NCBI GenBank assembly: GCA_041596355.1 | Contig: JBFHIS010000005.1 | Location: 29,430-93,429 of the forward strand | Source: Sulfurimonadaceae bacterium | GTDB taxonomy: Bacteria > Campylobacterota > Campylobacteria > Campylobacterales > Sulfurimonadaceae | Length of the DNA stretch: 64,000 nt | Direction: 5' to 3' | Shown: positions 1 to 64,000 of the stretch, piece by piece | How the letters are laid out: each line of letters opens with the position of its first letter | Position numbering within the stretch: position 1 is the first letter of the stretch | Translations under genes and position numbers: made by a program | The notes under the pieces: model-generated | What the model was told of the DNA's origin: nothing | Databases searched by the model: none | Seen by the model: the letters and a program-made list of their open reading frames with translations, nothing else

Positions 1-421
1 CTATGGTACTTTTGTATTCGGTTATGATTTTGACACCCCGGAGCTGATCGACAAGAGTGTCGCGTTTGCCCTTGAAGCCAAACTTGAGATCGCGAACTTT
101 AACCCTTTGACGCCGACACCGGGTTCAGGTCTCTACGACAGGTTGATCAAAGAGGGTCGGATGTTAAGTGAACGATGGTGGCAAGAGCCGACATACCGTT
201 ACGGCGATCCGATTTTTGAACCTAAATTGATGTCACCTGAAGTGTTTTCAGAAAAATGCTTTGAAGCGAAAAAACGTTTTTATGCCTGGGATTCGATCTT
301 TAAAAGAGCTGTTCTTTCCAAGACGAAATTCAACCTGTTCCGATTTGCGATGGTGTTGTTAGCCAACATCGTGTCACGCAAAGAAGTCTATCAAAAACAA
401 AACAGACACCTGGGAGAGTAG
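1..421 (+). CDS. B12-binding radical SAM protein, 3' part only (the gene starts before the window)
   Basis: The open frame runs from base 2 to a stop at 419-421. Its C-terminal region is a paralog of the C-terminus of the next gene (shared GYDxDT...F(N)xLTP.PxTP motifs). Confidence 0.7.
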   Translation, partial: YGTFVFGYDFDTPELIDKSVAFALEAKLEIANFNPLTPTPGSGLYDRLIKEGRMLSERWWQEPTYRYGDPIFEPKLMSPEVFSEKCFEAKKRFYAWDSIFKRAVLSKTKFNLFRFAMVLLANIVSRKEVYQKQNRHLGE

Positions 422-422
422 T

Positions 423-1754
423 GTGAAAATAACCTTGATCAAACCGACGATTGGACGTATGGAACACAGCTTATACATCGATGAGGGGCGTATGGAACCG
501 TTGATGTTAGGCGTATTGGCCGGGCTGACACCCGAAGAACATGAAGTAGTTCTGCATGATGACAGGATGGAGTCGATCCCCTATGATGAACCGACGGACC
601 TTGTTGCGATCACGGTTGAGACCTATACGGCTCGCCGTGCCTATGAGATCGCTGCAGTGTATCGCAGTCGGGGTGTCAAGGTCATTATGGGTGGTATGCA
701 TGTGATGCTGATGCCAAGTGAGGTGCAACAGCATGCGGACAGTATCCTGATCGGCGATGCAGAGACCATCTGGGGACAAGTCCTTTTAGATGCCCAGCAA
801 GACCGACTACAGAAAACGTACAAGGCACCTGCCGGTATCGCGCAGATGGGCGGTGTTAAACCGCGACGTGAGATCTATAAAGGTAAAGATTACCTGCCTA
901 TTTCACTGATGCAGTTTTCGCGCGGGTGCCGGTTTGATTGTAACTTTTGTGCGGTGAGTAAATATTTCGATAAAAAACATTATGTACGCCGTATTGATGA
1001 GGTACTCGAAGAGATTGAAGCGCAAGAACGGAAGTTTATCTTTTTTGTCGATGATAACATTGCTTCGCATCGTCAAGCGTTTAAAGAACTTTGTCAGGAA
1101 CTGACACCGATGAAGGTCAATTGGGTTAGTCAGGCCAGTTTAGATATCACACATGACAAAGAGGCGATGGGCCTGATGGCAAAGAGCGGTTGTATCGGTA
1201 ATGTTATGGGGTTTGAATCCATCTCCCCTGCAAGTTTAAAAGACGCAAAAAAGGTCTCGAACCTTGCGTCGTTTTCAAATTACAGTTATGAGATAGATGT
1301 ACTCCGAGACCATGCTATGCAGACATGGGCCGCGTTTACTTTAGGGTATGACCATGACACCTATGATTCGATTATGGCAACGATGGAATTTGCCAAAAAA
1401 AACCGTTTTACCTTTGCCGCGTTCAATATCTTGACACCTTACCCAAACACGCCGTTCTATGAGAGCTTACAAAATGAAAATCGGTTGCTATATGACGGTC
1501 AGTGGTGGCTGCATCCTGAGTACCGTTTTAACCATGCCGCCTTCATCCCTACGAATATGACGCCAGACGAATTGACCAGAGTATGTCATGAAGCACGGAG
1601 TGAGTTTAACAGCATCTCTTCGCTTTTGTACCGTTTTTCCGATGTAAAGACTAATCTAAAATCGCTTTGGCGTGCGACCACTTTTTTACGTTATGCAACT
1701 CTTTTTCGAAAAGAGGTACATAAAAAACACAGCATGCGGTTTGGACTTAAGTGA
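423..1754 (+). CDS. B12-binding domain radical SAM protein (class B-like)
   Basis: N-terminal MKIxLIxP B12-binding-type start, CxxxCxxC motif (CRFDCNFC), 443 aa. Apparent GTG start immediately after the upstream stop. Confidence 0.85.
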   Translation: MKITLIKPTIGRMEHSLYIDEGRMEPLMLGVLAGLTPEEHEVVLHDDRMESIPYDEPTDLVAITVETYTARRAYEIAAVYRSRGVKVIMGGMHVMLMPSEVQQHADSILIGDAETIWGQVLLDAQQDRLQKTYKAPAGIAQMGGVKPRREIYKGKDYLPISLMQFSRGCRFDCNFCAVSKYFDKKHYVRRIDEVLEEIEAQERKFIFFVDDNIASHRQAFKELCQELTPMKVNWVSQASLDITHDKEAMGLMAKSGCIGNVMGFESISPASLKDAKKVSNLASFSNYSYEIDVLRDHAMQTWAAFTLGYDHDTYDSIMATMEFAKKNRFTFAAFNILTPYPNTPFYESLQNENRLLYDGQWWLHPEYRFNHAAFIPTNMTPDELTRVCHEARSEFNSISSLLYRFSDVKTNLKSLWRATTFLRYATLFRKEVHKKHSMRFGLK

Positions 1755-2428
1755 TGAACAGAGGTTTTTTTACGCTGTATCAATATCTAGGCCCACTTTT
1801 GTTAACACCTTTTTCTTTTTGGTTATGGTGGAACACTTATGATGCAAATTTAACATTAACGTTAATAGCATGGTTGATTCCAATCCTTTTTGCCTATATC
1901 GTTCCCGGCATAGGTACTAATGTGCTAAAAGTCTGGGAATTCAATACCCGTTTTCGTCTGGGACGGTTCCGCCCTCATCATGGCTTTGTCTTTGGCAGTG
2001 CAACATCGATGATAGTATGGCTGACACATGCGCAGATGGCCACAAACGTGTTTGACGTGTTACAGTCGGCCTTTATAGTGGCGTCAGTGTTGGGCTTTTG
2101 GAATCTTATATACGATGTCAAAGCCCTTAAGTCAGGTATATTGCTTGTCTATAACCAGCCTTGGGCGGATGACAAAGGTGATGAAGCGGTTGCAATGGAC
2201 TATGCTCCGGTCTTTTTTGCCGGGTTTGGTTTTGTCTATGGTGCAGGTATTGCTACGGCAGAGATTCTTCAGCACAAAGAATTACTTAATGGGGCATATA
2301 TCATTGGTTATTTCATGGTCATGCTGATATTGTCAATCGCATTTCCGGTATGGTTATATCGTTACGGTTCATTTAAAAAGCATGGCCATTCCGGTTGCCA
2401 ACCTGTAGTACGCAAAGAGAAAAAATAG
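1751..2428 (+). CDS. hypothetical integral membrane protein
   Basis: 4-bp ATGA overlap with the radical SAM gene; multiple hydrophobic Trp-rich segments; no recognisable family. Confidence 0.6.
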   Translation: MMNRGFFTLYQYLGPLLLTPFSFWLWWNTYDANLTLTLIAWLIPILFAYIVPGIGTNVLKVWEFNTRFRLGRFRPHHGFVFGSATSMIVWLTHAQMATNVFDVLQSAFIVASVLGFWNLIYDVKALKSGILLVYNQPWADDKGDEAVAMDYAPVFFAGFGFVYGAGIATAEILQHKELLNGAYIIGYFMVMLILSIAFPVWLYRYGSFKKHGHSGCQPVVRKEKK

Positions 2429-2527
2429 AGATTGAAAAAAGTTTGTATTTTTATAAAAATGCCAATACATAATAAATTTACTGATAGTGAAAAAGTAGCT
2501 TGAAGTTCTAAAATAGATGTTTGTGAT

Positions 2528-2603
2528 TGGTGGAGCATAGCGGGATCGAACCGCTGACCTCGTCGCTGCCAGCGACGCGCTCTCCCAGCTGAGCTAATGC
2601 CCC
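2528..2603 (-). tRNA. tRNA-Ala (anticodon GGC)
   Basis: Reverse complement reads GGGGCATTAGCTCAGCTGGGAGAGCGCGTCGCTGGCAGCGACG...GTTCGATCC...CTCCACCA. G3:U70 Ala identity pair; loop CUGGCAG; CCA encoded. Confidence 0.9.
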
Positions 2604-2832
2604 ACAGTTGAGAAATGAGATTATACTTCAAGAGTTGTTGAAATACTCTTAAATTTAGATGCTTTTTTATGGACAGCGCGTAAATAGCTGTTTTACAGAA
2701 TACTTTAGCGCTTGCTTTTAAGGTGTAAAGAACAGAACCTTTATCAATACACGACACAAATCTTACCTGGACAAGTTTATCTCTATAAAATATTTTCTTA
2801 TATATAATCAAGAGAGCAACTACGTAGTAATA

Positions 2833-2850
2833 TTTTTTTTTGGTAGAATG
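2833..2850 (+). promoter_or_regulatory. candidate sigma70-type promoter for the downstream sensor gene: T9 tract followed by TGgTAGAAT (extended -10)
   Basis: tatttttttttGGTAGAATg lies 34 bp upstream of the ATG at 2884. A T-rich upstream region plus TAnAAT is typical of epsilonproteobacterial promoters. Confidence 0.4.
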
Positions 2851-2883
2851 AGTTGATTACAATGTATTCACAGGATAGTCCTT

Positions 2884-5800
2884 ATGGCCCGATTCACAAC
2901 GCTTTTTGATCGTTCCGGAACAATAAGAGTAGATGGATGGGCAGTAGGCATCTTGGTTTTGTTTCTGGCTGCTGTCGTCTCCGGGACAGTGATCTGGAAG
3001 ATCGAAGAGAACCGTCTTGAAAAAAGGCGTGCTGCAGTCGTAGAGATCGCTAATGAAAACAGTGCGCTGCTGCACAGGAGTATCGATTATGCATTGGCAC
3101 TGAGTTATCCTCTTGGAGCTATGATACAGCACGATGGAAAGATCGATAACCTTGAATCGATCGGAGAGAAACTCATCGATTCATATCCGTTCATCTTGGA
3201 AATTGCGCTTGCGCCTGACGGGGTCATAGAACAGGTTGTGCCTCTTCAGGGAAATGAGAAGGCTTTGGGTCTTGACCTGTTGGTTCATCCAGATCAGAAA
3301 GCAGAAGCATTACTTGCCCGTAAAACGGGTAAACTGACACTGGCAGGACCGTTGCAGCTGGTTCAGGGAGGTGAAGCGCTTGTCGGCCGTCTACCGGTCT
3401 TCAGAGGAGAAGGCAGCAGGTTCTGGGGCTTTGTTCTCATTGCTATCCGTTTCCCCGAAATCCTTGACTATACTGCTCTGGGCAAGCTCAAAGATGAAGG
3501 GTATCAATACACCCTTACCCGTACACATCCCAAGACAAAAGTCGAAGAGATCATCGTCTCTTCAGGAAAAGGGGTACTAGAGCGGCCGGTCGAAACAGGT
3601 TTGGATGTCCCAAATGCACAATGGATACTGCGTATCGCCCCGACCAACGGATGGTATGATCTCTGGCTGCTAAGTATCGAGATCATCGCAGGTATCTTGA
3701 TCAGTTTGCTGCTTGGGTATACCGCTAAGCAGTTCTTTGAGCTTAGAAACTACCGCCAATCGTTGGAGAAACTTGTTGTAAAACGGACAGCCGAGATCTC
3801 GGAGACTAAAAACCAGCTGCATACGCTGCTCAATACGATCCCCGATCTCATATGGCTGAAAGACACAGAAGGCGTCTTTCTACTGTGTAATCCGATGTTC
3901 GAACGCCTGTTCGGTGTAAGTGAAGCCGAAATCGTCGGTAAAAGCGATTATGATTTCGTTGACAAAGAGCTGGCCGATTTCTTCCGTGAAAAAGATCGTC
4001 AGGCGATGCAGGCAGATCGTCCGAGCATTAACGAAGAGTGGCTCACCTTTGCCGATGACGGCCACCGCGCTCTATATGAAACGGTTAAAACTCCTCTCTA
4101 TGATGAAGACGGTTCCCTGGTCGGTATTTTGGGTATCTCCCGTGATATTACGGAACGTCATAACAACGAAATAGAGATCCGTCATCTTGTCAGGATGTAT
4201 GCTTCTCTGAGCGAATGTAATCAGGCGATCATACACTCTAAGACACCTATAGAATTGTTTGAAAAGATCTGTGAAAGTGCTGTCAAAGAGGGCGGTATGG
4301 CAATGACCTGGATAGGACTGATCGATCCGAAAACAGGACTTTTATATCCGGCGGCTTCGTATGGCGATGATGAACGTTATTTGACAGGGATTACAATCTC
4401 TTCTGACGCGGACACCCCTACCGGAAGGGGGCCAACCGGCATCGCGATCCGCGAGAAACGCCCTTACTGGTGTATGGATTTTCTTAATGACCCTGCTACT
4501 GAACCCTGGCATGAAGAGGGTAGGAACATGGGCTGGAAAGCCTCGGCAGCACTTCCTATCTTTCAAAATGGCAGTGTTATCGGTGCTTTTATGCTCTATT
4601 CTAAACTACCCAGCGCTTTTGATACTATGAGCCGGGAACTGATCATGGAGATGACGACCGATATCAGTTTTGCGATGGACAATTTTGACCGTGAAGCCCA
4701 ACGACAAGCGTCTGAGAACGAACTTATACAGACCGAGAGACTGCTAGAAGAGATGAGTTCAGTGGCACACATCGGCGGATGGGAGTTTGATGTCAAGAGC
4801 GGGAAAGGAACATGGACGAAAGAGGTAGCCCGAATTCATGATCTTGACCCGGAACTGCCTACGAACGAAGAGACAGGGCTGAGTTTTTATAAAGACGAAT
4901 GGCTGGAGAAGATACAGTTCGCTCTGGATGAGGCAATCGAAAAAGGGGTGCCGTATGACCTGGAACTGAAGATGACAACGGCAAAAGGGAGTGACAAATG
5001 GGTCCGTAGTATCGGTGTCCCCATCGTAGAAAACGGGAAGACCGTTCGTATGCGTGGTTCATTACAGGACATCACGGAACAAAAAATTGCGGAAGAGAGA
5101 GTTCACTGGCTTGCCCATTTTGACCAACTTACCGGGCTGCCTAACCGCACGCAGCTGACTGAACGTGTTGCACAGGCCATCCATATATCTAAACGTACTC
5201 AGGACCCTGTGGCTCTGCTCTATCTTGATCTGGACCATTTTAAAAATATTAATGACTCCCTCGGACACAACATAGGCGATGATCTGCTGACGGAAGTCGC
5301 TTCACGCATGCAGTCTGTGCTTCGTGAAGAGGACACCCTCTCACGTCAGGGAGGTGACGAGTTTGTCATCGTTCTTCCCGATACCGATGCCAACGGCGCG
5401 GCACATGTTGCCAAAAAGCTGATCGTAGCTGTCTCTCAAGCCTACACTGTTCAACAGCACGAGCTGACGGTGACTCCGTCCATTGGGATCGCACTCTATC
5501 CAATGGATGGCGTTGACTTTAATACGCTTTATCAGGCTGCCGATGCGGCGATGTACCGTGCGAAAGATGACGGACGAAACCGGTACAGTTTTTTCACGGC
5601 AGAAATACAAGCCCAGTCCGTCCGGAACCTTGAGCTTGAAAATGCGCTTCGACATGCCTTGTCGCGCAATGAACTTGAGTTGCATTATCAGCCGCAGATC
5701 TCTATAGAAACACAGCGTATTGTCGGTGCGGAAGCGCTGCTACGCTGGAACCATCCTACATTAGGGATGGTCTCCCCGGCAGAGTTCATTCCTGTTGCAG

Positions 5801-6411
5801 AAGACAGCGGTCAGATCCTTGCCATCGGCGAATGGGTCCTTCGAACGGCTATTACGCAGCTCAAATCATGGATCGACAGCGGGATGGAGCCCTTTGTCAT
5901 GGCGGTCAACCTCTCTGCAGTGCAGTTCAGGGACCCTAAGTTGGTCTCACAGGTCTTAGGTGTCCTTGAAGAGCTGCAACTTCCGTCAAAGTACCTTGAG
6001 CTTGAACTTACCGAAGGGACGACGATGGTAGACCCGCTGCATGCGATCGAGCTGATGAATGAACTGCACGATCACGGCATAGGAATGTCCATCGACGACT
6101 TTGGAACGGGTTACTCTTCTCTGAACTATCTTAAACGTTTTCAGGTCTATAAACTCAAGATCGATCAATCTTTTATTCGCGACATTACGAAAGATTCTGA
6201 TGACAGGAACCTTGTGATCGCTATTATCAAGATGGCGAACAGCCTAAATATGCAGACGATCGCGGAAGGTGTCGAAACGGCCGAGCAGTTGGCTTTTCTC
6301 CAAGAAAACGGTTGTGATGAAGTGCAAGGTTACTACTTTAGCAGACCGTTACCAGCCAAAGATTTTGTGCAGTTTGTAGATGAGCAGCGTAACGGTAAAA
6401 GTATCATTTAG
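2884..6411 (+). CDS. membrane-anchored sensory diguanylate cyclase/phosphodiesterase (periplasmic sensor domain, PAS x3, GAF, GGDEF, EAL)
   Basis: 1175 aa. Two TM segments flank a roughly 240-aa extracytoplasmic domain. Intact RQGGDEF and EALLRW/DDFGTGYSSL motifs. LAHFDQLTGLPNR marks the GGDEF start. Confidence 0.9.
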   Translation: MARFTTLFDRSGTIRVDGWAVGILVLFLAAVVSGTVIWKIEENRLEKRRAAVVEIANENSALLHRSIDYALALSYPLGAMIQHDGKIDNLESIGEKLIDSYPFILEIALAPDGVIEQVVPLQGNEKALGLDLLVHPDQKAEALLARKTGKLTLAGPLQLVQGGEALVGRLPVFRGEGSRFWGFVLIAIRFPEILDYTALGKLKDEGYQYTLTRTHPKTKVEEIIVSSGKGVLERPVETGLDVPNAQWILRIAPTNGWYDLWLLSIEIIAGILISLLLGYTAKQFFELRNYRQSLEKLVVKRTAEISETKNQLHTLLNTIPDLIWLKDTEGVFLLCNPMFERLFGVSEAEIVGKSDYDFVDKELADFFREKDRQAMQADRPSINEEWLTFADDGHRALYETVKTPLYDEDGSLVGILGISRDITERHNNEIEIRHLVRMYASLSECNQAIIHSKTPIELFEKICESAVKEGGMAMTWIGLIDPKTGLLYPAASYGDDERYLTGITISSDADTPTGRGPTGIAIREKRPYWCMDFLNDPATEPWHEEGRNMGWKASAALPIFQNGSVIGAFMLYSKLPSAFDTMSRELIMEMTTDISFAMDNFDREAQRQASENELIQTERLLEEMSSVAHIGGWEFDVKSGKGTWTKEVARIHDLDPELPTNEETGLSFYKDEWLEKIQFALDEAIEKGVPYDLELKMTTAKGSDKWVRSIGVPIVENGKTVRMRGSLQDITEQKIAEERVHWLAHFDQLTGLPNRTQLTERVAQAIHISKRTQDPVALLYLDLDHFKNINDSLGHNIGDDLLTEVASRMQSVLREEDTLSRQGGDEFVIVLPDTDANGAAHVAKKLIVAVSQAYTVQQHELTVTPSIGIALYPMDGVDFNTLYQAADAAMYRAKDDGRNRYSFFTAEIQAQSVRNLELENALRHALSRNELELHYQPQISIETQRIVGAEALLRWNHPTLGMVSPAEFIPVAEDSGQILAIGEWVLRTAITQLKSWIDSGMEPFVMAVNLSAVQFRDPKLVSQVLGVLEELQLPSKYLELELTEGTTMVDPLHAIELMNELHDHGIGMSIDDFGTGYSSLNYLKRFQVYKLKIDQSFIRDITKDSDDRNLVIAIIKMANSLNMQTIAEGVETAEQLAFLQENGCDEVQGYYFSRPLPAKDFVQFVDEQRNGKSII

Positions 6412-6416
6412 TACGC

Positions 6417-7442
6417 TTATAAGAGAGAATATTTCGCTGCTTCTGCCCGGGATGCCAGCGGTTGGACTGAAACGCTTTCCCCCTCGAAGTCAAGTACGTA
6501 GTTGTTCTCAGGTTTTGTCTTGCAGTAGGTCAGGATGGCACGTGCTGCAAAGACTTTGTCGGCCTCTGTTGCATTTTTGGAAAGAAGAGAGTGCGGGCCC
6601 GGGATTCCGTCTGTTTTGATGTGAATAAACTTATCATTGACGATCTCCTGCAGAAATTCGTTTTCGTCCTGCTGACGGCCGACAACCATTTTTGCGCCAT
6701 CAGGCAATCTGAAGTGACGGCCCCATTTTAGGACTTTGATATCCTGCACGTTAAAGTTGTCATCATGTTTTATGTAGTCGTTCATTTTGATCGTAAAATT
6801 GGCATCGGTCAGGAGACAGCCGCCGCCCGGACTTTCAAAATCGGTAATACCGAAGCCCTCCACCAGCTCCATCTGACGGTCGCGGCTGCGTCCCTGAATG
6901 CCTTCGAGTTTATCACGGTCTACCCACCCTTCGGTTTCGGCAATGGTCGGTGCCAGACATTGTGCCGACATGGGACGAAGCAGAAGTCCGTCAACATTGG
7001 CTTCGTCAAGGACGGTCTGCAGTGCTTCGCCGTTTTGACTCATCGGACGTTGTCCAAGGACCTCACCGCTGATCATAAAGTCTGCTCCTTCGGCTTCCAT
7101 AATACGTTTTGCCACCTCGAACATCTTGGCATGGCAGTCTATGCAGGGGTTGAAGTGTTTACCGTAGCCATGTTTTGGTGAGAAGAGGACACTTTGGAGA
7201 TATTCGCTCTGAATGTCGATGATACGGAGCTCTGCACCGACCTGGTCGCACATGTTCTGCATATGTTTACGGCGGTCGCGGGTCGCGCCAAACCCGGTGT
7301 TGATGTTGCAGGCGATCACTTCGATGCCCTGATCGACTATCAGTTTCATAGCGAGAGTAGAGTCCAAACCGCCGCTGAAAAGGGCGATAGCTTTACGCTT
7401 TTGCATGGATACGTCCTTGTTGAAGCACCGGAGTTTGAGCAA
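6417..7442 (-). CDS. PP-loop ATP pyrophosphatase, ThiI-like tRNA sulfurtransferase domain without THUMP
   Basis: SGGLDS PP-loop at residues 21-26. AKMFEVAKRIMEAEGADFMISGEVLGQRPMSQ matches the ThiI KRMMVRAASKVAERYG..TGEALGQVSSQ block. 341 aa, with an extra C-terminal region of about 150 aa. Confidence 0.7.
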   Translation of the reverse strand: MLKLRCFNKDVSMQKRKAIALFSGGLDSTLAMKLIVDQGIEVIACNINTGFGATRDRRKHMQNMCDQVGAELRIIDIQSEYLQSVLFSPKHGYGKHFNPCIDCHAKMFEVAKRIMEAEGADFMISGEVLGQRPMSQNGEALQTVLDEANVDGLLLRPMSAQCLAPTIAETEGWVDRDKLEGIQGRSRDRQMELVEGFGITDFESPGGGCLLTDANFTIKMNDYIKHDDNFNVQDIKVLKWGRHFRLPDGAKMVVGRQQDENEFLQEIVNDKFIHIKTDGIPGPHSLLSKNATEADKVFAARAILTYCKTKPENNYVLDFEGESVSVQPLASRAEAAKYSLL

Positions 7443-7511
7443 ACTGGTTTACCTCAGAAAATTTGTACAATTTTAGCAGATATTGCGCACTATAATGATC
7501 AAAAAATTATA

Positions 7512-9155
7512 TTACGAAGTGACGAGTTGACCTCGCTTCAAGGTGGCGATCTTTCCTCTGATCTCTCGAATGAGAAAGGATTTTTTCTCAAAAGAGTCAT
7601 GTTGCTGGGTCAGAACTTTTTTGAGCTTGCGGTTGTAGTGCTGGGTCAGAAAAGTGATCAGCTCGTTGTGCAGGGCTTGCTCATCGCGGCAGGATTCGAT
7701 CTTATCGTTAAAGGCGATCGCCATAAGGTGCGGGTCATCAAACTTTTGCTGCAGGATCAGGTCGAACTCATAGGCGTGAAACTGCAGCATGTCGGCTGAG
7801 ATATAGTCGAGTATCTGATCAACAAGGGCCGGGTTTTCCATCATACTTTTGATGAGAATCAGCTCATAAGTGTCGTAGGCGGTTGTCATTTGCGGTTGTT
7901 GCGGCTGAATATTGTGCTGCTGAGAGAGTCGGATAAGCGATGGGCTGATAGCAAGTCTTGAGGCTAGAAATCTTTTGTACTCTTCTTGCAACAGCGGCGA
8001 GAGCGTTTTAAGATAACCGATGCTCTCATGCAGCGCCTGCTCTTTCGCTTTGGGATTGCGCAGATCAAAGTTGCGCAGTATCTCTTCGAGAACGAACTCG
8101 ATAAAAGGTTTGGGCGAATGGAACATCGCATTAAGGGTGTCGATCTGACCGGTATGGACCATGTCGGCAGGGTCGAGGCCCCCTTCAAAGATCACAACAC
8201 CCCCGTCAAAGCCGCCTGTACTCAGGAGCTTGGAAGCTTTAAGCGCAGCTGCCCGTCCGGCATTGTCGCCGTCATACGCCATGACGATCTTGGGATCACC
8301 TTTGCGCAGAAGTGGAAGGTGCTCGGGCGTTAAAGCGGTCCCAAGTGTCGCAACAGCCTGGTTGAATCCGGCTTGATGGAGCATCACAACGTCGAGGTAG
8401 CCCTCAGTGATGATGATCTGTCGTTGCTTGTAGATAGCCTGTTTGGCAAGATCGTAGGCATAGAGAAGTCGCGACTTGTTGAACAGAGCCGTTTGCGGGG
8501 AGTTGATGTATTTGGCTTGATGACCGGTGATAGTCCGACCCCCGAAACCGACACTGGCCCCGTTGGGGGCATGAATAGGAAAGATGATCCGTTCAATGAA
8601 ACGGGCATATTCGCGGCCGCCTTCGCTACCTGCGACACCGAGCTCTACGGCTTCGGCCATACTGAATTGGTTGGACTTGATAAACTGGATCGTCTTAAAG
8701 GAGTCGGGCGCATAGCCGATGCCGAACTTCTCGATGGAGGCCATTGAGACCCCGCGCTCTTGCAGATACGCTTTGGCTGTCGGCATGGAGCCTAAGAGGC
8801 TTTGGTACCATTGGCTGAGCTTTTCCATAAGCTGTGAACGCTGCTTTTGCGGGTTTTTGTTGTCGGTATAGTGGAGGGTGTAGTTGTTCTGGTCAGCCAG
8901 ACGCTCGATTGCTTCAGGGTAGTTGAGCTTTTCATACTCCATCACAAACTTGATAGCGTCACCTCCGGCGCCACAGCCGAAGCAGTGATAGATCTGCTTT
9001 TGCGGCGAGATCACAAAACTGGGTGACTTCTCATCGTGAAACGGGCAGACGGCTTTAAAATTTGCACCGGCCTTTTTGACCTCGATATAGTTGCTGATAA
9101 CGTCTAATATGTCGACACGGGCTTTAAGCCCTTCGATGGAGTCCTGGGAAATCAT
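7512..9155 (-). CDS. dnaG: DNA primase
   Basis: Zinc-binding motif CPFHDEKSPSF...HCFGCGAGGD; TOPRIM region EGYLDV; 547 aa. Confidence 0.92.
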   Translation of the reverse strand: MISQDSIEGLKARVDILDVISNYIEVKKAGANFKAVCPFHDEKSPSFVISPQKQIYHCFGCGAGGDAIKFVMEYEKLNYPEAIERLADQNNYTLHYTDNKNPQKQRSQLMEKLSQWYQSLLGSMPTAKAYLQERGVSMASIEKFGIGYAPDSFKTIQFIKSNQFSMAEAVELGVAGSEGGREYARFIERIIFPIHAPNGASVGFGGRTITGHQAKYINSPQTALFNKSRLLYAYDLAKQAIYKQRQIIITEGYLDVVMLHQAGFNQAVATLGTALTPEHLPLLRKGDPKIVMAYDGDNAGRAAALKASKLLSTGGFDGGVVIFEGGLDPADMVHTGQIDTLNAMFHSPKPFIEFVLEEILRNFDLRNPKAKEQALHESIGYLKTLSPLLQEEYKRFLASRLAISPSLIRLSQQHNIQPQQPQMTTAYDTYELILIKSMMENPALVDQILDYISADMLQFHAYEFDLILQQKFDDPHLMAIAFNDKIESCRDEQALHNELITFLTQHYNRKLKKVLTQQHDSFEKKSFLIREIRGKIATLKRGQLVTS

Positions 9156-9346
9156 AATGTGATTTTAACGTATATCGGCTTTAGGGGTGTCTGTTGCATG
9201 GAATCTTTTTAGCCTCTTTTACAGGTTTGTTCGGAGAGGCTTGATAAACCCGTCGCAGTGAAGGTGAATGTTTTCATCGAAGTGTACTTTAATGTTGTAC
9301 TCGTTATAATTCGCGTCCAAATTTTAAAAGAAAGTAGGTGATGTGA

Positions 9347-9559
9347 ATGCCTGGTATTACACTTCGTTCGGACGATAACTTCGACGCTGCATACCGTCGT
9401 TTCAAGAAGCAGACTGACCGTAACTTAATCGTTACAGAAGCTCGCGCTCGTCGTTTCCACGAAACAGCGACTGAGAAACGTAAAAAGGATAAGATCAGTG
9501 CTCGTAAGAAGATGCTTAAACGTCTTTTCATGATGCGCAGATACGAATCACGCCTCTAA
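9347..9559 (+). CDS. rpsU: 30S ribosomal protein S21
   Basis: 70 aa, [21 protein letters not shown]...; RBS AGGTGA upstream; terminator-like hairpin downstream. Divergent from dnaG. Confidence 0.95.
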
Positions 9560-9611
9560 GAGAACGCCTTCGGGCTTCTCTTAACCCCTCAAATTTCAAA
9601 GCCCTTCACTT

Positions 9612-10010
9612 ATGACACAATCTAAAAAAATACTTTTCATTGACGATGATGATTTTCAAACCGAAATGCGTGCGCAGTTGTTGAGCGATACACGTCAGCA
9701 TCAAGTAGTGATAGTAGATTCGTTTGACGAGGTCAAAATACTCTACCAAAAAAATAAATTTGACATTGTCATTATCGATTTTTCCCGTGATTTTGGTCTA
9801 GAGAGTCTGCGTTTTATCGATTCCATCGATCCGATGCAGAGAATGATCACAATATCGGAAGATGAAGAGTACAGTGAACAAAAAGGGTGTGATTATTGTG
9901 TATCACACCATCATCGCCGCCGCTTAAAACCACCTTTCTCTTTCCCTGAGCTGGTCCGTTTGGTTGAAAGCTTCGATTTGATGCTGTGTCCTCTCAAAAA
10001 TAAGTTGTAA
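9612..10010 (+). CDS. CheY-like receiver-domain protein (single domain; Cys/His-rich C-terminus)
   Basis: KILFIDDDD acidic pocket; DIVIID candidate phospho-Asp; 132 aa. Weak family assignment. Confidence 0.5.
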   Translation: MTQSKKILFIDDDDFQTEMRAQLLSDTRQHQVVIVDSFDEVKILYQKNKFDIVIIDFSRDFGLESLRFIDSIDPMQRMITISEDEEYSEQKGCDYCVSHHHRRRLKPPFSFPELVRLVESFDLMLCPLKNKL

Positions 10011-10176
10011 GAGGTATACAGCTTCGTCACACAGCCTTCATGACACTTTTTCTACAATACTTTTGATGACGAGCTTTGCTCTCTTTTTTATTTTCTATAA
10101 CCCCATAAGTCATTCTTGGATAAAATATTATAACTAATAACGGGTTCTGCTAATGGCCCAAAAACGAAGGTTTATC

Positions 10177-11343
10177 ATGCTCTTTTCCGCTCCACTTAAA
10201 AGTAATTCAAAACGTGTCCTCCTGCTCGGTTCGGGCGAACTGGGTAAAGAGGTCGCTATCGAAGCACAGCGCTTAGGTCTTGAGGTGATCGCCGTTGACC
10301 GTTACGAAGGGGCACCTGCCCACTCTGTCGCTCACCGCTCTCATGTTGTCAATATGCAGGATGAAGAGGCGATCCTTGAGATCATCCGTCGTGAAAAACC
10401 GGACTATATTCTGCCGGAGATCGAAGCGATCAGTATTTCGGCACTTTTTAAAGCGGAAGCGGAAGGGTTTAACGTTATTCCAAATGCGGATGCGGTCTCC
10501 AAAACGATGAACCGTAAAAACATCCGTACCTTTGCAGCGGAAGAGCTGGGACTTAAAACAGGTCCATACCGTTTTGTGACAACTTTGGAGGGAATGCGCA
10601 GCGCCGGTGAAGCGCTGGGTTACCCTTGTGTGGTCAAGCCGGTGATGAGCTCATCGGGTCACGGCCAGTCGGTGATGCGCTCTGCAGAGGACCTTGAAAA
10701 CTCATGGGAAATGGCAAAAGAGGCGCGCGGCGATGCGAGTGAACTGATCGTTGAAGCCTTTGTCAACTTTGATTATGAGATCACGATGTTGACGGCGCGT
10801 AATGGTAAAGAGACCGTCTTCTGTGAGCCTATCGGTCACGAACAGCGTGATGGTGACTATGTTTTCTCATGGCAGCCGATGCGTATGAGCGACGTCGCAA
10901 AAGCCAAGGCACAGGAGATTGCCAAAAAGATCACCGACGGCCTCGGCGGTCAAGGTCTTTTCGGTGTTGAACTCTTCGTTGAAGGCGATGAGGTCTATTT
11001 CTCAGAAGTGAGCCCGCGTCCGCATGACACCGGTATGGTCACATTGATCACACAGTCGCAAAGCGAGTTTGCACTTCACCTGCGTGCAGTCCTCGGTCTG
11101 CCGCTTGGCTTTACCTTCTATGGTGAAGGTGCATCGGCAGCGTTCAAATCGGAGAATGACTCTTATGCACCGGTTATTGACGTGGCCGATGAGCTTTTTA
11201 CTAACAACTCGTTTGTCCGTGTGTTTGGAAAGCCGGAAGCACATAAGGGCCGTCGTTTAGCGGTTGCTTTGGTCCTTGACAAGGTCGAAGATGCCTTGGA
11301 ACAGTCTCGTAAGCTGATTACGAAGATCAGTGACTCGAAATAG
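10177..11343 (+). CDS. purT: formate-dependent phosphoribosylglycinamide formyltransferase (GAR transformylase 2)
   Basis: [17 protein letters not shown]...[15 protein letters not shown]...[13 protein letters not shown] aligns along its length with E. coli PurT. Start chosen at the ATG 8 nt after a GAAGG RBS; the ORF track offers 10153 as an alternative start. Confidence 0.9.
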
Positions 11344-11932
11344 TTTCAACGACTATTTAACTGCCAACGAGGCGGTTGATAGCGATCATCCGGAGATCAT
11401 TGCTTTGGCTGGAACACTGGCTGAAGGGTTGGATGATGATGAAGCGATCGCTAAAAAATGTTTTGAGTATGTACGCGATCAGATCGACCACAGCGGCGAT
11501 GTCCCGGCAGCGGTAACGACCTTCAAAGCAAGTGAAGTCCTGAAACATAAAACAGGATGGTGTTATGCCAAAAGTCATCTGTTAGCGGCACTCTTGCGGG
11601 CTAACAACATTCCTGCCGGACTCTGTTACCAGCGTCTGAGTCAGGGTGACGGTGGTCCACCGTACTGCCTGCATGGCTTGAATGCTCTGTTTTTGAAAAA
11701 GTATGGCTGGTACCGCGTTGATCCGCGGGGTAACAAAGAGGGGATTGATGCCCAGTTTTCCCCGCCGGTACAGAAACTGGCCTTTGCATTCCGTGATGAG
11801 AACGAGGGCAATTTTGAATATATCTACAGCGCCCCTTTGAAAGAGGTCGCTGAAGCACTGCAGAACAATGCCGGGTATAAAACGATGGTGCAGAATTTCC
11901 CGGATAAAACTTTATATGAAGAAGAAAGATAA
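11330..11932 (+). CDS. transglutaminase-like cysteine peptidase domain protein
   Basis: [22 protein letters not shown] (Cys in a transglutaminase-core context), with downstream His and Asp. Overlaps the purT 3' end by 14 nt. Confidence 0.65.
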
Positions 11933-12855
11933 TGAATATAGTACTACTTGATGCTTTGACTTTTGGAGAGACTGATCTCAGCGGTTTTAATGACTTGGGT
12001 AAGGTGACAGTGTATCAGACAACCTCGGCTGAGGAGACACCAGAACGTGTCAAAGAGGCGGATGTTGTTGTCACTAACAAGGTTGTTATAGATCCAGCGA
12101 TCATGGATGCTGCCGTTAACCTGAAACTGATCTGTATTGCAGCGACAGGGATGAACAATGTTGATCTTGAGTATGCAGCGCAAAAGGGGATCGCGGTTAA
12201 AAATGTAGCCGGGTACTCTACGGACTCGGTTATTCAACACACTTTCTCCATGCTTTTTTATCTGATGGGCCATGCACGTTACTATGATGAATATGTCAAG
12301 TCTGGAGAGTGGCAGAAAAGTCCTGTTTTTACTAACGTAACAAGATCATTTTCTGAGGTAAAAGGTAAAAAATGGGGGATCATCGGACTGGGTGAGATCG
12401 GTCGGGGTGTTGCCAATATTGCCAAGGCCTTCGGTGCTGAGGTCGTCTACTACTCGACGTCCGGAAAGAATGATAACAGCGATTTTGAGAAGATCAGTTT
12501 CACCAAACTCCTGGAGACCTGCGACATCATCACGATCCATGCGCCGTTGAATGCACAGACAAAAAACCTTGTCGGACATTCAGAGTTCCTGATGTTGAAA
12601 GACGGTGCGGTTCTACTGAACCTTGGGCGCGGCGGGATCGTAACTGAGAGTGCGCTGGCGGCGATCATTGACGTTAAAGAGATCTATGTCGGGCTTGACG
12701 TGCTTGAGAAGGAGCCGATGAGCACACCGCATCCTTTGATGAATGTAGAGCATAAAGAGCGTCTTTATATTACGCCGCATATTGCCTGGACTTCTGTTGA
12801 GGCAAGGGATAAGTTGATTGCTTCGGTGATTGAGAATATAAAGAGTGCTTTTTAG
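11932..12855 (+). CDS. D-isomer-specific 2-hydroxyacid dehydrogenase (glycerate/hydroxypyruvate reductase-like)
   Basis: NAD-binding GIIGLGEIGRGVA, catalytic-domain motifs, 307 aa. Its start overlaps the upstream stop (TAATG). Confidence 0.85.
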   Translation: MNIVLLDALTFGETDLSGFNDLGKVTVYQTTSAEETPERVKEADVVVTNKVVIDPAIMDAAVNLKLICIAATGMNNVDLEYAAQKGIAVKNVAGYSTDSVIQHTFSMLFYLMGHARYYDEYVKSGEWQKSPVFTNVTRSFSEVKGKKWGIIGLGEIGRGVANIAKAFGAEVVYYSTSGKNDNSDFEKISFTKLLETCDIITIHAPLNAQTKNLVGHSEFLMLKDGAVLLNLGRGGIVTESALAAIIDVKEIYVGLDVLEKEPMSTPHPLMNVEHKERLYITPHIAWTSVEARDKLIASVIENIKSAF

Positions 12856-12904
12856 ACTTTTTTGTTGATTATTTTAGTTTTCTAGAATTCACTGTTTTTT
12901 AACT

Positions 12905-13330
12905 TTTGAATCTGTTGGACATTTTAATATCCTTGACTACACTCTTTCCTTTTTCACGACCCGGCATTTAGTGCCTCCCTGCATTGCGCTGTTGGCGCTG
13001 ATACTCCGCAAAAAACGAAACCACACAGCACTAAAGTGCCGTACAGGACGGAACTAAATTCCGTATCGTGAAAAGCGCTCGTGACGGCTTTACCCGAGGG
13101 TATTTCCTTTGGTCACAAGTCGACAGCTGTCGACTCCCATCCTTCCAGTCATTCCTTCGCTAAAAACGACTAACTCACCTTCGGCTCAAACAGAGCCGTT
13201 TTATTAACGCTCTTTCACTCCTTACAGTCTGCCTTGCAGATGCCACGAATCATTCAATCGGTAACGCATCTATTGGATTTAAAAGCTTCGCTTTTATTCC
13301 TGTTTGAATTGCTTGGTGGCAGTTGCTCTT
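12905..13330 (+). repeat. intergenic repeat element, copy A (promoter-like head, hairpin arm unit, conserved body blocks)
   Basis: Shares TTGGACATTTnAATATCCTTGACTACACTCTT with copy B. Shares CGGCATTTAGTGCCTCCCTGCATTGCGCTGTTGGCGCTGATAC with copies C and D. Shares the GCGCTCGTGACGGCT, TCGCTAAAAAC, GATGCCACGA, GGTAACGCAT and AAAGCTTCGCTTTTATT..TTTGAATTG blocks with B and D. Sits between convergent genes. Confidence 0.6.
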
Positions 13331-13587
13331 GATGTCGAAAAAGCTTTATGGATTGGAGTTCAGACAGATATTGGCGTCTAACCGCCAATTAGCCCGGAAG
13401 CCGAAATATTCAACTCGCTCCCATGGTCTCCGTGGGAGTGTATATTTCAGTATCGAGTGATTCGCCCATATGTATTCCCACTTACAACGTGGGAACAAGG
13501 AGCTTAAACATAAAAAAAATCAGCCTTCATTAAGCAATATAGCCACGAAGAAAAGAGCCACATAATCTATCAAAATATTGACAAAGG

Positions 13588-13944
13588 CTATTTCCCGAAA
13601 AGCCGGGCAAAGAACCCTTTCCCCTGCGCCTTCTGTACCATCCGGATATAACGGTCAACCGAGGCTGCACCGACTTCATAGTCTTTTACCATCTTGTTCT
13701 TGGCGCTTATGCTGACACAAAACGGCACACTCTGTATCTGGTACTTCTGTGCCAGTTTCGGGTTGCGTGTCACATCGACTTTGGCGATGACAGCCTCGTC
13801 TTTGAAGTAGTTGTCGAGATGGGGCAGGTTGGCAAGGACCTCTTGACAGGGCCCGCACATCGGCGAGTAAAAATCGATAAAGATCGCTTTGTCGCTTTTC
13901 TCTACGAGTTCGACATAACTTTCATCACTCAGTTCTATAACCAT
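13588..13944 (-). CDS. thioredoxin
   Basis: 118 aa, FYSPMCGPCQ active site. Confidence 0.85.
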   Translation of the reverse strand: MVIELSDESYVELVEKSDKAIFIDFYSPMCGPCQEVLANLPHLDNYFKDEAVIAKVDVTRNPKLAQKYQIQSVPFCVSISAKNKMVKDYEVGAASVDRYIRMVQKAQGKGFFARLFGK

Positions 13945-14843
13945 TTCATAACCTCCATAGCAATAAAGATGACCCCTAAAAACATCACCGATGTCAAAAA
14001 GACCAAGGCTGTAATATCTTTAGGTCTGCAGTCATACAGAGAGCCCAGGTTTACATTGGCAACCGCCAACGGCATAATGAGCTCCATAAACAAAATACCT
14101 TTTATCATAGCATCCATCTCGATCTGCGAAAGTATAACAAAGGTGATAACCGGCAGCAGGATAAACTTGACGCTGCTGACCCAGCCGATCAGCATACGGT
14201 TGATAGTTGTGATCTTAACATCATAGAGATAGATCCCAAAAAGGACAAGCTGCATTACCATAGAAGCGTAGGCTCCCATCTGAAGACCTTTATCAACAAC
14301 TTCGGAAGGCTGATAGCCGTAGAGGTTGAGTGCGATCGCGATAAAAGCGGCCCAGATAATGGGGATCTTCAAAATGTTAATGAGGGATGCCCGTACGTTA
14401 AAGCTGCCGCGTGAGTAGAAATAGACGCCGGCGATGTAGACAAAAAAGACGTTGACCAGGTTGATAATGGTGGTGTAGGGAATACTCTCTTCACCAAAGA
14501 TAGCGATCCCCAAAGGGATACCGAGATTCCCGGTGTTGCCGATAAGCGCTGCAACCGTTGCTATAGAACGCTCTTTGGGGTCTTTAAACAGGGCACGAGC
14601 GACGATGACACTAAAGGCCAGGGCTATCGTGACCACAACAAAATAGAGGGCCGGTGCATAGACAAGGGTAGTGTCGATAGGCCGTTTCAATAGTCCCCAA
14701 AATGTTAAAAATATCTGCAGAAAATAGACCGAAAGAAGGGTGATCGTCCGGTCGTCTACCTGCTCTTTAAAGGTACGTTTGGCGATGTAGCCGACGGCAA
14801 TAAAGAGATAGATACTGAGGACCGAGATCAAAATTGAGTTCAT
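13935..14843 (-). CDS. AEC (auxin efflux carrier) family transporter
   Basis: 302 aa, about 10 TM segments; N-terminus MNSILISVLSIYLFIAVGY typical of AEC/malate-permease-like proteins. 10-nt overlap with the thioredoxin gene. Confidence 0.75.
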   Translation of the reverse strand: MNSILISVLSIYLFIAVGYIAKRTFKEQVDDRTITLLSVYFLQIFLTFWGLLKRPIDTTLVYAPALYFVVVTIALAFSVIVARALFKDPKERSIATVAALIGNTGNLGIPLGIAIFGEESIPYTTIINLVNVFFVYIAGVYFYSRGSFNVRASLINILKIPIIWAAFIAIALNLYGYQPSEVVDKGLQMGAYASMVMQLVLFGIYLYDVKITTINRMLIGWVSSVKFILLPVITFVILSQIEMDAMIKGILFMELIMPLAVANVNLGSLYDCRPKDITALVFLTSVMFLGVIFIAMEVMKWL

Positions 14844-14985
14844 AACGATATTGTAGTTGGTTGTGCTTTAGTTTTGGGTTAGTAAAACCCCTGCGTAAGA
14901 GAATCATAATTGCATTATTAAAGTAAGAAGTGCGTCAAAGTTTGACAGTCAACTCTAATCGTTTTCAGAGGTACCCTAAAGTAAA

Positions 14986-16644
14986 ATGACAAAAATCAGC
15001 CAAAGGATCGATGTGGTCGATGTATTAGTAATAGGAAGCGGCGGAGCAGGTATGGTAGCAGCACTCTCTGCCAAAGAGGCCGGTGCAAGTGTCGCTGTTG
15101 TCTCCAAGACATACCCTACGCGTTCACAGACCTGTATGGCTCAAGGCGGCATCAACGCCTCTATCGGTGAGGGAGACAGTGTAGAGTCGCATATTGCTGA
15201 CACCTTAAAATCCTCGCAAGGCTTGGGCGATGAAGCTGCGATAGACAAATTGTGTCGTGATGGTGTAGAAGCAGTGGCTTGGTTGGATGCCATCGGCGTT
15301 CCCTTTTCACGTTCTGCCGAGAGTAAGATAGCGCAGCGACGTCTGGGCGGAGCCAATGCAGACCGTGCCTGCTATGCGCAGGACTATACCGGGCTTAAGA
15401 TCCTTCATTCGCTTTATGACAGTTGTCTGAAAGCGGAGATAGCGTTCCATAACGAGTACTTTTTAATGGATCTGATCGTCGATGAGAGCGGTCAAGAGAG
15501 ACGTGTCTGCGGTGCAGTCTTCAAAGCGCTTAAAAGCGGTGAGCTCAAAAGTTTTTATGCGAAGACAGTGATCATGGCGACGGGCGGCTACAGCCGGGTG
15601 TATGACCACTACTCGACCAATGCAACGGGCTCAACCGGTGACGGTCTGGCCGCAGCGCTGCGTGCGGGAGCAGTTGTTAGCGATCTGGAGTTTGTACAGT
15701 TTCACCCGACAGGACTTAAAAATGCTTCGATCCTGATCTCGGAATCTGCCCGTGGCGCCGGCGGTCATCTTTTGAATGCGCACGGCGAACGGTTTACCGA
15801 TGAACTGCAGCCGCGTGATGCACTTTCTCGTGCCATAGATGAAGAGATCAAGAAGAGCGGGGCTGTCTTTTTAGACATTCGTCACCTTGGAGAGAACTTC
15901 ATCGACCATGAACTGCCGCAAGAACGAAAGCTTGCTAGATTATATGAGAATGTCGATCCTGTCACCGATATTATTCCGATCAAACCGGTGGCCCACTATA
16001 CGATGGGCGGTATTGCGGTAGATGAGACTGCAGAGAGTACGCTGAAGAGACTTTTTGCCGTCGGCGAGTGTGCCAACCATAATGTCCACGGGGCGAACCG
16101 TCTGGGAGGAAACTCTCTGTTGGAACTGATCGTCTTTGGAAAGGAAGCCGGCAGAAGTGCGGCCAAGGCGGCAAAAGAGGTGGAGAATGTGCAAGAGAGC
16201 GGAGAGGCTGAAGATGAAGTCTTACAGAAGTTGGAAGCAATTAAGAGCTACAGCAATGAGATTGATTTTTATCAAAGACGGACAGAGCTGGGTGAGATTT
16301 TTTACAGATATGCGGGCATAGAGCGCAGTGAAAAAGGGCTTATGACAGCGTTGGAGCAGGTGCACGGCATGCAGCACGAACTGCCGAAGATGGGAACGTT
16401 AGACAGACAAACAGTCTATAACACCAATCTTATGGAGTTTCTGGAATTTGGCAATATGTTGACACTCGCAGAAGCAATGTTAGTCGCAATGCTGGAGCGC
16501 AGAGAGAGTCGGGGGGCACACGCAAGAGCCGATTTCAGAGAGCGTGACGATGTGATGTACAAACGCCACAGCGCGGTGTTGCTGCATAACCGTAGAGTTG
16601 AGATAGGCTTTACGCAGGTAAGTGCGAAAGAGCAGGAGGTGTAA
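14986..16644 (+). CDS. sdhA: succinate dehydrogenase/fumarate reductase flavoprotein subunit
   Basis: FAD-binding VLVIGSGGAGMVAA; His for covalent FAD in MAQGGINA; RSESRGAHAR active-site region; no Tat or Sec signal peptide. Confidence 0.9.
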   Translation: MTKISQRIDVVDVLVIGSGGAGMVAALSAKEAGASVAVVSKTYPTRSQTCMAQGGINASIGEGDSVESHIADTLKSSQGLGDEAAIDKLCRDGVEAVAWLDAIGVPFSRSAESKIAQRRLGGANADRACYAQDYTGLKILHSLYDSCLKAEIAFHNEYFLMDLIVDESGQERRVCGAVFKALKSGELKSFYAKTVIMATGGYSRVYDHYSTNATGSTGDGLAAALRAGAVVSDLEFVQFHPTGLKNASILISESARGAGGHLLNAHGERFTDELQPRDALSRAIDEEIKKSGAVFLDIRHLGENFIDHELPQERKLARLYENVDPVTDIIPIKPVAHYTMGGIAVDETAESTLKRLFAVGECANHNVHGANRLGGNSLLELIVFGKEAGRSAAKAAKEVENVQESGEAEDEVLQKLEAIKSYSNEIDFYQRRTELGEIFYRYAGIERSEKGLMTALEQVHGMQHELPKMGTLDRQTVYNTNLMEFLEFGNMLTLAEAMLVAMLERRESRGAHARADFRERDDVMYKRHSAVLLHNRRVEIGFTQVSAKEQEV

Positions 16645-16645
16645 G

Positions 16646-17347
16646 ATGAAGCTTCATATTATGCGCAATGGAGAGAAGGTCAGTTACAAGGTGACATCAG
16701 AAGAGGCAACCTTGCTGCAACTGTTGAGTGAGATCAAGACGACACAGGATGCATCGCTGAGTTTTGCCTCCGGATGCCGTTCCAGTGTCTGCGGCTCCTG
16801 TGCCATGCGTGTTAACGGCAAAGAGGTATTGGCTTGTACTTATAAACCGCAAGATGGAGACCTTGTCGAACCTTTGAAAAATGTTCCTCTTATCCGTGAT
16901 CTTGTGGTCGACATGGAGAAAGCGCTGGACTTCAATAGAGTTGCCAAGGCTTGGGCCGGAGAAAGTGCCGCGACCATTGCTCTTTCGCCTGAGGATGCCG
17001 AGATCAATGAAGTGCAGAGTGACTGTATTTTGTGCGGTGCCTGTTACAGTGCCTGTCCGGTCTACGCGGTGAACCCTGACTTTATCGGTCCGTTTGCACT
17101 GACACGCAGTTGGCGTTATGTGAGTGACAAACGTGAAGAGGATATCGCCGGCAAGATCGCAGCGGTTCAGACAAACGGTGTCTGGGACTGTACTTTGTGT
17201 GGGGAGTGTGTGCCGGTCTGTCCGCAGGGGATCGCGCCGAAATCGGATATTGATATGCTGCGCAGTAAAAGTAATGTCATGGGGTATATGGACCCTAATT
17301 TTGCCAACTTTGGCGGTGGACTTGATTTTGGGGCACCTGTTTTTTAA
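16646..17347 (+). CDS. sdhB: succinate dehydrogenase/fumarate reductase iron-sulfur subunit
   Basis: 2Fe-2S motif CRSSVCGSC; CILCGACYSACP and CTLCGECVPVCP clusters; strong RBS AGGAGG before the ATG at 16646 (the track start at 16622 is rejected). Confidence 0.9.
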   Translation: MKLHIMRNGEKVSYKVTSEEATLLQLLSEIKTTQDASLSFASGCRSSVCGSCAMRVNGKEVLACTYKPQDGDLVEPLKNVPLIRDLVVDMEKALDFNRVAKAWAGESAATIALSPEDAEINEVQSDCILCGACYSACPVYAVNPDFIGPFALTRSWRYVSDKREEDIAGKIAAVQTNGVWDCTLCGECVPVCPQGIAPKSDIDMLRSKSNVMGYMDPNFANFGGGLDFGAPVF

Positions 17348-17387
17348 CATTTGATTGTATTCGTTAAGGATTGGTTTTTCTTTCTTT

Positions 17388-17700
17388 TTTGAACCTGTTG
17401 GACATTTAAATATCCTTGACTACACTCTTACTTTTTTACGCCGCAAAAAAAGTAAGCAAAAAACCTCTCGTGACGGCTGCGCGGTCGGTAGCTACCGACT
17501 GCTTTCACTCCAGTCGTTCATGTCCTAAAAATCCCTAACTCACCTACGGCTCAGACAGAGTGATTTTATTAACGGTCATTCTCTTCTTACGTTCAACGCT
17601 GTAGATGCCACGAAAGAGAGCAAGCGGTAACGCATCTATTTTAAATTTAAAGCTACGCTTTAATCCCTGTTTGAATTGTTTGGCTATAGCTAGTTAATTG
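17388..17700 (+). repeat. intergenic repeat element, copy B (same promoter-like head as A; lacks the 50-bp arm unit)
   Basis: GAACCTGTTGGACATTTAAATATCCTTGACTACACTCTT, then the CTCGTGACGGCT, GGTCGGTAGCTACCGACT hairpin, CTAACTCACCTACGGCTCAGACAGAG..TTTTATTAACG, GATGCCACGA, GGTAACGCATCTATT and AAAGCTACGCTTTAAT..TTTGAATTG blocks. Confidence 0.6.
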
Positions 17701-17945
17701 TGTCGCAGCAGGATGTTGAATCTCTTCTATAATAAAGTACAAAAGCACAATAAGCGATACACGTTACGACCGGAGATGATGTTTGCAGTAATGCGAAAAT
17801 GTACGAAGGTCCAAAGTCACATCTCTAAAAATATAAATTCAAATCGCAACTATAGAATAAGTAAAACAAAAACCCTCAGTTTGCTTTCGTTATACTTGGT
17901 TAGTTAATAAAACTATGGGTCGGGTGACCCCTAAAAAGAGGTAAC

Positions 17946-18446
17946 ATGGCAGCAAAAGAACATTCAGTAGACATCTCCGCAAAGATCGATATGCAGAGTT
18001 TTAAAGACGCGATTCTGCAGGTACAACGCGAAGTGGGGAACCGTTATGACTTTAAAGGCATCACCGCCGACATCGACTATAACGAAAAAGCCAAAACATT
18101 GACACTCACAACATCCAGCGACAACAAACTCGAAGCGCTTCAGGACATGGTTATCGCAAGACTGCTAAAACACAATCTCAGCTCAAAAGTGTTAGATGAA
18201 GCCAAAACAGAAGACAGTAGCGGCGGCAACCGTCGAATCGTCTATAAGATCGTTGACTACATCGAGTCCAAAGAGGCGAAAAAGATCGTTGCCGAGATCA
18301 AGAAGATGAAGATCAAAGGGAGTGCTGTTTTGGAGGGCGACTATATCCGTGTTAAATCAAAACAGATCGATGAGCTTCAAAAAGTGATCAGAGAGATCCG
18401 TGCGATGGAGTGGGATGCGCCATTGGTGTTTGAGAACATGCGATAA
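17946..18446 (+). CDS. yajQ: YajQ family nucleotide-binding protein (UPF0234; c-di-GMP-binding in some species)
   Basis: 166 aa, end-to-end YajQ-like (two ferredoxin-like halves; DISAKID...FKGI...). Confidence 0.85.
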   Translation: MAAKEHSVDISAKIDMQSFKDAILQVQREVGNRYDFKGITADIDYNEKAKTLTLTTSSDNKLEALQDMVIARLLKHNLSSKVLDEAKTEDSSGGNRRIVYKIVDYIESKEAKKIVAEIKKMKIKGSAVLEGDYIRVKSKQIDELQKVIREIRAMEWDAPLVFENMR

Positions 18447-18546
18447 AAGCCGTATCTCCGGCTTTGCAGCTTCTGATATAAAGTAATGTCTGAAAAGACG
18501 CAGCGTGGGCAGTGCTGTTTAACTGCCTGGATATAAAGGATAGTAA

Positions 18547-19182
18547 ATGAGTAAAATGACCGTAGCCGAAGCATCTGAATACTTTAAGGTCTCAAAAGAG
18601 GCGATCCATAACCGCATCCGCCGCGGTACCCTCGATTGTGTTATTGAACATGGGACAAAGTATGTTGTTGTCGGCGAAGTTAAAAGTGAACCGGTGCAGA
18701 CCAGTGCCGGCAACGACAAATACTACAGTTATATTGAGCAGGAAAATGCGGCTCTTAAGGCCAAGATTTCCGAACTTGAAGGTGAGACGCGTTCACTCAG
18801 AGAACAGCGTGAGCAGATGCTGATCGATGAGAAAGAGAAAATTGAGCAGATCTATAAAGAGCGTGACGCTCAGCTCAAAAGTGTTCTTCAGGTGGTCGCT
18901 TCCAAATTTTTGACCCACCAGAATATGGATGCAGTCATAGAAGAGGCTGTTTCAGCTGAAGAGCCGCCGGCTCTGGACGATGTGATCGATGTTGTTGATG
19001 AAGAAGAGGATATGGTCTCATTGAAACAGTTCATGAAACTAAAGATGTACTCTAAAAAGAGACGCGAGAAGATCAAGGCACGTTTTGAAAAGTACGCTTT
19101 TGATGATGAACGGATCTTGATCAAAGAGCGCAAGATGTATCTTAAGCCCAACCACTTCGACTACAGCGATCTTATTAAGTAA
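18547..19182 (+). CDS. HTH (excisionase/MerR-like) DNA-binding protein with an acidic coiled-coil C-terminal region
   Basis: N-terminal MTVAEASEYFKVSKEAIHNRIRRG helix-turn-helix; heptad-rich, acidic remainder; 211 aa. Confidence 0.55.
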   Translation: MSKMTVAEASEYFKVSKEAIHNRIRRGTLDCVIEHGTKYVVVGEVKSEPVQTSAGNDKYYSYIEQENAALKAKISELEGETRSLREQREQMLIDEKEKIEQIYKERDAQLKSVLQVVASKFLTHQNMDAVIEEAVSAEEPPALDDVIDVVDEEEDMVSLKQFMKLKMYSKKRREKIKARFEKYAFDDERILIKERKMYLKPNHFDYSDLIK

Positions 19183-19345
19183 TTAGAGTAAGTCTCAACA
19201 GGCTGATAATAGTCGTAGCAGAAGATAAGGTACTCGAGCTGATTGTCTGTAAAAAATGATTTAGACTCACGGTAGGACTGTGCAGTAAGGGTTGGGATAA
19301 AAAACAAGGATAAAGTGATTCTGTTTGTGGGGAGTATTGTAGCAT

Positions 19346-19378
19346 CCAGACACTCCTAAAAAAAATAGGAGTGTTTGG
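19346..19378. terminator. hairpin terminator between convergent genes (HTH gene on +, lipoprotein gene on -)
   Basis: CCAGACACTCCT-AAAAAAAAT-AGGAGTGTTTGG: 12-bp stem with one G:U pair and an A/T-rich loop and flanks. Confidence 0.55.
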
Positions 19379-19461
19379 ACAGTTTTAGAAGTTAATTGTG
19401 AGTCACTCAGAAGGAGCACCTTCAGAGAGAATCTCTTGTTCTGTTGCCTATATAATTTTAA

Positions 19462-20895
19462 TTAAGGCTGTATGACAGTGTTGGCAATTAACGTAACTGC
19501 CGTTTGTGCCAAGAGTCTGCCGTTGACTGTCGCACCGGTGTTTAACGTAATCGCTTTTTTTGCCAATACTACACCTTTGAAATCCGCTGTTGTTCCAAGA
19601 GAGACACCCGTACCTCCTGCAACTTGCCAGAAGATATTTTTAGCCAATGCGCCGCCGGCGAGAGTTACTATGGCACCATCGTCCACCGTAAGATCTGCGG
19701 CTATCTGGAAGATCCAGACATCGGTTGCGCTACCCGTGATAGTGACACCTGCATTTGTTATTAAAACACCTGCCGGTGCATCCCATTTGTAAAGTCCAGG
19801 AGTAAGAACCTTACCGCTTACATTACCTGCATACAGTTCAACATAATCAGGCAATGTGCGTCCGGCTGCATCATTATATGCAGTTTCCATGTCGAGTACT
19901 GCCGTTGTCATTTTAGCCGGATCTGTATCGGCTGCATAAATTTTGCCTGTTACTAAATCTGATGTTGCATATGTGCCGACAAGAGTCTGACTAAATCCTT
20001 CCAGAACACTTATAGCAGACGGGCTAAGGCCTATATCTCCTGTAATCGCCGTAGTGCCTGTGGTTGTTATTGTCGTTTTAGCAAGGATTACAAAACTTCC
20101 CGCTGTGCCGAGATTGACTGGCGCTAGAACTGGCGCTTCGGTCGTTCCTGTTGTAAAACTCCAAACCTTAACAACTGCTAAAGCATTTCCGGCTAAGTCT
20201 GTAACGCCAGTAGTGATTGTCGCATTGTATTCAGTGTTTATATTAAGGTTTGCAGTAGGATTGAAGATCATCGTGTTGCTTTCATAGCTTACTGTGCCAG
20301 CAACAGGTGTACCACCCATTGTAGTAGTTAATGTAAAAGTAGCTGAGGTGACAGTAGTAGGATCGAGTGTTTCACTGAAGAGGGCACTGACACTTCTGTT
20401 AATCGACACGTTTATATCACTGTTGTCAGGGTCTGTTGACGTCACTGTAGGTGCAGTAAGGTCTGTTGCTGTCCCTGTTGTAAAACTCCAGAAATATTCT
20501 ACTGCCATAGCATTACCGGCTACGTCCTTCACTCCAGTAGTGATTGTCGCATTATATTCAGTGCCGGCACTAAGATTTGCATCAGGATTGAAAAGCATTG
20601 CATTGTTAGCATAGCTCACTGTACCATCAACAGGTGTACTACCGGCTGTAGTAGCTAATGTAAAAGTAGTTGGGTTTACCGTGGAATCATCAAGTGCTTC
20701 ATTAAAGAAGGCAGCGATGCTTGTATTAAGGGTTGCGTTATTGTCACCTTGAACAGGAGCTGTAGATACAACGGTAGGAGCAGTAGAGTCTATAGTGTTA
20801 TTACTGTTATTATCGCTGCATCCTGTTGCAAAAATTGTCAGCATAAAGAGCATGGAGAGTAGCGCTGTATTTGAGTATTGTTTAAATATTTTCAT
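19462..20895 (-). CDS. surface lipoprotein with tandem Ig-like (SbsA/Big-type) repeats and a C-terminal ice-binding-like (DUF3494-type) domain
   Basis: Start moved to the ATG with an AAGGA RBS (MKIFKQY...). Lipobox FATGC. About 2.5 copies of a roughly 102-aa repeat (TAPTVxSTxP...GTVSYxxNxMxFNPxANL...EYNATITTGVxDxAGNAxAV). C-terminal LGTAGSFVILAKTTITTTGTTAITGDIGLSP block typical of DUF3494. Confidence 0.75.
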   Translation of the reverse strand: MKIFKQYSNTALLSMLFMLTIFATGCSDNNSNNTIDSTAPTVVSTAPVQGDNNATLNTSIAAFFNEALDDSTVNPTTFTLATTAGSTPVDGTVSYANNAMLFNPDANLSAGTEYNATITTGVKDVAGNAMAVEYFWSFTTGTATDLTAPTVTSTDPDNSDINVSINRSVSALFSETLDPTTVTSATFTLTTTMGGTPVAGTVSYESNTMIFNPTANLNINTEYNATITTGVTDLAGNALAVVKVWSFTTGTTEAPVLAPVNLGTAGSFVILAKTTITTTGTTAITGDIGLSPSAISVLEGFSQTLVGTYATSDLVTGKIYAADTDPAKMTTAVLDMETAYNDAAGRTLPDYVELYAGNVSGKVLTPGLYKWDAPAGVLITNAGVTITGSATDVWIFQIAADLTVDDGAIVTLAGGALAKNIFWQVAGGTGVSLGTTADFKGVVLAKKAITLNTGATVNGRLLAQTAVTLIANTVIQP

Positions 20896-21320
20896 TCGAT
20901 TTGTCCTTATAGACACGTTTTTAAAACGTAAATAATATGAATGTAAGATCCGTTACAATGGATAGGTACAAATTCTGAAAGTGTGTCAAACTTACAACTA
21001 GTGATGTATAAAAGAGTGACAATGTTATAAACCTAGCTTCTCTTAGAGTATTTGAAATCACTCTAGATAACTTCAGTGTAGTTGAAATATTATAATTAAT
21101 GGACTCTAATCAATATTAGTTTAAATTATAAGTAATTGTGAAGTAATAGATAGATATGACAGTGTAAATGACCAATAGAAACGCATTTGTGCGTTGAGTA
21201 TGATCACTTTTAAACTTATCTGTATTTAACTGGCTGTTTTGAGGCTGCCTAAACAAGAATCACTACATCAAAAAGATCAATAAAACCTTTATAAACAAGG
21301 GCAGCAATTGTAAATCGACA

Positions 21321-24158
21321 TTAACGTCGTCGTTTAGGTCTCTCTGCGGCGCCGCTCTTTCGATCGGCAATTCGTTTCTCCATATTCAACTTCTTGAAAC
21401 AGCTCTGACAGATAGAGTACTTGGTATCCAGCGGCAGCGGTTTTGTACACTGTCGGCATCGTGGGACAAAGTGGCTCTGTTTGAGAGAGTTCTCGATAAA
21501 GTTGTTCAGTTTTACACGCGTCTGTTTTGCTTTCTCGGCATCAAAAAAGTACTCTTCAAAACGGTAACTCAACCACAGGTAAAGTGAAATCTCCTTAACA
21601 TAGTCTTCCGCTTCCAGAAGCTCATCCGTACTGTTGGCAAAACTGCCGAGATTGGCAGGTGGGAGATAGGGAATGAACTCATCTTTTTCAAGAAGGTGAA
21701 GGTACCGTTCATATGCGGCTACAATATAAGGCGAACGCAGACTCAACGGTGCGCAGGCCAGGTGAAACTTGGTTGGAAGGTCAATGTCGTAACCATCGAC
21801 GATCTTGGCCGCCTCGACCATGTCTTCGAGGTTTGCTGCCCGAAAGGGGCCGTTAAACTTCATGTACTTGACAAAGAAATTGAGGATCTCTTCGAGCGAG
21901 TTCTCTTCGAGAATACCCCCGACAAGTTTGATGTGTTCAAGATTTGCCATGACATTAAAAGGGATCTTGATCGGCGGCGGCGTTTGTGCGAAGGTCTCTT
22001 TGAGCTGGTTGAGTACTTCGGGACGAAGTGAACCGACATACCCTTTTTCATGCATACCGTATCGTCCCGCACGACCTGCTATCTGCTGGACTTCTGTTGC
22101 TATGAGCGGGCGTTGGTTGACACCGTCAAACTTGTCTCCGCGGGAGAAGAGAATGGTCTTTATAGGGAGGTTGAGCCCCATTGCAATGGCATCGGTCGCG
22201 ACCAGTATATCTGTTTCACCTTCACGGAAACGGCGCGCCTCTTCGCGTCGTACTTCCGGCGAGAGGTTCCCGTAAACGACACTGACACGATAGTTCTTGG
22301 AGAGCTGTTGTTTGAGTCTAAGGACATTGGCCCGGGAGAAGGCGATGACGGCAGTTGCCGGCTCGATCTCGTTTATCGGCGTAGCATGGGTCAGCATCGT
22401 GAGCGGGTTCTTACGTTCGAATTCTATGATCTCAAGCGGCTCGTTGAGGTATTCGGCCAAGGCGACGATCGCTTCTCTACAGTTTGGCGAACCTGTCATA
22501 ATAATAGTCTTTGCCGGGGCGCCGATGATAGCATTGGCCCAGGCCCATCCCCGATCGCGGTCATCTATCATCTGCACTTCATCGATGACGCAGACATCGA
22601 CATCCATCTCAAAGTTCAGCATTTCGATCGTTGATGAGATGTGTGTCGCATCTTCATGAAGAAGCTGCTCCTCTCCTGTGATCAGAGAGCTTTCGACACC
22701 ATCCTTCTTCAGTGACTCATACCCTTCTAGTGCCAATAGACGAAGCGGTGCCAGATAATAACCGGTGTCGGCCTTTTCAAGTGTTTTCATGGCTTGATAG
22801 GTCTTACCGCTGTTGGTCGGGCCGATATGTAAGACAAGCTTGCGGCGCAGCTCACGTGCCAATGGAAAGAGGTTTTTAAAGTCACGAATCGTACGGGCGA
22901 GAAGCTGCTGACGCTGGTGTTTTAGAAGGGCGTCTTTGATCTCATCATGAAAACGGGCTAGTGTCCGTCTGACGATCTTTTTAGAGATCAGCAGATCGGA
23001 GTGGAGCTGAGGAAGTAATACATTGAGGACCTTTTCGGTCACCTCTTCATCACTCATCTGCAGAGTGGATGCAGCCTCTTTGGCGCTTTGCAGAAGCTCG
23101 GTAAATTCGCGGTGAAAATGGGCTTCGTGCTCGAGCTGCTCTCTTTGCAACTGTTCGTAAATGGTAAGTTCTTGCGCATTCCAGATAGCGAGGAGGGTCT
23201 CTTTTTTCGGCATCAGCAGGTGCAGTTCGTAAGGCAGTGTCTGTTTTGCATGCTCAGGGGTGAACTCGGCCTGAATACTCAGAATGATCTCTGTCATGGT
23301 CTGAGCAAGCCCGTTAAGCGGTATTAACGGCGTAAAGATCCGTTGTAAGACCGCATCAGTGAGGGTGATGTAGGTAACGTCTTCATTGGGTTCCGCCCGT
23401 TTGATCGCAGCGATGATCTCCTCTTTTGAGAGGTATGGGTGCGGGGAAGGAATGTTTTTCAGAAAGTTTGTCAGTTCCTCCTGTTTGCGTTTTGTTAGTG
23501 CTGTTTTCTCTTCTGTCAGTGCCGCAATGATCTCTTCGACAGGACGTTCCTGTAAAAAGCTGAAGGCGAAGGCCTTGGTACGCAGCGGTTGGATCTTGTG
23601 GAAGCTTTCACCTTCGATCTCATAAAGAAGAGAGGCGTTGTATTCCAGCCGGTTTTCAACGTCAAAGATACCCTGGACGCTCTTTTCTATCGTCGTCCGT
23701 TTCTTCTCAAAACGGATATGCTCGAGTTTGCTTTGGAGTTTATAGAGGTTGATCTTCTTGGTCCGCACATCCATAAATGCCTGATGGAGTTCGATCGCTT
23801 CTTCTTTGGTGATGTCTGGGATCTCCAGTAGAAGCTCTTCTATCCTCTCTGCACGCTCATCATGGTGGAGTCTTGGGTTAGCGGGAAGATAGGTCTGCTC
23901 GTTGGCTCTGAAAAACTCAACAATGTGCCGGCGTATCTCTATATCGGCCTCGGACCAGAGTGTGCGGAAGATACGCACCAGGTTTTTTTTGGAAAAGTTC
24001 TCTGTGACGATGCCGAGAGCCTGCGCAAGTTCTATAAGTGTTGCTTCACTTACACGCTCTATTCCTGCATCAAAACCGTCTTCGCCGAAATAGTGGCGAA
24101 TGGCCTGGTTTAATTTAATAAATTTTTTCTTTTTTGACATAGAAGAATAATAGCGCAA
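21321..24158 (-). CDS. Suv3-like SF2 ATP-dependent helicase with a roughly 440-aa N-terminal extension and a C-terminal zinc ribbon
   Basis: HIGPTNSGKTYQA Walker A (Suv3/SUPV3L1 signature); DEVQMIDD; SRANV; ATDAIAMGLNLP; QIAGRAGR motif VI; C-terminal CRQCTKPLP...CQSC; Lys/Arg-rich tail. Confidence 0.8.
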   Translation of the reverse strand: MRYYSSMSKKKKFIKLNQAIRHYFGEDGFDAGIERVSEATLIELAQALGIVTENFSKKNLVRIFRTLWSEADIEIRRHIVEFFRANEQTYLPANPRLHHDERAERIEELLLEIPDITKEEAIELHQAFMDVRTKKINLYKLQSKLEHIRFEKKRTTIEKSVQGIFDVENRLEYNASLLYEIEGESFHKIQPLRTKAFAFSFLQERPVEEIIAALTEEKTALTKRKQEELTNFLKNIPSPHPYLSKEEIIAAIKRAEPNEDVTYITLTDAVLQRIFTPLIPLNGLAQTMTEIILSIQAEFTPEHAKQTLPYELHLLMPKKETLLAIWNAQELTIYEQLQREQLEHEAHFHREFTELLQSAKEAASTLQMSDEEVTEKVLNVLLPQLHSDLLISKKIVRRTLARFHDEIKDALLKHQRQQLLARTIRDFKNLFPLARELRRKLVLHIGPTNSGKTYQAMKTLEKADTGYYLAPLRLLALEGYESLKKDGVESSLITGEEQLLHEDATHISSTIEMLNFEMDVDVCVIDEVQMIDDRDRGWAWANAIIGAPAKTIIMTGSPNCREAIVALAEYLNEPLEIIEFERKNPLTMLTHATPINEIEPATAVIAFSRANVLRLKQQLSKNYRVSVVYGNLSPEVRREEARRFREGETDILVATDAIAMGLNLPIKTILFSRGDKFDGVNQRPLIATEVQQIAGRAGRYGMHEKGYVGSLRPEVLNQLKETFAQTPPPIKIPFNVMANLEHIKLVGGILEENSLEEILNFFVKYMKFNGPFRAANLEDMVEAAKIVDGYDIDLPTKFHLACAPLSLRSPYIVAAYERYLHLLEKDEFIPYLPPANLGSFANSTDELLEAEDYVKEISLYLWLSYRFEEYFFDAEKAKQTRVKLNNFIENSLKQSHFVPRCRQCTKPLPLDTKYSICQSCFKKLNMEKRIADRKSGAAERPKRRR

Positions 24159-24351
24159 AAAGGGTATAGAATCACCTTGTTGATGGCAATCCTCGGAACA
24201 GCTTTTGCACTGTCATAGAGGTTGATAGCTGAATTATACGGCTGGAGCTGAAGTTTTAGAGATAACTATAAATCAAAGTGGCAACAGTAAAAAGCTTTGA
24301 TAAAATTTTCAAAATTAGAGGGAATTCTGCCAAGAACCCTAAGGTAACTAA

Positions 24352-24711
24352 ATGAACGATAATTTTCCTGACGAGTGGACACAAGAGCAGTTCCTGCGTG
24401 AAAAAGAGCGCCTTGAAAAAGAGGGGGTCAAAGTCCTGCTGATCGATACGATCCTGGCCCCGATAGAAAAGGCGGGTACCGTGGTCTATAACCCTCATGA
24501 ACTTAAAGACCAGCCCAAGGGTTCGGTCTTTGTCTTTTACTGTGACACCGGTAAAGCGACACTTGACCGTCTGAAAGAGTACCGTGCCAAATTCCCTGAT
24601 TACCACTGTATCTCTCTGCGGGGAGGGCGAGGTTACTGGCGTAAGAATATGCAGCTGCTTCCGGAGAGAGAAGCGGTCTGTGAAGAGTCAAAGGTTGTAG
24701 ATGAGTCATGA
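24352..24711 (+). CDS. hypothetical protein (possible rhodanese-like fold)
   Basis: 119 aa; FYCDTGKAT resembles a rhodanese active-site loop, but this is weak. Confidence 0.45.
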   Translation: MNDNFPDEWTQEQFLREKERLEKEGVKVLLIDTILAPIEKAGTVVYNPHELKDQPKGSVFVFYCDTGKATLDRLKEYRAKFPDYHCISLRGGRGYWRKNMQLLPEREAVCEESKVVDES

Positions 24712-25027
24712 CTATACAACAAATCTTGACCGCTTCGTAACCTGTCTTGAAGAGGAGCGTTTTTACGATGCCCATGAAGCGCTGGAAGAGATCTGGTTTC
24801 CGCGGCGCTTTGAAAATGACAAAGAGATGAACCTTCTAAAAGGATTTATCAACGCAGCGGTCTCTTTTGAGCTGACAAAGCGCGGACGTCCGGGCCCAGC
24901 TGCAAAAGTGTGGAAAAATTATGAGAAATACCGCCCGTTGCTCAATGCCTTCAGCTCGAAGAACACACCGTATTATGTGCGTTTGACGATGCGTGTCGAA
25001 GCGATGCGGACAGCGCGTTTGTCATAA
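24701..25027 (+). CDS. DUF309 family protein
   Basis: FYDAHEALEEIWFP signature; 108 aa; overlaps the upstream ORF by 11 nt. Confidence 0.6.
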   Translation: MSHDYTTNLDRFVTCLEEERFYDAHEALEEIWFPRRFENDKEMNLLKGFINAAVSFELTKRGRPGPAAKVWKNYEKYRPLLNAFSSKNTPYYVRLTMRVEAMRTARLS

Positions 25028-25082
25028 AAATATCATCTTCATTTGATATACTTTGTTGAGATAATTACGTTGGGAGTTTAAA

Positions 25083-25940
25083 ATGGCGGATATTAATAAA
25101 GTGGGCGAACAGATAGGGGTGAACCTTGATGTGAGCAAGTATTATGATCTGGCTATTCAGTATGCTGCTGAATACGGTCTGAAGATCATTGGTGCGTTGA
25201 TTATATTTTATGTCGGTAGATTGGTAGCCAAGGGACTTCGCGACCTGATCGAAAAGGCGTTGGTTCTTCAGAAAGTGGAAACGACACTTGTCCATTTTGC
25301 AAGAAGTTCGGTCTACTATGCGCTTATGGCGGTCGTCATCCTCGCAGCTATCGGAAATCTCGGTATTCAGACAACATCGTTTTTGGCGATACTCGGTGCC
25401 GCCGGTCTTGCCGTCGGTTTGGCCTTGAAGGACACGCTCTCCAACATCGGTTCTGCGGTTGTTATTCTGGTCTTCCGTCCCTTCAAGGTAGGCGATTATG
25501 TCCATGCAGGCGGGGCAGAAGGTACTGTTGACAAGATCAGTCTCTTTACGACGACGATCAGTCCGGTGGACAACCGGTTGATCATCGTACCGAACTCGGC
25601 CATCACTGCCGGAAATATTACAAATTTCTCTACCAAGCCTGTCCGTCGGGTAGACCATACTGTCGGTATCGCTTATGATGCAGACATTAGACAGGCCAAA
25701 GATGTTATGTATGACGTTATCGCCAAATCGAGTCACACGCTGAGTGATCCGGAACCGCTTGTGGCAGTTAAAGAACTGGGCGACAGCAGTGTAAACTTCA
25801 CCGTACGGGCATGGGTCAATTCGGCTGACTACTGGAGTGCTTACTTTGAGATAATCGAAGAGATCAAATACGCACTGGACGAAGCGGATATTACGATTCC
25901 GTTTCCGCAGATGGATATACATATGGACAGAGGAGAATAA
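25083..25940 (+). CDS. mscS: small-conductance mechanosensitive channel family protein
   Basis: 285 aa; three TM segments then a beta-domain typical of MscS (...GDYVHAGGAEGTVDKISLFTTTI...). Confidence 0.85.
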   Translation: MADINKVGEQIGVNLDVSKYYDLAIQYAAEYGLKIIGALIIFYVGRLVAKGLRDLIEKALVLQKVETTLVHFARSSVYYALMAVVILAAIGNLGIQTTSFLAILGAAGLAVGLALKDTLSNIGSAVVILVFRPFKVGDYVHAGGAEGTVDKISLFTTTISPVDNRLIIVPNSAITAGNITNFSTKPVRRVDHTVGIAYDADIRQAKDVMYDVIAKSSHTLSDPEPLVAVKELGDSSVNFTVRAWVNSADYWSAYFEIIEEIKYALDEADITIPFPQMDIHMDRGE

Positions 25941-25943
25941 GCG

Positions 25944-26699
25944 ATGAAAAAAATTGTAGGAGTGCTCTTTATTGCAGGTCTCTTAACCACACTGTTGGCA
26001 GGTGAAGAAGAGAACTTTGCAGCACATACCGAACTTAGCTACGCCAATACAGCGGGTAATACAGAATCCCAGGATGTTGCCGGTAACCTGAAGTTCAAAT
26101 ACCCGTTTTATCAAAACGCTTTCCGTTTTCAGGGGAATGTCCTCTATTCGACCAACAAAAATTTCGACACGAACGAGACGAGTACGACGAAAAACCGTTG
26201 GAATGCCGAGGCTAACTACGATTATAACTTTAACAAAAGTCTTGCCTTTAACTACATTCTTGGCGGAAAAGGCGATAAGTTCTCTACCTATGTCTACCAG
26301 GTCTATACCGGTCCGGGTGCGATCTGGACAGCATTCAAAAATGAGAACAATGATCTGAAGTTTCAAGGCAATATTATGTGGGCCTGGGACGAATACCGTG
26401 AGCCCTATGAAGCGGGTTCGCCTGATACGATGCATGAATATGCAGCGTATCAGCTCTCTATGGATTATATCCTTCAGATCACAAAGAGTGCCAAGTTTAT
26501 GCAGTACCTGATGTATCGTAGTGAATTTCAGGATTCAAGCAACTATTTTGTTAAATCCAAAACAGCGTTAGAGAGCAAGATAAACTCTATTTTTTCAATG
26601 GGTATGAGTTACACGGTAGATTACACCAACAACATAGCCCCGGATGTCCGCTCTAAAACGGACCGCGTTTTTCTGGCGTCGTTCATAGCTGATTTTTAG
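25944..26699 (+). CDS. DUF481 (YdiY-like) outer-membrane beta-barrel protein
   Basis: Signal peptide, Tyr/aromatic-rich alternating beta-strand pattern, C-terminal F. Confidence 0.6.
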   Translation: MKKIVGVLFIAGLLTTLLAGEEENFAAHTELSYANTAGNTESQDVAGNLKFKYPFYQNAFRFQGNVLYSTNKNFDTNETSTTKNRWNAEANYDYNFNKSLAFNYILGGKGDKFSTYVYQVYTGPGAIWTAFKNENNDLKFQGNIMWAWDEYREPYEAGSPDTMHEYAAYQLSMDYILQITKSAKFMQYLMYRSEFQDSSNYFVKSKTALESKINSIFSMGMSYTVDYTNNIAPDVRSKTDRVFLASFIADF

Positions 26700-26770
26700 C
26701 ATAATAATCCTAAACTCCCGTACAGCTTCGGCTGTTATAATTCTGCTCTATTCTAATTGAGCGGGTCACC

Positions 26771-27541
26771 ATGTTTAAGTACCTTATATTCTTTTTTATT
26801 CTTTTTTCCAACCCTATTTTTGCCGTTGTAGAGATCTACCCCAACGAGGTGGGCCTGCGTCCCGGTCTATCGGGCAGTGTGCAGCTCGCTATCAACAACC
26901 AGCGCGGCAATACCGATAAAGATGAACTCGATGCCACCGGACTCTTCTCTTATGACAACAATCGTTCCTACGTCACCTGGATCGATTTTTCATATGCTTA
27001 CGGGCAGGCTTCCGGTGTTGAAAATGAGAACAAGGCATATGCCCATTACCGTTTTTTACATACACTCTATTCGCCGGCTTGGAACTGGGAAGCGTATGTG
27101 CAGAACCAGGGGGATGATTTTCGTCATATTCAGCGAAGACTGCTGGGCGGTGCCGGTCTCAGATGGCGTTTTTACGAAAGTAAACCTTTTGGCCGTATTT
27201 ATGCCGGCCTTGGCGGGTATTATGAACATTTGAACTACACGACCGAGGTTGATCCGACAGAACGCAATGTCAGGATGAGCAGTTATCTCAGTTATACAAA
27301 AAAGCTGGGAAAAGATGCCAGGTTTAATGCGTCCGGCTACTTTCAACCGAAGATAAACGACTGGACAGACTACTATGTTCATTATGGCGCATCACTTTCT
27401 ATCTATATCTACGGTTCGTTGTATATCAAGGTGACACTGTTACATGCCTATGACAGCAGTCCCGCCGGCGGTATTGATAAGACCGATCTTCAGCAGACGA
27501 CCTCAGTGGGCTGGAAATTTGGTGCTAAAGCGGATCGATAA
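26771..27541 (+). CDS. DUF481-like outer-membrane beta-barrel protein (paralog of the preceding gene)
   Basis: Signal peptide ...NPIFAVVE; similar size and beta-strand pattern. Confidence 0.55.
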   Translation: MFKYLIFFFILFSNPIFAVVEIYPNEVGLRPGLSGSVQLAINNQRGNTDKDELDATGLFSYDNNRSYVTWIDFSYAYGQASGVENENKAYAHYRFLHTLYSPAWNWEAYVQNQGDDFRHIQRRLLGGAGLRWRFYESKPFGRIYAGLGGYYEHLNYTTEVDPTERNVRMSSYLSYTKKLGKDARFNASGYFQPKINDWTDYYVHYGASLSIYIYGSLYIKVTLLHAYDSSPAGGIDKTDLQQTTSVGWKFGAKADR

Positions 27542-28606
27542 GAGGGCGAGTCCGGCGACAAAAGCGGCATATAAAAAGAGCGAAGAGGGCCACAGCTCAT
27601 AGATATAACCAGAGGTGATCGCCCCTATAAATCCACCCAGCCCATAAGAGATACCGAAGAAAAACTGTTGTGCAAGCTTACGTTCACTGTACACTTCGTA
27701 TAAGTAGCTGATCGCTGCGGTGTGAAAAAGGGCAAAGCTGAAGGCGTGCAGGCTCTGTGCAAAGTAGAGCACAAAGAGGTTGTCGGGAAAGAGATAGGTC
27801 AACAGCCACCGTATTACGGTGACCAGCAGGGAGAACTCCAGAAGTTTTAGGAGGTTGCGTCTGAGCAACGGGCCTTGAAAATAGAAGAGTACGATCTCGG
27901 CGATCACTCCGAAACTCCAGAGATAGATCGTGGTCTCAAGAGAGATGCCGTGCGCGGTCTCGTAGATGGTGAAGAAGTTATAAAAGGGTCCGAAACTGAC
28001 CTGCATAAGTGTCAGGCCCAACCAGAGCGGCCAGTGTGCAAGAAGATCAAGATGTTTGCCTGCAATACTTTCCGGTGCTACCACTTTTTTATTGTCCAGA
28101 TGGGCAATAAGATATCCGAACAAAACGGTGGAAGTGATGACGGCAAGTAAAAAGATCAGTGCTGTCGTCGGTACATCTAAAAATTCAACCAAGACGAGAG
28201 CGACCAGTATAAAGCCTATAGAGCCAAAGAGACGGACCCTTCCATAGGACTCTTTACCGATCAGTGTAAGGGCGATCACTTCGATGTAAGGCAAGATAAG
28301 ACTCATTCCTATTGCCATTGCGATATTGCTGAAGAGAAGGGGCCAAAAGTTCTCTAATGTCAGAAAAAACGAGATGCCGGCAAGCAGCAGTAGTCCAAGG
28401 GCGCTGTTAAAGGTTCTTAGGTCAAGTTTGATGCCTTTTAAAAAGAGAAAGGGGAGTCCGAAACGTACCAGTGGTCCGGCGGCAAAGATAATACCGATCT
28501 CAGACGGGCTGTAGCCGACCATGAAGAGTACTTTAGGCAAAAAGATGACATAGATCGCAATAATAGAAAAGTAGAAGAAGTAGAAGGTTGCGATCAGTGC
28601 TGTCAT
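27503..28606 (-). CDS. MFS-type transporter
   Basis: 367 aa; about 12 hydrophobic segments; its 3' end overlaps the convergent upstream gene, so the true stop or start may differ. Confidence 0.65.
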   Translation of the reverse strand: MTALIATFYFFYFSIIAIYVIFLPKVLFMVGYSPSEIGIIFAAGPLVRFGLPFLFLKGIKLDLRTFNSALGLLLLAGISFFLTLENFWPLLFSNIAMAIGMSLILPYIEVIALTLIGKESYGRVRLFGSIGFILVALVLVEFLDVPTTALIFLLAVITSTVLFGYLIAHLDNKKVVAPESIAGKHLDLLAHWPLWLGLTLMQVSFGPFYNFFTIYETAHGISLETTIYLWSFGVIAEIVLFYFQGPLLRRNLLKLLEFSLLVTVIRWLLTYLFPDNLFVLYFAQSLHAFSFALFHTAAISYLYEVYSERKLAQQFFFGISYGLGGFIGAITSGYIYELWPSSLFLYAAFVAGLALLSIRFSTKFPAH

Positions 28607-28611
28607 AATGG

Positions 28612-29121
28612 TTAGAACGATTTGTAAATAATTGCGGTACGGCTGATGAGGTCCGGCAGCATACGTTTGTCGGGCCGCATCAATCCCCAGAGGTAACCAA
28701 AAAGTAAAAGTGAGAAAAAGTAGCCGAAAAAGCGAGTAATAAGCTGCAGGTATGAAGCACGTTCAAGGCTGACTGCATCAACGATCTCAATACGTGCCAT
28801 CTTCATGCCGGGCGTCTGTCCTGATATTTTCCAAAAGAGGACAAAGGCAGTTATAAAAAGAGTGAATTGTATTATTGAAGCCAGGGGGTTCGGTGCCTGT
28901 TCTTGTGCCTTTTGTGTCTGCATCAGGGCATCACTGAAACCGGCACTCTGTATCTGCTCATACCCAAAAAAGATCATGATAATAATGGTAATGGGGATAC
29001 CGATCATAAAAATGTCGGTTGTAAAGGCAAGCGTACGGCTCCAAAATCCTGCATAATGTACGTCCGGCTTGTCTTTTGCAGCTGTAATATTTTTTTTCTG
29101 TTTTATCTCTCGCCATCGCAT
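28612..29121 (-). CDS. RDD family membrane protein
   Basis: 169 aa; the Arg-Asp-Asp-containing N-terminal segment GFWSRTLAFTTDIFMIGIPI is typical of the RDD family. Confidence 0.65.
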   Translation of the reverse strand: MRWREIKQKKNITAAKDKPDVHYAGFWSRTLAFTTDIFMIGIPITIIIMIFFGYEQIQSAGFSDALMQTQKAQEQAPNPLASIIQFTLFITAFVLFWKISGQTPGMKMARIEIVDAVSLERASYLQLITRFFGYFFSLLLFGYLWGLMRPDKRMLPDLISRTAIIYKSF

Positions 29122-29320
29122 GAGCGCATTATAGCACTCTTTGCCCTGAAATAGTTGGTTAACGGGTGGTAAATGTTTACAATTGGTTAGTCTCTATAGC
29201 TTATACTTTTACTACCTCAATGATTGAGATTGTTGAGTTTTTCATTTTACACACTCCTTAAATTCAAAGTTTGTCCGGGTTTCTTTCATTTTCCCGTGAC
29301 CAACGCTCCTCATTTTTACA

Positions 29321-30664
29321 TCAATCCCGCAGTCCAAAATAGAACTCCAACAAAGCTTTTAGATAGTAATTGGACTTGAACCCATATTGATCATCATACG
29401 ATAGAATAGGCTGCAATCGGTAGACAATATATTTGCGTGAGGCCTGTTTACTCCAATTTATGCCAACCGCATAGCGGTATATACCCTGCTTGGGTATGTA
29501 CCCGTCAAACTCTGTAGGTTGTTCCTGCGTCCGTCCATACATACCGAGATATGGGGTGAAGTTTCCATATCTTCCCAGCGTGAAATTAAGGGCCGGTTGT
29601 ACAAAATAGTTCATACCGGCCACTTCGCTGTCAGTTGAGCGTTGAAAGAGCAGTGAAAAGATCATCTGCTTTGCGACTCTTCGTCTAAAACTCAAGTTGG
29701 TCCACTCTTCAAACTTGTTTTGTGCAGAGTATTTGAACACTTGTTGCGGCGCAATCAGCCAATGGCCGAGAAGTGCTTCATAATCGAATGCGGCTTTTGC
29801 GTAAGGGTTGGTTATCCCTGAAAAGCCAAGCCGAAATTTTGTTTGGACCGGTGCGATAAGGCCAAGGAGATTATTTACTCCCAATGCGACGCTGTTGTCT
29901 CGTTCTGCTTCTGTTCCCTCCAGTGACAGATCCGAACTGTATTTAGTCTCATCGCCAAATATCAGGTCAAGCTTCTCTTGTGTCCTCGGGATCTTAAAAC
30001 GGGCGGTTACACTGTAGATATATTGGTCATCTCCTCTATGATCATAAGCATAACCGCCGCGTAGACGGATATAACTGTGGTTGGACCTATCCAAAAACTG
30101 ATCATTGATGTTTTTGTCATCAAACCATTGTGAGATAAGGTATGTTCGTTTGCCTTCTTGTTTATCTGTTGTGTAGAGCTGTTGAGGTAAAGGTGTTTTC
30201 CCTTTATGTGATTCGAGGAATGTCTCTAGACCTTTACTGCTTTCACTGGAGATACCCTCTTCAAAAAAGTTTTGTTTATCTTTTTTTTTGCGGGGTGTTA
30301 CCTTGCTCTCTCCCTTCGAAGCAGATTCATTGTTGTCACTGAGCAGTCGATAGAGAGTGTAATCGATTCCAGACCCAACAACAATGACAGCATCCGTTCC
30401 AAAGAGATAAGTGGTGTCGACATTGGGTAAAAAATATTGTTCGTAGAGTTGACTGGTGTTGTGTATAAAAGTACGGTAGTAAAACCAGTTTTTTGCAGTA
30501 ATACCTTGCAATATGTTAGTCTTGACTGAGAGATTTTGGTCCGAGGACATCATGCTCCTGTTAGCATCAAGAACAGGTATCGGCGTGTTGTCTGCGGAGA
30601 GTAGCGTAGACAGCATGAAAATTAAAAGAGTATAGATGCGTAGTTTCAAACATTCTCCCGACAC
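29321..30664 (-). CDS. hypothetical secreted or outer-membrane protein; contains an in-frame A9 tract
   Basis: 447 aa. Likely TTG start 4 codons downstream of the track start, giving MKLRIYTLLIFMLSTLLSA (signal peptide). Aromatic C-terminal residue. Confidence 0.6.
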   Translation of the reverse strand: MSGECLKLRIYTLLIFMLSTLLSADNTPIPVLDANRSMMSSDQNLSVKTNILQGITAKNWFYYRTFIHNTSQLYEQYFLPNVDTTYLFGTDAVIVVGSGIDYTLYRLLSDNNESASKGESKVTPRKKKDKQNFFEEGISSESSKGLETFLESHKGKTPLPQQLYTTDKQEGKRTYLISQWFDDKNINDQFLDRSNHSYIRLRGGYAYDHRGDDQYIYSVTARFKIPRTQEKLDLIFGDETKYSSDLSLEGTEAERDNSVALGVNNLLGLIAPVQTKFRLGFSGITNPYAKAAFDYEALLGHWLIAPQQVFKYSAQNKFEEWTNLSFRRRVAKQMIFSLLFQRSTDSEVAGMNYFVQPALNFTLGRYGNFTPYLGMYGRTQEQPTEFDGYIPKQGIYRYAVGINWSKQASRKYIVYRLQPILSYDDQYGFKSNYYLKALLEFYFGLRD

Positions 30665-30845
30665 AACTTTTTCAATAGCGACAAAAAGGGTATTAGTATA
30701 GCAATAATATAGTTGTGTTTATATGGAGCAAGTAAGAAACTTGATGTTTTCAGTTTTAATTTTAGAGTTTGAAGGGATCTCCTTCATTCACGAGTCATTC
30801 ACTTTTTTACGGTTTACTTAGTTAAATTGGGCACTTTTTAGTGTT

Positions 30846-31508
30846 CTAGAAAAAGAGATCGGAGATAAGATTGAGGTAAGGATCCGGACCAAGTTCACTG
30901 TTGGATCTGTTAGATGAATGGGCACTATGATTTTGCTCAGCGCGTTTATAGTTTTTTTGTTGAGTAAGCACTTTCTTGCTGTCTAGTATTTTACGACTTG
31001 GATTATTGTGACCACCGAGTCGAAGCCACTCCTGTATCTGTTTAAACTCTCCAGCATCGAGCCAAATACCGTCTTGACGGCAGACATCCATAATAACGCC
31101 ACTGTGATTCATGTAGTTTTCCCGTTGCATTTTCTCTTTGCAGATAGGGCAGTTCTTGTACTTTACAGTGTCCTTGTGTCTAGGGTGTTGTAAAAGGGAA
31201 TGTACCTTGCTATGGTTAATCCAGTAGGAGTGTTTTACACTCTCTTCTAGCAGACGATCCATCTCATAGTTGTCAAAAAACAGGCCAAAACATTGAGGGC
31301 ATTTGTCAATGATAAAGGCGGCATTTTTTCCAACATCAATACTGTGCAAATTGATATCACAGTTTGGACATTCACGTTCTGAGATACGCAAGGGTGTACT
31401 TTTATTATCGACAACGGCAGGAATATCGATGTCATTGCGCGTTCCGCAATAGTTACAGATAATGCCTGTTTTTGGAAGTGGCGCTGAACAGCTGCTGCAG
31501 CGGGGCAT
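30846..31508 (-). CDS. triple zinc-ribbon protein (zf-TFIIB-like modules)
   Basis: CSSC..CNYC; CPNC..CPQCFGLFFDNYEMDRL; CPICKEK..DVCRQDGIWLDAGEF (C.xC.G.WlD.gE signature). Its start overlaps the stop of the upstream SPFH gene (TAATG). Confidence 0.65.
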   Translation of the reverse strand: MPRCSSCSAPLPKTGIICNYCGTRNDIDIPAVVDNKSTPLRISERECPNCDINLHSIDVGKNAAFIIDKCPQCFGLFFDNYEMDRLLEESVKHSYWINHSKVHSLLQHPRHKDTVKYKNCPICKEKMQRENYMNHSGVIMDVCRQDGIWLDAGEFKQIQEWLRLGGHNNPSRKILDSKKVLTQQKNYKRAEQNHSAHSSNRSNSELGPDPYLNLISDLFF

Positions 31509-32494
31509 TAGAGTTCTTTAAGCAGAGTACCCTTTTTATCATTGTACTCTTGTTCGGTTATAAGTGCTTCATCAAACAGTGCTTTAAGCTTGTGTAGACG
31601 CGCCTTGATGTCTTTTGACTCCTGAACAGAGGGAATAGTTTGTGCGGAAAGCCCGTTTCCAATGCCCATTCCCATCATCATACCGGCGGCACCCACTTCA
31701 TTATTGGCGGCATCGTTCATCGCGGAAAGACGCTGGAATTCGCTGTAGCTGACACCAGCGACACCAGCAGCGTGGGTGTCGGCAGTTACATTTGCTATAC
31801 GGCTTATACGCGCTTGTGTCTCCTTGTCAAAGTCTGTTCCCTCTATACGAAAATCAGTCAGTTCGAAGCCAAGTTTCTCGAACTCTTTGTAAAGCTTTTG
31901 TTGAACCTCATAAGAGATCTCTTCACGTTTCGCATCGATTTGAGCATATGATAGGCTCTTTTCAGCTAAATAGTCTGCGATGGGTTGGGAGATACGGTCG
32001 ATAACGACATCTCTAAAGTCAGTCACAAGATAGGAATCTTGCTGTCCAACTATGGTAGTAAAAAAAGTTTTAGCATCTTTGATGACAAAGCTGAGGTTTC
32101 CAAAGCTGATCAGACCTACAGGAAATTTATAGAGAGGGTCCTCATACTTTATAGGTGAAAGTGTCCCCCACTTTTGGTTAAGGATCATAGTCTTTTTGAA
32201 AAAGTAGAGGCCAACCTTGTGCTCACTTTCAAAAGCCTGCATTACTTTTGTTATGGTGGTCCAAAAAGGGATGTTGTCAGTTAAGAGTGAGATACTTCCT
32301 TCTGTCTCAATCACAGAGACAACATGGCCTTGGTAGACAAAAATACATCCCTGTCCCGGCCCAACAATAAGTGTTGAAGCGTTTTTGATCTCATCACCAT
32401 TATCGCTCCAGCGGTAAAAGAGCTCATTGTCAGAGGGTTTTTCCCATTCAATAACTGAACGGAGTTGCCTTTTAATACCATCCCATAGACCCAT
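31508..32494 (-). CDS. SPFH/Band-7 (Band_7_1-type) domain protein with C-terminal SHOCT motif
   Basis: MGLWDGIKRQLRSVIEWE N-terminus characteristic of the Band_7_1 family. C-terminal KARLHKLKALFDEALITEQEYNDKK is SHOCT-like. Confidence 0.7.
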   Translation of the reverse strand: MGLWDGIKRQLRSVIEWEKPSDNELFYRWSDNGDEIKNASTLIVGPGQGCIFVYQGHVVSVIETEGSISLLTDNIPFWTTITKVMQAFESEHKVGLYFFKKTMILNQKWGTLSPIKYEDPLYKFPVGLISFGNLSFVIKDAKTFFTTIVGQQDSYLVTDFRDVVIDRISQPIADYLAEKSLSYAQIDAKREEISYEVQQKLYKEFEKLGFELTDFRIEGTDFDKETQARISRIANVTADTHAAGVAGVSYSEFQRLSAMNDAANNEVGAAGMMMGMGIGNGLSAQTIPSVQESKDIKARLHKLKALFDEALITEQEYNDKKGTLLKEL

Positions 32495-32639
32495 AATGTG
32501 CCCCTTTAATTATGATAATCGATTATAATACAAACAGACTTAAACAGTTTATGTCATGTATAGGCTAAATAAGGGTTGATAGTTAGTAGTTTTCGTAGTG
32601 ATTTGTATGGATAGTTCTGATTTGAATGATAAAAAGTGG

Positions 32640-32711
32640 ATGGGGTAGAGGGATTCGAACCCCCGAATACTGGTACCAAAAACCAGTGCCTTACCGCTTG
32701 GCGATACCCCA
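32640..32711 (-). tRNA. tRNA-Gln (anticodon UUG); CCA apparently not encoded
   Basis: Reverse complement TGGGGTATCGCCAAGCGGTAAGGCACTGGTTTTTGGTACCAG...TTCGAATCCCTCTACCCCA, close to E. coli tRNA-Gln; loop UUUUGGU. Confidence 0.8.
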
Positions 32712-32737
32712 ATATTTATGAAAGTTGTTTTTTATGT

Positions 32738-32814
<77 letters not shown>

Positions 32815-32941
32815 ACATTTAAAATTTTTGCTTTATGCCGTACTCTGCGTTAGTTCTTCCTTCGGATACTGGCGTATACCTCAGTCTCAACTGCCTTGAT
32901 TACAACAAAAATCAATAAATTTTACAACCGTTGATTGTAAA

Positions 32942-33026
32942 TGGTGCGGACGAGAGGACTTGAACCTCCACACCGTGAGGCACCAGATCCTAAGTCTGGC
33001 GTGTCTACCAATTCCACCACGTCCGC
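32942..33026 (-). tRNA. tRNA-Leu (anticodon UAG), copy 1
   Basis: 85 nt with a long variable arm; loop CUUAGGA; CCA encoded. Confidence 0.9.
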
Positions 33027-33070
33027 GTTTTTTGTAATAATAAGTAAAATAAAGTTAACAATCAAATAGA

Positions 33071-33155
33071 TGGTGCGGACGAGAGGACTTGAACCTCCAC
33101 ACCGTAAGGCACCAGATCCTAAGTCTGGCGTGTCTACCAATTCCACCACGTCCGC
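33071..33155 (-). tRNA. tRNA-Leu (anticodon UAG), copy 2 (one nucleotide different from copy 1)
   Basis: Identical to copy 1 except for a G/A change in the variable arm; 44-bp AT-rich spacer. Confidence 0.9.
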
Positions 33156-33344
33156 ATGTGTTTGTTGTTAACAGTATTAATAAAGAACATCTATCATTTT
33201 AATTTCTCTGTTTTCAAAAACAGAAGCTTTAGTGCCATAGCGGCAAGCAGTTGTCTCTATGTTCTTTGCAAAACTTTGCAAAAGCTTTAGTGACTTAGCG
33301 TCTAGCGTAGGAAATGGGCTTTGCTCATTTTCGTTCTAAACAAA

Positions 33345-33421
<77 letters not shown>

Positions 33422-33432
33422 GTATTTTTTAA

Positions 33433-33509
33433 TGGTACGCCCGACAGGGTTCGAACCTGTAACCGGCGGTGCCGAAAACCGCTACTCTATCCAGTTGAGC
33501 CACGGGCGC
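33433..33509 (-). tRNA. tRNA-Arg (anticodon read as UCG; loop UUUCGGC)
   Basis: GCGCCCGTGGCTCAACTGGATAGAGTAGCGGTTTTCGGCACCGC...GGTTCGAACCC...CCA. The anticodon assignment depends on hand-folding. Confidence 0.65.
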
Positions 33510-33553
33510 ACACTGTAAAAAATGTCTTATTTCAAATTTTAATTTCTATCAAA

Positions 33554-33631
33554 TGGGGTGAGATACGGGATTCGAACCCGCGACCCCCGGCACCACAAAC
33601 CAGTGCTCTAACCAACTGAGCTAATCTCACC
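33554..33631 (-). tRNA. tRNA-His (anticodon GUG) with genomically encoded G-1
   Basis: An extra 5' G pairs with C73; loop UUGUGGU; CCA encoded. Confidence 0.88.
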
Positions 33632-33659
33632 ATATGTTTGAAAAAAATAAGAAATAAAG

Positions 33660-33737
33660 TGGTCGGGGCGAAAGGACTCGAACCTTCGACCCCCTGGTCC
33701 CAAACCAGGTACTCTAACCATACTGAGCTACGCCCCG
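33660..33737 (-). tRNA. tRNA-Pro (anticodon UGG)
   Basis: CGGGGCGTAGCTCAGTATGGTTAGAGTACCTGGTTTGGGACCAGG...; C1:G72 typical of tRNA-Pro; CCA encoded. Confidence 0.88.
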
Positions 33738-33878
33738 ACCTATTCAGCTAAAATGATAAATCAGATTAGTGAGGCGGAATTATAGGATAAATTCCTTTAC
33801 TTGTCAATAGTTTTTTCTCTAGAGGAGCATTAAAGTGAAATTTCTTTATAATAATCGTCAAGAGCAATAGGAAATTTT

Positions 33879-35228
33879 ATGAAATTAGCACGTTTTAGCA
33901 GGGTCGGTTTTATTTTGGCAGCAGCAGGAAGTGCCGTCGGTCTGGGAAATATTTGGAAGTTTCCGTATATAACAGGTGAAAATGGCGGAGGGGCTTTTGT
34001 CTTCGTTTATTTGATCACGGTGATGATGATCGGTTTTACATTGATGATTGCCGAGATGCTGATCGGTTATGTCGGACGACGCGACAGTGTCACAAGTTTT
34101 GAGGAACTGGCTCCAAGAGATAAACACCTATGGAAATACGGCGGGTTTATGAGCCTTGCAGGCTTGATTATTATGATCTTCTACTCACCGGTCATCGGTT
34201 GGACTTTTCATTTTATCGTGATGTCGTTAGATGTGCTGCCCTCTTCTGTAGAAGTGGCAAAAACAAACTTCACGGAACTCATCTCCATAAACCTCGGCAC
34301 GCAAATCTTTTACCACACCTTGGTCTTTCTGTTTGTTACGACAGTTGTGGCCAGGGGTATTAAAAGTGGTATTGAAAAATTAAATTTTCTTTTAATGCCG
34401 ACATTGATCATCTCTGTCGCAGGGATGTTCTTGTATGCGACAACACTGACAGGTTTTGCGCAGGCTTGGGATTTTATGTTCTCAGCAGATTGGGACAAAC
34501 TGACCTCCGCATCACTCGTCACTGCCGTGGGGCATGCTTTTTTTACCCTTTCATTAGGTATGGCAACGATCTTGACCTACTCGGCATCATTGCCAAAAGA
34601 GAGTAACCTGGTCCGCAGCTCTATCATTATTATTGCTTTGGATACGGGTATCGCACTGCTTGCCGGATTGACACTGTTTACCTTTTTATATGAGTATGGA
34701 GCAGAACCGTCAGCAGGACCGGGCCTTGTCTTTATCTCTCTTCCGACTGTTTTTTATGAGATGGGCTTTCTCGGACATATTCTGGCATTTGTCTTTTTTG
34801 TGGCGCTGGCATCGGCAGGGTTGACGTCAGCCGTTTCATTGGTGGAGCCGATCATTCAATATCTGATCGACCGATTTGCATTTTCCCGTCTGAAAGCGTC
34901 AGTCGCATCGGGGCTATTTTTCTATCTTTTCGGTATTGTGGCGATTTTGTCGACATCCGAAGAGTATGGGCATTACTTAACCTTCGGTTCAAAAAACTTC
35001 TTTGACTGGGCAGACTTTATAACGGCTTCGATAATGCTGCCTTTAGGGGGCTTGATCATGGCGATCTTTGTCGGTCATGTGATGGAAAAAGAGCGTGTCG
35101 CTTCGATATTGAAGAGGCAGTTAGGTAAGATATATCCATTATGGTACTTTAGTGTACGCTATATCGTTCCTGTAGCATTGGTTGTTGTCATGCTCAATCT
35201 TGTCGGACTGTTAGAGTTGCAAGGGTAA
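33879..35228 (+). CDS. neurotransmitter:sodium symporter (NSS/SNF) family transporter
   Basis: GFILAAAGSAVGLGNIWKFPY signature N-terminus; 449 aa; multi-TM. Confidence 0.85.
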   Translation: MKLARFSRVGFILAAAGSAVGLGNIWKFPYITGENGGGAFVFVYLITVMMIGFTLMIAEMLIGYVGRRDSVTSFEELAPRDKHLWKYGGFMSLAGLIIMIFYSPVIGWTFHFIVMSLDVLPSSVEVAKTNFTELISINLGTQIFYHTLVFLFVTTVVARGIKSGIEKLNFLLMPTLIISVAGMFLYATTLTGFAQAWDFMFSADWDKLTSASLVTAVGHAFFTLSLGMATILTYSASLPKESNLVRSSIIIIALDTGIALLAGLTLFTFLYEYGAEPSAGPGLVFISLPTVFYEMGFLGHILAFVFFVALASAGLTSAVSLVEPIIQYLIDRFAFSRLKASVASGLFFYLFGIVAILSTSEEYGHYLTFGSKNFFDWADFITASIMLPLGGLIMAIFVGHVMEKERVASILKRQLGKIYPLWYFSVRYIVPVALVVVMLNLVGLLELQG

Positions 35229-35231
35229 ATT

Positions 35232-36038
35232 ATGAAAAAGATATTGCTTGTCGTCATCATCATGTTCGCTGCATCACAGCTGCAAGCAGAGGAGACATCG
35301 CCCGATGCATTTCAGCTGCGAGTGGGCGGATATCTGCTGGCGGGTCAGAATACGGATATCGGCGTGAGTAAAAAAGGTGCCAGTGTCGGGATCAACCTCC
35401 AGGACCTTTTCAACATGGAGACAACGACACAGGTATTCCGTCTGGACGGTTACTACCGGTTTACGCCGAAACATGCTGTCGAATTTTCCTGGTACAAGAT
35501 CAACAGCAGCAGTCAAACTGATGCAGACATCAACTTTACGTGGGATGACCAGAATATTTCGGCTTTGGGCTCTTTGAGCACCTATTTTGATACCGATATC
35601 TATAAGGTCAATTATGTCTATTCGTTCTATCATAATGAGAAGGTGGAGCTCGGTTTAAGCGCGGGACTGCACATCACGACACTGGGTGTCGGATTTTCAG
35701 GTAATTATGAGACAAACGGTACTGCCGATAACAGTGGCGAAGATGTCAGAGTGACAGCTCCGTTGCCGGTTGTAGGGTTTCGACTTAAGTACAATATTTT
35801 GCCTGAGTTGAGCGTCAAGTATGCCGTTGATTACTTCTTCCTGACTTTTGACAACACGACGGGTACGCTTACCGACTCGTTACTAACTGTCAACTATCGT
35901 ATAACACGTCATTTCGGTATGGGTATAGGCATCAACTCAACCCGTATGCGTCTGGAAACAGATGCGGGCGAAGATTCCAGACTGAACGTCAGTCATGATG
36001 TCGCGGGCGGCTTGATCTACGGCACGCTCAATTTTTAG
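35232..36038 (+). CDS. hypothetical outer-membrane beta-barrel protein
   Basis: Signal peptide MKKILLVVIIMFAASQLQA; alternating aromatic beta-strand pattern; ends ...GTLNF. Confidence 0.55.
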   Translation: MKKILLVVIIMFAASQLQAEETSPDAFQLRVGGYLLAGQNTDIGVSKKGASVGINLQDLFNMETTTQVFRLDGYYRFTPKHAVEFSWYKINSSSQTDADINFTWDDQNISALGSLSTYFDTDIYKVNYVYSFYHNEKVELGLSAGLHITTLGVGFSGNYETNGTADNSGEDVRVTAPLPVVGFRLKYNILPELSVKYAVDYFFLTFDNTTGTLTDSLLTVNYRITRHFGMGIGINSTRMRLETDAGEDSRLNVSHDVAGGLIYGTLNF

Positions 36039-36052
36039 AGATAGGCTCTTTT

Positions 36053-36481
36053 CTACTTCTGTCTCTTTTTAAAAAGAGCATCCGCATCTCTTAAGGCTTC
36101 TGAAAACTCTTTTATGTTGAGATAGCCGATACTTTCCCAATACTCTTTCTCATCGTTAGGATCAATAAAAAAGACGGTAGGAATACGGGGTGTCTGATAT
36201 TGTTTCGGAAAACTTTCCGCATCCTTGTTCCGGTCGACGATCACCGGGATATAGGTTGATTTAATCACAGGTGCCACTGTTTTGGAGGCGAGGGTCTTTC
36301 GTTCAAACTTACGACACCACGGGCAGTAAGAGGTCACTACAACCAGCATCAAAGGCTTCTTCTCTCGTTTGGCAATGCTCAAGGCTTTGTTATAGTCGCT
36401 ATGGTATCCAAGCTCTTGAGCTGCTTGGGGTGAAGCGAGCAGTGACAGTGTTAATATGAAAATAAAAGAGAGTAAACGCAT
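36053..36481 (-). CDS. periplasmic thioredoxin-fold protein
   Basis: Signal peptide; YCPWC redox motif; 142 aa. Confidence 0.7.
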   Translation of the reverse strand: MRLLSFIFILTLSLLASPQAAQELGYHSDYNKALSIAKREKKPLMLVVVTSYCPWCRKFERKTLASKTVAPVIKSTYIPVIVDRNKDAESFPKQYQTPRIPTVFFIDPNDEKEYWESIGYLNIKEFSEALRDADALFKKRQK

Positions 36482-36724
36482 AACGGTTCCTGGTAAATGT
36501 CAAGTATAAAACCATTGTATATCAAATTGACTTTAATGTTTGTAGCGGAAAGTGAAGTAAAGATTCTTTGCAAAAAAGTAGGCTTCTATTTATACGGCGA
36601 AAAGAATTTCTCCCTTCGTGTTATGAAAAAGCGATCGTTTGAAGTGCGGTGGAACTGCACATGGGCACGCCGCCGAGGCGAATCCGGTGTTAACGCAGAG
36701 AACGGAATTACTTGCTTTCTCGTA

Positions 36725-37504
36725 TTAAAATTGTATCATCCCGTCTATCGGAGATGAGGCTGTTGCGTATGGGCGTTTTGGGATACGGCCGGCAAGGTAG
36801 CTCATACGACCGGCACGAATAGCGTGTTTCATTGCCTCAGCCATGATCATCGGATTTTGTGCCTGTGCGATGGCAGTGTTGGTCAGGACGCCGTCTGCAC
36901 CAAGCTCCATGGCATAGACCGCGTCACTGGCACAACCGATACCCGCATCAACAATAATAGGAAGGTTTACCGCTTCGCGGACAAAGACGATATTGTACGG
37001 GTTTTGAACACCGAGACCTGAACCGATAGGTGCGGCAAGCGGCATAATCGCAGCTGCGCCGGCATCTTCCAGACGTTTCGCCATGATCGGATCATCAGAG
37101 GTGTAGGCCATGATCGTAAAGCCCTCTTTAGCGAGAACTTCACAAGCTTTAATAGTCTCTAATACATCAGGATAGAGAGTCTTCTGGGTGTCACCGATCA
37201 CCTCAAGTTTGATGAGATCGATCCCTGTTGCTTCTCGTGTCAGACGAAAGGTCGTAATGGCCTCTTCGGCAGTTACACAGCCTGCAGAGTTCGGAAGGAA
37301 CTTCACGTTTGTGTCAGCAAAAGTGTCACGCAGGTTCTCTTTGTTCGGGTCAGTAATATTAAGACGGCGAACTGCTACGGTGATCAGTTCTGAACCCGAT
37401 GCCAGTGTGGCTGCCTTGGTTGTTTCGAAATCAGCGTATTTGCCGCTTCCAACAATGAGGCGGCTGCCCAGTTCGTATTTGCCGATTTTTAAAATGTTAT
37501 CCAT
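36725..37504 (-). CDS. thiG: thiazole synthase
   Basis: [23 protein letters not shown]... Start moved 12 codons in from the track start, to the ATG with a GGAGAAAAC RBS; TIM-barrel ThiG motifs throughout. Confidence 0.9.
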
Positions 37505-37605
37505 GTTTTCTCCAATTGTTGGGTAGATGTTTGATCGCACATCTCTATAATAGTGTCGCGTTTATAACATAGTGACTCTGTAAACTGACTTACTTTTGCT
37601 AACGC

Positions 37606-38172
37606 TTATTGCTCTTTAAGAATTTTGACAATGGCCTCCGGAAGAAGCTTGTGCTCGAGTCTGCGTATCTTTCGGGTAAAGCTTTCGAGTGTCTCATCGG
37701 CTGTTTTAGAAAAGGCATCTTGGACGATAACCTCGCCTCCGTCGAGTTCGGAACTGACCCAGTGGACACTGACACCGCCGGAAAGCTCACTGCTTTCAAA
37801 ACTCTTTTCTATGGCGTTACCGCCTTTGAAAAGAGGCAGAAGCGAAGGGTGGACATTGATCGCTTTGATGTTGTCTGTGATGACAGGTGTCAAGATGCGC
37901 ATAAAGCCGGCCATAACGACCAGGTCCGGATCATAGTGGCGAATGGTATGCAGGAGCTGGTGGTCAAAACTTTCTCTGTCGCTAAAGTCGGTGTGGTCGA
38001 TGACCTCTACAGGGACATGATGTTCTTTCGCTTTTGCGATCCCGCCGGCATTGGGACGGTTAGTGATCGCGGCAAGGACATCGACCTCTTTGTGATGGAG
38101 TGTTTCGATGATGTTGAGAAGGTTGGACCCTTCTCCGCTAAAAAGGATGACGATTGTTTTACGACTCGGCAT
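37606..38172 (-). CDS. purN: phosphoribosylglycinamide formyltransferase (folate-dependent)
   Basis: IVILFSGEGSNL, NVHPSLLP and other PurN motifs; 188 aa. Its start codon lies inside the first arm unit of repeat locus C. Confidence 0.9.
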   Translation of the reverse strand: MPSRKTIVILFSGEGSNLLNIIETLHHKEVDVLAAITNRPNAGGIAKAKEHHVPVEVIDHTDFSDRESFDHQLLHTIRHYDPDLVVMAGFMRILTPVITDNIKAINVHPSLLPLFKGGNAIEKSFESSELSGGVSVHWVSSELDGGEVIVQDAFSKTADETLESFTRKIRRLEHKLLPEAIVKILKEQ

Positions 38173-38310
38173 TTAGTGCCTCCCATGCATTGAACTGTTG
38201 GTTCCGATACGACTCGGCATTTCACGATCCGTCATTTAGTGACTCCCTGTATTGTGCTGTTGGCACTTAACTGCCTTCCGTGCATTGCGCTGATACGATG
38301 AATCATTTAG
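38160..38310 (+). repeat. repeat locus C: about three degenerate tandem copies of the roughly 45-bp arm unit CGGCATTTAGTGCCTCCCTGCATTGCGCTGTTGGCGCTGATAC
   Basis: acgactCGGCATTTAGTGCCTCCCaTGCATTGaaCTGTTGG.., ..gactCGGCATTTcacgatCC.., GTCATTTAGTGaCTCCCTGtATTGtGCTGTTGGCacT.., ..TGCATTGCGCTGATACgatg. Contiguous units, no unique spacers. Confidence 0.55.
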
Positions 38311-38341
38311 AGTTTTTTCCGTATGGTGGTGTTGACATTGA

Positions 38342-39733
38342 TCATAAAGTGGTCAGGGCCTCGATAAGATCATTGGGTGTCAGTGCGTAGCTGTTTTTTT
38401 CAAACTGGTTGGCGGCTGCGGTGTGGGCGAGAGAGGCATGGGCTGCAGCGTGAATAGTGGTATGGCCTTGTGCCATCAGTGATGCGACGAGACCGGCAAG
38501 GACATCACCGCTGCCGCCTTTGGCCAGTATATTGGTACCGTGAGGATTTATATAGAAGGTCTCACACTGTGCGATAATCACGTTGGCCCCTTTAAGCAGC
38601 AGTGTTGCATTAGGATAGGCACGACAGAAGAGTTCAACATAGTGAAAACGGTTGTTTTGTAATTGCTGGACATCAATATCGGCCAGACCACAGACTCGTA
38701 ATATCGTTGTAAACTCTTTAGGATGTGGCGTGAGCACAAGATGTTTGCGTGTCAGCAGTGAGATAAAAAGCGGATGGGCAAAGATGTCGGCATCAAGCAG
38801 AAGCGGCAGCTCATTGTCCAAGAGTGAGAGAAGCTCTTCATTGGAGAACTCTCTACCCAGTCCCATCCCCAAGGCGATAGCAGTGGTCGTCTCGGGCAGA
38901 AAGTGTGACTGCATCAACTCATAAGGGATCCGTTCGAATTCATTACTGATAAGGGTGACGAGCCCTGCACCAAAACGCAGTGCAGCGGAACCTGTCATGA
39001 CGGCAGCCCCCTGTTTTTCGCCGCAGATAACACTGAGATGGCCATACGTGCCTTTATGGCTGTTCTGCTCATAGCGGTGTGGAAGATGGAGATCGTCCAT
39101 GTCCAGAAGTTTCCAGTTGGAAATGCGTTCATAGACTTTTCTACTGACGCCGAGGTCGATGACATAGATGCTGCCTACGATCTCTTTCGCCGCATCGCTG
39201 AACATACCGCGTTTCATGGCACCCATAGTCAAGGTCACATCTGCGATAAAACTCTCCTCTTCCATCGTGCCGTCAAGACGAAGTCCCGAAGGCATATCGC
39301 AGGCGATCTTGTCGGCATTGAGATCGTTCATCGCCTCCAGAAGCTCGCGGGTCTCTTCATCAAAACTGCGGCTGAAACCGCTGCCAAAAAGGGCATCAAC
39401 AAGGATATCGCACTCTTGAAGTTCATCAACGAACTTGACGCCGACAGCATCTGCACGCTCGTACTGCAACTTTGTCATGGCCGATCGTACGCCGAGAGAG
39501 AGGAAAAGAGAAACATCATAATCGCGATGCAGCATGCGTGCAAGAGCGATTCCGTCAGCACCATTATTGCCGGCGCCGCAGACGATACAGATACGCTCAT
39601 GATCATGATACTGGTTATGGATAAAATCGCTCATTCCGTCGGCGGCATGTTCCATCAAGATATCTTCGCTGAGACCGAAGTCGTCATAACAGCGTTGATC
39701 GAGGGAACGGACCTCTGTGAAAAGATTCTGCAT
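38342..39733 (-). CDS. nnr: bifunctional NAD(P)H-hydrate repair enzyme (epimerase/ADP-dependent dehydratase; YjeF N+C domains)
   Basis: 463 aa; N-terminal YjeF-N (ICIVCGAGNNGADG) and C-terminal carbohydrate-kinase-like domain (GGSGDVLAG). Confidence 0.88.
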   Translation of the reverse strand: MQNLFTEVRSLDQRCYDDFGLSEDILMEHAADGMSDFIHNQYHDHERICIVCGAGNNGADGIALARMLHRDYDVSLFLSLGVRSAMTKLQYERADAVGVKFVDELQECDILVDALFGSGFSRSFDEETRELLEAMNDLNADKIACDMPSGLRLDGTMEEESFIADVTLTMGAMKRGMFSDAAKEIVGSIYVIDLGVSRKVYERISNWKLLDMDDLHLPHRYEQNSHKGTYGHLSVICGEKQGAAVMTGSAALRFGAGLVTLISNEFERIPYELMQSHFLPETTTAIALGMGLGREFSNEELLSLLDNELPLLLDADIFAHPLFISLLTRKHLVLTPHPKEFTTILRVCGLADIDVQQLQNNRFHYVELFCRAYPNATLLLKGANVIIAQCETFYINPHGTNILAKGGSGDVLAGLVASLMAQGHTTIHAAAHASLAHTAAANQFEKNSYALTPNDLIEALTTL

Positions 39734-39882
39734 GCGTGTTCCTGCTTATTAATTGCATTATTATAGCCAATGTGAGTGAATAGGGGTGAGTTGAGTTATA
39801 ATACGGTTTATCATAAGAACCAAAGGTTCAATGCATGGGTGGTACGATAGTGCCAACAGCACAATAGAGGAAATAGTTTATA

Positions 39883-40857
39883 ATGAGTCGTAAAAACGAT
39901 TACAGAGCAATTGTCAAAGAGACATTGGAAATCGAAGCTAACACGCTTTTGCAAGCTGCTGAAAAGATCTCTGAAGATCTCGATAAGATCGTAGAGACGA
40001 TTCTGCAATGCAAGGGTAAGTTGATCGTTACCGGTGTCGGTAAGTCCGGGCTGATCGGTGCGAAAATGGCGGCGACTTTTGCCTCGACCGGGACACCCAG
40101 TTTTTTCCTGCACCCAACCGAAGCGATGCATGGTGACTTGGGAATGATCTCAAAAGAGGATGTTGTACTGGCCATCAGTTACAGCGGAGAGAGTGAAGAG
40201 CTCAGCTCGATTTTGCCGCATGTAAAACGGTTTGATATCCCGTTGATCGGTATGACAAAAAACAGCACCTCTACATTGGGTGATTTCAGTGACCTGCTGG
40301 TGACAATCGATGTGAAGAAAGAGGCGTGTCCGCTCGACATCGCACCGACCTCTTCAACAACGCTGACATTGGCTCTCGGAGATGCTTTGGCGGTCTGTCT
40401 GATGAAGGCCCGTGACTTTAAAAAAGAGGATTTCGCCTCGTTCCATCCGGGTGGTTCGTTAGGTCGTCAGCTTTTTGTAAAAGTCAAAGATGTCATGCGG
40501 AAAGAGTCCTTGCCGGTCATCAACATGAAGACGCCGCTTAAAGAAGCGATCGTGAGCATCAGTGAAGGACGTATCGGTACGGTCCTTCTGGTTGATGACA
40601 ATAACAAGTTTACAGGTCTCATCAGTGATGGTGACATTCGCCGTGCGTTGCTGAACAAAGCATTCTCTCTCGAAGAGCCGGCTTCGACGTATGCGACCTT
40701 AAATCCAAAGACAATCGACGACGCAAGCATGCTTGCAAGCGACGCGTTGGTATTGATTGAAAAATATAAGATCCAGCTCCTGGTAGTGGTTGACAAAGAG
40801 AAAAACCTTCTCGGTGCTCTACATCTCCATGATCTGGTTGAAAAGGGAATCGCATGA
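39883..40857 (+). CDS. KpsF/GutQ family sugar-phosphate (arabinose-5-phosphate) isomerase with SIS and tandem CBS domains
   Basis: GKLIVTGVGKSGLIGAKMAATFASTG SIS motif; CBS pair at the C-terminus; 324 aa. Confidence 0.88.
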   Translation: MSRKNDYRAIVKETLEIEANTLLQAAEKISEDLDKIVETILQCKGKLIVTGVGKSGLIGAKMAATFASTGTPSFFLHPTEAMHGDLGMISKEDVVLAISYSGESEELSSILPHVKRFDIPLIGMTKNSTSTLGDFSDLLVTIDVKKEACPLDIAPTSSTTLTLALGDALAVCLMKARDFKKEDFASFHPGGSLGRQLFVKVKDVMRKESLPVINMKTPLKEAIVSISEGRIGTVLLVDDNNKFTGLISDGDIRRALLNKAFSLEEPASTYATLNPKTIDDASMLASDALVLIEKYKIQLLVVVDKEKNLLGALHLHDLVEKGIA

Positions 40858-41807
40858 TGCGACTAAATAAATTTATAGCCCACTACTCTACCTATTCACG
40901 CCGTGAAGCAGATGCCGTGATACAGGCCGGCTACGTCTACGTGGACGGAGAACTGCAGGACAATCCTGCTACCCAGGTTGACGAACGCTACGTCAAAGTC
41001 GTGGTCAGCGGTAAGAAGATCGTTCCGAGCGACCAGTTTACCGTGATCGTCTATAACAAACCCAAGGGAGAGTTGGTGACGAAAAAAGACCCGCGCGGTC
41101 GCCGTATCATCTATGATTCTTTGGACAATAAATATAAACACTTTATTCCGGTAGGCCGTCTTGACTATGCAACAGAGGGACTTCTTCTTTTGACGGATGC
41201 CTCCCGTGTCGCTAACCTTTTGATGACGTCGAATCTTGAACGTGTCTACAAGGTAAAGATCAAAGGGGCTGTCAGCGATGCCATGGAGATGGCGATGAAA
41301 CAGGGCCTTGACCTCGAAGACGCTTCGGCCGGCGGGCATGAACTCAGTGATGTCACTGCAATGCATTTTGCACCGTTCTTTGCCTACAAGATCATTAAAA
41401 ACCAGGGTGACTACTCGAGCTTGAAGATCGCCATCGGCGAGGGGCATAACCGGGAAGTACGTCGTTTCTTCGCCCACTTTGACGCAGAAGTGGTGGACCT
41501 GAAACGTCTCAGTTTCGGCGGGATAGAGTTAAACAATCTTCCAACAGGCAAGACACGCTTTTTAGAGCGCAGTGAGTATGTTCATCTTCGAGAGTTCCTC
41601 GATGCGAGTCGTGACGCGGAGAAGATACAGACAACGGCAGAAAAGGCCCGTAAAGCTCAAATAGAAGAGACGTCTAAAGAGAAAGAATGTGCAGGTGCCA
41701 AGTCGAAACCTAGAGATGGAAAGAGAGAACCAACGCACTCCAAGCCGAAATCTAAAGATAGAAAGCAAGAGAGAGCAAAGGTCACAAAAAAAGATAGCAG
41801 GAAATAA
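40854..41807 (+). CDS. RluB/RsuA-family rRNA pseudouridine synthase with S4 domain and Lys-rich C-terminal tail
   Basis: N-terminal S4 (RLNKFIA..SRREAD); catalytic VGRLDYATEGLLLLTD; 4-nt overlap with the upstream gene. Confidence 0.85.
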   Translation: MMRLNKFIAHYSTYSRREADAVIQAGYVYVDGELQDNPATQVDERYVKVVVSGKKIVPSDQFTVIVYNKPKGELVTKKDPRGRRIIYDSLDNKYKHFIPVGRLDYATEGLLLLTDASRVANLLMTSNLERVYKVKIKGAVSDAMEMAMKQGLDLEDASAGGHELSDVTAMHFAPFFAYKIIKNQGDYSSLKIAIGEGHNREVRRFFAHFDAEVVDLKRLSFGGIELNNLPTGKTRFLERSEYVHLREFLDASRDAEKIQTTAEKARKAQIEETSKEKECAGAKSKPRDGKREPTHSKPKSKDRKQERAKVTKKDSRK

Positions 41808-41815
41808 AAGGCGAG

Positions 41816-43015
41816 ATGGCTGACTTTACCCACCTTTTACGCCCGACCGGTTTTGACAGCGTCTTAGGTCAAGAAGAACTCTGTAGGCCTGATGCTCCTC
41901 TGCGCAGACTCTGTGAAGAGGGAAAGCTGGGACATAGCTTCTTTTATGGTCCTCCCGGTTGCGGCAAGACGACCATTGCCCGTGTTATCGCCAAAGTGAT
42001 GGACCTCCCTTTTTATGAGTTTAATGCCACCTCATTAAAAGTTGAGCAGCTGCGCAAGATCTTTGACCAATATGCCAATGCCTTGCAAAAACCGCTTATC
42101 TTTATCGATGAGGTTCATCGACTGGCGAAGAATCAGCAGGAAGTGTTACTGCCGGTTATGGAAAATAACAGTGTGTTAGTTATCGGTGCTTCGACTGAGA
42201 ACCCGTTTTTCTCATTGACTGCAGCGATGCGTTCGCGTTCGCTTCTTTTTGAATTGAAACCTATCTCTATTGAGGCGCTTGATACACTGTTGAATAAGGC
42301 CTTGGCATCCGAAAAGTTAACTGTTGATGCCGATGCCAGAGAGTATCTTCTGCGTTCATGCGGCGGTGATGCGAGAGGGATGTTAAAACTTTTGGAGTTT
42401 GCTTCTGTTTTAGAGACAAACATCACTTTGGAGATGCTGCACTCTCTGCGTCCCAATGCACAAAGCGGAGGCAGTTCGGAAGCAGGTGTCCATTATGACC
42501 TCGCTTCTGCCATGATCAAGTCCATTCGCGGTTCCGACCCGGATGCTGCGATCTATTATCTGGCACGTCTGATAGAAGGCGGCGAACCGCCGGAGTTTAT
42601 TGCCAGACGTTTGGTTATCCTCGCAAGTGAAGATGTCGGTAACGCCAACCCGCAGGCTTTGACACTCTGTACCTCTACTATGACGTCAGTGAAGATGATA
42701 GGCTATCCTGAATCACGCATTATCCTGGCACAGGCGGTGATCTACCTCTGTGCCTCTCCCAAGTCGAATTCAGCCTACATGGCGATAAACGCCGCACAGC
42801 AGGCAGTCCGCTCCGGAGAACTTCAGGATATCCCTAAACATCTTCAACAGCAGCATATCGGCTACCGCTACCCGCACGATTTCGGCGGCTGGGTCGAGCA
42901 GAACTATATGACGCAGCCGCTGCACTTTGTCGATTTTAAAGCGATCGGGTATGAGAAGAAGATGGGCGAGTGGTTGGATATGATTCGCGGGATAAATATT
43001 CCAAGTCAGAAGTAG
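41816..43015 (+). CDS. rarA: replication-associated recombination protein A (AAA+ ATPase)
   Basis: GPPGCGKTTIARVIA Walker A; IFIDEVHRL; C-terminal MgsA-type domain; 399 aa. Confidence 0.9.
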   Translation: MADFTHLLRPTGFDSVLGQEELCRPDAPLRRLCEEGKLGHSFFYGPPGCGKTTIARVIAKVMDLPFYEFNATSLKVEQLRKIFDQYANALQKPLIFIDEVHRLAKNQQEVLLPVMENNSVLVIGASTENPFFSLTAAMRSRSLLFELKPISIEALDTLLNKALASEKLTVDADAREYLLRSCGGDARGMLKLLEFASVLETNITLEMLHSLRPNAQSGGSSEAGVHYDLASAMIKSIRGSDPDAAIYYLARLIEGGEPPEFIARRLVILASEDVGNANPQALTLCTSTMTSVKMIGYPESRIILAQAVIYLCASPKSNSAYMAINAAQQAVRSGELQDIPKHLQQQHIGYRYPHDFGGWVEQNYMTQPLHFVDFKAIGYEKKMGEWLDMIRGINIPSQK

Positions 43016-43187
43016 CGGTTGGAATTTATAAAGGGAGAAGATCTTTACCAATTATAGAATAGGTGCTTTTCATAAACATATACCTTGTCTGTTTTTCTAT
43101 TATTGTGAGATGAGTATAGTAAATTTGAACAAAGATTTAAAGAGAAAAGTGTTCAAGATAGCAAATCATTGTTGTTAAACCGCGGCG

Positions 43188-43418
43188 CTACTTTTTACAA
43201 TAAACAGCCGCACGGTCCTTGTACGACTGCAGTGTGGCCTGTGCATACTGATCATCACGCATGGTCGCTTCATAGGCAGCAGCTTTGTCTGTAAAAAGTT
43301 TACATAACTCTTTGTTGTTAGTCGGTTCCGGCTTTTCTGTTTTGTGCTCAAAGATAGAGGTGTCTTCTGCAAGAGCGAGCGATAAAAAGATGCCGATCAT
43401 AAAAATAACTTTAGCCAT
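43188..43418 (-). CDS. small secreted protein (hypothetical)
   Basis: Start trimmed to MAKVIFMIGIFLSLALA (signal peptide); about 76 aa; two Cys. Confidence 0.45.
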   Translation of the reverse strand: MAKVIFMIGIFLSLALAEDTSIFEHKTEKPEPTNNKELCKLFTDKAAAYEATMRDDQYAQATLQSYKDRAAVYCKK

Positions 43419-43534
43419 AATAAATCCCTTAATAACATAGTAATTGAAAAGTATAGGCAAGATAAGCTAATAAGCGTCTAAGTTGGTTTTATATAGAAAA
43501 TTTAGTTGTAACCTTACATGTTGATATTTCAGTC

Positions 43535-45049
43535 TCACCGTTCGCGTTTTCTGTAGCTGAGCGCTTCCAGAATATGGCTCTTTGAGATGGTATCGGCACT
43601 GTCCAGATCGGCAATGGTCCGGGCAACTTTCTGGATCTTTTTAATACTGCGAAAAGAGAGTTGATAGCGCAGAATAGCCTGGTCCAAGATAACCTTTGCA
43701 TCGTTCTCCAAGAGACAATATTTGTCGATGCTGCTGTCGTCGAGTTGGCCGTTAAGACACGTTTGGCCTCTTTCTATTTGACGCTTATGGGCATAAAGGA
43801 CCTGTTTGTGCATCGCTTCTGAGCTGTGTGAAGCTTTGTCGTCCGGGTTGACGTTCTGCATCTGGACATAGAGGTCGATCCGGTCTAAAAAAGGGTCGGA
43901 GAGACGGTTCTTATAACGTTGTATCTCACGTTCGGAACAGCGGCAATCCTGAGTGGTACTGAGAAGATTTCCGCAGGGACAGGGATTCATGGCGGCGATA
44001 AAAAGAAAAGAGGTAGGATACTCTACTTTTGTATTGACTCTGGAGATACGGATCTTTTTATCTTCCAAGGGCTCACGGAGGGCTTCAAGGACAGGTTTCT
44101 GAAAGTGCGGAAGCTCATCAAAAAAGAGAATGCCGTTGTGCGCCAAACCTATCTCACCGATCTGTGCCTTGTGGCTGCCTCCGCCAAAGACCGATGCCGG
44201 GGTTGAAGTGTGATGAGGTGACCTGAAAGGGCGCAGGGGAGTGAAATGCGGCTCGACGCCGTCGAGTGAATCCAATTTGGCAATATCAAGAAGTTCATCA
44301 GAGGTGACAGGCGGCAGAATATAGTGCAAGCGTTTAGCGATCATAGATTTGCCACAGCCAGGACTTCCTTCTAAAAGCAGGTTATGGAGACCGCTTGCAC
44401 TGACCAAGGCTGCGCGTTTAGCATTCTCCTGACCCTTAATGTCCAGAAAGTCCAGGGGGTAATGTTTTTGAAAATAGTAGGTCTCTTTATGGACGCTATA
44501 GTGCGGGTGATCAATCTCTGCCGAGTCCTGGCGTACAACTTTCTCCTCGTCACCTCTGAAAAACGCGATGGCATCATTGAGATGTCCGACCCCTATGAAT
44601 TCAATATTGGGAATGTTACGCACCTTGGAGAGGCTCTCTTGAGGAACCAATACCTTCTGCATATGGGCACTGTTGGCCAGCGAGAGTACAAGGGGATAGA
44701 GAAGAGCGTTCTCTTTGACGCTGCCGTCGAGTCCCAGTTCTCCAAAGACATGCCATGAAGAAAGGTCAGTTTCTGCACTGTCAAGTGCGATCAACAGTGC
44801 AATACTAAGGTCGAAGTGTGAACCGTTCTTATTGACATCAGAAGGCGATAAATTGATGGTGATCCTCTTTGGCGGGAAAACAAAATCGTTCGCCAGAAGT
44901 GCAGACTTGACCCGTTCTCTGGCTTCATTAATAGCGGTCGACGCCATACCGACGATGGTAAACGATGGAAGCCCTTTAGTCAGGGTCGACTCAACTGTGA
45001 CAGGAATGGCTTCTATACCTTCTAGGGTGGCGCATTGTAGTTTTTTCAT
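43535..45049 (-). CDS. comM: YifB/ComM family Mg-chelatase-like AAA+ ATPase
   Basis: 504 aa; Lon-like N-domain; LEGSPGCGKSMIAKRL Walker A; ILFFDELPHF; C-terminal domain. Confidence 0.9.
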   Translation of the reverse strand: MKKLQCATLEGIEAIPVTVESTLTKGLPSFTIVGMASTAINEARERVKSALLANDFVFPPKRITINLSPSDVNKNGSHFDLSIALLIALDSAETDLSSWHVFGELGLDGSVKENALLYPLVLSLANSAHMQKVLVPQESLSKVRNIPNIEFIGVGHLNDAIAFFRGDEEKVVRQDSAEIDHPHYSVHKETYYFQKHYPLDFLDIKGQENAKRAALVSASGLHNLLLEGSPGCGKSMIAKRLHYILPPVTSDELLDIAKLDSLDGVEPHFTPLRPFRSPHHTSTPASVFGGGSHKAQIGEIGLAHNGILFFDELPHFQKPVLEALREPLEDKKIRISRVNTKVEYPTSFLFIAAMNPCPCGNLLSTTQDCRCSEREIQRYKNRLSDPFLDRIDLYVQMQNVNPDDKASHSSEAMHKQVLYAHKRQIERGQTCLNGQLDDSSIDKYCLLENDAKVILDQAILRYQLSFRSIKKIQKVARTIADLDSADTISKSHILEALSYRKRER

Positions 45050-45184
45050 GCGGTAAATATATCAGCAAATAACCAAAATAAATATTATTTAGTGTATAAT
45101 TTGTCAATTAGCAATGAAAATGTATTGTTGGATCGAGGTTGACTATGATGTGCGATCTAAAAGGATAGATGAATGGAGAGTAGT

Positions 45185-45280
45185 ATGTTATTGGTCGGTT
45201 TGATCGTTCTTTGTGTCGCAGCATTGGTTGGAATCGCCTCTTATCGACACGCCAACCGCAAGTGGGGAGAGAACCCTTAA
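45185..45280 (+). CDS. candidate 31-aa single-TM small protein (MLLVGLIVLCVAALVGIASYRHANRKWGENP)
   Basis: GGAGAG RBS 5 nt upstream of the ATG; hydrophobic helix plus basic C-terminus; lies between two minus-strand genes; below the track's 60-aa cutoff. Confidence 0.35.
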   Translation: MLLVGLIVLCVAALVGIASYRHANRKWGENP

Positions 45281-45307
45281 GGTCCTCTGTTTAAAGATAG
45301 CCTTTTA

Positions 45308-45895
45308 CTACTTTTGTGGACAACTTGCTTTGATCTCCATAGTAAAACCGACAGTGACATCACTCCATGTCTTGCCTTGGTGTAGGTCGTAACAGGCAGT
45401 ATTGATAGATTGTAGAGCTTTGGACGCTTTAAAGTCCAACAGGTCGATAACACCGTCCGCGCTCAGTTTTCCATTACTGAAACTGTACTTCATCGGGACA
45501 TCGCGCGTGACACCGTTCATGGTGACGGAGACCGTTGCAATACCTGTTTTCTTCTCCTCTTTATCTTTTTTAAGGGTTACGATCTCTGCTTTGATATCGG
45601 GGCCGACCATCTGCTTAAAAAAGTCATTAAGAAGTTTGATGTCACGATCTTTATTGTTGGAGTCGATGCTGGCAACTTCTATGTTGACGCTGGAACCGGC
45701 TAACAGGGTATTAAGGTCTGCTGCACTTTTAACACTGCTTTTATAGTTGACCTTGGTGAAATGGCCGCCGACACCGATTTTCAGAGGTGTTTTAAACGCT
45801 TTAAAGTTCACATCGACGTTAGTCGGCTGGGAAAAGGTGCAATTGGCCTGTGCAAGACTAAGACCAAGAATAAGTGAGAGTAGGATTTTTTTCAT
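45308..45895 (-). CDS. YceI-like periplasmic polyisoprenoid-binding protein
   Basis: Signal peptide; 195 aa; lipocalin-like YceI pattern. Confidence 0.75.
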   Translation of the reverse strand: MKKILLSLILGLSLAQANCTFSQPTNVDVNFKAFKTPLKIGVGGHFTKVNYKSSVKSAADLNTLLAGSSVNIEVASIDSNNKDRDIKLLNDFFKQMVGPDIKAEIVTLKKDKEEKKTGIATVSVTMNGVTRDVPMKYSFSNGKLSADGVIDLLDFKASKALQSINTACYDLHQGKTWSDVTVGFTMEIKASCPQK

Positions 45896-45995
45896 GATAG
45901 TGCTCCATCTTTGAGGGCATTTGTAAATGCCTTTTTTGTTTCGATGATTATATCAGATGAGAGATTTACTATTTTGTGAAGAGAGATGCATTAGT

Positions 45996-46580
45996 CTAGT
46001 AACGGTTACCCTGAGGGGCATTGATAAGGTTGAAAAATTCGGCTCTGGTCTTCTCATCTTTCTTAAAGAGACCGCGGAGTGCACTAGAGGTTGTAGTCGA
46101 GTTGATCTTCTCTACCCCACGCATCTCCATACACATATGGCGTGCCTGAATGACGACGGCTACCCCTTTAGGGTCCAGTGCGTCCATAATGGCTTCGGCG
46201 ATCTGCTCTGTCAATTGTTCCTGGATCTGCATACGGCGTGAAAATATGTCGACAACACGCGGGATCTTGGAGAGACCGACCACTTTTCCATTAGGAATAT
46301 AAGCAACATGCGCCCGTCCGATAATCGGCAGAAGATGGTGTTCACAGGTCGAGTAGAGCTCAATATCTTTTATCAGTACCATTTCGTCATTTGAACTGGT
46401 AAATATAGCAGACTGAAGGACCTCGGTAGGGTTTTCTTTATACCCGCCGTACATAAACTCATAGGCCTTATATACACGTTCCGGCGTTTTTAGAAGACCT
46501 TCACGTTCAGGGTCCTCTCCTACACTTTTCATCATAGTCTTGACGGCAGATTCAAATGCCTCTTGTTCGTTGTTTTTCAC
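45996..46580 (-). CDS. folE: GTP cyclohydrolase I
   Basis: [16 protein letters not shown]...CEHHLLP...GLSKIPR...QERLT-like motifs; 194 aa. Confidence 0.92.
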
Positions 46581-46748
46581 GTTATCGCTCTGAAGTTTAT
46601 TTGTAGAACAATACCATTAAATCACTGAGAGTCGACTGCTGGCCCTGCATGATGAAGTACAGAAATAATCTATGCTTAAAACTGATTTTAGGTTTTCTAT
46701 TGTTTTATTTTGATATATTACAGCTCTTAACAAACAAAAGGAAACATA

Positions 46749-47378
46749 ATGAGTGAAAATATGACTAGACGTGTTGGACGATTGATTTCCGGCAGTATAA
46801 ACGCTGTAATTGATGCAGCAGAAAATGTCTCTCCCGTAATTGTAATGCAAGAGAGCATTCGTGAAGTCGACCAGGCTATTACGGAAGTACGCCATGAACT
46901 TGGAAAAGTGGTTGTTCAGCAGCATATGACGCAAGATCGTATTAAAAACGAAGAGAACAAACACCAACTGCTGCAAGGTCAGATCGGTGTAGCATTGGAA
47001 GAGAATCGTGAAGACTTAGCCGAAGTCGCGATCTCAAAACAGATGGACATAGAAGCTCAGTTGCCGGTTTTGAAGCACTCCCTGGAAGATGCCGCAAAGC
47101 AGAGTAAAGAGATGGAAGGCTTCATCGCGGCACTACAGGCCAAGAAGCGCGAGATGCAAGAAGAACTGAAACGCTATAAACTCCATACGACAGAGGTTGA
47201 AGGCAACTCAACTGCTGAGCAGATTTCAAAGGCTGAAGCAGCGTTTAACCGCGTTATGGGAACCGACATACCTGTTTCTGGAGGGGCAGATGAAGCGAAA
47301 TTGGCAGAGCTTGAAGCGCTGACGCGTAAAAACCGTATTGAAGAGCGTCTGCGGGCAATGAAAGCCGCCAACGAATGA
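46749..47378 (+). CDS. pspA: PspA/IM30 family protein
   Basis: 209 aa coiled-coil; N-terminal MTRRVGRLISGSINAVIDAAENVSPV typical of PspA. Confidence 0.85.
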   Translation: MSENMTRRVGRLISGSINAVIDAAENVSPVIVMQESIREVDQAITEVRHELGKVVVQQHMTQDRIKNEENKHQLLQGQIGVALEENREDLAEVAISKQMDIEAQLPVLKHSLEDAAKQSKEMEGFIAALQAKKREMQEELKRYKLHTTEVEGNSTAEQISKAEAAFNRVMGTDIPVSGGADEAKLAELEALTRKNRIEERLRAMKAANE

Positions 47379-48031
47379 CACTGATAGCATTTATCAGTGC
47401 TGACCAGAACAGCATTTTTACGATTGCACTAGTATTAATGTTGATGATCGCTGTTCTCGAAGGCGTCTCGACCCTTATCGGGATGGGACTTTCTGAACTT
47501 TTGGAGACTATCCTGCCTGATTTCGACATGGACCTGCCGACGGCGGACGCACCGCAATCCACATTGACCAAGCTATTGGGATGGATTAATTTCGGAAAAG
47601 TACCGGTACTGATCATTTTTGTCTGTTTTCTGACTGCCTTTGGTGTGGTTGGTTACAGTTTGCAGTATCTCATATACTCAATGGGCAGCATATTGATACC
47701 ACAGCTGTTTATTGTTCCGATCGCTGTCATTGTCTCACTCCCATTCGTCCGTCTCTTTACCAATGGTTTGCAGAAGATCATGCCCAAGGATGAGAGCAGC
47801 GCTTTAAGTGAAGAGAGCTTTGTCGGTGCAACTGCGGTTATAACACTGGGCAAGGCGACTACAGGTTCTCCTGCCGAGGCCAAAGTGATTGACAAATATG
47901 GACAGACACACTACTTTATGGTTCAGCCTGATGTGGAGAATGAAACATTCGAACAGGGCGAACAGGTACTACTGCTGCGACCGTCATCAAACGGTTTTTA
48001 TGCTATTAGAAACAGCAAAAATTCACTTTAA
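47375..48031 (+). CDS. YqiJ-like (DUF1449) inner-membrane protein
   Basis: TM-rich N-terminal half and soluble C-terminal OB-like half; 4-nt overlap with pspA; precedes the flotillin gene, as yqiJ precedes yqiK. Confidence 0.6.
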   Translation: MTLIAFISADQNSIFTIALVLMLMIAVLEGVSTLIGMGLSELLETILPDFDMDLPTADAPQSTLTKLLGWINFGKVPVLIIFVCFLTAFGVVGYSLQYLIYSMGSILIPQLFIVPIAVIVSLPFVRLFTNGLQKIMPKDESSALSEESFVGATAVITLGKATTGSPAEAKVIDKYGQTHYFMVQPDVENETFEQGEQVLLLRPSSNGFYAIRNSKNSL

Positions 48032-48046
48032 AAGATAAGGAAAAAT

Positions 48047-49753
48047 ATGCCAACAGAACTACTACCGACATTGATTATCCCGGGGATAATCTTAGTCTCT
48101 CTTGTGACCATGGGATTAATCCTGGCCCGTCTATATCAACGCGCTTCAAAAGAGCTTTCATTTGTCAGAACAGGTCTGGGAGGAGAAAAAGTCATAATGA
48201 ACGGCGGGGCACTTGTTCTACCTGTTTTACATGAGGTCATTCCCGTTAACATGAACACCCTCCGTCTCGAAGTACGGCGTGCGAACGAACAGGCGCTTAT
48301 TACGAAAGATCGTATGCGTGTCGATGTGCTTGCCGAATTTTATGTACGTGTCCGTCCGACAGTGGATTCGATCGCGCAGGCAGCGCAGACACTGGGGACG
48401 CGAACGACACGTACGGAAGCACTTAAAGAGCTTATTGAAGGTAAATTTGTTGACTCACTTCGTGCCGTTGCTGCCGAGATGGAGATGGTTGAACTGCATG
48501 AGAAACGTGTCGACTTCGTACAGAAGGTACAGCAGGTCGTTTCAGAAGATCTGCTGAAAAATGGTCTTGAACTCGAATCGGTCTCGTTAACAGGGCTTGA
48601 CCAGACCAATAAGAAATTTTTCAATCCGGATAATGCTTTTGATGCCGAAGGTCTGACCCGTCTGACAGAAGAGATTGAGAGCCGTCGTAAAACACGTAAT
48701 GATATTGAGCGCGATACCAATGTCCAGATCGAACGAAAAAACCTTGAAACTGAACAGTACTCTCTTGAGATTCAAAAAGAGGAAGAATATGCACGTTTAG
48801 AGCAGGAACGCGAGATTGCTATTCGACGTGCGCAACAAATGGCGGAAATCGCAAGTGAAGAATCGCAGAAACGCCGCGATGCTGAGAATGCGCGTATCGG
48901 TGCTGAACAAGATGTAAAACAAAAAGAGATCGCGGCTGAGCGTGAAGTAGAACAAGACCGTATTGCCAAAGAGCAGTTAATCGAGCAAAAAGATATTGAG
49001 AAGAAAAAGAGCATTGAGCTGGCAGAACAAGATCGTGAGATCGCTATCGCCGAAAAGTCAAAAGAGCAGTCCATTGCTCAGACGCAAGCTGATAAAGCCC
49101 GTGCAGAGGCCGTAAAAGCGCAAGAACAAGTTATCACTGTCCGTGAGCGAGAGAAAGCAGAACGCCAAAAAGTGATCGAGTTAGTCGAAGCACAGCAGAT
49201 CGCAGAACGTGATGCTATCAGTATAAAAGTCGGTGCAGAAGCTGAAAAGCAGGCGGCAGAAGATACGGCCGATGCGCAGCGTACATTGGCGCAAGGTGAA
49301 GCTGACAAACATCGTATTACGGCAGAAGGTCTGGCCGCAGCCGAAAAGCTTGAAGCAGAAGCTGCTGCGATCCGTTACAACGTTGACGCCGAAGGTAAGC
49401 AAGCCATCAATAACGCGGCAAATATCCTCTCTCCTGAACAGATCGCTATGCAGATCAAGATGCGATTGATCGAGCAACTTCCGGAGATCATCGCGCAGAG
49501 CGTCCGACCAATGGAGAAGATCGACAGTATCAAGATCATGCAGCTTGACGGCTTTACGCAACAAGCCGGCAGCGGACAAGCCGGCGGAGCGGAAGGGAAT
49601 CAGCCTGAAGGCAGTCTACCTGACCAGCTCGTGAACAGTGCGTTGAAGTACAAAGCACAGGCCCCGATAGTCGATTCGCTGCTTCAGGAACTTGGACTGA
49701 ACAGCGGTGATATAACAGGGTTCAGTAAGCAGTTCACAGAGACGAAGAGCTAA
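48047..49753 (+). CDS. flotillin-like SPFH domain protein (YqiK/FloT-like)
   Basis: N-terminal TM; SPFH core; long EA-rich coiled-coil repeats; 568 aa. Confidence 0.85.
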   Translation: MPTELLPTLIIPGIILVSLVTMGLILARLYQRASKELSFVRTGLGGEKVIMNGGALVLPVLHEVIPVNMNTLRLEVRRANEQALITKDRMRVDVLAEFYVRVRPTVDSIAQAAQTLGTRTTRTEALKELIEGKFVDSLRAVAAEMEMVELHEKRVDFVQKVQQVVSEDLLKNGLELESVSLTGLDQTNKKFFNPDNAFDAEGLTRLTEEIESRRKTRNDIERDTNVQIERKNLETEQYSLEIQKEEEYARLEQEREIAIRRAQQMAEIASEESQKRRDAENARIGAEQDVKQKEIAAEREVEQDRIAKEQLIEQKDIEKKKSIELAEQDREIAIAEKSKEQSIAQTQADKARAEAVKAQEQVITVREREKAERQKVIELVEAQQIAERDAISIKVGAEAEKQAAEDTADAQRTLAQGEADKHRITAEGLAAAEKLEAEAAAIRYNVDAEGKQAINNAANILSPEQIAMQIKMRLIEQLPEIIAQSVRPMEKIDSIKIMQLDGFTQQAGSGQAGGAEGNQPEGSLPDQLVNSALKYKAQAPIVDSLLQELGLNSGDITGFSKQFTETKS

Positions 49754-49935
49754 GCGGCTCTGTCCTGACCTTTAAACTCCTTCATAGAGTAAGGTCTTTT
49801 CGTCTATACAATAAAGCTTTGAAGAAAGGGTATGCCGGAACAGACTCAAACATACCGAATCCCGATATCTTTTTAAAAATCTACCCGCTTTCTTAGAATG
49901 TTATAAGCCGTTCTAAGGCGCAGAAGAAACTTCTT

Positions 49936-50229
49936 TTGCTCTCTTCGGATATGATTGAACATTCGAGCATATCCTCATTTTATGACAAAGGGATATTGAA
50001 AAACATTGACATAGATAGAGAGTTTAAAAAGTATCTCAAACGTGACTTGGTAAGTGATTTTTATGGAACCAGAGTATTTGTCGTCGGTTCAGGTGTAAGC
50101 AGCAAAAAACATTACAACGATCCTAAAATCATGAGACAACTTAAAGGTTTTTGGGAGCGCTACATTACAAAGAATCGGGCTGAACTTGTTGAATTTGGTC
50201 AACCGGTACCTCTTGGCGGTATCTTTTAA
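49936..50229 (+). CDS. hypothetical protein
   Basis: 97-aa ORF with no family signal. Confidence 0.35.
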   Translation: MLSSDMIEHSSISSFYDKGILKNIDIDREFKKYLKRDLVSDFYGTRVFVVGSGVSSKKHYNDPKIMRQLKGFWERYITKNRAELVEFGQPVPLGGIF

Positions 50230-50359
50230 TGTCAGTATATATTATTAAGGTTATTGTTTACTAATAGAGTTGTCAGCACTTTTTAGATATTATTGCCAAA
50301 ATTTTTATCCAGCCTAGAGCGATATTTTTGCTTGAAGACGGCACTACTAAAGGGACCCA

Positions 50360-51661
50360 ATGAACGTTACAACTAACAAAATCGATGGCGCTAACGCTAC
50401 AATCGCTGCAACTATTACAAACGACGCAATTGCTGCAAACGTAGAAAAGATCGCAAAACAACTTGCGAAAACAACTAACATCCCAGGTTTCCGTAAAGGT
50501 AAAGTGCCTGTATCTGCTGTGAAAAAACAGTACGGTGAGAAGTTGGTACAAGATGCAGAAAGCGAAGCACTTCGTGAAGTACTTACGGCAGGTCTTAAAG
50601 AGATCGGTGTAGCAAACGAAGATATGATCGGCGAGCCGCAGATCACCAAGTTTGATAAAGGTGACGAGAGCATCGATGTAGAAGTGACTGTGGCAATGCG
50701 TCCGCAGATCGATCTTGGCGACTACGCTAAACTTGTTCCTGCATTCAAAACGCCTAAAATCACAGCTGCTGCTGTTAAAGAGCGTATTGATGAACTTGCG
50801 ATGCAGCAAGCCGAACTTGTGACTGTTGATGAAGATCGTGCACTGGTTGAAGGTGATACTGCTGTGATCGACTTTGAAGGTTCTGTTGACGGTGAGCTTT
50901 TTGAAGGCGGTTCAGCGCAAGGTTTTGCCTTGACGTTAGGTTCCAAGCAATTCATCCCTGGTTTCGAAGACCAGGTTATCGGTATGAACAAGGGCGAAGA
51001 AAAAGTGGTTAAAGTGACTTTCCCGGAGAACTACGGTGGTGAAGCACTTGCCGGTAAAGATGCTGAGTTCAAAGTAACAGTAAATGAGATCCAGACTAAA
51101 AAGAAACCTCGTCAAGATGCGAAACTTGCTGCAAAAATGCTTCCGGGTGAAGAAGATGCAACAATGGATATGGTCAAAGAGAAGGTTCAGGAGCAGTTGG
51201 AGAACGAAGCTAAATCAAAGCTTTACAATGACGAACTGAAACCGCAGGTCCTTGAAGCACTTGTTGCAAATATCGAAGTCGCTCTTCCAAAATTTGTTGT
51301 CGATCAAGAGATGGATATGGCCCTTAACAAAAAAGCGCAGACAATGAGCGAAGATGAGATCAAAGCGCTTCAGGAAGACGCTGCAAAAGTAACAGAACTT
51401 CGTGAAGAAGGTCGTGAAGATGCTGAGCGTTCTGTAAAAGCTACGTTTATCATTGATGCACTGGCTAAGGCTGAAGGTATTGCTGTTGCTGAGCAGGAAG
51501 TCATGCAGACTATCTACTTCGAAGCGATGCAGATGGGGCAAGACCCTGCAGCTGTTTACAAGCAGTACCAGGAGTCAGGTTATCTTCCGGCTGTTCAGAT
51601 GGCGATGGTCGAGGACAAGGTTCTTTCTCAACTTCTTAACAACACTGGCAAAGACGCGTAA
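50360..51661 (+). CDS. tig: trigger factor
   Basis: 433 aa; N-terminal ribosome-binding GFRKGKVP signature; PPIase middle domain. Confidence 0.92.
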
Positions 51662-52254
51662 TGAGCTATATTCCTTACGTTGTTGAGAAGACAGGTCGTG
51701 GTGAACGTTCTTATGACATCTATTCACGTCTATTAAAAGATCGTATCATCATGTTAAGTGGTGAAGTAAACGATCAGGTCGCCTCAACGATCGTAGCACA
51801 GATGCTTTTTCTGGAAGCAGAAGATCCGGAAAAAGATATCTATTTTTACATCAACTCTCCAGGCGGTGTAGTCACAGCGGGCATGGCGATCTATGACACG
51901 ATGAACTACATCCGTCCTGATGTTGCGACTATCTGTATCGGTCAAGCCGCGTCAATGGGTTCATTTTTACTGAGTGCCGGTGAAAAAGGTAAGCGTTTTG
52001 CACTGCCGCATGCACGCATTATGATCCATCAGCCACTTGGCGGGGCCCAGGGACAAGCGAGTGATATCGCGATTCAGGCGAAAGAGATCTTACGTATGAA
52101 AGCGGAGCTCAATGATATCCTGGCTAAAAATACAGGTCAAAAGATCGAGACAATTGAGAAAGACACTGACCGTGACAACTTCATGAGTGCACAAGAGTCA
52201 TTAGACTATGGTCTGATCGATGAAGTTCTGACTAAAAAAGAGAAGAGCGAATAA
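51661..52254 (+). CDS. clpP: ATP-dependent Clp protease proteolytic subunit
   Basis: GQAASMGS catalytic Ser; His-Asp triad context; 197 aa; start overlaps the tig stop. Confidence 0.95.
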
Positions 52255-52276
52255 GCTCCTTTTCTAAAGAATAACC

Positions 52277-52807
52277 ATGATACTTCCGATTGTAACTTAC
52301 CCAGATAAACGTCTTAAACTTCTCTCTCAGCCTGTGACTGAATTTGATGTTGATCTGCACACTTTTTTGGATGATATGTATGAGACGATGATCATGACTA
52401 ACGGCATCGGTCTTGCCGCGATTCAGGTTGACCGTGCTATTAATGTTCTCATTATCAATATTCCCAATGATGATGAAGAGGGGACTCAAGATAAAGAGAA
52501 CCTTCTTGAAATAATCAACCCTAAGATTACTTATAGTGAAGGGACAACCGTCTATCAAGAGGGTTGTCTGAGTGTGCCGAAGTTTTACGAGGATGTGGAA
52601 CGTTTTGAGAAGATCAGCATTACGTATCACGATCGTCACGGCAACGAGTGCTCACTTGATGCCGAGGGGTTGTTGAGTATTGCGATTCAACATGAGATGG
52701 ATCATCTTCTCGGAAAACTCTTTATTGAGAAGCTTTCGTATGCCCGCCGAAAGAAGTTTGAAAAAGAGTATAAGAGAATGCAAAAAGAGAAGAAAGTCGG
52801 CAAATAG
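52277..52807 (+). CDS. def: peptide deformylase
   Basis: GIGLAAIQV, EGCLSVP and QHEMDHL motifs. Confidence 0.93.
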   Translation: MILPIVTYPDKRLKLLSQPVTEFDVDLHTFLDDMYETMIMTNGIGLAAIQVDRAINVLIINIPNDDEEGTQDKENLLEIINPKITYSEGTTVYQEGCLSVPKFYEDVERFEKISITYHDRHGNECSLDAEGLLSIAIQHEMDHLLGKLFIEKLSYARRKKFEKEYKRMQKEKKVGK

Positions 52808-53091
52808 AACACTTTCTACTGCTTTTAAGCAGTCATCCATCCACTCACATTTCTTTTATCCTCCCGTCGTAAGCATCCATATCCTTCATCTTTATTTTGT
52901 CGTACTTTGTCTTCTTCATTGAATGATTTACCAATTACCTTGTATTCCTCAGCATGGATCTGCAACATAAGAAAAGCGATGGAAAGAGTGTAGAGTGGGC
53001 ACTTTGTATGCATCTTTCTTATACATCTCTTCAAATATAATCACTGAATAATCACCGAATGATCTCATTTCTTAAAGCAAAGGCAGTATAA

Positions 53092-54414
<1,323 letters not shown>

Positions 54415-54438
54415 GACATATAAGAGAAAGGATTACCA

Positions 54439-55413
54439 ATGGCAAAGAATGACATATTAGGCGAATCTCTATGGGACGCTTACTCAAATAAAGTAACAAC
54501 ATTGATGAATAACCCTCAACACCAGGGTGAGATCACAGAAGAGGAAGCAGCCGGCAATGGAAACAAGCTAATCGTTGCTGACTTCGGTGCAGAGTCTTGT
54601 GGTGATGCAGTTCGTCTATACTGGGAAATTGATCCGGAGTCTGACAAGATCGTAAATTCAAAATTTAAAAGTTTTGGTTGTGGTACGGCTATCGCATCTT
54701 CTGATGTAATGACAGAACTTTGTATCGGCAAGACAGTTCAAGAAGCGGTCAAGATCACTAATATTGATGTTGAGATGGCACTTCGTGACGATCCTGAGAC
54801 ACCGGCAGTTCCACCGCAAAAGATGCACTGTTCAGTCATGGCGTATGACGTTATTAAAAAAGCGGCAGGTCTTTATATGGGCGTTGATGCTGAATCGTTT
54901 GAAGAAGAGATCATCGTGTGTGAATGTGCACGCGTTAGTCTTGGAACGCTTCAAGAGGTTATCAAACTCAATGACTTGACAACGGTTGCTCAAATCACGG
55001 ACTATACGAAAGCCGGCGGTTTTTGTAAGTCTTGTATCAAGCCTGGCGGACATGAAGATCGTGAGCACTACCTTGTTGACATCCTTGCAGACACACGTAA
55101 GAAGATGGACGAAGAGAAGATGGCAGCAGCTGCAGACGCAGGTGCAACCGGTGATTTCGAATCGATGACACTTGTTCAGCAGATCAAAGCGATCGATGCT
55201 GTCATTGATGAAAGCGTTCGTCAATTCCTGGTAATGGACGGTGGTGACATGGAAGTTATCGATATCAAAAACTCTGACGAGTATATCGATGTCTATATCC
55301 GTTACCTTGGTGCATGTTCATCTTGTTCATCATCAGCAACCGGGACTCTTTATGCAATTGAGTCGACGCTTAAAGAGAAACTTTCTAATAAAGTCCGCGT
55401 TCTACCGATCTAA
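54439..55413 (+). CDS. nifU: NifU-type Fe-S cluster scaffold (three-domain)
   Basis: N-terminal IscU-like ESCGDAV..GCGTAIASSD; central CxxC ferredoxin-like domain; C-terminal NFU domain LGACSSC. Confidence 0.88.
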   Translation: MAKNDILGESLWDAYSNKVTTLMNNPQHQGEITEEEAAGNGNKLIVADFGAESCGDAVRLYWEIDPESDKIVNSKFKSFGCGTAIASSDVMTELCIGKTVQEAVKITNIDVEMALRDDPETPAVPPQKMHCSVMAYDVIKKAAGLYMGVDAESFEEEIIVCECARVSLGTLQEVIKLNDLTTVAQITDYTKAGGFCKSCIKPGGHEDREHYLVDILADTRKKMDEEKMAAAADAGATGDFESMTLVQQIKAIDAVIDESVRQFLVMDGGDMEVIDIKNSDEYIDVYIRYLGACSSCSSSATGTLYAIESTLKEKLSNKVRVLPI

Positions 55414-55583
55414 TTTTCAATTGTACTCCTGTATTTTACAGGGGTATGAACCCTTCTGCTGACACGTATAGTGTCTTTTAACCTTCTGTCTTTTTTTTAA
55501 ACATATTCCATTTCTTTGTTTACACTTTTGTGGTTATAATTGATTTATGAGCATATGTCGTTTCATCATTTGAAGCCTCTAAT

Positions 55584-57083
55584 ATGTTCCTATCTTTAGT
55601 TGAAGGATCCACTTTGAGTGATTCACAAAACTGCTACCTTCTAGACACCTCCGTTATTTTAGATGATCCCCTCAATATACTTAAAATCTCTGAGAATAAT
55701 GAAAATATAGTTGCTATTACAGATGTTGTTTTAGCCGAGCTTAACAATAAAAAAGATGATATGCGTTCTGATGCAGGTTTTCGAGCCAGGGAGTTCTTTA
55801 GACTTTCAGATAACGATAAAAGCGGCATGATAAGTTTTGATGAATTGCCGGACTGTTTAAAAAATTGCAGGACAAAAGAGGCCTGTACAGATGACCTTTA
55901 TTACCGTCTGATATTACCGTTCGAACCGTCACAAGTAGGCAGTATAGATTTTGACAATGAGACGCCACTCTATATTGTCTACCGAAGTGATTACCGTATG
56001 GACCGGACGTTTAGTGAAGCTAAAGGGCTTAATGATGCAAAGATCGGCGAGATCGCCAAGGATTACGGTCTTTCACTATTAACCAACGACATCTCTTTTA
56101 AGATCGCAGCCGAGGTACAGGGCATTCCAACTGAAAGCATACGCAACTCACGTGTTGAAGATGCTGACAGTATTGAATTTGCACACTGCTACTATTATGA
56201 AGATGAACCAAAGATCGATGATGAAGATGAACATCATAATTATGAACAGATCACCTTTATAGAGAAGGCAAAGAGCGATCAAAATGAGATCTACGAGACC
56301 GGTATCCAGCGTTATGCGATTAATCTCAACGGATCAATGGAATGGTGTGATTTTGACAAACGTTTCGGAGAATATTTTGACGACAATCTTGTTCGTCCGA
56401 TCAACTTGGAGCAGAAATTCTATTTTACAATCATGACACATCCGCAAAACAGCGTAACAGTGGTTGCCGGTGCAACAGGTTCCGGAAAAACATTAATCGC
56501 TCTTCAAGCGGGTCTGGAGATGGTCAAAGAGGGGATCGTAGAGGGGATCGTTTATGCCCGTAACACAGTAACGGCGAGTGACCCTCAGGCCGAACTTGGT
56601 TACCGTAAGGGCGACCAGGACCAAAAGTTGGGTTATTTCATGTACCCTCTCTATTCGGCAGTCAACTTTACGATTGAACATCAGACCAAAAACTCTATCG
56701 ATGCACAGGTAGAGTTTACAGGCAATACAAACTCCATTCAGCGTGAAAATGCGACGGAACAGTTTATGGCAAAGTACAACATCGAAGTGATGGATATCGC
56801 GCACCTAAGAGGGACGACGATCTCACGAAAATTTGTCATTATAGATGAAGCACAGAACATGACGAATGCGACACTGAAGTTGATCGGTACACGTATGGGC
56901 GACGAAACACGCCTTGTCATCATGGGTGACCCACACCAGATAGATCATCCATTTTTGTCCAAACGACGCAATGCCCTGGTCTCGCTGCTTCAAAAAGCGA
57001 AACATACAGATTTTGTAGCCGGTATTCAGCTGCGGCATACGATCCGTAGTGAGGTGGCCAATTGGTTTGACAAAAACCTCTAG
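55584..57083 (+). CDS. PIN-domain PhoH-like ATPase (YlaK-like)
   Basis: N-terminal PIN (CYLLDTSVILDDP); PhoH P-loop VVAGATGSGKT; IIDEAQN. A TTG start at 55614 with a GAAGGA RBS is a plausible alternative. Confidence 0.85.
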   Translation: MFLSLVEGSTLSDSQNCYLLDTSVILDDPLNILKISENNENIVAITDVVLAELNNKKDDMRSDAGFRAREFFRLSDNDKSGMISFDELPDCLKNCRTKEACTDDLYYRLILPFEPSQVGSIDFDNETPLYIVYRSDYRMDRTFSEAKGLNDAKIGEIAKDYGLSLLTNDISFKIAAEVQGIPTESIRNSRVEDADSIEFAHCYYYEDEPKIDDEDEHHNYEQITFIEKAKSDQNEIYETGIQRYAINLNGSMEWCDFDKRFGEYFDDNLVRPINLEQKFYFTIMTHPQNSVTVVAGATGSGKTLIALQAGLEMVKEGIVEGIVYARNTVTASDPQAELGYRKGDQDQKLGYFMYPLYSAVNFTIEHQTKNSIDAQVEFTGNTNSIQRENATEQFMAKYNIEVMDIAHLRGTTISRKFVIIDEAQNMTNATLKLIGTRMGDETRLVIMGDPHQIDHPFLSKRRNALVSLLQKAKHTDFVAGIQLRHTIRSEVANWFDKNL

Positions 57084-57125
57084 GGAAGAGATGGCATTTA
57101 CCGATAGTTGTGTAGAATAGCTGTT

Positions 57126-57734
57126 ATGAAACAGGCATATCAATTTACGCTTATACTCTTAATGGCTGCTGTGTTTGCAGGTTGTGGTGATAACAGTACC
57201 CAAAACCCTTACATGATGGGTGAAAAACCAGCGGACAAGAAGCAGGTCTATACGGTCTCTAATCAAAGCAAAGACAGCGCCGTTGTCATAGCGTCGATCG
57301 AAGGAGAAACGCAAAAAGAGATTGCCAAGATCAACAAAGAGCGTGATGTCGAGCTTCAAAAGCTGGCGCAGAACACGAAGCTTGTTGAGATCAACGCACA
57401 AAATGAGATAGCCGTTAAAGAGCACAACCTCTCCACTTTTGTACAAGAGAGTGATTACGCGTTTAAAAAGAGTACCCTGATAGTAGTCTCCTTTGCACTG
57501 ATCGCATTTCTCGCCTTGGCGCTTTATATGTTTAGAAAACGCCGTGAAGATAAGTTGAAAATGCATGAGAACGAACTGCAAAAAGAGATGTATATTCGTG
57601 AAAAAGAGCTGCAGGTGAAGATGGCTGAGAAGATCCTCGATACCATTGCAAGTGGAAAGCTTTCCAAAGAACGCGAGCAGCATCTGTTGGAGACTTTTGA
57701 CAAGGCGGCACCGGGGTTACCTAACAAGAAGTAG
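57126..57734 (+). CDS. hypothetical lipoprotein with coiled-coil and one internal TM segment
   Basis: Lipobox AVFAGC; start ambiguous (the track gives 57108). Confidence 0.5.
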   Translation: MKQAYQFTLILLMAAVFAGCGDNSTQNPYMMGEKPADKKQVYTVSNQSKDSAVVIASIEGETQKEIAKINKERDVELQKLAQNTKLVEINAQNEIAVKEHNLSTFVQESDYAFKKSTLIVVSFALIAFLALALYMFRKRREDKLKMHENELQKEMYIREKELQVKMAEKILDTIASGKLSKEREQHLLETFDKAAPGLPNKK

Positions 57735-57849
57735 TCTGCGACAGGCTTTTTGGTTTTGCACTTGAAATAATTGTATACCCTTTAATTCTTTATTGGCTTC
57801 TCTTTATTTTTTAGTACAGGCGTATCGTTGAAAAGTACAACTTTCGTCT

Positions 57850-58310
57850 CATACACTCTTTCTTTTTTCACGACTCGGCATTTAGTGCCTCCCTGCATTG
57901 CGCTGTTGGCGCTGATACGCCGCAAAAAAATAAAACAAAAAAAGCGCTCGTGACGGCTTCGCAGTCGGTGGCTACCGACTGCTTTCCTTACAGTCGTTCT
58001 TTCGCTAAAAACTGCCGCACCGATGCTTCGCATAACGGTTTATCCAAAAAAACGTGCCTTACAGCACCTTTCTTTTGGCATATCGTCGGCTAAAAAACGC
58101 AAAGAAATTCGCCTTTTTCTTAAGGCCTTTGGCACTCCATACGCTCAACGCTGTAGATGCCACGACACAGGGCTAAAGCCCCGTACAGGGAGGCACTAAA
58201 TGCCGAGTCGTGAAAGAGCTAAGCGGTGACGCATTGATTTGAATGTAAAAGCTTTCGCTTTTGATTTAGTTTGAACTTTGTCGATGTAGAACTGCGTGTT
58301 GGTACAGCTA
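57850..58310 (+). repeat. intergenic repeat element, copy D (perfect 30-bp inverted repeat at 57866-57895 and 58186-58215 flanking 290 bp of conserved body blocks)
   Basis: TTTCACGACTCGGCATTTAGTGCCTCCCTG ... CAGGGAGGCACTAAATGCCGAGTCGTGAAA. The interior carries the GCGCTCGTGACGGCT, AGTCGGTGGCTACCGACT, TCGCTAAAAAC and GATGCCACGA blocks; the tail carries GGTGACGCAT, AAAGCTTTCGCTTTTGATT and TTTGAACTT. Confidence 0.6.
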
Positions 58311-58399
58311 GAACCTACGGAGGGATTTCGTAACTCCGAGTATTCTGATTGATCAAATTGTGACTGTGACCGCCATCGTGCTCTCTTTTTTTCGTTAGG

Positions 58400-58427
58400 T
58401 TTTTTCTCTGCACGAGCAGAGAAAAAA
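58400..58427. terminator. perfect 12-bp-stem hairpin (TTTTTTCTCTGC-acga-GCAGAGAAAAAA), likely a bidirectional terminator downstream of aroC
   Basis: Stem and loop read directly from the sequence; U-runs on both strands. Confidence 0.6.
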
Positions 58428-58594
58428 AGTGACATACTAGTGATTTGAAGTAATTAAAAAAGTTTGAACGTTCAAAAAAGTCACAAGTAATAGACCAAAG
58501 TCATAAAGTAAAAATAGTAAAAAGGACAAAGGAGTTAATTGTCTAGTAGATGACGTCTAATTAAGGACTCGAAGAAATGGAAGAAAGCGTAGAT

Positions 58595-59671
58595 TTACGC
58601 TTTGTAGTACCCTTTGATGCCATCCATCGTCCGCCCCATGTTAAGTAGTACCATGTCTGCTACCACAAGGGCTGCCATCGCTTCGGCAACGACAGAACCG
58701 CGAATAGCGACACAAGGATCATGGCGCCCTTTGAGGGCAAAGTCGACCTCTTCGTCATGGGTCGTTGTTGTATGCTGCTCAATGAAGATAGAAGGTGTCG
58801 GCTTGAAGTAGACGTTGACGCGAACCTCTTCGCCGTTACTGATACCGCCCAGAATACCGCCGGAATGGTTCGACTCAAAACCGCTGTTTCGAATAGGGTC
58901 ATTGTTGGTTGAACCGAAGGCTTTGGCACTCTCTGCACCGTCGCCGATCTCGACGGCTTTAACGGCATTTATTCCCATCATCGCTTCAGCCAGGACACCG
59001 TCGAGCTTATAGTAAAGCGGCTCGCCCAGACCGATCGGCAGGTTGCGCATTCTGATCTGCGCAACGCCGCCGACAGAGTCGTGACGGTTCTTGGCTTCGA
59101 TGATGGCATCTTTTTGGGCCTGTTCGACATTTTTATCGAGAGCATAGATCTCGCTGCCGGCGACATAGTCGTAGTCCAGTGTCTCAGCCTGGATACCTGC
59201 GATCTCGATAATACCGCTTTCAATCGTAATACCCAGCTCGTTTAACATCATTTTTGCCACGGCACCGGCAGCAACACGGGCGGCTGTTTCGCGTGCCGAC
59301 GAACGTCCGCCGCCGCGATAATCGCGAATGCCGTATTTATGCCAGTAGGTAAAGTCGGCATGCCCCGGTCGGAAGGTGTCTTTGATGTTGCTGTAGTCCT
59401 TGGACTTCTGGTTGGTGTTGTAGATGACCATGGCGATCGGTGTTCCGGTACTCAGCCCTTCGAATACACCGCTCAGGATCTCGACGCTGTCGGCCTCTTT
59501 ACGGGCAGTTGCGTATTCGTTTTGCCCGGGTTTACGGCGGTCAAGCTGGGCCTGGATATAGGCTTCATCGATAGTCAGACCAGCCGGTACGCCGTCAATC
59601 AGACAGCCGATCGCCTTACCGTGTGATTCACCAAACGTAGAAAAACTGAAACGGATGCCGAAACGGTTCAT
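58595..59671 (-). CDS. aroC: chorismate synthase
   Basis: MNRFGIRFSFSTFGESHGKAIGCLIDG N-terminus and other AroC motifs; 358 aa. Confidence 0.93.
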   Translation of the reverse strand: MNRFGIRFSFSTFGESHGKAIGCLIDGVPAGLTIDEAYIQAQLDRRKPGQNEYATARKEADSVEILSGVFEGLSTGTPIAMVIYNTNQKSKDYSNIKDTFRPGHADFTYWHKYGIRDYRGGGRSSARETAARVAAGAVAKMMLNELGITIESGIIEIAGIQAETLDYDYVAGSEIYALDKNVEQAQKDAIIEAKNRHDSVGGVAQIRMRNLPIGLGEPLYYKLDGVLAEAMMGINAVKAVEIGDGAESAKAFGSTNNDPIRNSGFESNHSGGILGGISNGEEVRVNVYFKPTPSIFIEQHTTTTHDEEVDFALKGRHDPCVAIRGSVVAEAMAALVVADMVLLNMGRTMDGIKGYYKA

Positions 59672-60348
59672 GAGCCACCCTTGTTTAATAAATTGATAGC
59701 GATTGCAGCAGATTCCTGCTGGGCCACTTTTTTGCTTTTTCCACTTGCCCGGGCGTACTCTTTGCCGTCGACAAAGACGGCGATCTCAAACTCTTTTTTA
59801 TGGTCAGGACCGTGTGAACGGACCAGCTTGTACTCAGGCGTCGTGCCAAAGAGTGCTTGTGTCATCTCCTGCAAGGTCGTTTTATAGTCTTTGAAAAGCG
59901 TGTCAAGAGAGATGTCAGGGTGGACCTCTTCCAAGAGTTTGATGCTAACGTCTCTTGCTTTTTCCAAGCCTGCCTCAAGGTACAAGGCCCCTATGATCGC
60001 TTCAAAAGCATTTGAGAGCAGAGAGGGCTTGGAACGACCGCCGTTGTTCTCTTCTGCATTGGACAAAAAGAGTTGCCCTCCCAAACTGATATGCTCGGCG
60101 AGTCGGGTAAACCCGTCTTCGTTGACCAGGGATGCCCGCATTTTGGAAAGTTTTCCTTCATCATGATTAGGAAAGTTTTCATAAAGGTATTGCCCGACAA
60201 TAAGGTCCAATACCGCATCTCCTAAAAACTCCAAACGTTCATTATTGTAGGGCTGCTTGTAACTTTTGTGCGTCAGCGCTTCAATAATGAGCTTTTTATC
60301 TGTAAAACTGTAATTCAGTCGATCTTCAAGTTTCTGTATCTCTTCCAT
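59668..60348 (-). CDS. rnc: ribonuclease III
   Basis: ERLEFLGDAVL catalytic signature; C-terminal dsRBD; 4-nt overlap with aroC. Confidence 0.93.
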   Translation of the reverse strand: MEEIQKLEDRLNYSFTDKKLIIEALTHKSYKQPYNNERLEFLGDAVLDLIVGQYLYENFPNHDEGKLSKMRASLVNEDGFTRLAEHISLGGQLFLSNAEENNGGRSKPSLLSNAFEAIIGALYLEAGLEKARDVSIKLLEEVHPDISLDTLFKDYKTTLQEMTQALFGTTPEYKLVRSHGPDHKKEFEIAVFVDGKEYARASGKSKKVAQQESAAIAINLLNKGGS

Positions 60349-60390
60349 CTGTAACCTTTCAAAAATTTAATATGCCGTTTAAAGTAAGGG

Positions 60391-60816
60391 TCAAAGACCC
60401 TGGTACTCTTCAGCGATAGAACGTGCGATCGCATCGCACCGTTCATTCTCTTCATGTCCGGAATGGCCTTTTATCCAAACACCGAGTACTGTGTGTTGAG
60501 CGGACACTTTGACGTACTCTTGCCAAAGGTCCAGGTTCTTGACTTTTTTAAAGTCACGTTTTATCCAGTTGTCTAACCACTCGTTGATCCCTTTGACAAC
60601 ATAAGAGGAGTCTGAGATCACTTCGACGTGACAAGGTTCTTTTAGTGCTTTTAACCCTTCAATAACACCAAGGAGCTCCATGCGGTTATTCGTAGTGTGA
60701 GCTTCACCACCGCTTAATAGACGCTCTTTGCCGTTATAGCGTAAGATCGTCGCGTACCCTCCCGCTCCTGGGTTCCCCAAAGCACTGCCATCACTGAAAA
60801 GAGTTATTCGCTTCAA
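60391..60816 (-). CDS. rnhA: ribonuclease HI
   Basis: TDGSALGNPG..., TNNRMEL and DSSYV motifs; 141 aa. Confidence 0.93.
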   Translation of the reverse strand: MKRITLFSDGSALGNPGAGGYATILRYNGKERLLSGGEAHTTNNRMELLGVIEGLKALKEPCHVEVISDSSYVVKGINEWLDNWIKRDFKKVKNLDLWQEYVKVSAQHTVLGVWIKGHSGHEENERCDAIARSIAEEYQGL

Positions 60817-61834
60817 AGTGATCCTTTGTCAAAAGTGCTTCAGTAACGACAGAATCAATACTGTGGCAGTTCGGGCACCGGTGAAAACTAAAGGGATAGA
60901 TCTGTTTACACTCGCCGCAAAGGTAGTCAAACTGCAAGGTCGCACCGCTTTGGTCGGCTATGTTGAGTTTGATCAGCACATCAAACTCAAAAATGCTGCT
61001 CTCTTGCGCCAGCAGTGCTGTACCTTTAGCGCTGAAGAGTTCTCGCAGATAACTGTTAGAAGAGATTATATCCAAATTTGTCTCAGCCTCACGAGCATTC
61101 CAGAGGATGTCAAGGATCCGTTCAGACTGGCCAAGGTCCAGGTTTTTCCATGCCAAGTCCGGTGTATGACGGAAGAGATACTCGAAAATAAGATAGCTTA
61201 AAAGATGATGTTGCCGATAAAGTTCCAGCAGGAGTCCGGCCTTTTCATCGACGCCATATTGTGCGCTGCGGATAATAGAGACTGCCTGTAGGTAGACACG
61301 GTCTTTTCGGTTGTCGATGCCCAACTCATCGAGCGGTTCCAAAACTTCCAAAGCTTTGTCGAACTGGTGCATCTTCTCATAAATAATAAGGAGGTAACGG
61401 AGTGCCTTGGGTGTTCGGGGAAACTGTTTGAGTATCTGTAAAAAGATCTCCTGGGCACGTTCTAAAAAGCCGGCTTTAAAATAGGTCTGCCCCAACAGGT
61501 AGAGCGTTTCACTCTTTTCGGCCGGATCTTTCTGCATCTCGAGCATGATCAGATAGATCTCTATACACTTCTCATAGTCGCCGTTTTGATAGTAGGTCTG
61601 TGCCATGATCAGTGCAGATTTCTCTGAGATCGCCTGGGTACTCATGAGAGTCTTAAGCTCTTGTTCTGTCGGGGTTGAATTAAAAATGTCAAGAAAACTG
61701 TTAAGATGACGGGAATCTTCTTTGCGTTTAAAACGACCCCACCAATAAGAGATGAGGGCAATAACAAAGACAAGAGAGAAAAAGATGATGATGCCAAAAA
61801 GAGGATCACGAAATTCGATAAATAAGCTGTTCAC
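60791..61834 (-). CDS. TPR-repeat membrane protein with C-terminal zinc ribbon
   Basis: N-terminal TM; several TPR-like helices; CGECKQ...CPNCHS; 26-nt overlap with rnhA. Confidence 0.6.
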   Translation of the reverse strand: MNSLFIEFRDPLFGIIIFFSLVFVIALISYWWGRFKRKEDSRHLNSFLDIFNSTPTEQELKTLMSTQAISEKSALIMAQTYYQNGDYEKCIEIYLIMLEMQKDPAEKSETLYLLGQTYFKAGFLERAQEIFLQILKQFPRTPKALRYLLIIYEKMHQFDKALEVLEPLDELGIDNRKDRVYLQAVSIIRSAQYGVDEKAGLLLELYRQHHLLSYLIFEYLFRHTPDLAWKNLDLGQSERILDILWNAREAETNLDIISSNSYLRELFSAKGTALLAQESSIFEFDVLIKLNIADQSGATLQFDYLCGECKQIYPFSFHRCPNCHSIDSVVTEALLTKDHFEANNSFQ

Positions 61835-62016
61835 ATCCTCTCCTTAGAATAGAGGGCATTTTTAAAAGCCCTCAAAATTATACCCCACAGTAACTTTTGA
61901 AAAGCAAACTATAGCGAAGTCGAGATATCTCCCGCGAAGAAGAGTACGGCTGATATCACATAATAATCACAACAGATCATGAAAGATCAAATATGACGTA
62001 AATAATAATAAATGTA

Positions 62017-62046
62017 TTGACTTTAACCGTCAAGACACTCTATAAT
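62017..62046 (+). promoter_or_regulatory. sigma70-like promoter (TTGACT-N18-TATAAT) whose -35 lies in the palindrome TTGACTTTAACCGTCAA
   Basis: Read directly from the sequence; 38 bp upstream of the recombinase-like gene start. Confidence 0.45.
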
Positions 62047-62083
62047 GATGATGAAAATAAAAAAACGGGAGGTTTATTCGTCA

Positions 62084-62749
62084 ATGGCAATTAGTTATAT
62101 CCGCCCAGATAAATATTTTGACGGCGCTTTCGAGCAGCTAAAAAGCATAAATGCTTATGCTCAAGCGAGTAATATTGAAATCTCTAATGAATATGTTGAC
62201 CATACCTCGCAGAACAATACTTTGGATGCACGCGAAGCAGTCGTAACTTTTTTTAGAAACAACCAAAATAGAGATCTGCTCATATCAGACATATGGGTAT
62301 TGAGCAGTAATATTACGGACCTTCTACAAATGGTCGCTTGTCTGTTGAAAAACAATATGCGTATTCATGTGATAAACGCCGGTGTTGTGATCGATCAGAA
62401 GAGTGAGATTATGCTGGTCTTAGGTATTATCGATCAGCTGCGACAGGTCTTGGAGAGTAGAGAGAAGAAGATGATCGGCCGTCCGAAAGGGAGCCGTTCC
62501 TCCTCGAAGTTCGATCCCTATTTGGATCAGATCATCGGGTACATACGTGACAATTTGAGTGTCAGTGCAATGGCCCGCGAAATGAATGTAAGCCGTAGTT
62601 CGTTGAAAGACTACATTGAGTCGCGGGAGCTGAAAGAGGTGGCAAAAGGTCTTGTCACTTTGGATGTCCCTGCTGATGCAGAAGAGAAGGTGATAGGTAC
62701 GATAGTCTGTCCCCATTCAGAAAAAAACATAGAGGAGTCAACAGTATGA
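62084..62749 (+). CDS. serine recombinase (resolvase/invertase) homolog lacking the catalytic serine; C-terminal HTH
   Basis: Start set at the ATG 10 nt after a GGGAGG RBS. N-terminus ISYIRPDKYFDG aligns with resolvase GYARVSTxxQ with Ser replaced by Pro. C-terminal RPKGS...LSVSAMAREMNVSRSSL is an HTH. Confidence 0.65.
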   Translation: MAISYIRPDKYFDGAFEQLKSINAYAQASNIEISNEYVDHTSQNNTLDAREAVVTFFRNNQNRDLLISDIWVLSSNITDLLQMVACLLKNNMRIHVINAGVVIDQKSEIMLVLGIIDQLRQVLESREKKMIGRPKGSRSSSKFDPYLDQIIGYIRDNLSVSAMAREMNVSRSSLKDYIESRELKEVAKGLVTLDVPADAEEKVIGTIVCPHSEKNIEESTV

Positions 62750-64000
62750 GTGAAGTTGCTGCAGTCGAGAAAAAATCGACAAAAGATTATTTAAAAGGGT
62801 GGATCCCGTTCCGTATAATGCGTTATTGGTTCTTCGGACTGGTTACTGCATTCGCACTGATCGCGCCATGGATCTCAATTGGTGGAAACCATCTTTTTTT
62901 ACTCTCTTTTGACAAGTTGAAGCTGCATCTTGCTTTTGTGCAGTTCGATATGCAAGAGATGTATTTAATGCCATTTATCCTGATGATCCTTTTTATAGGT
63001 ATTTTTGGGATAACAGTTGTTGGCGGCCGTGTTTTTTGTGGATGGATGTGCCCTCAGACGATCTTCCGTGTTCTCTACCGTGATCTTATAGAGACAAAGC
63101 TCTTAAAGCTTCGTAAGCGAATTAAAAACAAACAAAATGAACCGGACATGTCCAAGGTTGAAAATCAGGTGAAAAAGGTCATTGCCATATTAATATGGAC
63201 TGTGCTTTCGTTTATCGCCGCGGCGGATTTCCTGTGGTACTTCGTTCCGCCGGAAGACTTTTTTGCCTATATGGCACACCCGATGGATCACCTGATCCTG
63301 GTCGGGACATTGATTACTATTGCTCTCTTTTTGATCGTTGATGTTGTAATGATCAAAGAGACTTTCTGTGTCTATGTCTGCCCATATTCACGTATACAGT
63401 CGGTACTCTATGATGATGATACGGTTATGGCGATCTACGATCCGCATCGTGGCGGTAAGATCTATGATGAACATACAAAACTGTTCACAAAAGAGAAAGA
63501 TATCCGCGCAGCCGAACCGACTTCTGAATGTACGGCTTGTGAATCGTGTGTAACGGTCTGTCCGACGCACATCGATATTCGTCAGGGTCTGCAGCTTGAA
63601 TGTATAAACTGTCTTGAATGTGTAGATGCCTGTACCGCTGTTATGGGTAAACTGGGAAAAGAGTCTCTTGTCCGTTGGTCAAGTGACAAAGAAGTTATTC
63701 ACCAAGAAGGTAAGACAAATTACTTCCGTCCTAAAGTCCTTGGATATGCCGTGATACTTGTCATTATTATGGGTGTCCTTGCTGCTATGAGTACAACAAA
63801 AGAGCACATGCTTCTCAACATTAACAAAGAGAGCCGTCTGTATGATATCAAGACGATAGACAATGGTGTGAAACGCGTTGGAAATGCTTATGTCTTCTTG
63901 CTTCAAAATACAGAAAACAAGGATCACAAGTTCTATTTTGATGTTATTGCTCCGGCAGCATACGAAGGTAAGATCAAGATCTTGAAACCGACTGCACCGT
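62746..64000 (+). CDS. ccoG: cbb3 oxidase accessory protein CcoG/FixG (4Fe-4S ferredoxin-type), 5' part; continues beyond the window
   Basis: AGGAG RBS; TM helices; CGWMCPQ; two Cys clusters CTACESCVTVCP and CINCLECVDAC; the open frame reaches the window end. Confidence 0.85.
   Translation, partial: MSEVAAVEKKSTKDYLKGWIPFRIMRYWFFGLVTAFALIAPWISIGGNHLFLLSFDKLKLHLAFVQFDMQEMYLMPFILMILFIGIFGITVVGGRVFCGWMCPQTIFRVLYRDLIETKLLKLRKRIKNKQNEPDMSKVENQVKKVIAILIWTVLSFIAAADFLWYFVPPEDFFAYMAHPMDHLILVGTLITIALFLIVDVVMIKETFCVYVCPYSRIQSVLYDDDTVMAIYDPHRGGKIYDEHTKLFTKEKDIRAAEPTSECTACESCVTVCPTHIDIRQGLQLECINCLECVDACTAVMGKLGKESLVRWSSDKEVIHQEGKTNYFRPKVLGYAVILVIIMGVLAAMSTTKEHMLLNINKESRLYDIKTIDNGVKRVGNAYVFLLQNTENKDHKFYFDVIAPAAYEGKIKILKPTAP

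Follow-up and report, generated by a model that had tools for sequence, protein, structure and literature searches.

Three non-coding loci (A, B and D) in a 64,000-nucleotide stretch of Sulfurimonadaceae chromosome, here called the window, are paralogues in a previously undescribed high-copy non-coding family of sulfur-oxidising Campylobacterota. From patterns of sequence change we infer, with moderate confidence, that they belong to a transcribed family of structured RNAs read from the + strand and bearing a putative triple-helix 3' cap with a stabilising role. The reading draws on the colinearity of the copies, covariation of the + strand, constraint, the triplex signature of the tail and the statistics of orientation and placement, all observed directly in the family itself; the insertion polymorphism of a smaller entity, the arm, is likewise observed directly. 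The window is ordinary chromosome of ~45% GC with housekeeping genes including sdhB/frdB, aroC, purN, dnaG and a tRNA cluster.

Anatomy of the units and their distribution

The units are non-coding, 0.45-0.65 kb long, and searches with nhmmer place their modules in a fixed order: head, BODY5, BODY3, one of three alternative extensions (A-, B- or D-type) and tail. Copy A extends over 12905-13425, copy B over 17390-17840 and copy D over 57828-58490, in each case longer than first described. The head has the consensus ..TTGACT(A/T)C(A/T)CTCTT and occurs in two subtypes; the left boundary of the units is fuzzy, with no conserved flanking target. Strongly conserved boxes recur across the units, e.g. 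GCAGATGCCACGA, AAGCGGTAACGCAT and GTGACATACTAGTG.TATGAAGTAAT, and many copies carry numerous small insertions.

The preliminary description of the window had proposed four related non-coding loci with common blocks, and a repeat search finds all four together with the quoted blocks; A, B and D are linked by long direct repeats and the arm copies by direct and inverted repeats. The single four-copy family that was proposed stands for A, B and D, which form one unit family, but not for the fourth locus, C, which consists of arms only, the arm being an entity separate from the body and not part of the unit's RNA. The block order had appeared rearranged among the copies. A three-way alignment shows instead that the body is colinear in A, B and D, that what A and D have in addition is a set of discrete insertions, and that copy B, as had been stated, lacks the arm and is the minimal version of the unit; the rearrangement is only apparent because the arm, ~45 nt in length, is an independent insertion in different loops. 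Among these three copies the tail is found only in D (module 58387-58489). The view of the family as dense and modular is upheld, and Rfam has no match for it.

The head of copy A (12908..12946, + strand) contains the promoter-like pair TGGACA-16-TACACT (or TTGGAC-17-TACACT) and precedes two mutually inverted arms, which lie in and beside the loop of the 5' hairpin H1: arm A1 (12956..13002, +) follows a T run in that loop, and the diverged, inverted arm A2 (13025..13069, minus strand) lies 3' of GCGCTTTTC on the minus strand. The body of copy A, BODY5 plus BODY3 (13068..13318, +), comprises helices P1, P2, H3, Hb and Hc, H3 being an A-tract/hairpin/U-tract at 13182-13205 (+), and is followed by a type A extension (13326..13425, +) with a conserved hairpin TTGGCG-TCTAAC-CGCCAA and no tail. 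Copy B has a head with TGGACA-16-TACACT (17390..17431, +), a minimal body free of arms (17433..17690, +) and a type B extension, again with no tail (17692..17840, +). Copy D begins with the promoter-like site TTGAAA-18-TACACT (57828..57857, +), has arm D1 in the H1 loop (57870..57916, +) and continues with a body (57916..58165, +) that includes DINS, an alternative or duplicated H3-like module (58011-58129). Arm D2 (58166..58211, minus strand) interrupts this body in the loop of helix Hb, between GATGCCACGA and AAGAGC, and the rest of the body, that is the 3' strand of Hb and Hc, runs on with the type D extension at 58212..58385 (+). The tail of D then provides a polypyrimidine third strand S1, TCTCTTTTTTTC (58382..58393, +), which is the parallel complement of 58418-58429; a hairpin (58400..58429, +) made of S3, TTTTTTCTCTGC (58400-58411), the loop ACGA and S3', GCAGAGAAAAAAAG (58416-58429); and the conserved tail box TGACATACTAGTGATTTGAAGTAATTAAAAAAG with the unit end (58430..58490, +).

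A scan with a strict body motif, one genome per GTDB species, finds 76 loci in ~10 MAGs, all of them Campylobacterota with the labels Sulfurimonadaceae, Helicobacteraceae, Campylobacterales or Campylobacterota, so that the family is not confined to the window. A single MAG has up to 18 loci (~20 copies), and some loci hold 2-3 copies in tandem with a period of 580-690 nt, including three consecutive units in one MAG. Many of the motif loci are at contig ends, where assemblies break at the copies; the exact aroC product of the window has its only other known occurrence on one Logan contig, which ends inside copy D. JGI metagenomes supply 26 further true loci of the same architecture and no new context, besides 2 chance hits, and nhmmer with modules derived from the window gives 88 BODY5 and 96 BODY3 matches in 560 kb. 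Viral contigs scanned with body, tail and arm patterns give no hits, plasmids and phages give no BLAST match, and a search of the literature on repeats or sRNAs in Sulfurimonas and its relatives found nothing relevant. The family is specific to one lineage, the Sulfurimonadaceae clade.

The preliminary description had recognised no standard RNA family, and comparison with Rfam agrees: at the gathering threshold the whole window yields only 9 tRNAs, and at E<=10 copies A and D and a clean unit in another genome (L045; L numbers denote MAG loci) yield sub-threshold noise only, with no HEARO/omega-like hit. A small conserved ORF or a type I toxin-antitoxin was considered and rejected, the ORF clusters from 69 units being 25-87 aa long with shifting starts; indels of 1-2 nt lie between the conserved blocks, and no ORF is conserved in length or frame.

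Folding strand, constraint and the tail

In 55 bodies RNAalifold detects three helices that carry compensatory changes. A curated structure, comprising 52 pairs, has 91.7% of its cells paired, as compared to 41-49% after shifting the partners by 1-3 columns, and 231 double-change cells as compared to 94+/-9 in shuffles (0/500); the curated helices 2 and 3 show one-sided changes only and are hence tentative. The structure includes invariant (225/248) and near-invariant (95/114) G-U pairing and an alternation of C-G with U-G (220/252; 36:19). On the minus strand all of these would be mismatches; the covariation of the body helices with G-U pairs holds for the + strand only. Folding of copy B relative to shuffles gives z=-2.76 for the + strand and z=+0.65 for the minus strand.

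Constraint on the body is seen in its identity to positional orthologues, which is 72-77%, whereas the four-fold sites in flanking genes are 36-71% identical. The bodies of the window paralogues A, B and D are ~76% identical, as similar to each other as to positional orthologues, and nearest-neighbour copies are 74-96% identical, none being identical, with the nearest copy in the same genome in 34/55 cases. Other genomes have units at the same places: L021 and L025 at the B site beside sdhB, with sdhA/sdhB-type neighbours also at L024, L027 and L037; L025 at the A site; and L051 and L057 at the D site. A search for orthologous loci free of a unit found all four occupied, for which reason the boundaries of the unit are not fixable from empty sites. 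Positional orthologues may differ in extension type and in the presence of a tail, as do window B and L021. The family is thus old and constrained and exchanges modules, with no recent burst. For the body, the earlier view of a mobile element does not agree with copies that are old, diverged, under constraint and located at matching sites across species.

Copies A, B and D share at the same position a -35/-10-like pair ending in TACACT, with the -35-like hexamer 16-18 nt upstream; the block holding this head had been restricted to A and B, but it is found in D as well. The suggestion of a promoter-like head is thereby sustained for these three copies, but an own promoter is not universal in the family, since TAnnnT is at the -10 position in only ~36/82 copies and TTCTCT or TCCTCT replaces it in ~40/82, both counted by eye. 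The folding strand is the G-rich strand, co-oriented with GC skew, in 64/67 copies, although gene orientation accounts for part of the skew and the window's 9 tRNA genes are all on the other strand. The upstream neighbour is co-oriented with the unit in 54/67 cases, against a baseline of 61% for all ORFs, the downstream neighbour in only 24/62, and convergent genes flank 26/48 arrays. The distance from the upstream stop codon to the start of the body is usually 50-190 nt. A hairpin with a T run between that stop codon and the head was found in only 8/54 gaps by a simple home-made detector that missed the hairpin in front of D, the terminator-like hairpin of the upstream gene at 57733-57757. 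Within the units, the body has the internal A-tract/hairpin/U-tract of H3; nothing terminator-like follows the tail, and no canonical terminator is found 3' of its hairpin.

The tail is built in the order S1 (polypyrimidine), linker CGTTAGG, S3 (polypyrimidine), a loop of 4-6 nt, S3' (polypurine) and a conserved box. S3 pairs with S3' in a Watson-Crick hairpin. S1, read 5' to 3' in the same direction as S3', is its parallel complement and sets T against A and C against G. Such a parallel code of T/A and C/G, with this polarity, is that of a pyrimidine-motif major-groove triplex. Hoogsteen-compatible positions number 466/476 (97.9%) in 40 intact tails with 13 purine-strand variants, whereas S1 permuted among the variants averages 82.5% and never exceeds 88.9% (0/2000 reach the observed value); when metagenome copies are included the S1:S3' match is exact in 45/45 intact tails. 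A generic scan of the 560 kb for triplex motifs returns 41 hits, of which 38 fall in tails, and a reversed-sequence control returns none. Natural compensatory triplets occur among the tails, e.g. TTCTTCTTTTTC with AAGAAGAAAAAG, and in the tail of D ~10 positions have both Watson-Crick and Hoogsteen partners while two more have the Hoogsteen partner only. In several tails an arm has inserted into S3' and so divides the tail. The signature predicts a pyrimidine-motif triple helix of ~10-12 triples formed within a single strand.

In several subfamilies a C of S3 is mismatched to an A of S3', yet S1 still matches S3'. That S1 tracks S3' despite the C.A mismatch points to selection on the same-strand S1:S3' contact, which argues for a single-stranded fold and against duplex H-DNA. 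Other readings of the tail were tried. A Watson-Crick partner for S1 elsewhere in the unit matches at best 9-11/12, at inconsistent positions and in A-rich tracts, so that the parallel relation was preferred; a purine-motif triplex of the minus strand is less consistent, since S1 tracks S3' and not S3; and as a sigma-70 promoter the tail box has hexamers that are poor by eye on either strand, a promoter scan of 57700-58650 giving no site there. The preliminary description reported neither the tail and its triple-helix signature nor the strand bias nor the placement 3' of genes.

The arm, a mobile mini-element

The arm is a mini-element of ~45 nt with two hairpins, both with TTTAG-type loops. 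Its motif CACGACNCGGCATTTAGTGCCTCCC occurs 5 times in the window at <=3 mismatches as against 0.01 expected, and a looser arm-head pattern gives 8 hits as against 1.9 expected. An arm HMM finds 42 copies, 37 with an intact 5' end, and all 37 intact arms start with ACGA(C/T) directly 3' of a T3-7 run, optionally plus one C; a target-site preference is thus present for the arm. Arms are located in the H1 loop, in the Hb loop, in the purine arm of the tail hairpin or outside any unit, and some are nested in the TTTAG loop of other arms, as at locus C and also at L060 and L053. Their orientation is independent of GC skew (20 vs 16). The arm would insert 3' of T runs exposed in hairpin loops, a behaviour that would explain why it is at different places in A and D, nested at C and absent from B.

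Direct evidence of mobility comes from an orthologous gene start that is an empty site in the window (ATG TCA AAA AAG AAA AAA TTT) and occupied at MAG locus L021, where a 45-nt arm lies 3' of the opposite-strand T run; comparison of the occupied and empty sites shows no clear target duplication. The D-site orthologue at L057 is without arms. The mobile or MITE-like behaviour once suggested for the whole family is therefore borne out for the arm, in its T-run target, its nesting and its insertion polymorphism. The units themselves have no terminal inverted repeats such as classical MITEs possess, and the inverted arms are separate insertions, which copy B and the L057 copy at the D site lack.

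Locus C (38161..38312, +) is an arm cluster with no body, in which arm C1 (38161-38207, +) is followed by arm C2 (38209-38222 plus 38270-38294, +), split by the nested arm C3 (38224-38269, +), and by a partial arm (38295-38312, +). A purN-like ORF at 37606-38172 takes its SD and ATG from the reverse strand of C1. One or more degenerate arms, inverted relative to locus C, lie at 39817..39891 on the minus strand, and their terminus supplies the ATG AGT CGT of a kpsF-like ORF at 39883-40857.

Proposed role, competing explanations and significance

The units would be read on the + strand, co-oriented with the local GC skew, and transcribed either from their own TAnnnT promoter, which all three window copies have, or by read-through from a co-oriented gene ending 10-100 nt upstream. 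A full unit would fold into the 5' U/A hairpin (H1), the multi-helix body, one interchangeable extension and the tail, in which S1 would lie in the major groove of the S3/S3' hairpin and make ~10-12 U.A-U and C+.G-C triples. This triple helix may act as a 3'-end cap that stops 3'-to-5' exonucleases, stabilising the unit and possibly the upstream mRNA too. More tentatively than the RNA reading as a whole, the tail may be a natural, long (10-12 triples) pyrimidine-motif RNA triplex of bacteria, a paperclip unlike the ENE, capping dozens of paralogous ~0.5-kb RNAs per genome, and its C+.G-C triples together with recurrent C.A (potential A+.C) could make its stability pH-sensitive. Several features count against the RNA reading: C+.G-C triples need protonation, TTCTCT/TCCTCT takes the place of the -10 box in about half of the copies, no canonical terminator follows the tail hairpin, A and B are tailless, some tails are split in S3', the changes in helices 2 and 3 are one-sided, and GC skew partly follows gene orientation. 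The strand bias and the hairpins are equally expected of an element transposed as single-stranded DNA.

Such an element is the principal alternative, although an unlikely one: the whole unit would be a non-autonomous element mobilised as ssDNA, of the IS200/IS605 PATE type or otherwise HUH/Y1-driven, and its hairpins and triplex would form in the lagging-strand template to be recognised by a transposase acting in trans. The G-rich folding strand of nearly all copies is the kind of strand bias that IS200/IS605 elements are reported to show, and T.A-T and C+.G-C pyrimidine-motif triplexes are classic for DNA, where they are well established. The units are moreover multi-copy, intergenic and often between convergent genes, they break assemblies, and the arm shows related behaviour in its insertion 3' of a short motif without obvious duplication. 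Against it, clustering of 597 ORFs from the 76 loci gives no recurrent transposase-like or other neighbouring family, no Y1, TnpB or other transposase is found near ~100 copies, and the 20 window ORFs scanned against Pfam are housekeeping with no transposase among them. The idea of a PATE or omega-RNA remnant of IS200/IS605 is not sustained, no IS200/IS605, TnpB/omega-RNA or HEARO signal having been found. The age of the copies also tells against the ssDNA element, since nearest identities are 74-96% and the same sites are held by bodies of 72-77% identity despite near-saturated four-fold sites, as do the several conserved G-U (G-T) pairs and a left end without a sharp terminus or conserved flanking target.

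A cis element of chromosome architecture acting at the DNA level, BIME/REP-like, is improbable. It would be a platform for nucleoid or topoisomerase proteins, with the tail box and body motifs as protein sites, or an H-DNA/cruciform structure forming an oriented barrier to replication or convergent transcription; orientation tied to GC skew, location at gene 3' ends and between convergent genes, and the strongly conserved boxes are in its favour, as is the mirror-repeat Py tract of S1 and S3, the classical requirement of H-DNA. Duplex H-DNA, however, needs S1 to mirror S3, whereas S1 matches the same-strand S3' perfectly and S3 is often imperfect; protein sites in a duplex leave the one-strand wobble covariation of the helices unexplained, and insertions are tolerated specifically in loops. 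Least probable of the explanations weighed is a decaying selfish repeat of no present function, its structure an ancestral leftover and its similarity maintained by gene conversion. The truncation of A and B, the many copies riddled with small insertions, and positional orthologues such as window B and L021 that differ in extension and tail would fit decay, and orthologues no closer than paralogues point to exchange between copies. Gene conversion alone, however, homogenises and does not make co-ordinated three-way changes, whereas compensatory changes keep the helices and triplex across 13 variants and ~10 genomes, identity is far above that of neutral sites, and the strand bias is extreme.

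Under the preferred reading as a structured RNA with a triple-helix cap, the closest comparison is to the ENE of MALAT1, MENbeta and PAN, with which the tail, folded as predicted, would share an unbroken run of ~10 U.A-U triples in the major groove with C+.G-C triples among them; the use of one A/G-rich tract and two U-rich strands of a single RNA, here backed by covariation, near the 3' side of a non-coding transcript; and a role, proposed for the tail, in blocking 3' decay. It differs in architecture. The tail is a contiguous paperclip, Py(Hoogsteen)-loop-Py(Watson-Crick)-loop-Pu, unlike the U-rich internal loop of the ENE that clamps a distal, 3'-terminal A-rich tail; its host is bacterial. 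Classical H-DNA is alike in its mirror-repeat polypyrimidine tract and T.A-T / C+.G-C code, but S1 of the tail covaries with the same-strand purine arm and not with a duplex partner. A 2026 review of RNA triple helices lists bacteria only for riboswitch and group II intron triples.

The arm resembles REP/BIME/REPIN sequences as a short, mobile hairpin repeat with an unpaired 5' tag. It forms inverted doublets, as in copy A, or clusters, as at locus C, and lies between genes or at their ends; whole units as well as arms lie at gene 3' ends as REPs do. Published REP tags are GTAG or CGTC (PMC3733652), whereas the arm, with its two TTTAG-looped hairpins, starts with ACGAC or ACGAT; it is REP-like rather than a member of the GTAG/CGTC families. 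It differs further in its strict T-run target and its insertion into hairpin loops, including those of other arms; no RAYT is seen in the 64-kb window or the 8-kb MAG pieces, and the 0.5-kb body is without a REP counterpart. PATEs of IS200/IS605 and the omega-RNAs of TnpB/IscB (HEARO) are likewise strand-biased, multi-copy, structured non-coding units with subterminal hairpins, and the arm shares with IS200/IS605 insertion 3' of a short motif without clear duplication, but the units are without an associated TnpA, TnpB or IscB and are diverged and positionally conserved. Neisseria Correia/NEMIS, pneumococcal BOX and enterobacterial ERIC elements are also modular and intergenic, some with promoter-like ends, and affect or form part of the 3' or 5' regions of mRNAs; the present units are much longer, have a multi-helix covarying body and a triplex module, lack terminal inverted repeats and are confined to one Campylobacterota clade.

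For genomics of the Sulfurimonadaceae-type clade the units matter as places where short-read assemblies break. The arm represents an unusual transposition niche, T runs in hairpin loops, and a further target is formed by T runs opposite the Lys-rich starts of genes, which thereby receive a new ribosome-binding site and start codon from the arm. The family is a candidate large structured non-coding RNA with tens of constrained paralogues per genome, and the 13 co-varying variants of its tail are a ready-made natural mutational series. If the tail folds in RNA as predicted, it would be, judging from reviews, the first bacterial counterpart of the triple-helix stability elements of eukaryotes and viruses; and if the stability of the RNA is indeed pH-sensitive, it would respond to a variable that is relevant to sulfur oxidisers.

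Arms at the starts of genes

The reverse strand of the arm, the separate mobile mini-element of ~45 nt and two hairpins that inserts 3' of T runs, reads CAGGGAGG-CACTAA-ATG-CCG-AGT-CGT, a Shine-Dalgarno sequence and a start codon that read outward into the A run at the insertion point. Two ORFs of the window start within the terminus of an arm: a purN-like ORF on the minus strand (37606-38172; arm 38161-38207; protein MPSR/KTIVILF..) and a kpsF-like ORF on the plus strand (39883-40857; arm 39817-39891; protein MSR/KN..). At L021, a locus of the family from another assembly, an arm is inserted after codon 4 in the orthologue of window ORF 21321-24158 (L021:5230-5320 vs window 24100-24160); the original reading frame is now closed by a stop codon, and a new ATG comes from the arm, giving MSHR/KKFIKLNQ vs MSKKKKFIKLNQ in the window.

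L021 is otherwise syntenic with the window, except that the segment 19182-21297 is absent from it. Within this segment lie a minus-strand ORF (19462-20916), which has Big_5 and Ice_binding domains, and, at 20144-20770, an internal tandem repeat of 300 nt with 73% identity.

Small insertions and modules of the units

Additional small insertion families, e.g. CAGAGAAACAT..CGGTACCCTTGTTTT and ACTAGGTGAATTGCGTAGCAAGAGAGGATGCCCTGGGGTGC, occupy the same loops as the arms, either after T runs or within the tail hairpin. Such non-arm insertions are found in loci from other assemblies (L074:600-720, L029, L053, L065:3113-3148, L060:2940-3000, L003:2900-2990 and L042), and one of them splits an arm.

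Copy D of the repeat unit has an extra module of ~120 nt, DINS (window 58011-58129), that replaces or duplicates the A-tract/hairpin/U-tract domain H3 of the unit body and is present in four other loci (L011, L019, L058 and L070). Several units also have a weaker second tail box (..GTCACAAG..AGAC..TATGAAGTAAT.AAA) ~45 nt 3' of the first, downstream of the tail (window 58462-58560; L034, L049 and L067), a pattern that points to a site, possibly for protein binding or processing, present as a short direct repeat.

The units are oriented oppositely to the tRNA genes of the window, 9/9 of which are on the minus strand (2531-2603 and 32640-33737) despite a GC skew that is positive on the plus strand over nearly the whole window.

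Units at contig ends

The exact aroC product is found in just one other public assembly, Logan contig SRR29257459_38272 (L001), which corresponds to window 58304-62671 and has a contig end inside copy D. The ends of many MAG contigs likewise fall within units, so that the unit family systematically breaks assemblies of this clade.

Follow-up and report, generated by a model that had tools for sequence, protein, structure and literature searches.

A high-copy intergenic repeat of Sulfurimonadaceae keeps a fold of at least seven covarying helices and is oriented with replication

The window analysed here, a stretch of 64,000 nucleotides from contig JBFHIS010000005.1 of a Sulfurimonadaceae bacterium, carries three full copies (A, B and D) of an intergenic repeat and a separate group of smaller palindromic modules. 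The 18-nt hairpin at 13118-13135 is helix P2 of a non-coding module of ~300 nt, which is itself one block of a mosaic intergenic unit of ~600 nt. In each unit this core is followed by a middle module that is exchangeable and then by a shared 3' module, ~560-600 nt in total, and units sometimes stand in tandem as two or three repeats. The core of ~300 nt runs from a short leader (…ACTTTATTGAC or …ATATCCTTGAC) to …ATCCCTGTTTGRATTG, and the shared 3' module terminates in …GTGACATACTAGTGCTATGAAGTAATAAAAGAA. Genomes of one Sulfurimonadaceae lineage contain the element in dozens of copies each. In the window, a covariance model of the repeat matched only at 13102-13239, 17463-17604 and 57943-58156, all on the + strand. 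The features are as follows.

12905-13410, + strand: copy A unit, core followed by a truncated class-1 middle module (…ATATTGGCGTCTAACCGCCAATTAGCCCGGAAGCCG)
12955-13070, + strand: two nested REP-like modules of copy A, one in the H1 loop (CACGACCCGGCATTTAGTGCC...GATAC) and one after H1 (CACAGCACTAAAGTGCCGTACAGGACGGAACTAAATTCCGTATCGTG)
13079-13085 with 13242-13248, + strand: helix P0 of copy A
13090-13117, + strand: 24-nt insertion of copy A
13118-13135, + strand: helix P2 of copy A, AGTCGACAGCTGTCGACT, a 7-bp stem AGTCGAC/GTCGACT with loop AGCT
17385-17690, + strand: complete core of copy B, without nested insertions
17385-17426, + strand: 5' leader of copy B
17427-17456, + strand: hairpin H1 of copy B
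17468-17474 with 17607-17613, + strand: helix P0 of copy B
17480-17483 with 17597-17601, + strand: helix P1 of copy B
17483-17500, + strand: hairpin of helix P2 in copy B, GGTCGGTAGCTACCGACT, GGTCGGT-AGCT-ACCGACT, of which 17484-17499 form P2 within the core
17524-17525 with 17574-17575, + strand: helix P4 of copy B
17528-17535 with 17560-17567, + strand: helix P3 of copy B
17624-17633, + strand: GURA-capped mini-stem of copy B
17647-17663, + strand: hairpin P6 of copy B, the core tail of this copy being ATCCCTGTTTGAATTG (+ strand)
17691-17870, + strand: class-3 middle module of copy B (GTGTCGCAGCAGG...AAAGCACA...GATGTTTGCAGTAATGCGAAAATGTACGAAG)
38154-38300, + strand: stand-alone tandem REP-like modules, no core module
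57830-58465, + strand: copy D unit, core, class-2 middle module and shared 3' module ending ...AAAAAAAGTGACATACTAGTGATTTGAAGTAATTAAAAAA
57868-57919, + strand: REP-like module in the H1 loop of copy D
57948-57954 with 58159-58165, + strand: helix P0 of copy D
57963-57980, + strand: helix P2 of copy D, AGTCGGTGGCTACCGACT, AGTCGGT-GGCT-ACCGACT, with the G at 57970 as first loop base
58011-58110, + strand: variant arm of ~99 nt that replaces the P3 arm in copy D
58166-58215, - strand: inverted REP-like module after P0 of copy D (CACAGGGCTAAAGCCCCGTACAGGGAGGCACTAAATGCCGAGTCGTGA)
58247-58262, + strand: hairpin P6 of copy D

The initial annotation had described the 18-nt hairpin in three full copies, and all three quoted sequences and positions match the window exactly. 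The compensatory stem changes that it described are likewise real, since at pairs 6:13 and 7:12 of the 18-mer, where copy A has A-T and C-G, copies B and D carry G-C and T-A, both changes being compensated. The G:T wobble proposed at stem position 7 of copy D corresponds to nucleotides 8:11 and would enclose a loop of 2 nt, which is sterically impossible. Since this column, the first of the P2 loop, also varies freely among 61 copies (A in 37, G in 18, C in 4 and T in 2) opposite an invariant T, the G of copy D is a loop base and not a member of a wobble pair. The first G of the copy B hairpin (17483) has a more likely partner in C17597 of helix P1 than within P2. The hairpin had also been placed at one and the same position after GTGACGGCT, which holds for B and D, where it follows after 4 nt, whereas in copy A, with its 24-nt insertion, 28 nt lie between.

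The small hairpins GGCA-CTAAA-TGCC and GGGC-TAAA-GCCC had been assigned to the arm region of the same element. Their stems do covary around a conserved loop, but they are parts of separate REP-like modules that lie in loops of copies A and D and are absent from B. These modules are palindromes of ~47 nt with covarying stems and a conserved CTAAA/TTTAG loop, CTAAA and TTTAG being the 5-mer loops found most often within perfect 4-bp stems over all loci; they are situated in the H1 loop, after H1, after P0 or alone. The stand-alone group at 38154-38300, which is probably the partial 'copy C' of the initial annotation, consists of two to three tandem palindromes of ~47-63 nt (CGGCATTTAGTGCC, CGTCATTTAGTGAC) of the same family as those nested in copies A and D, and abuts the start of a - strand formyl-transferase (purN-like) gene. 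The class-3 middle module of copy B recurs after other copies (at loci L061, L075, L034 and L037). The motif CACGA / TCGTG(AC) recurs at module borders (e.g. 12955, 13066, 13079, 58166, 58210 and 58425), namely at the ends of REP-like modules, in P0 of the core and as GTGAC after the A-run of the 3' module, and it may be a common recombination or cleavage site.

Elsewhere in the window, nine tRNA genes are found at 32637-33737 and 2528-2603, eight of them clustered and including a duplicated tRNA-Leu(TAG). All nine are on the - strand, head-on to the direction of replication inferred from GC skew and gene orientation. A 300-nt direct repeat with 73% identity and 327-nt spacing (20144-20770) lies inside the - strand ORF 19462-20916 and is probably an internal protein repeat.

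For the comparative sample, one genome per species was scanned with the pattern AGATGCCACGA-N8-38-CGGTRACGCAT from another part of the repeat, which gave 76 loci in nine MAGs labelled Sulfurimonadaceae, Helicobacteraceae or Campylobacterota. A covariance model built from the 5' half of the module found 92 copies, some of them without the search pattern. The nine MAGs contained 87 pattern matches and 92 covariance-model matches. Alignment A2 holds 61 standard-length copies from nine related Sulfurimonadaceae MAGs. Helices were judged by a scan for stacked covarying columns, by inspection of column counts and by a formal count against shuffled and slid controls.

Among the 61 copies, 98.4% of P2 cells are paired and four of the six P2 pairs switch between Watson-Crick states with intermediates almost absent (columns 28:44, GC in 30 and CG in 28; 29:43, UA in 34 and CG in 25; 32:40, AU in 40 and GC in 19; 33:39, UA in 31 and CG in 30). 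The GCU of the loop and the two innermost pairs (C-G/G-C) never vary, and the outer and inner stem variants occur in every combination. The larger set of copies that the initial annotation had called for thus confirms the covariation of P2, and its substitutions are not random with respect to pairing. The central AGCT lacks the covariation expected of a duplex palindrome in these copies; with a centre that is not palindromic, P2 behaves as a hairpin and not as a duplex palindrome.

P2 is only one helix of a ~300-nt fold with at least seven covarying helices. The 33 pairs of seven helices are paired in 97.3% of 2009 cells, against 83.8 +/- 0.5% in shuffled and 33-49% in slid controls, and the number of double-change cells is 310, against 105 (shuffled) and 4-26 (slid). 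Double changes fall at 16 of the 33 pairs, and the observed score was reached by none of 500 shuffles. The long-range helix P1, which encloses P2, exists as CAAG/CTT(T)G, CGAG/CTC(T)G, CAGG/CCT(T)G and CGCG/CGC(T)G, with one pair distributed as AU 28, CG 17 and GC 16 over the 61 copies, and its arms still match while the adjacent P2 variants reassort. P4 and P3 form an arm with a 2-bp triloop at its tip, and P6 is a 3' hairpin of which one pair occurs as AU 25, UA 23, CG 8 and GC 5 (61 copies). Upstream, the arms of H1, a T-run/A-run hairpin, covary as TTTCC/GGAAA, CTTAC/GTAAG and TTCTC/GAGAA. In P0 the most conserved 'single-stranded' blocks pair together, TCGTGAC with GCCACGA, and this helix is compensated in two covariance-model copies that lack the search pattern (TCGCAAC/GTTGCGA at L027 and TCGAAAC/GTTTCGA at L023). 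A putative helix P5 (AGATGC/GCATCT) was rejected, since double changes are missing from it, its pairing is lost in L023_5069, and P0, with which it overlaps, has better support; an extension of P0 (GCTC/GAGC) was also dropped for lack of covariation (p = 0.88). The fold as modelled would thus have a closing stem of P0 and P1 around a junction bearing P2 and the P4/P3 arm, with H1 preceding the closing stem on its 5' side and a small GURA-capped stem and P6 following 3'.

Selection for a single-strand fold is strongly supported, because seven helices covary, including the long-range P1 and P0, which a local palindrome mechanism does not explain. The initial annotation had argued for a folded RNA or at least a single-strand hairpin as opposed to neutral repeat DNA. 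A selected single-strand hairpin is strongly supported, as copies also persist at orthologous sites though 4-fold degenerate sites are near saturation, whereas the choice of RNA loses its sole specific argument with the invalid G:U pair of copy D.

The placement and turnover of the copies were then compared across genomes. Convergent gene pairs flank 30 of the 54 copies for which both neighbours are known. In 75% of cases the gene before the copy is co-oriented and its stop codon lies within ~0-80 nt of the start of the copy; a gene of opposite orientation precedes the copy in 25%, and 66% of copies lie just downstream of a - strand gene. Copies within a genome are old, with a mean identity of 79% and a maximum of 97%; their variation consists mostly of reassorted shared states with few private mutations, and singletons are no rarer in paired (0.81%) than in unpaired (0.55%) columns. 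At orthologous sites the copies remain intact in species whose 4-fold degenerate sites are 37-59% identical, and the adjoining spacers are unalignable; such persistence suggests host-level constraint or continual gene conversion and not simple selfish spread.

At shorter distances the modules differ. Two relatives that are ~92% identical carry one and two units, respectively, with different middle modules. Locus L079 of a close relative, with a YajQ 92% identical to that of the window, has other modules at both window sites, where the covariance model finds no core. At these two intergenic sites (L079 4356-5318 and 9403-10000) stands a different repeated module (…GATTCAACCTTTCTTCTCTGTCGCGCCAGAGAAGAAATCTTGAGGGAAAGAAGAGAGGCGC…) in which one pyrimidine strand pairs alternatively with two purine strands, and which has in common with the window units only the 5' leader, the GTGAC junction and the 3' module. 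In the more distant L080-L082 the spacer is short and empty. The element has a conserved T[TC]GAC where its 5' end meets the flank, to be set beside the fixed tetra- or pentanucleotide 3' of which IS200/IS605 elements insert, and the empty sites are too diverged to provide a clean filled/empty pair. Assemblies break at the element, and the window's organism, which turns up in one Logan assembly only, has contigs there that stop inside the repeat. Proteins closely homologous to the neighbouring YajQ are found almost exclusively on contigs of 1-7 kb. In this lineage, short-read assemblies are thus systematically fragmented by the repeat family.

The orientation of the copies follows replication and not the neighbouring gene. 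As judged from the GC skew of the flanks with repeats masked, 78 of 80 copies have the + strand of the repeat on the G-rich strand, which is the leading strand, as do all 66 copies with |skew| > 0.03, whereas only 64.6% of genes are on the G-rich strand (Fisher 3e-11). The skew is still positive in the opposite-orientation genes alone, which marks it as replication-associated, and the polarity of 97.5% holds though a quarter of the copies follow an opposite-strand gene. L062 6454-6971, the sole locus with two adjacent convergent cores, is one of the two exceptions.

No conserved small ORF was found in the repeat, as stops and frameshifts or 1-nt indels break every candidate ORF across copies. 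Three candidates were rejected for their stops, 1-nt indels and loop lengths not divisible by 3: an ORF on the reverse strand across the conserved ATGCGTTACCG, one with a GTG start in GTGACGG, and a hydrophobic ORF of 40-57 aa in the class-1 middle module. A type I toxin-antitoxin or small-protein locus was discarded with them, as it fails the conserved-ORF test. Neither a conserved -10 or extended -10 box on either strand, for which scans stayed at chance level, nor a conserved intrinsic terminator was detected in the repeat copies. A candidate promoter of the repeat itself, TTGAC-N17-TACACT, was dismissed because its -10-like hexamer reads TTCTCT, CCTCCC etc. in other copies. The conserved extended -10 of yajQ (TTG-n-TTATACT / TGTTATAAT) lies directly downstream of the repeat unit at 17895-17915 of the window and also occurs in L079, L080 and L082; it illustrates the form of promoters in this lineage, and there is no such box inside the repeat. 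Among 467 ORFs in 560 kb of flanks no recurrent or multi-copy neighbour protein was present, and no Y1/HUH, RAYT (tnpA_REP) or other transposase was found in the 560 kb of flanks or among the small ORFs of the window. At the gathering thresholds of Rfam (4227 families) only tRNAs pass in the window, and E-value scans of copy B and of a triple array gave chance matches only (E >= 0.88). Searches of IMG/VR, INPHARED and PLSDB returned no matches, and a phage or plasmid origin is therefore rejected. No account of such a repeat was found in the literature on Sulfurimonas or Sulfuricurvum.

The chemistry of the pairs bears on which strand and which nucleic acid folds. Watson-Crick pairs occupy 1898 of 2009 cells (94.5%), and in the core helices, read on the + strand, G.T numbers 10-11 against about 24 A.C, the latter all singletons, which gives no sign of wobble tolerance on this strand. 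One P0 pair is A.C in 51 of 61 copies and G-C in 10, with A-T in two variant copies, and the majority state of P3 pair 79:108 is also A.C (33 of 61); both conserved A.C pairs become ordinary G.U on the - strand. The base of P6, which alternates U-A/U.G (44/13), and a 3-bp stem capped by GUAA/GUGA, a GNRA-type loop, fit the + strand. Absolute folding energy is lower for the - strand in 56 of 61 copies, and mean folding z-scores are alike (-1.41 for + and -1.13 for -), so that the advantage of the - strand is compositional and folding energy was abandoned as a means of strand assignment. For copy B alone, z is -3.3 as + strand RNA, +0.2 for the - strand and -0.66 with DNA parameters.

We tentatively prefer, at rather less than an even chance, a mobile or recombining element that acts as folded single-stranded DNA coupled to replication, with a structured RNA as its main rival. 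The element would be mobilised or recombined as folded ssDNA exposed at the replication fork, and a trans-acting enzyme would recognise its stems and invariant junction sequences, by the logic of HUH/Y1 systems such as IS200/IS605 elements and REP-RAYT. IS200/IS605 elements act on ssDNA hairpins of the lagging-strand template (PMC6006769). The ssDNA reading would explain why the copies are polar, why the stems are strictly Watson-Crick and why the modules turn over as a mosaic, and high copy number, nesting, site turnover and the lack of transcription signals, taken together with these stems and the polarity, are best accounted for by a DNA element handled as a folded single strand at the fork. 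Several findings count against it: no Y1/HUH or other transposase lies near the copies or in the window, a seven-helix fold of 300 nt with invariant junctions resembles a functional RNA, H1 and P6 are unlike each other while the ends of IS200/IS605 are alike, the + strand, which as the lagging-strand template is expected to be single-stranded at the fork, carries the conserved A.C in P0 and P3, and within-genome copies are old at a mean identity of 79%. We know of no ssDNA recognition site nearly as elaborate as a seven-helix, 300-nt fold. Complexity of the fold, dissimilar end hairpins, the missing enzyme and long-term conservation of copies therefore keep a structured RNA, on either strand, as a serious rival. 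An RNA of the + strand could take two forms, a 3'-end element that acts in cis as terminator, stabiliser or insulator and is made by read-through from the upstream gene, or a free-standing ncRNA family borne by a mobile repeat; we regard this reading as possible though rather unlikely. It has in its favour the usual signature of functional RNA, multi-helix covariation with invariant unpaired blocks, as well as the GNRA-type loop and P6 wobbles, the start shortly after a co-oriented stop codon in three quarters of copies, the z-score of copy B with a slightly lower mean z, and cross-species conservation far above neutral. Yet the repeat has no conserved promoter, intrinsic terminator or Rfam family, G.U does not exceed A.C in the core and A.C is the majority at two pairs, replication polarity holds in copies that follow opposite-orientation genes, and dozens of copies with module swapping are unusual for an RNA gene. 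Orientation relative to replication, copy number and mosaic turnover point at least equally to a DNA-level element. The ssDNA and RNA readings are not exclusive, as by analogy both coexist in the IS200/IS605 superfamily; read-through transcripts from neighbouring genes may adopt the fold too, and an RNA role in end protection or termination may coexist with the ssDNA one.

If the RNA or folded DNA were instead of the - strand, the initial annotation would have taken the wrong strand. This is quite improbable, although the states of the P0 pair then form the classical series U.G / C-G / U-A, the A.C of P3 becomes G.U, singleton A.C outnumber G.T, two thirds of copies lie just downstream of a - strand gene and absolute energies are lower. 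These pair counts are dominated by two positions and are not independent events, the energy advantage vanishes in z-scores with the - strand of copy B no better than shuffles, and the GNRA-type loop and P6 U.G fit the other strand. Such an RNA would moreover be transcribed head-on to replication in ~98% of copies, for which we know of no precedent. Nested inverted repeats acting in duplex DNA, as termini or protein-binding sites with arms homogenised by gene conversion or template switching, would agree with the resemblance of P0 and P1 to imperfect terminal inverted repeats (TCGTGACGGCTTC... / ...GCAGATGCCACGA), the recurrence of TCGTG/CACGA at module junctions, strictly Watson-Crick stems, and shared states that reassort with singletons no rarer in paired columns. 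This explanation is very improbable: homogenisation would have to act on at least seven independent inverted repeats whose arms, 4-7 bp long, lie as far as 140 nt from each other, P2 does not keep a palindromic centre, P1 stays matched while adjacent P2 variants reassort, conserved mismatches and bulges (T148, A.C) are retained, and strand polarity has no role in a symmetric duplex. On the three window copies alone, the two compensated pairs could have been coincidence or shared ancestry, but chance complementarity in neutral repeat DNA has a negligible probability, given that no shuffle reached the observed pairing or covariation, that slid controls pair in 33-49% of cells against 97.3%, and that all inner and outer stem variants combine. 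A further, unlikely possibility is that a mobile element which spreads without any linked protein gene has a large structured RNA, or a combined RNA and ssDNA system, of a kind not described before; such an RNA might be guide-, bridge- or ribozyme-like and served by an unlinked enzyme, with its orientation fixed by a replication-coupled mechanism, and if so it would be a new class beside HEARO/omega RNAs and bridge RNAs.

Returning to the preferred ssDNA reading, if the ssDNA fold is what works, no other DNA-level structure known to be kept by compensatory evolution would come near it in elaboration, and it would point to the existence of a replication-coupled enzyme in Campylobacterota. If RNA is what works, the 16 or more covarying pairs would belong to a large structured RNA class that is new and has no entry in Rfam. 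In practical terms, short-read assemblies of these abundant sulfur oxidisers break at the element, which also marks recombination hot spots between convergent genes, and its orientation could mark the direction of replication in fragmentary MAGs.

Among known systems, REP/BIME/REPIN sequences are like the element in being high-copy extragenic palindromes with compensated stems, mosaic and clustered, mostly at gene 3' ends, and in their long vertical persistence; those with a RAYT (TnpA_REP) depend on a trans-acting single-copy enzyme that works on ssDNA hairpins. The nested CTAAA-loop modules resemble REPs in size and organisation, but these 47-nt modules have CACGAC/GTAC instead of GTAG. The core, with ~300 nt, at least seven helices and long-range pairings, differs from the 20-40-nt hairpin or simple doublet of a REP and lacks the 5' GT[AG]G (or CGTC) tag, the foot of P2 being TTCGCG/TTCAAG; the RAYT gene of REP systems was not seen in the 560 kb of flanks or the small window ORFs. 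To our knowledge, near-absolute replication polarity has not been reported for REPs. IS200/IS605 elements, PATEs and ORF-less HEARO/omega-RNA copies are, like the element, strand-specific and function via folded hairpins. The IS200/IS605 family is typical of Campylobacterota (IS605/IS608), has no classical terminal inverted repeats, includes non-autonomous copies, and unites large structured RNA with ssDNA hairpins within one superfamily. Its orientation is biased relative to replication owing to ssDNA transposition on the lagging-strand template, as that of the element is with 78 of 80 copies on the G-rich strand. In contrast to these elements, no TnpA, TnpB or IscB gene was found, the end hairpins are dissimilar, HEARO and IS605-orfB RNAs gave no Rfam match, the copies are old and diverged, and the exchangeable mosaic middle modules have no counterpart.

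Pneumococcal BOX, Neisseria NIME/Correia and enterobacterial ERIC sequences are also composite units built from few module types; some have predicted stable folds, and they are often co-transcribed with neighbours and form recombination hot spots. They are unrelated to the element in sequence, and nothing comparable to its multi-helix covariation or its replication polarity is seen in them. In integron attC sites, as in the element, structure is conserved and not sequence; they are recombined as a single folded strand of DNA whose mismatches are functional. The orientation of attC relative to replication is fixed in chromosomal integrons. The element differs from attC in having no intI nearby and no R''/R' GTTRRRY boxes at its stem feet, in occupying dozens of dispersed sites and not one array, and in its non-coding units. 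Compared with the defining features of REP, attC, type I toxin-antitoxin loci and every Rfam family, the element belongs to none of them, and it represents a new variant of structured interspersed repeats that stands outside every named family.

Follow-up and report, generated by a model that had tools for sequence, protein, structure and literature searches.

REP2 elements of Neisseria are 120-150 bp long and contain two stem-loops, a promoter, a ribosome-binding site (RBS) and an ATG that is fused to open reading frames (ORFs) (Delihas, 2011; PMC3184786). Mycobacterial interspersed repetitive units (MIRUs) are described as probably mobile repeats whose insertion at a start codon leaves the downstream gene expressed (Supply et al., 1997, as summarised in PMC12548453). 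The mark of REP sequences is a palindrome of 20-40 bp, one end of which bears an unpaired GTAG or CGTC tag (PMC3733652). In the present work, we analysed a short repeat at the start of purN in 64,000 nt of DNA (hereafter the window) belonging to a metagenome-assembled genome (MAG) of Sulfurimonadaceae (Campylobacterota). With a probability of about 85% in our estimate, the purN-nnr spacer and purN codons 1-4 are copies of a 46-48-nt non-autonomous mobile repeat that appears to carry a complete translation initiation region. The coordinates of the features are given in Table 1.

Table 1. Features of the window related to the repeat unit.
Feature	Position	Strand	Basis
purN, phosphoribosylglycinamide formyltransferase	37606..38172	-	ORF of 188 aa, PF00551 (Formyl_trans_N)
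Unit E, youngest copy, near-consensus, 48 nt	38161..38208	-	nhmmer E=1.4e-14 (38161-38207)
Unit B 3' tail, GAAATGCCGAGTCGT	38209..38223	-	nhmmer 38209-38222 (E=0.023)
Unit C, 47 nt, nested in the hairpin-2 loop of unit B	38224..38270	-	nhmmer E=1.6e-9 (38224-38270)
Unit B 5' part, ATCAGCGC[9-nt deletion]AATGCACGGAAGGCAG, broken in the hairpin-2 loop	38271..38294	-	nhmmer fragment 38272-38294 (E=0.33)
Unit A, oldest copy, degenerate, 48 nt, adjoining nnr	38295..38342	-	similarity to the consensus about 56%
Ancestral purN start codon ATG	38343..38345	-	overlaps nnr stop TGA (38342-38344); empty-site relatives
nnr (YjeF_N + Carb_kinase, carbohydrate kinase)	38342..39733	-	ORF and Pfam domains
Two old degenerate units upstream of kdsD (SIS-CBS arabinose-5-phosphate isomerase type)	39813..39891	+	profile and relatives
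Two units in a non-coding backbone locus	12956-13002; 13023-13069	-; +	clean indels
Two units in a paralogous backbone locus	57870-57916; 58165-58211	-; +	profile and paralogue comparison

A repeat at the purN start had been proposed by a sequence-only reading, and it proved to be real. With up to 3 mismatches allowed, the window contains four matches to the 21-mer GGCACTAAATGCCGAGTCGTG, compared with 0.00 expected. As stated in that reading, the purN start ATGCCGAGTCGT is the reverse complement of ACGACTCGGCAT (38161-38172). The unit is composed of ATAA, hairpin 1, AATGCAGGGA, hairpin 2 (GGCA-CTAAA-TGCC) and GAGTCGT. Hairpin 1 has the form G-NNN, a loop of TAAA or CAACA, and NNN-C. Loop and linker set the length to 46, 47 or 48 nt, and not to the 45 bp first suggested. 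The Shine-Dalgarno (SD) sequence of the unit has a GGAGG core 6 nt before an ATG, which is followed by CCG AGT CGT, so that the element ends exactly at a codon boundary. The two ends (ATAAG.. and ..GAGTCGT) form no terminal inverted repeats, and the hairpins, with stems of 4 bp, are subterminal, leaving 4 nt outside them at the 5' end and 7 nt at the 3' end.

A profile of the unit (nhmmer), built from 84 distinct copies, was run on the window. Six full units were found: two in each of two non-coding loci, and units C and E in the purN-nnr block, where all matches, including the two fragments of unit B, are on the minus strand. A further fragment was matched at 39813-39845. Tandem Repeats Finder (minimum score 30) did not call the array because the copies are too divergent or interrupted. 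In addition, a unit-like stretch at 30986-31016, inside an ORF (..NNPSRKIL..), was missed by the profile and is probably due to chance.

In the window, thiG is on the minus strand alongside nnr and purN, and the KdsD-type SIS-CBS gene (start 39883) is divergent from nnr. Homologues of PurN bear taxon names such as Sulfurimonadaceae, Thiovulaceae, Sulfuricurvum and similar. Repeat DNA occupies 182 nt (38161-38342, minus strand). Two of its units are full-length, a third is old and degenerate, and a further one is split by a copy nested within it. In the purN sense, from 38342 to 38161, the order is A (48 nt), B 5' part (24 nt), C (47 nt), B 3' tail (15 nt) and E (48 nt). The array had been described as about three degenerate head-to-tail copies filling the gap at 38160-38310. 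This was correct in substance, and the gap is repeat, but the block continues as far as 38342, where nnr stops, and one of the copies is nested instead of standing in a simple tandem array.

The copies differ in preservation. In unit A, a CCAACA loop and a CTAAATG..TCGT tail can still be made out, and the orthologue of this unit in the closest relative, L118, is better preserved (..AATACAGAGAGGCACAAAATGCCGAGTCGT). The 9-nt deletion of unit B falls in hairpin 1, and the undeleted form in L118 is ATCAGCGCCAACAGCGCAATGCATGGGAGGCACT. Unit C has its own SD (AGGGAG) and an ATG (38235-38233) that opens a 20-codon upstream ORF (uORF), in frame with purN and ending at a TAA (38175-38173) that abuts the purN ATG. 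Unit E contains hairpin 1 at 38204-38192, the SD GGGAGG at 38184-38179 and hairpin 2 at 38180-38168. The purN ATG (38172-38170) lies within unit E, 6 nt after this SD, and is followed by the codons CCG AGT CGT. Codons 1-4 of purN (MPSR) are repeat-derived, and the native sequence resumes at AAA (38160-38158). The ancestral purN ATG now opens only a 12-codon uORF (MINVNTTIRKKL, then a stop), whose stop lies 134 nt before the purN ATG. In a promoter and terminator scan of 37500-40000, none was found in the array. The promoter consensus scanned was sigma-70-like, from which Campylobacterota promoters differ, and it had no match anywhere in this interval.

Sites that lack the unit were found in three relatives (L120, GCA_024277445.1; L121; L122), whose PurN proteins are 81-82% identical to that of the window. 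They have neither unit nor spacer. Their nnr stop overlaps the purN start by ATGA (..CTATGAAAAAAATCGTC..), and the proteins begin with MKK or MKN before IVILFSG; the form giving MKKIVILFSG reads ..CTATGAAAAAAATCGTCATCC... The empty site is CTATG followed directly by AAAAAAATCGTC, whereas in the window TTATG and AAAACAATCGTC are separated by the 182 nt, with the junction after the block reading ..AAAACAATCGTCATCC... The ATGA overlap of the empty relatives therefore shows that the block was inserted precisely after the ancestral ATG and before codon 2 (AAA). Judging from this arrangement, the coupling of purN to nnr through ATGA is now broken.

Among 120 PurN homologues, the distant ones start with MKK, MKR or MKN followed by IV(I/A)LFSG, and the close ones with MPSRK, MTNRK, MTPRK, MISRK, MMSREMPSRKK and the like. 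The closest relative (L118/L119, 90% identical) has the order A'-B'-C', and its purN starts from unit C' (MTNRKK). Compared with L118, the window has an extra 63 nt (B tail and E), and purN starts from E. In L123/L124, the ATG^AAA site (the caret marks the insertion point) holds one unit with a second in its hairpin-2 loop (GGCACT/..unit..CGT/GAAATGCC), and the B-type 3' tail stands between the nested unit and purN. The nesting of C in B is confirmed by this arrangement, an architecture present in L118, L071, L123 and L124. Within the array, A is the most degenerate copy and E is nearly consensus, an order of decay that fits repeated insertion at the gene-proximal CGT^AAA junction.

Two origins had been offered by the sequence-only reading, namely that a repeat insertion rebuilt the purN 5' end or that the repeat was born from it. 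The alignment of PurN N-termini and upstream DNA from relatives bears out the first, as the repeat-free relatives (L120, L121, L122) have a different 5' end, the opposite of the identical one named there as counter-evidence. Birth from the purN start is excluded, since the unit also heads 55 distinct proteins and occurs in 74 assemblies and at non-coding sites. It is very improbable, more broadly, that the family arose from the native 5' end of purN or of another gene and that the purN copy is its source. The SD, ATG and codons of the unit look ordinary, the same question of origin was posed for REP2 (Delihas, 2011; PMC3184786), and a distant origin in the 5' end of some gene or transposase is conceivable. 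However, relatives keep a unit-free purN with the ATGA overlap to nnr, the insertion is polymorphic in purN and purA among close relatives, and the unit is spread over several families.

The exact 20-mer GGCACTAAATGCCGRGTCGT was found at no fewer than 116 loci of a species-representative genome collection, in at least 74 species-level assemblies as counted by accession prefix, and was absent from viral contigs. Its carriers are named Sulfurimonas, Sulfurovum, Sulfuricurvum, Arcobacteraceae, 'Helicobacteraceae' and Campylobacterota, together with two probably mis-binned contigs. Most are MAGs, and one complete chromosome (Sulfurovum sp. CS9) and single-cell genomes are included. The silence of Tandem Repeats Finder and the predominance of MAGs might suggest chance similarity or an assembly artefact, but the probability of this is negligible: 0.00 matches are expected by chance, the E value reaches 1e-14, and the copies, which are always in frame with genes, come from many independent assemblies as well as from the complete chromosome and single-cell genomes.

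The matches listed are a sample biased by its ascertainment through the exact 20-mer; among these 122 copies, there are 69 in which the unit ATG begins an ORF of 80 aa or more. These ORFs represent 55 distinct proteins matching 74 Pfam families, such as PurA, HemE, PurN, endonuclease IV, sugar epimerases, PdxA, RpiB and YmdB. A native start codon abuts the 5' end of the unit in 36 of the 69 gene-start copies. In another 21 it is 3, 6, 9 or 12 nt farther upstream, mostly accompanied by an SD of its own, so that it is in frame within 12 nt in 57 of the 69. The 5' flank of the unit is variable. The 3' flank is AAA in 46/69 gene-start copies and 25/53 other copies (71/122 overall), and most of the others are purine-rich. 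The purA gene provides a second example of filled and empty sites. It reads AGGAAATATATA ATG/unit/AAA GCA GAT, by which MKADLIVG becomes MPSRKADLIVG. In 120 PurA orthologues at least 89% identical, about 80 start with MKADLIVG and 7 with MPSRKADLIVG, and the remainder include decayed versions (MPSSK, MPSHK, MASRK, MSRK). Such variation at this level of identity indicates that the insertion is young and polymorphic.

Similar insertions were found elsewhere in the window. The kdsD start, ATGAGTCGT/AAAAACGATTAC (AAAAAC), is a decayed unit tail giving MSRK.., and the old start of this gene has decayed to ATC while the unit-derived ATG persists. In L120, kdsD has no units (ATGAACTATGATTAC), and in L118 it has an additional B-C-B'-E block at the CGT^AAA junction. 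As a result of these two arrays, nnr is bracketed on both sides by units in inverted orientation. The different block locations in the window and L118 could reflect transposition or gene conversion between the nearby arrays. Three paralogous non-coding loci of the window also differ by three clean indels of about 48 nt, which are units; in the paralogue at 17354-17700, both unit sites are empty. Each of these units lies just 5' of AAA(A/G) with no target duplication. The backbone locus had no match in Rfam at E<=1.

The length of the unit determines where the old reading frame ends. Units of 46 nt dominate gene starts (54/69), and in these the old frame stops at a TAA, TAG or TGA formed at the CGT/RR junction from the last T and two purines, 9 nt after the new ATG. 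In 48-nt units, it ends at a TAA 0 nt before the new ATG. Units of 47 nt, which have no such stop, make up 7 of the 69 copies at gene starts and 26 of the 53 elsewhere. This deficit may be a sign that the old start is still translated, and that such translation is under selection, although the comparison is confounded by subfamily relatedness. One may then ask whether initiation still takes place at the native upstream start, with the unit passed by termination-reinitiation or ribosome hopping and its SD irrelevant. The native SD and ATG retained in 57/69 copies, the placement of the old-frame stops in 46- and 48-nt units, and the rarity of stop-less units at gene starts are all in line with this view. 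On the other hand, the GGAGG core at 6 nt from the ATG is near-optimal and conserved, kdsD has lost its old start and kept the unit ATG, and the uORF of the old purN ATG stops far upstream of the purN start. Such a mode of initiation therefore seems to us improbable. From the reading frames and the essentiality of purA, hemE and adk, we infer that the ATG of the unit is used.

The secondary structure of the unit was assessed by covariation in gap-free alignments of 35 distinct units with the TAAA loop and 16 with the CAACA loop. Standard pairs were found in 98.6% and 100% of cells, respectively. Compensatory changes occur in 3 of the 4 pairs of hairpin 1 (e.g., AU, UA, CG and GC at one position) and in 1 of the 4 pairs of hairpin 2; the observed covariation score was reached by 0/500 shuffles, and pairing fell to 9-37% in slid controls with the partner moved by 1-3 columns. 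The internal pairs of 35 distinct hairpin-1 versions comprise 97 Watson-Crick, 4 G-T and 0 A-C pairs, which is weak evidence that the sense strand is the folding strand. Hairpin 2 is near-invariant, in part because its sequence was used to gather the sample by exact match, so its conservation is overstated; the few variants are compensatory (GTCA/TGAC, GGAA/TTCC). In folding calculations, single units reached about -8 kcal/mol (z 0 to -1), and the whole spacer was less stable than shuffles (z=+1.4). With gathering thresholds, Rfam 15 returned only tRNAs in the window, and at E<=10 nothing meaningful was found in 38100-38400.

It had been anticipated that hairpin-capable units at the start codon and RBS would affect purN translation. 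An effect is likely in a stronger sense, as the proximal unit itself provides the RBS and the start codon. Repression by structure is unsupported, and strong repression of purN of this kind was rejected, because the folding is weak. The conserved hairpins raise the question of whether the unit is mainly a cis-regulatory RNA module for co-regulation, such as a leader binding a protein or ligand, an RNA thermometer or a CsrA-type GGA site, with mobility being secondary. Compensatory changes maintain hairpin 1, whose sense strand shows G-T pairs and no A-C pairs, the start codon is inside hairpin 2, a conserved ACAGGGA stands between the hairpins, and REP2 in Neisseria marks a co-regulated gene set. 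Nevertheless, we assign this role a low probability: the carriers, with 74 Pfam families, have no pathway in common, near-identical orthologues differ in whether they carry the unit, the hairpins are no more stable than shuffles and have no Rfam match, and a subfamily at non-coding sites is without ATG and SD.

Taken together, these observations point to a mobile initiation unit. They show that units inserted repeatedly, and partly nested, exactly between the ancestral purN ATG and AAA. Each new copy entered the gene-proximal ...CGT^AAA junction, pushing older copies upstream to decay. In its present state, purN is predicted to be translated from the SD (GGAGG core) and ATG of unit E, yielding MPSR followed by KTIVILFSG, and ribosomes loading at unit C may aid initiation by termination-reinitiation from the 20-codon uORF. 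The three extra residues of PurN precede the first beta-strand (IVILFSG) and should be harmless. Across Campylobacterota, the element probably persists at the 5' ends of genes by replacing the start that it disrupts, whereas elsewhere in genes it would be lethal.

The junctions bear on how the unit moves. Tandem copies are joined exactly at ..GAGTCGT/ATAAG.., nested copies are inserted at CT^AAA in the hairpin-2 loop, and empty and filled sites show an ambiguity of at most 1 nt and no target-site duplication. A TA target duplication, of the mariner or Correia-like kind, was rejected, as it would throw native genes out of frame. No candidate mobilising enzyme emerged from the neighbourhoods of the 122 copies (about 1 Mb): when 1018 ORFs were clustered all against all, every family was housekeeping or syntenic, and a scan for Y1-transposase motifs gave 0 matches, with no TnpA or RAYT. 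In the Pfam scan of the 55 unit-headed proteins, none of the 25 families listed is a transposase. The idea that the unit represents the fused 5' and 3' ends of an MPSR... transposase gene found no support in the sample.

The absence of terminal repeats and duplication, together with subterminal, structure-conserved hairpins, gives the unit an incomplete resemblance to single-strand HUH-type elements. IS200/IS605 elements require a fixed tetranucleotide flank, and known substrates of TnpA or RAYT have stems longer than 4 bp. A single-strand HUH-type route, with an IS200/IS605 TnpA- or RAYT-like enzyme acting in trans, is thus put forward tentatively and remains doubtful. In such a route, the unit might move as single-stranded DNA through a hairpin-recognising HUH enzyme and insert 5' of AAA (3' of TTT on the other strand). 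We consider it unlikely that the unit is a portable start site actively homing to the junction between start codon and AAA, served by an agent in trans, possibly via the multi-copy, covarying non-coding RNA loci of about 300 nt (12871-13333, 17354-17700, 57800-58275). If this were true, housekeeping translation would be rewired across Campylobacterota, as in the uncoupling of purN from nnr.

A position directly behind the start codon, with a replacement RBS and start, may make gene starts a safe niche for a selfish repeat. For annotation, N-termini such as MPSRK..., spurious extensions (MMSREMPSRKK) and 'intergenic' arrays would share one cause, and the prediction of start sites in Sulfurimonas, Sulfurovum and relatives should consider the unit. 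In operon evolution, the unit would break translational coupling and swap native signals for one uniform strong signal, which could equalise or change the expression of dozens of housekeeping genes. With its filled and empty sites and recent activity, the unit may be a tractable model for how elements of the MIRU or REP2 kind move and spare their hosts. The 47-nt self-contained initiation cassette may also serve expression work in Campylobacterota.

Full-text searches of the literature on repeats and miniature inverted-repeat transposable elements (MITEs) in Sulfurimonas, Campylobacterota and Epsilonproteobacteria, including searches with the sequence itself, gave no description of the unit. 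It lacks the classical MITE features, terminal inverted repeats and target-site duplication. Like REP/REPIN and elements derived from IS200/IS605, it is small, structured, non-autonomous and nested or clustered, with neither terminal inverted repeats nor target duplication, and the inverted pairs at 12956/13023 and 57870/58165 recall REPIN-like elements. However, the consensus ATAAGAACTAAAGTTCAATGCAGGGAGGCACTAAATGCCGAGTCGT contains no GTAG or CGTC tag on either strand, the stems are 4 bp long, and the unit is located at gene starts rather than downstream, with a conserved 3' flank (AAA). Rickettsia palindromic elements are also mobile repeats tolerated in genes with the reading frame preserved. 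They are translated throughout as an internal peptide, whereas only the last 12 nt of the unit are translated and translation restarts within it.

The closest functional parallels of the unit appear to be Neisseria REP2 and the mycobacterial MIRUs. REP2, and similar inverted-repeat sequences of Borrelia, are likewise dispersed, have no terminal inverted repeats, and combine two stem-loops with an RBS and an ATG fused to an ORF. In contrast to the unit, REP2 supplies a promoter and 5' UTR, lies upstream of genes, marks a contact-induced regulon and is confined to one genus. The unit is only 46-48 nt long, has no detected promoter, and sits inside the ORF between codons 1 and 2, with the native SD and ATG stranded upstream; its occurrence in several Campylobacterota families and at unrelated housekeeping genes also sets it apart, by the description of REP2. 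MIRUs, as far as the summarised account goes, are similarly short and often tandem between the genes of an operon, as is the array here between the co-oriented nnr and purN. According to the same account, MIRUs depend on an internal ORF whose -4 overlap couples it to the gene. The unit instead brings its own SD and ATG, alters the N-terminus by adding PSR, has covarying hairpins and belongs to a different phylum. The unit is undescribed in the literature searched, and its principle is shared with REP2 and MIRUs.

Automatic gene calls for six PurN homologues (P0005, P0006, P0026, P0027, P0032, and P0078) run through the upstream unit tails, and the extended proteins begin with N-termini such as MMSREMPSRKK.. 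and MKIDTNNSMHGSRKMPSRK.. In composite (nested) units, both ATGs share one frame, so the true start is ambiguous and its annotation is inconsistent. A unit also forms the start of the kdsD-type gene, where a decayed copy (ATGAGTCGT followed directly by AAAAAC) opens the protein MSRKN.., and the native start codon has apparently mutated to ATC. At this junction, the relative L118 carries an additional 158-nt block consisting of nested units and a further unit (B-C-B'-E). Unit arrays lie on the purN side and at kdsD; thus, nnr is bracketed by inverted unit arrays.

Features of the window and of loci fetched from Campylobacterota genomes (L-numbers)
Feature	Position or locus	Strand	Remark
Decayed unit(s) upstream of and into kdsD-type gene	39813-39891	+	Gene at 39883-40857
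Unit of the non-coding-site subfamily	13023-13069	+	
Same subfamily, fetched loci	L036 860-905; L050 964-1006; L117 4325-4369		
Conserved non-coding family, three paralogous loci	12871-13333; 17354-17700; 57800-58275	+	ORF-free, ~300-450 nt each
Module in longer repeats (Sulfurovum and others)	L002, L008, L014, L015, L020, L022, L026, L038, L044, L057, L061, L067, L082, L083, L094, L116		
Module in longer repeats, further loci	L006, L009, L017, L028, L065, L076, L085		
Unit-like stretch	30986-31016		Within ORF 30846-31508 (-)
Direct copies	20144-20770		Two of ~300 nt, 73% identical, spacing 327 nt
tRNA gene cluster	32640-33737	-	Eight genes; two 82-nt near-identical copies, 32945-33026 and 33074-33155

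The initiation region is not universal in the unit family, since the subfamily found at non-coding sites reads AAATTCC instead of AAATGCC, leaving it with neither a start codon nor an SD. Its hairpin 2 is longer, at 6 bp (ACGGAA/TTCCGT, GCGAAA/TTTCGC). Units of 47 nt also occur as indels within the paralogous non-coding loci, a family with 29 matches across the window and the fetched loci and several copies per genome. From 14 copies, RNAalifold predicted 30 pairs, of which 14 show compensatory changes; among the pairs are a long-range helix CTCGTGACGGC...GATGCCACGA and numerous G-U pairs on the + strand. Rfam gave no match to the family, which probably represents either a structured RNA that is still undescribed or a non-autonomous element of larger size.

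The unit-like stretch has 68% similarity to the 3' half of the unit, and the residues it specifies, ..GGHNNPSRKIL.., lie midway along a zinc-ribbon-type protein. The unit profile did not detect the stretch; the likeness is probably due to chance, although the stretch could be an old in-frame remnant. The direct copies are likely a duplication internal to a gene.

The hairpin-2 and GAGTCGT module is also found inside longer intergenic repeats that occur in multiple copies and are of at least two types. One has the form ..GTGAGCC..CTGACAAGCA-CTAAA-TGCAGTGCAAGCGA[module]AAG..CAGCGTTAGCG and another the form ..CTCTCTGACGCGACAGAGAGATCAGCACC..[module]AAAAAGTT.AG.CCGCCAC. The presence of the module in these longer repeats suggests a modular superfamily.

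Follow-up and report, generated by a model that had tools for sequence, protein, structure and literature searches.

The inverted repeat downstream of aroC in a Sulfurimonadaceae genome as the probable product of two insertions of a short, start-codon-bearing module

The inverted repeat and its two arms

Within the window, by which we mean the whole 64,000-nt stretch of a Sulfurimonadaceae genome analysed here, an intergenic repeat termed copy D lies between two convergent genes. Upstream on the plus strand is an ORF with a lipobox (MKQAYQFTLILLMAAVFAGC), and downstream on the minus strand is the gene for chorismate synthase (aroC; PF01264); each has a terminator-like hairpin beside its own stop codon. 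This setting had been described correctly in an earlier note on the DNA, and the observation at its centre is exact: TTTCACGACTCGGCATTTAGTGCCTCCCTG at 57866-57895 is the perfect reverse complement of 58186-58215, with 290 nt between the two. Pairing reaches 39 nt at 90% identity (57866-57904 with 58177-58215), which leaves 272 nt between the extended arms. When as many as three mismatches are tolerated, the 30-mer matches the window four times, the further two matches being at 12952 (1 mismatch) and 38157 (3 mismatches), against none in 100 dinucleotide-preserving shuffles, so the inverted repeat is real and chance is excluded. The interior does hold conserved blocks, which belong to a body shared by alignment among three copies in the window, A, B and D. 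Folded as one RNA strand, 57850-58230 has a predicted energy of -153.9 kcal/mol (z = -9.2), with the arms forming a closing stem of ~33 bp.

Each arm proved to be the conserved 3′ part of a two-hairpin module of 47-48 nt. The left-arm module, on the minus strand at 57869-57916 (ATCAGCGCCAACAGCGCAATGCAGGGAGGCACTAAATGCCGAGTCGTG, 48 nt), is followed by an A-run from 57866-57868 onward; it comprises hairpin 1 (GCGC-CAACA-GCGC), the SD motif GGGAGG, and hairpin 2 (GGCA-CTAAA-TGCC), which holds an ATG. The right-arm module, on the plus strand at 58165-58212 (ACACAGGGCTAAAGCCCCGTACAGGGAGGCACTAAATGCCGAGTCGTG, 48 nt), joins a 'CACAG' 5′ half to a 3′ half of the SD/ATG type and is followed by AAA at 58213-58215. 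The left arm is matched at 57869-57917 on the minus strand (59.7 bits) and the right arm at 58164-58212 on the plus strand (65.6 bits) by a covariance model of 94 distinct module copies, which yields six strong matches in the window altogether (58164, 13022, 57869, 38160, 12955 and 38223). Two of these lie in body A: a minus-strand module at 12955-13002 (55.1 bits), at the site equivalent to the left arm of D, and a plus-strand module of 'type II' at 13023-13070 (60.4 bits), which has no ATG and whose hairpin 2 is ACGGAA-CTAAA-TTCCGT. The others belong to a minus-strand cluster at purN (locus C), where the module at 38160-38208 gives the gene its SD and ATG (start at 38172, MPSRK...) and a second, at 38223-38271, interrupts a third module within its hairpin-2 loop and so splits it into 38209-38222 and 38273-38303. 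Two decayed modules with weak scores (12-13.5 bits) precede the kpsF/SIS-CBS gene on the plus strand at 39812-39892 (start 39883, MSRKNDY), and an intact nested pair stands at the equivalent place before kpsF in a syntenic locus, L047. Separate hairpins of the ATTCCC...GGGAA type occur at ~13403-13486.

The exact 30-mer recurs in five other loci of other MAGs, and its A-variant (…CGTAAAA) in 41 loci. Over the conserved 3′ half both arms match the family consensus, hence their identity there, and in the 5′ halves they differ. The earlier note had thought a perfect repeat unlikely to persist without selection or recent mobility; the identity is therefore by itself no proof of recent mobility at locus D.

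Alignment of the three intergenic repeats of the window (A 12857-13600, B 17348-17945, D 57735-58594) resolves the arms into separate blocks. The 48-nt block of the left arm is present in A and D but not in B, that of the right arm is found in D alone, and copy A has an extra 48-nt block at a third position. Body B is empty at both D sites, with its left junction at 17437/17438 and its right junction at 17612/17613, and since it is free of modules throughout it provides the empty-site reference. The earlier note had looked to relatives for empty sites downstream of aroC, and these exist. We took 80 aroC loci from metagenomes and read the aroC-downstream region in the closest ones: relatives with aroC 94-95% identical have either the body without the arms or no body at all. 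In L118 (94%), ~12 nt separate the convergent stop codons and the body is absent; in L114 (95%), the body is there with all module sites empty; in L115 (94%), the body has one module elsewhere and both D sites are empty; and the contigs of L116 and L117 stop within the repeat. L092, a body of the D kind from a different MAG (90% identity over 308 nt, different flanks), carries the left arm only, and a right-arm-type module occupies the right-arm site also in L033 and L085. As the arms are present or absent separately (B, L114, L115, L092, L033), each is an insertion of its own, the two differ in age, and they do not delimit the interior.

We accordingly put at roughly four chances in five the reading in which a mobile module inserted twice, independently, and the inverted repeat arose by coincidence, the start-codon role described below included. 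The independence of the arms is shown by these sequence comparisons, and that they are independent insertions of a mobile module is much firmer than the mechanism of transposition proposed below.

The earlier note had instead seen the inverted repeat as the bounds of a single MITE-like unit. A genuine MITE would be a non-autonomous transposon of ~350 bp with 30-bp terminal repeats, moved whole by a DDE transposase, and the perfection of the repeat, its intergenic place and the related sequence elsewhere in the window all suit such an element. Yet the interior occurs armless (B, L114, L115) or one-armed (L092), and the arms occur without the interior at more than 100 places, gene starts among them. 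No direct repeat surrounds 57866-58215 (flanks ...CTCTTTCTTTT and GAGCTAAGCGG), comparison of filled with empty sites gives at most an ambiguous single A as target duplication for each module, and among 193 fetched loci there is no second two-armed arrangement. The features that define the class, namely terminal inverted repeats of one unit, a target-site duplication and, within the fetched loci, several copies of the whole unit, are all lacking, and we regard a MITE as most improbable. If the reading of two insertions is right, there is no 350-bp MITE in this window, and a false lead is removed.

The same note had allowed for a long stem-loop, and to the extent that the fold is physically possible this stands. 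In its selected form, the idea is that a dsRNA stem of ~33 bp would act as an RNase III processing, stabilising or terminating signal between the convergent genes. Besides the very stable predicted fold, it is favoured by the position of the right arm, which abuts and hence extends a long-range helix of the body, and by the oppositely oriented module pairs that also occur in A, L045 and L104. The pair as such, however, is unique to copy D, orthologous copies are without it, both neighbouring genes have terminator-like hairpins of their own, and the orientation of each module follows that of the adjoining A-run. We consider a selected stem-loop decidedly unlikely, and the long hairpin is probably a by-product confined to copy D. 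The MITE or long-hairpin interpretation is thus not supported, in contrast to the idea that the arms can provide start codons, which the sequences do support and which is generalisable.

The module family and the body

The module has the consensus nATAAAGAnCTAAAGTnCAATGCAGGGAGGCACTAAATGCCGAGTCGTA. From 5′ to 3′ it consists of a lead (ATAAG, ATCAG or ACACAG), hairpin 1 (GNNC-TAAA or CAACA-GNNC), AATGCAGG, GAGG, hairpin 2 (GGCA-CTAAA-TGCC or a covarying equivalent), and GAGTCGT(A/G), followed by an A-run. The end, TCGT(A/G), lies immediately 5′ of the A-run, and there are neither terminal inverted repeats nor a detectable target duplication. Hairpin 2 varies among GGCA/TGCC, GGAA/TTCC, GTCA/TGAC and GCAA/TTGC. 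Covariation is seen in both hairpins: paired cells amount to 77.8%, compared with 63.3% in shuffles, and none of 500 shuffles is as high; 145 cells are changed on both sides, and slid controls give 23-41%. Taken singly, modules have little thermodynamic stability (-6 to -20 kcal/mol; z from +1.1 to -2.0). The strand test on the module gives 30 G-U against 23 A-C pairs, counts that do not tell the structured strand from the other, so that selection at the DNA level and at the RNA level are not separable.

One genome per species was scanned with a degenerate pattern of 28 nt, which found at least 112 loci, all but one of them in MAGs of Campylobacterota (Sulfurimonas, Sulfurovum, Sulfuricurvum, Sulfurimonadaceae, and "Helicobacteraceae" as named by the depositors); the exception is a contig binned as Patescibacteria, and the pattern has no match in viral contigs. 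The pattern fixes 19 bases, AAA among them, and most loci were ascertained by it, so there is bias in how invariant the 3′ half appears and in how large a share of modules lies at gene starts. For 24 modules ascertained without the AAA-containing pattern, the 3′ side is AAA in 14 and directly another module in 2. The covariance model gives 123 matches in 100 sources and 25 in a further 93. The aroC loci, which amount to 480 kb and are unbiased for the module, contain only 4 copies, compared with 6 in the 64-kb window, so the genome or region of the window is module-rich.

Several arrangements recur within the family. Type II modules, which have no ATG and a 6-bp hairpin 2 (GGRCGGAA…TTCCGYATC), make up 35 of 122 copies and are found in non-coding contexts only. 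At six loci (L003, L006, L024, L040, L047 and L051) and at 38209-38303 of the window, one module sits inside the hairpin-2 loop of another (CACT^AAATGCC); modules stand in tandem in L025, L065, L097 and locus C of the window. In the bodies of L085 and L104, the segment between two module sites is apparently missing, as if the modules had recombined.

The body is a repeat in its own right. There are 67 nhmmer matches to it in the loci and the window, 37 of them near full length. Aligned with A and B, the core of copy D occupies 57852-58290 on the plus strand, with conservation running to ~58470; body A lies at 12871-13316 and body B at 17337-17728, both also on the plus strand. From an alignment of 30 module-stripped copies, drawn from the window and other MAGs, a plus-strand structure is predicted that consists of a long-range helix, a palindromic hairpin, an AAAACG/CGTTTT helix and a 3′ hairpin. 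In D, the 5′ strand of the long-range helix, CTCGTGACGGC at 57947-57957, pairs with GATGCCACGA according to RNAalifold and pair counts; its 3′ strand, GATGCCACG, is at 58156-58164, and the right-arm module begins at the next base. Compensatory variants of this helix include CTCGAAAC/GTTTCGAA, CCTCTAAC/GTTAGAGG and CTCATGGC/GCCATGAA. The palindromic hairpin, GCAGTCGGTGGCTACCGACTGC at 57961-57982 (+), is terminator-like, and four of its seven pairs are changed on both sides across the 30 copies.

Over the whole body, 95.7% of cells are paired compared with 85.8% in shuffles, 101 are changed on both sides, and slid controls give 35-49%. Counts of 59 G-U against 12 A-C pairs favour the plus strand, although the structure was predicted on that strand, which somewhat favours it; copy B also folds better than its shuffles on the plus strand only (z = -2.65, compared with +0.61 on the minus strand). 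Its orientation relative to neighbouring genes is the same in 17 cases and opposite in 16, and with no such bias the body is not a 3′-UTR element. Body B is found at the orthologous place in L070, whose genome is ~80% identical, and the body is missing at the D-orthologous site of L118. Against Rfam, the whole window yields only tRNAs at gathering scores and 57700-58600 only noise at E <= 10, with no match to the body. The body may be transcribed from a TTGGAC-17-TACACT-like motif. A structured repeat that is supported by covariation and has no Rfam match merits a study of its own. Clustering of the ORFs recurrent among the loci yielded only an IS110-family transposase, which targets the body and has no evident link to the module.

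Copy D also retains sites that are empty there and filled elsewhere. Site 2, an A-run before GCGCTCGTGACGG (57937-57943, +), is filled in body A by the module at 13023-13070, which sits just before the 5′ strand of the long helix, and likewise in L011, L045, L063 and L110. Site 4 consists of the hairpin CTCTGCACGAGCAGAG, an A-run and then GTGACATAC (58406-58428, +); the homologous site is filled in L012, L014, L041, L054, L070 and L073.

Modules at the starts of genes

The most interesting part of the finding is that the arms can supply start codons. The earlier note had pointed out that ATGCCGAGTCGT of the right arm also forms the purN start, and had proposed that the arms provide start codons when inserted in front of genes. 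The identity is exact (minus strand, 38172; MPSRKTIVILFSGEGSN; Formyl_trans_N), an independent assembly's gene call likewise begins the purN of the window at MPSRK, and the proposal extends well beyond this gene: 42-48 of the sampled modules, that of purN included, start long housekeeping ORFs. About one-third of sampled copies, a share subject to the ascertainment bias noted above, lie just 5′ of an AAA codon among the first few codons of a housekeeping gene, and 42 modules with an ATG, half of the copies with an ATG in the loop, open ORFs of at least 70 aa. The genes include hemE, asd, serA, purN, coaD, rpiB, fabD, trpA, gmd, galE, lpxA, mnmA, a miaB-like gene, nfo and kpsF, and the module-derived N-termini are MPSRK (27), MPNRK (5) and MPTRK (3). 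In the common type of module, GGGAGG is followed after 6 nt by the ATG. We conclude that the module is a putative supplier of SD and start codon to genes, a role that the sequences support.

Module-free orthologues are available for at least seven genes (hemE, asd, serA, nfo, trpA, mnmA and lpxA) and define the insertion point, which is immediately 5′ of the AAA codon, in frame, at codons one to five. The empty hemE begins ATG AGT ^AAG ATT TTT GTA and the filled one ATG AGT, module, AAA ATA TTT GTA, giving MPSRKIFVDAC. The native start is left at the head of a short ORF of ~16 codons (e.g. MIRIKIQCREALNAES). Of 48 genic modules, 47 end this upstream ORF with the TAA or TGA of TCG-TRA; in variants with one extra nucleotide it runs to an ATGA overlap. 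For 32 of the 48, a native start in frame is located no more than 18 nt upstream, and 26 of those 32 have an SD-like motif. Bypass ("hop") elements share a size of ~50 nt, a hairpin and an SD-like motif with the module and were considered for that reason; the canonical in-frame SD-ATG rules against elements of the T4 gene 60 or mitochondrial byps type.

We propose that insertion before an AAA codon would restart the gene as M-P-S-R-K and turn the native start into that of an upstream ORF, with the gene then being translated by direct initiation, by termination-reinitiation, or by both. The upstream ORF may couple its translation to that of the module-started gene, as the position of its stop suggests. 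If translation can continue in this way, it would explain how insertions survive in housekeeping genes. Several of the gene-start insertions are common to different genera (hemE in five MAGs, purN in four), a pattern that suits long-retained old copies better than continuing mobility.

Such retention also bears on an alternative that we think unlikely, in which the module is not mobile but is the conserved cis-regulatory leader of a regulon (an RNA-binding-protein operator, a thermometer or a riboswitch-like element), spread by recombination or gene conversion, with the body copies as decoys or relics. A 3′ part of 28-30 nt that is strongly conserved between genera, the compensatory changes in hairpin 1 among orthologous hemE copies, the canonical SD-ATG geometry, and the keeping of the same insertions in several genera would all be expected of a leader. 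It accounts poorly for clean filled/empty pairs that differ by exactly 46-48 nt, for nesting of modules in their own loop and tandem arrays, for both orientations inside a non-coding repeat, for the type II copies without ATG, and for the lack of any match to an Rfam family. A regulatory role gained after insertion would be compatible with a mobile module. At its most ambitious, the mobile module might be a translation-initiation cassette (SD, AUG, MPSRK, a coupled upstream ORF, and two hairpins putatively recognised by protein) that has brought dozens of unrelated housekeeping genes of Sulfurimonas, Sulfurovum and their relatives under a common initiation region and so built a translational regulon by transposition, under a trans-acting factor and with the body, an undescribed class of structured RNA, as its safe landing pad. 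We offer this as a speculation and hold it to be rather unlikely as a whole.

If the reading of modules as gene starts is true, many core genes in several genera of environmentally dominant sulfur oxidisers have had their first codons and ribosome-binding sites rewritten by a 48-nt element. For annotation, the true N-termini would be MPSRK, and the native start codons would belong to upstream ORFs. For assembly, contigs of MAGs often break at such repeats. Because clean filled and empty orthologues exist, the system would be tractable for testing how termination-reinitiation buffers insertions.

Movement and comparison with known systems

In the history that we propose for copy D, one module would have inserted into the loop of the first hairpin of a body of ~300 nt. 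Since the plus strand has a T-run at that site, the module there is antisense. A second would have inserted just 3′ of the long-range helix of the body, at an A-run on the plus strand, and is therefore sense. With a near-invariant 3′ 30 nt in each and opposite orientations, two such insertions would produce a perfect 30-bp inverted repeat. The module may move as single-stranded hairpin DNA through a trans-acting enzyme of the HUH/Y1 type (IS200/IS605- or RAYT-like). This mechanism is suggested by anatomy, and we advance it tentatively, at odds clearly worse than even. Approximate tblastn queries with the IS200 and IS608 TnpA and the E. coli RAYT against 1.3 Mb of loci gave nothing better than E = 0.3, which is weak evidence as the loci cover the genomes only in part, and no autonomous element with module-like ends was seen in the fetched loci. 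Y1 transposases and GTAG REPs, which are RAYT-associated, have been reported in Sulfurovum sp. NBC37-1 (PMC3733652, PMC4690160).

In anatomy, and in anatomy only, the module resembles IS200/IS605 elements and their ORF-less derivatives (PATEs): it has a hairpin near each end, no terminal inverted repeats and no target duplication, and its insertion adjoins a short specific sequence, which for the module is an A-run (a T-run on the other strand). At 47-48 nt, however, it is several-fold smaller than the known minimal derivatives, and no TnpA was found by the queries described above. We found no R-box and no GTTRRRY-type core, and reject an integron attC-like site.

REPs and REPINs are, like the module, very short dispersed hairpin repeats without terminal inverted repeats or target duplications. 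Both often occur as opposed pairs that can be folded into larger hairpins, and a trans-acting mobiliser has been postulated for REPs as we postulate one for the module. A GTAG REP has an unpaired GTAG at one end of a single imperfect palindrome, and the associated RAYT gene is flanked by the repeats. The module differs in having neither a GTAG nor a CGTC tag, and two hairpins of 4-6 bp rather than one longer palindrome; we therefore reject a REP or REPIN of the GTAG type. REPs of the CGTC type have a CGTC tag, a stem of 8-9 bp that starts with A-T pairs, a loop of 4-5 nt and a CCA tail (PMC3733652); with its shorter stems, no such tag and no CCA tail, the module does not belong to these either. 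Unlike a REPIN, moreover, the module pair in D is demonstrably independent, and whereas REPs are extragenic, the module often lies where a coding sequence begins. An association with RAYTs was not found for it in the 1.3 Mb of loci covered by the approximate queries.

Small repeats tolerated in host transcripts or ORFs for the expression signals that they carry have parallels in the Correia elements of Neisseria and the RPEs of Rickettsia. Correia elements bring promoters and RNase III sites and have 26-bp terminal inverted repeats with a TA duplication; RPEs are in-frame insertions that are read through within proteins. The module differs from both in that it would restart translation at the 5′ end of the gene. 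No prior description of it was found by full-text searches of the literature.

The closest known analogue in behaviour is the mycobacterial MIRU. A 2025 review (PMC12548453, citing Supply et al. 1997) presents MIRUs as repeats that seem to be mobile, that enter genes at the start codon, and whose internal ORF is coupled to the gene. The module likewise inserts at the start codons of genes (the 42-48 genic modules, with filled/empty orthologue pairs for seven genes), the stop of its small upstream ORF overlaps or abuts the downstream start, and both can occur as tandem copies. The module differs in belonging to another phylum with another base composition, so that homology of sequence is not expected; in bringing its own strong SD and ATG and adding MPSR to the protein; in having an upstream ORF that overlaps the new ORF by 14 nt in the common form, with the -4 ATGA overlap only in the 1-nt-longer variants; and in having two covarying hairpins and inserting into itself and, in both orientations, into a structured non-coding repeat. 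If the present reading is true, the module would join the MIRUs as the second clear example of specialisation for start codons in a repeat.

Body copies and their IS110-family insertions

Three copies of the body, a structured intergenic repeat of ~300 nt that can reach ~600 nt, lie in the window, at 12871-13316 (copy A), 17337-17728 (copy B) and 57852-58470 (copy D). Its plus-strand helices are backed by covariation, and a search of Rfam gave no match to it; related MAGs hold many further copies, and orthologous sites are polymorphic for its presence or absence. The body is possibly an RNA or a mobile element not described before. A promoter-like motif, TTGGAC-17-TACACT, is found at the 5′ edge of body A (12914-12942) and at the equivalent place in B, and TTGAAA-18-TACACT at that of body D (57828-57857). 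Plus-strand transcription of the body would start from this putative promoter, which is recognized by consensus match only.

Bodies are themselves hit by IS110-family elements at A/T-run junctions, sites common to the modules, which are dispersed 47-48-nt two-hairpin elements. Among loci fetched from related MAGs and metagenomes, such elements occupy L057 (6693-8000), L080 (~331-1640) and L007 (4033-5049); their transposase begins MxKYIGIDVAK…, and their ends read CGTATAATA… and …TTTTTAAAGGTGGAAAC. The insertion junction is ...CGAGAGCT^TTTTTGG in L080 and ...GTACGTCACT^ in L057, and the matching sites in window copy D are empty. In two other loci, L085 (3627-3700) and L104 (4249-4400), the entire domain that the body's long-range helix encloses appears to be gone and a module occupies the junction, as though two modules at separate sites had recombined.

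Modules at gene starts and contig ends

At locus C (38150-38303), the gap from a YjeF-like gene to purN is filled by three modules, one nested and one in tandem; in relatives the two genes overlap at an ATGA stop/start. The nested pair 5′ of kpsF (39812-39892) is decayed and still supplies AGAGGA and an ATG (MSRKNDY). Unusual modules include one in Sulfuricurvum (L084, ~1334-1420) with a 31-nt insert in its hairpin-1 loop, and a divergent one (L049, 658-705) whose hairpin 2 is AAACCA/TGGTTT and which has no stop codon, with in-frame read-through giving an N-terminal extension.

Modules and bodies fragment assemblies of this Campylobacterota clade. Short-read MAG and Logan contigs often terminate within them (for example L010, L011, L014, L038, L051, L069, L071, L116 and L117), and that of L001 stops 291 nt beyond aroC.

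Other genes and hairpins of the window

A 234-aa ORF on the plus strand (62045-62749) passes the Pfam cut-off for the resolvase N-terminal domain (PF00239) at E = 1e-5 and is conserved in relatives, beside the same genes. Eight tRNA genes cluster on the minus strand (32640-33737), with a ninth at 2531-2603, and 327 nt are tandemly duplicated (20144-20770) within the gene (19462-20916) for a 484-aa Big_5 and ice-binding-like protein.

Near body A stand two further hairpins, CTCCCATGG-TCT-CCGTGGGAG (~13403-13425) and TTCCCAC-TTACAAC-GTGGGAA (~13466-13486), and locus L102 has a similar one. Both window hairpins are like the 'CGTC-type' REPs, ATTCCC…GGGAAT, reported for Sulfurovum sp. NBC37-1 (PMC3733652).
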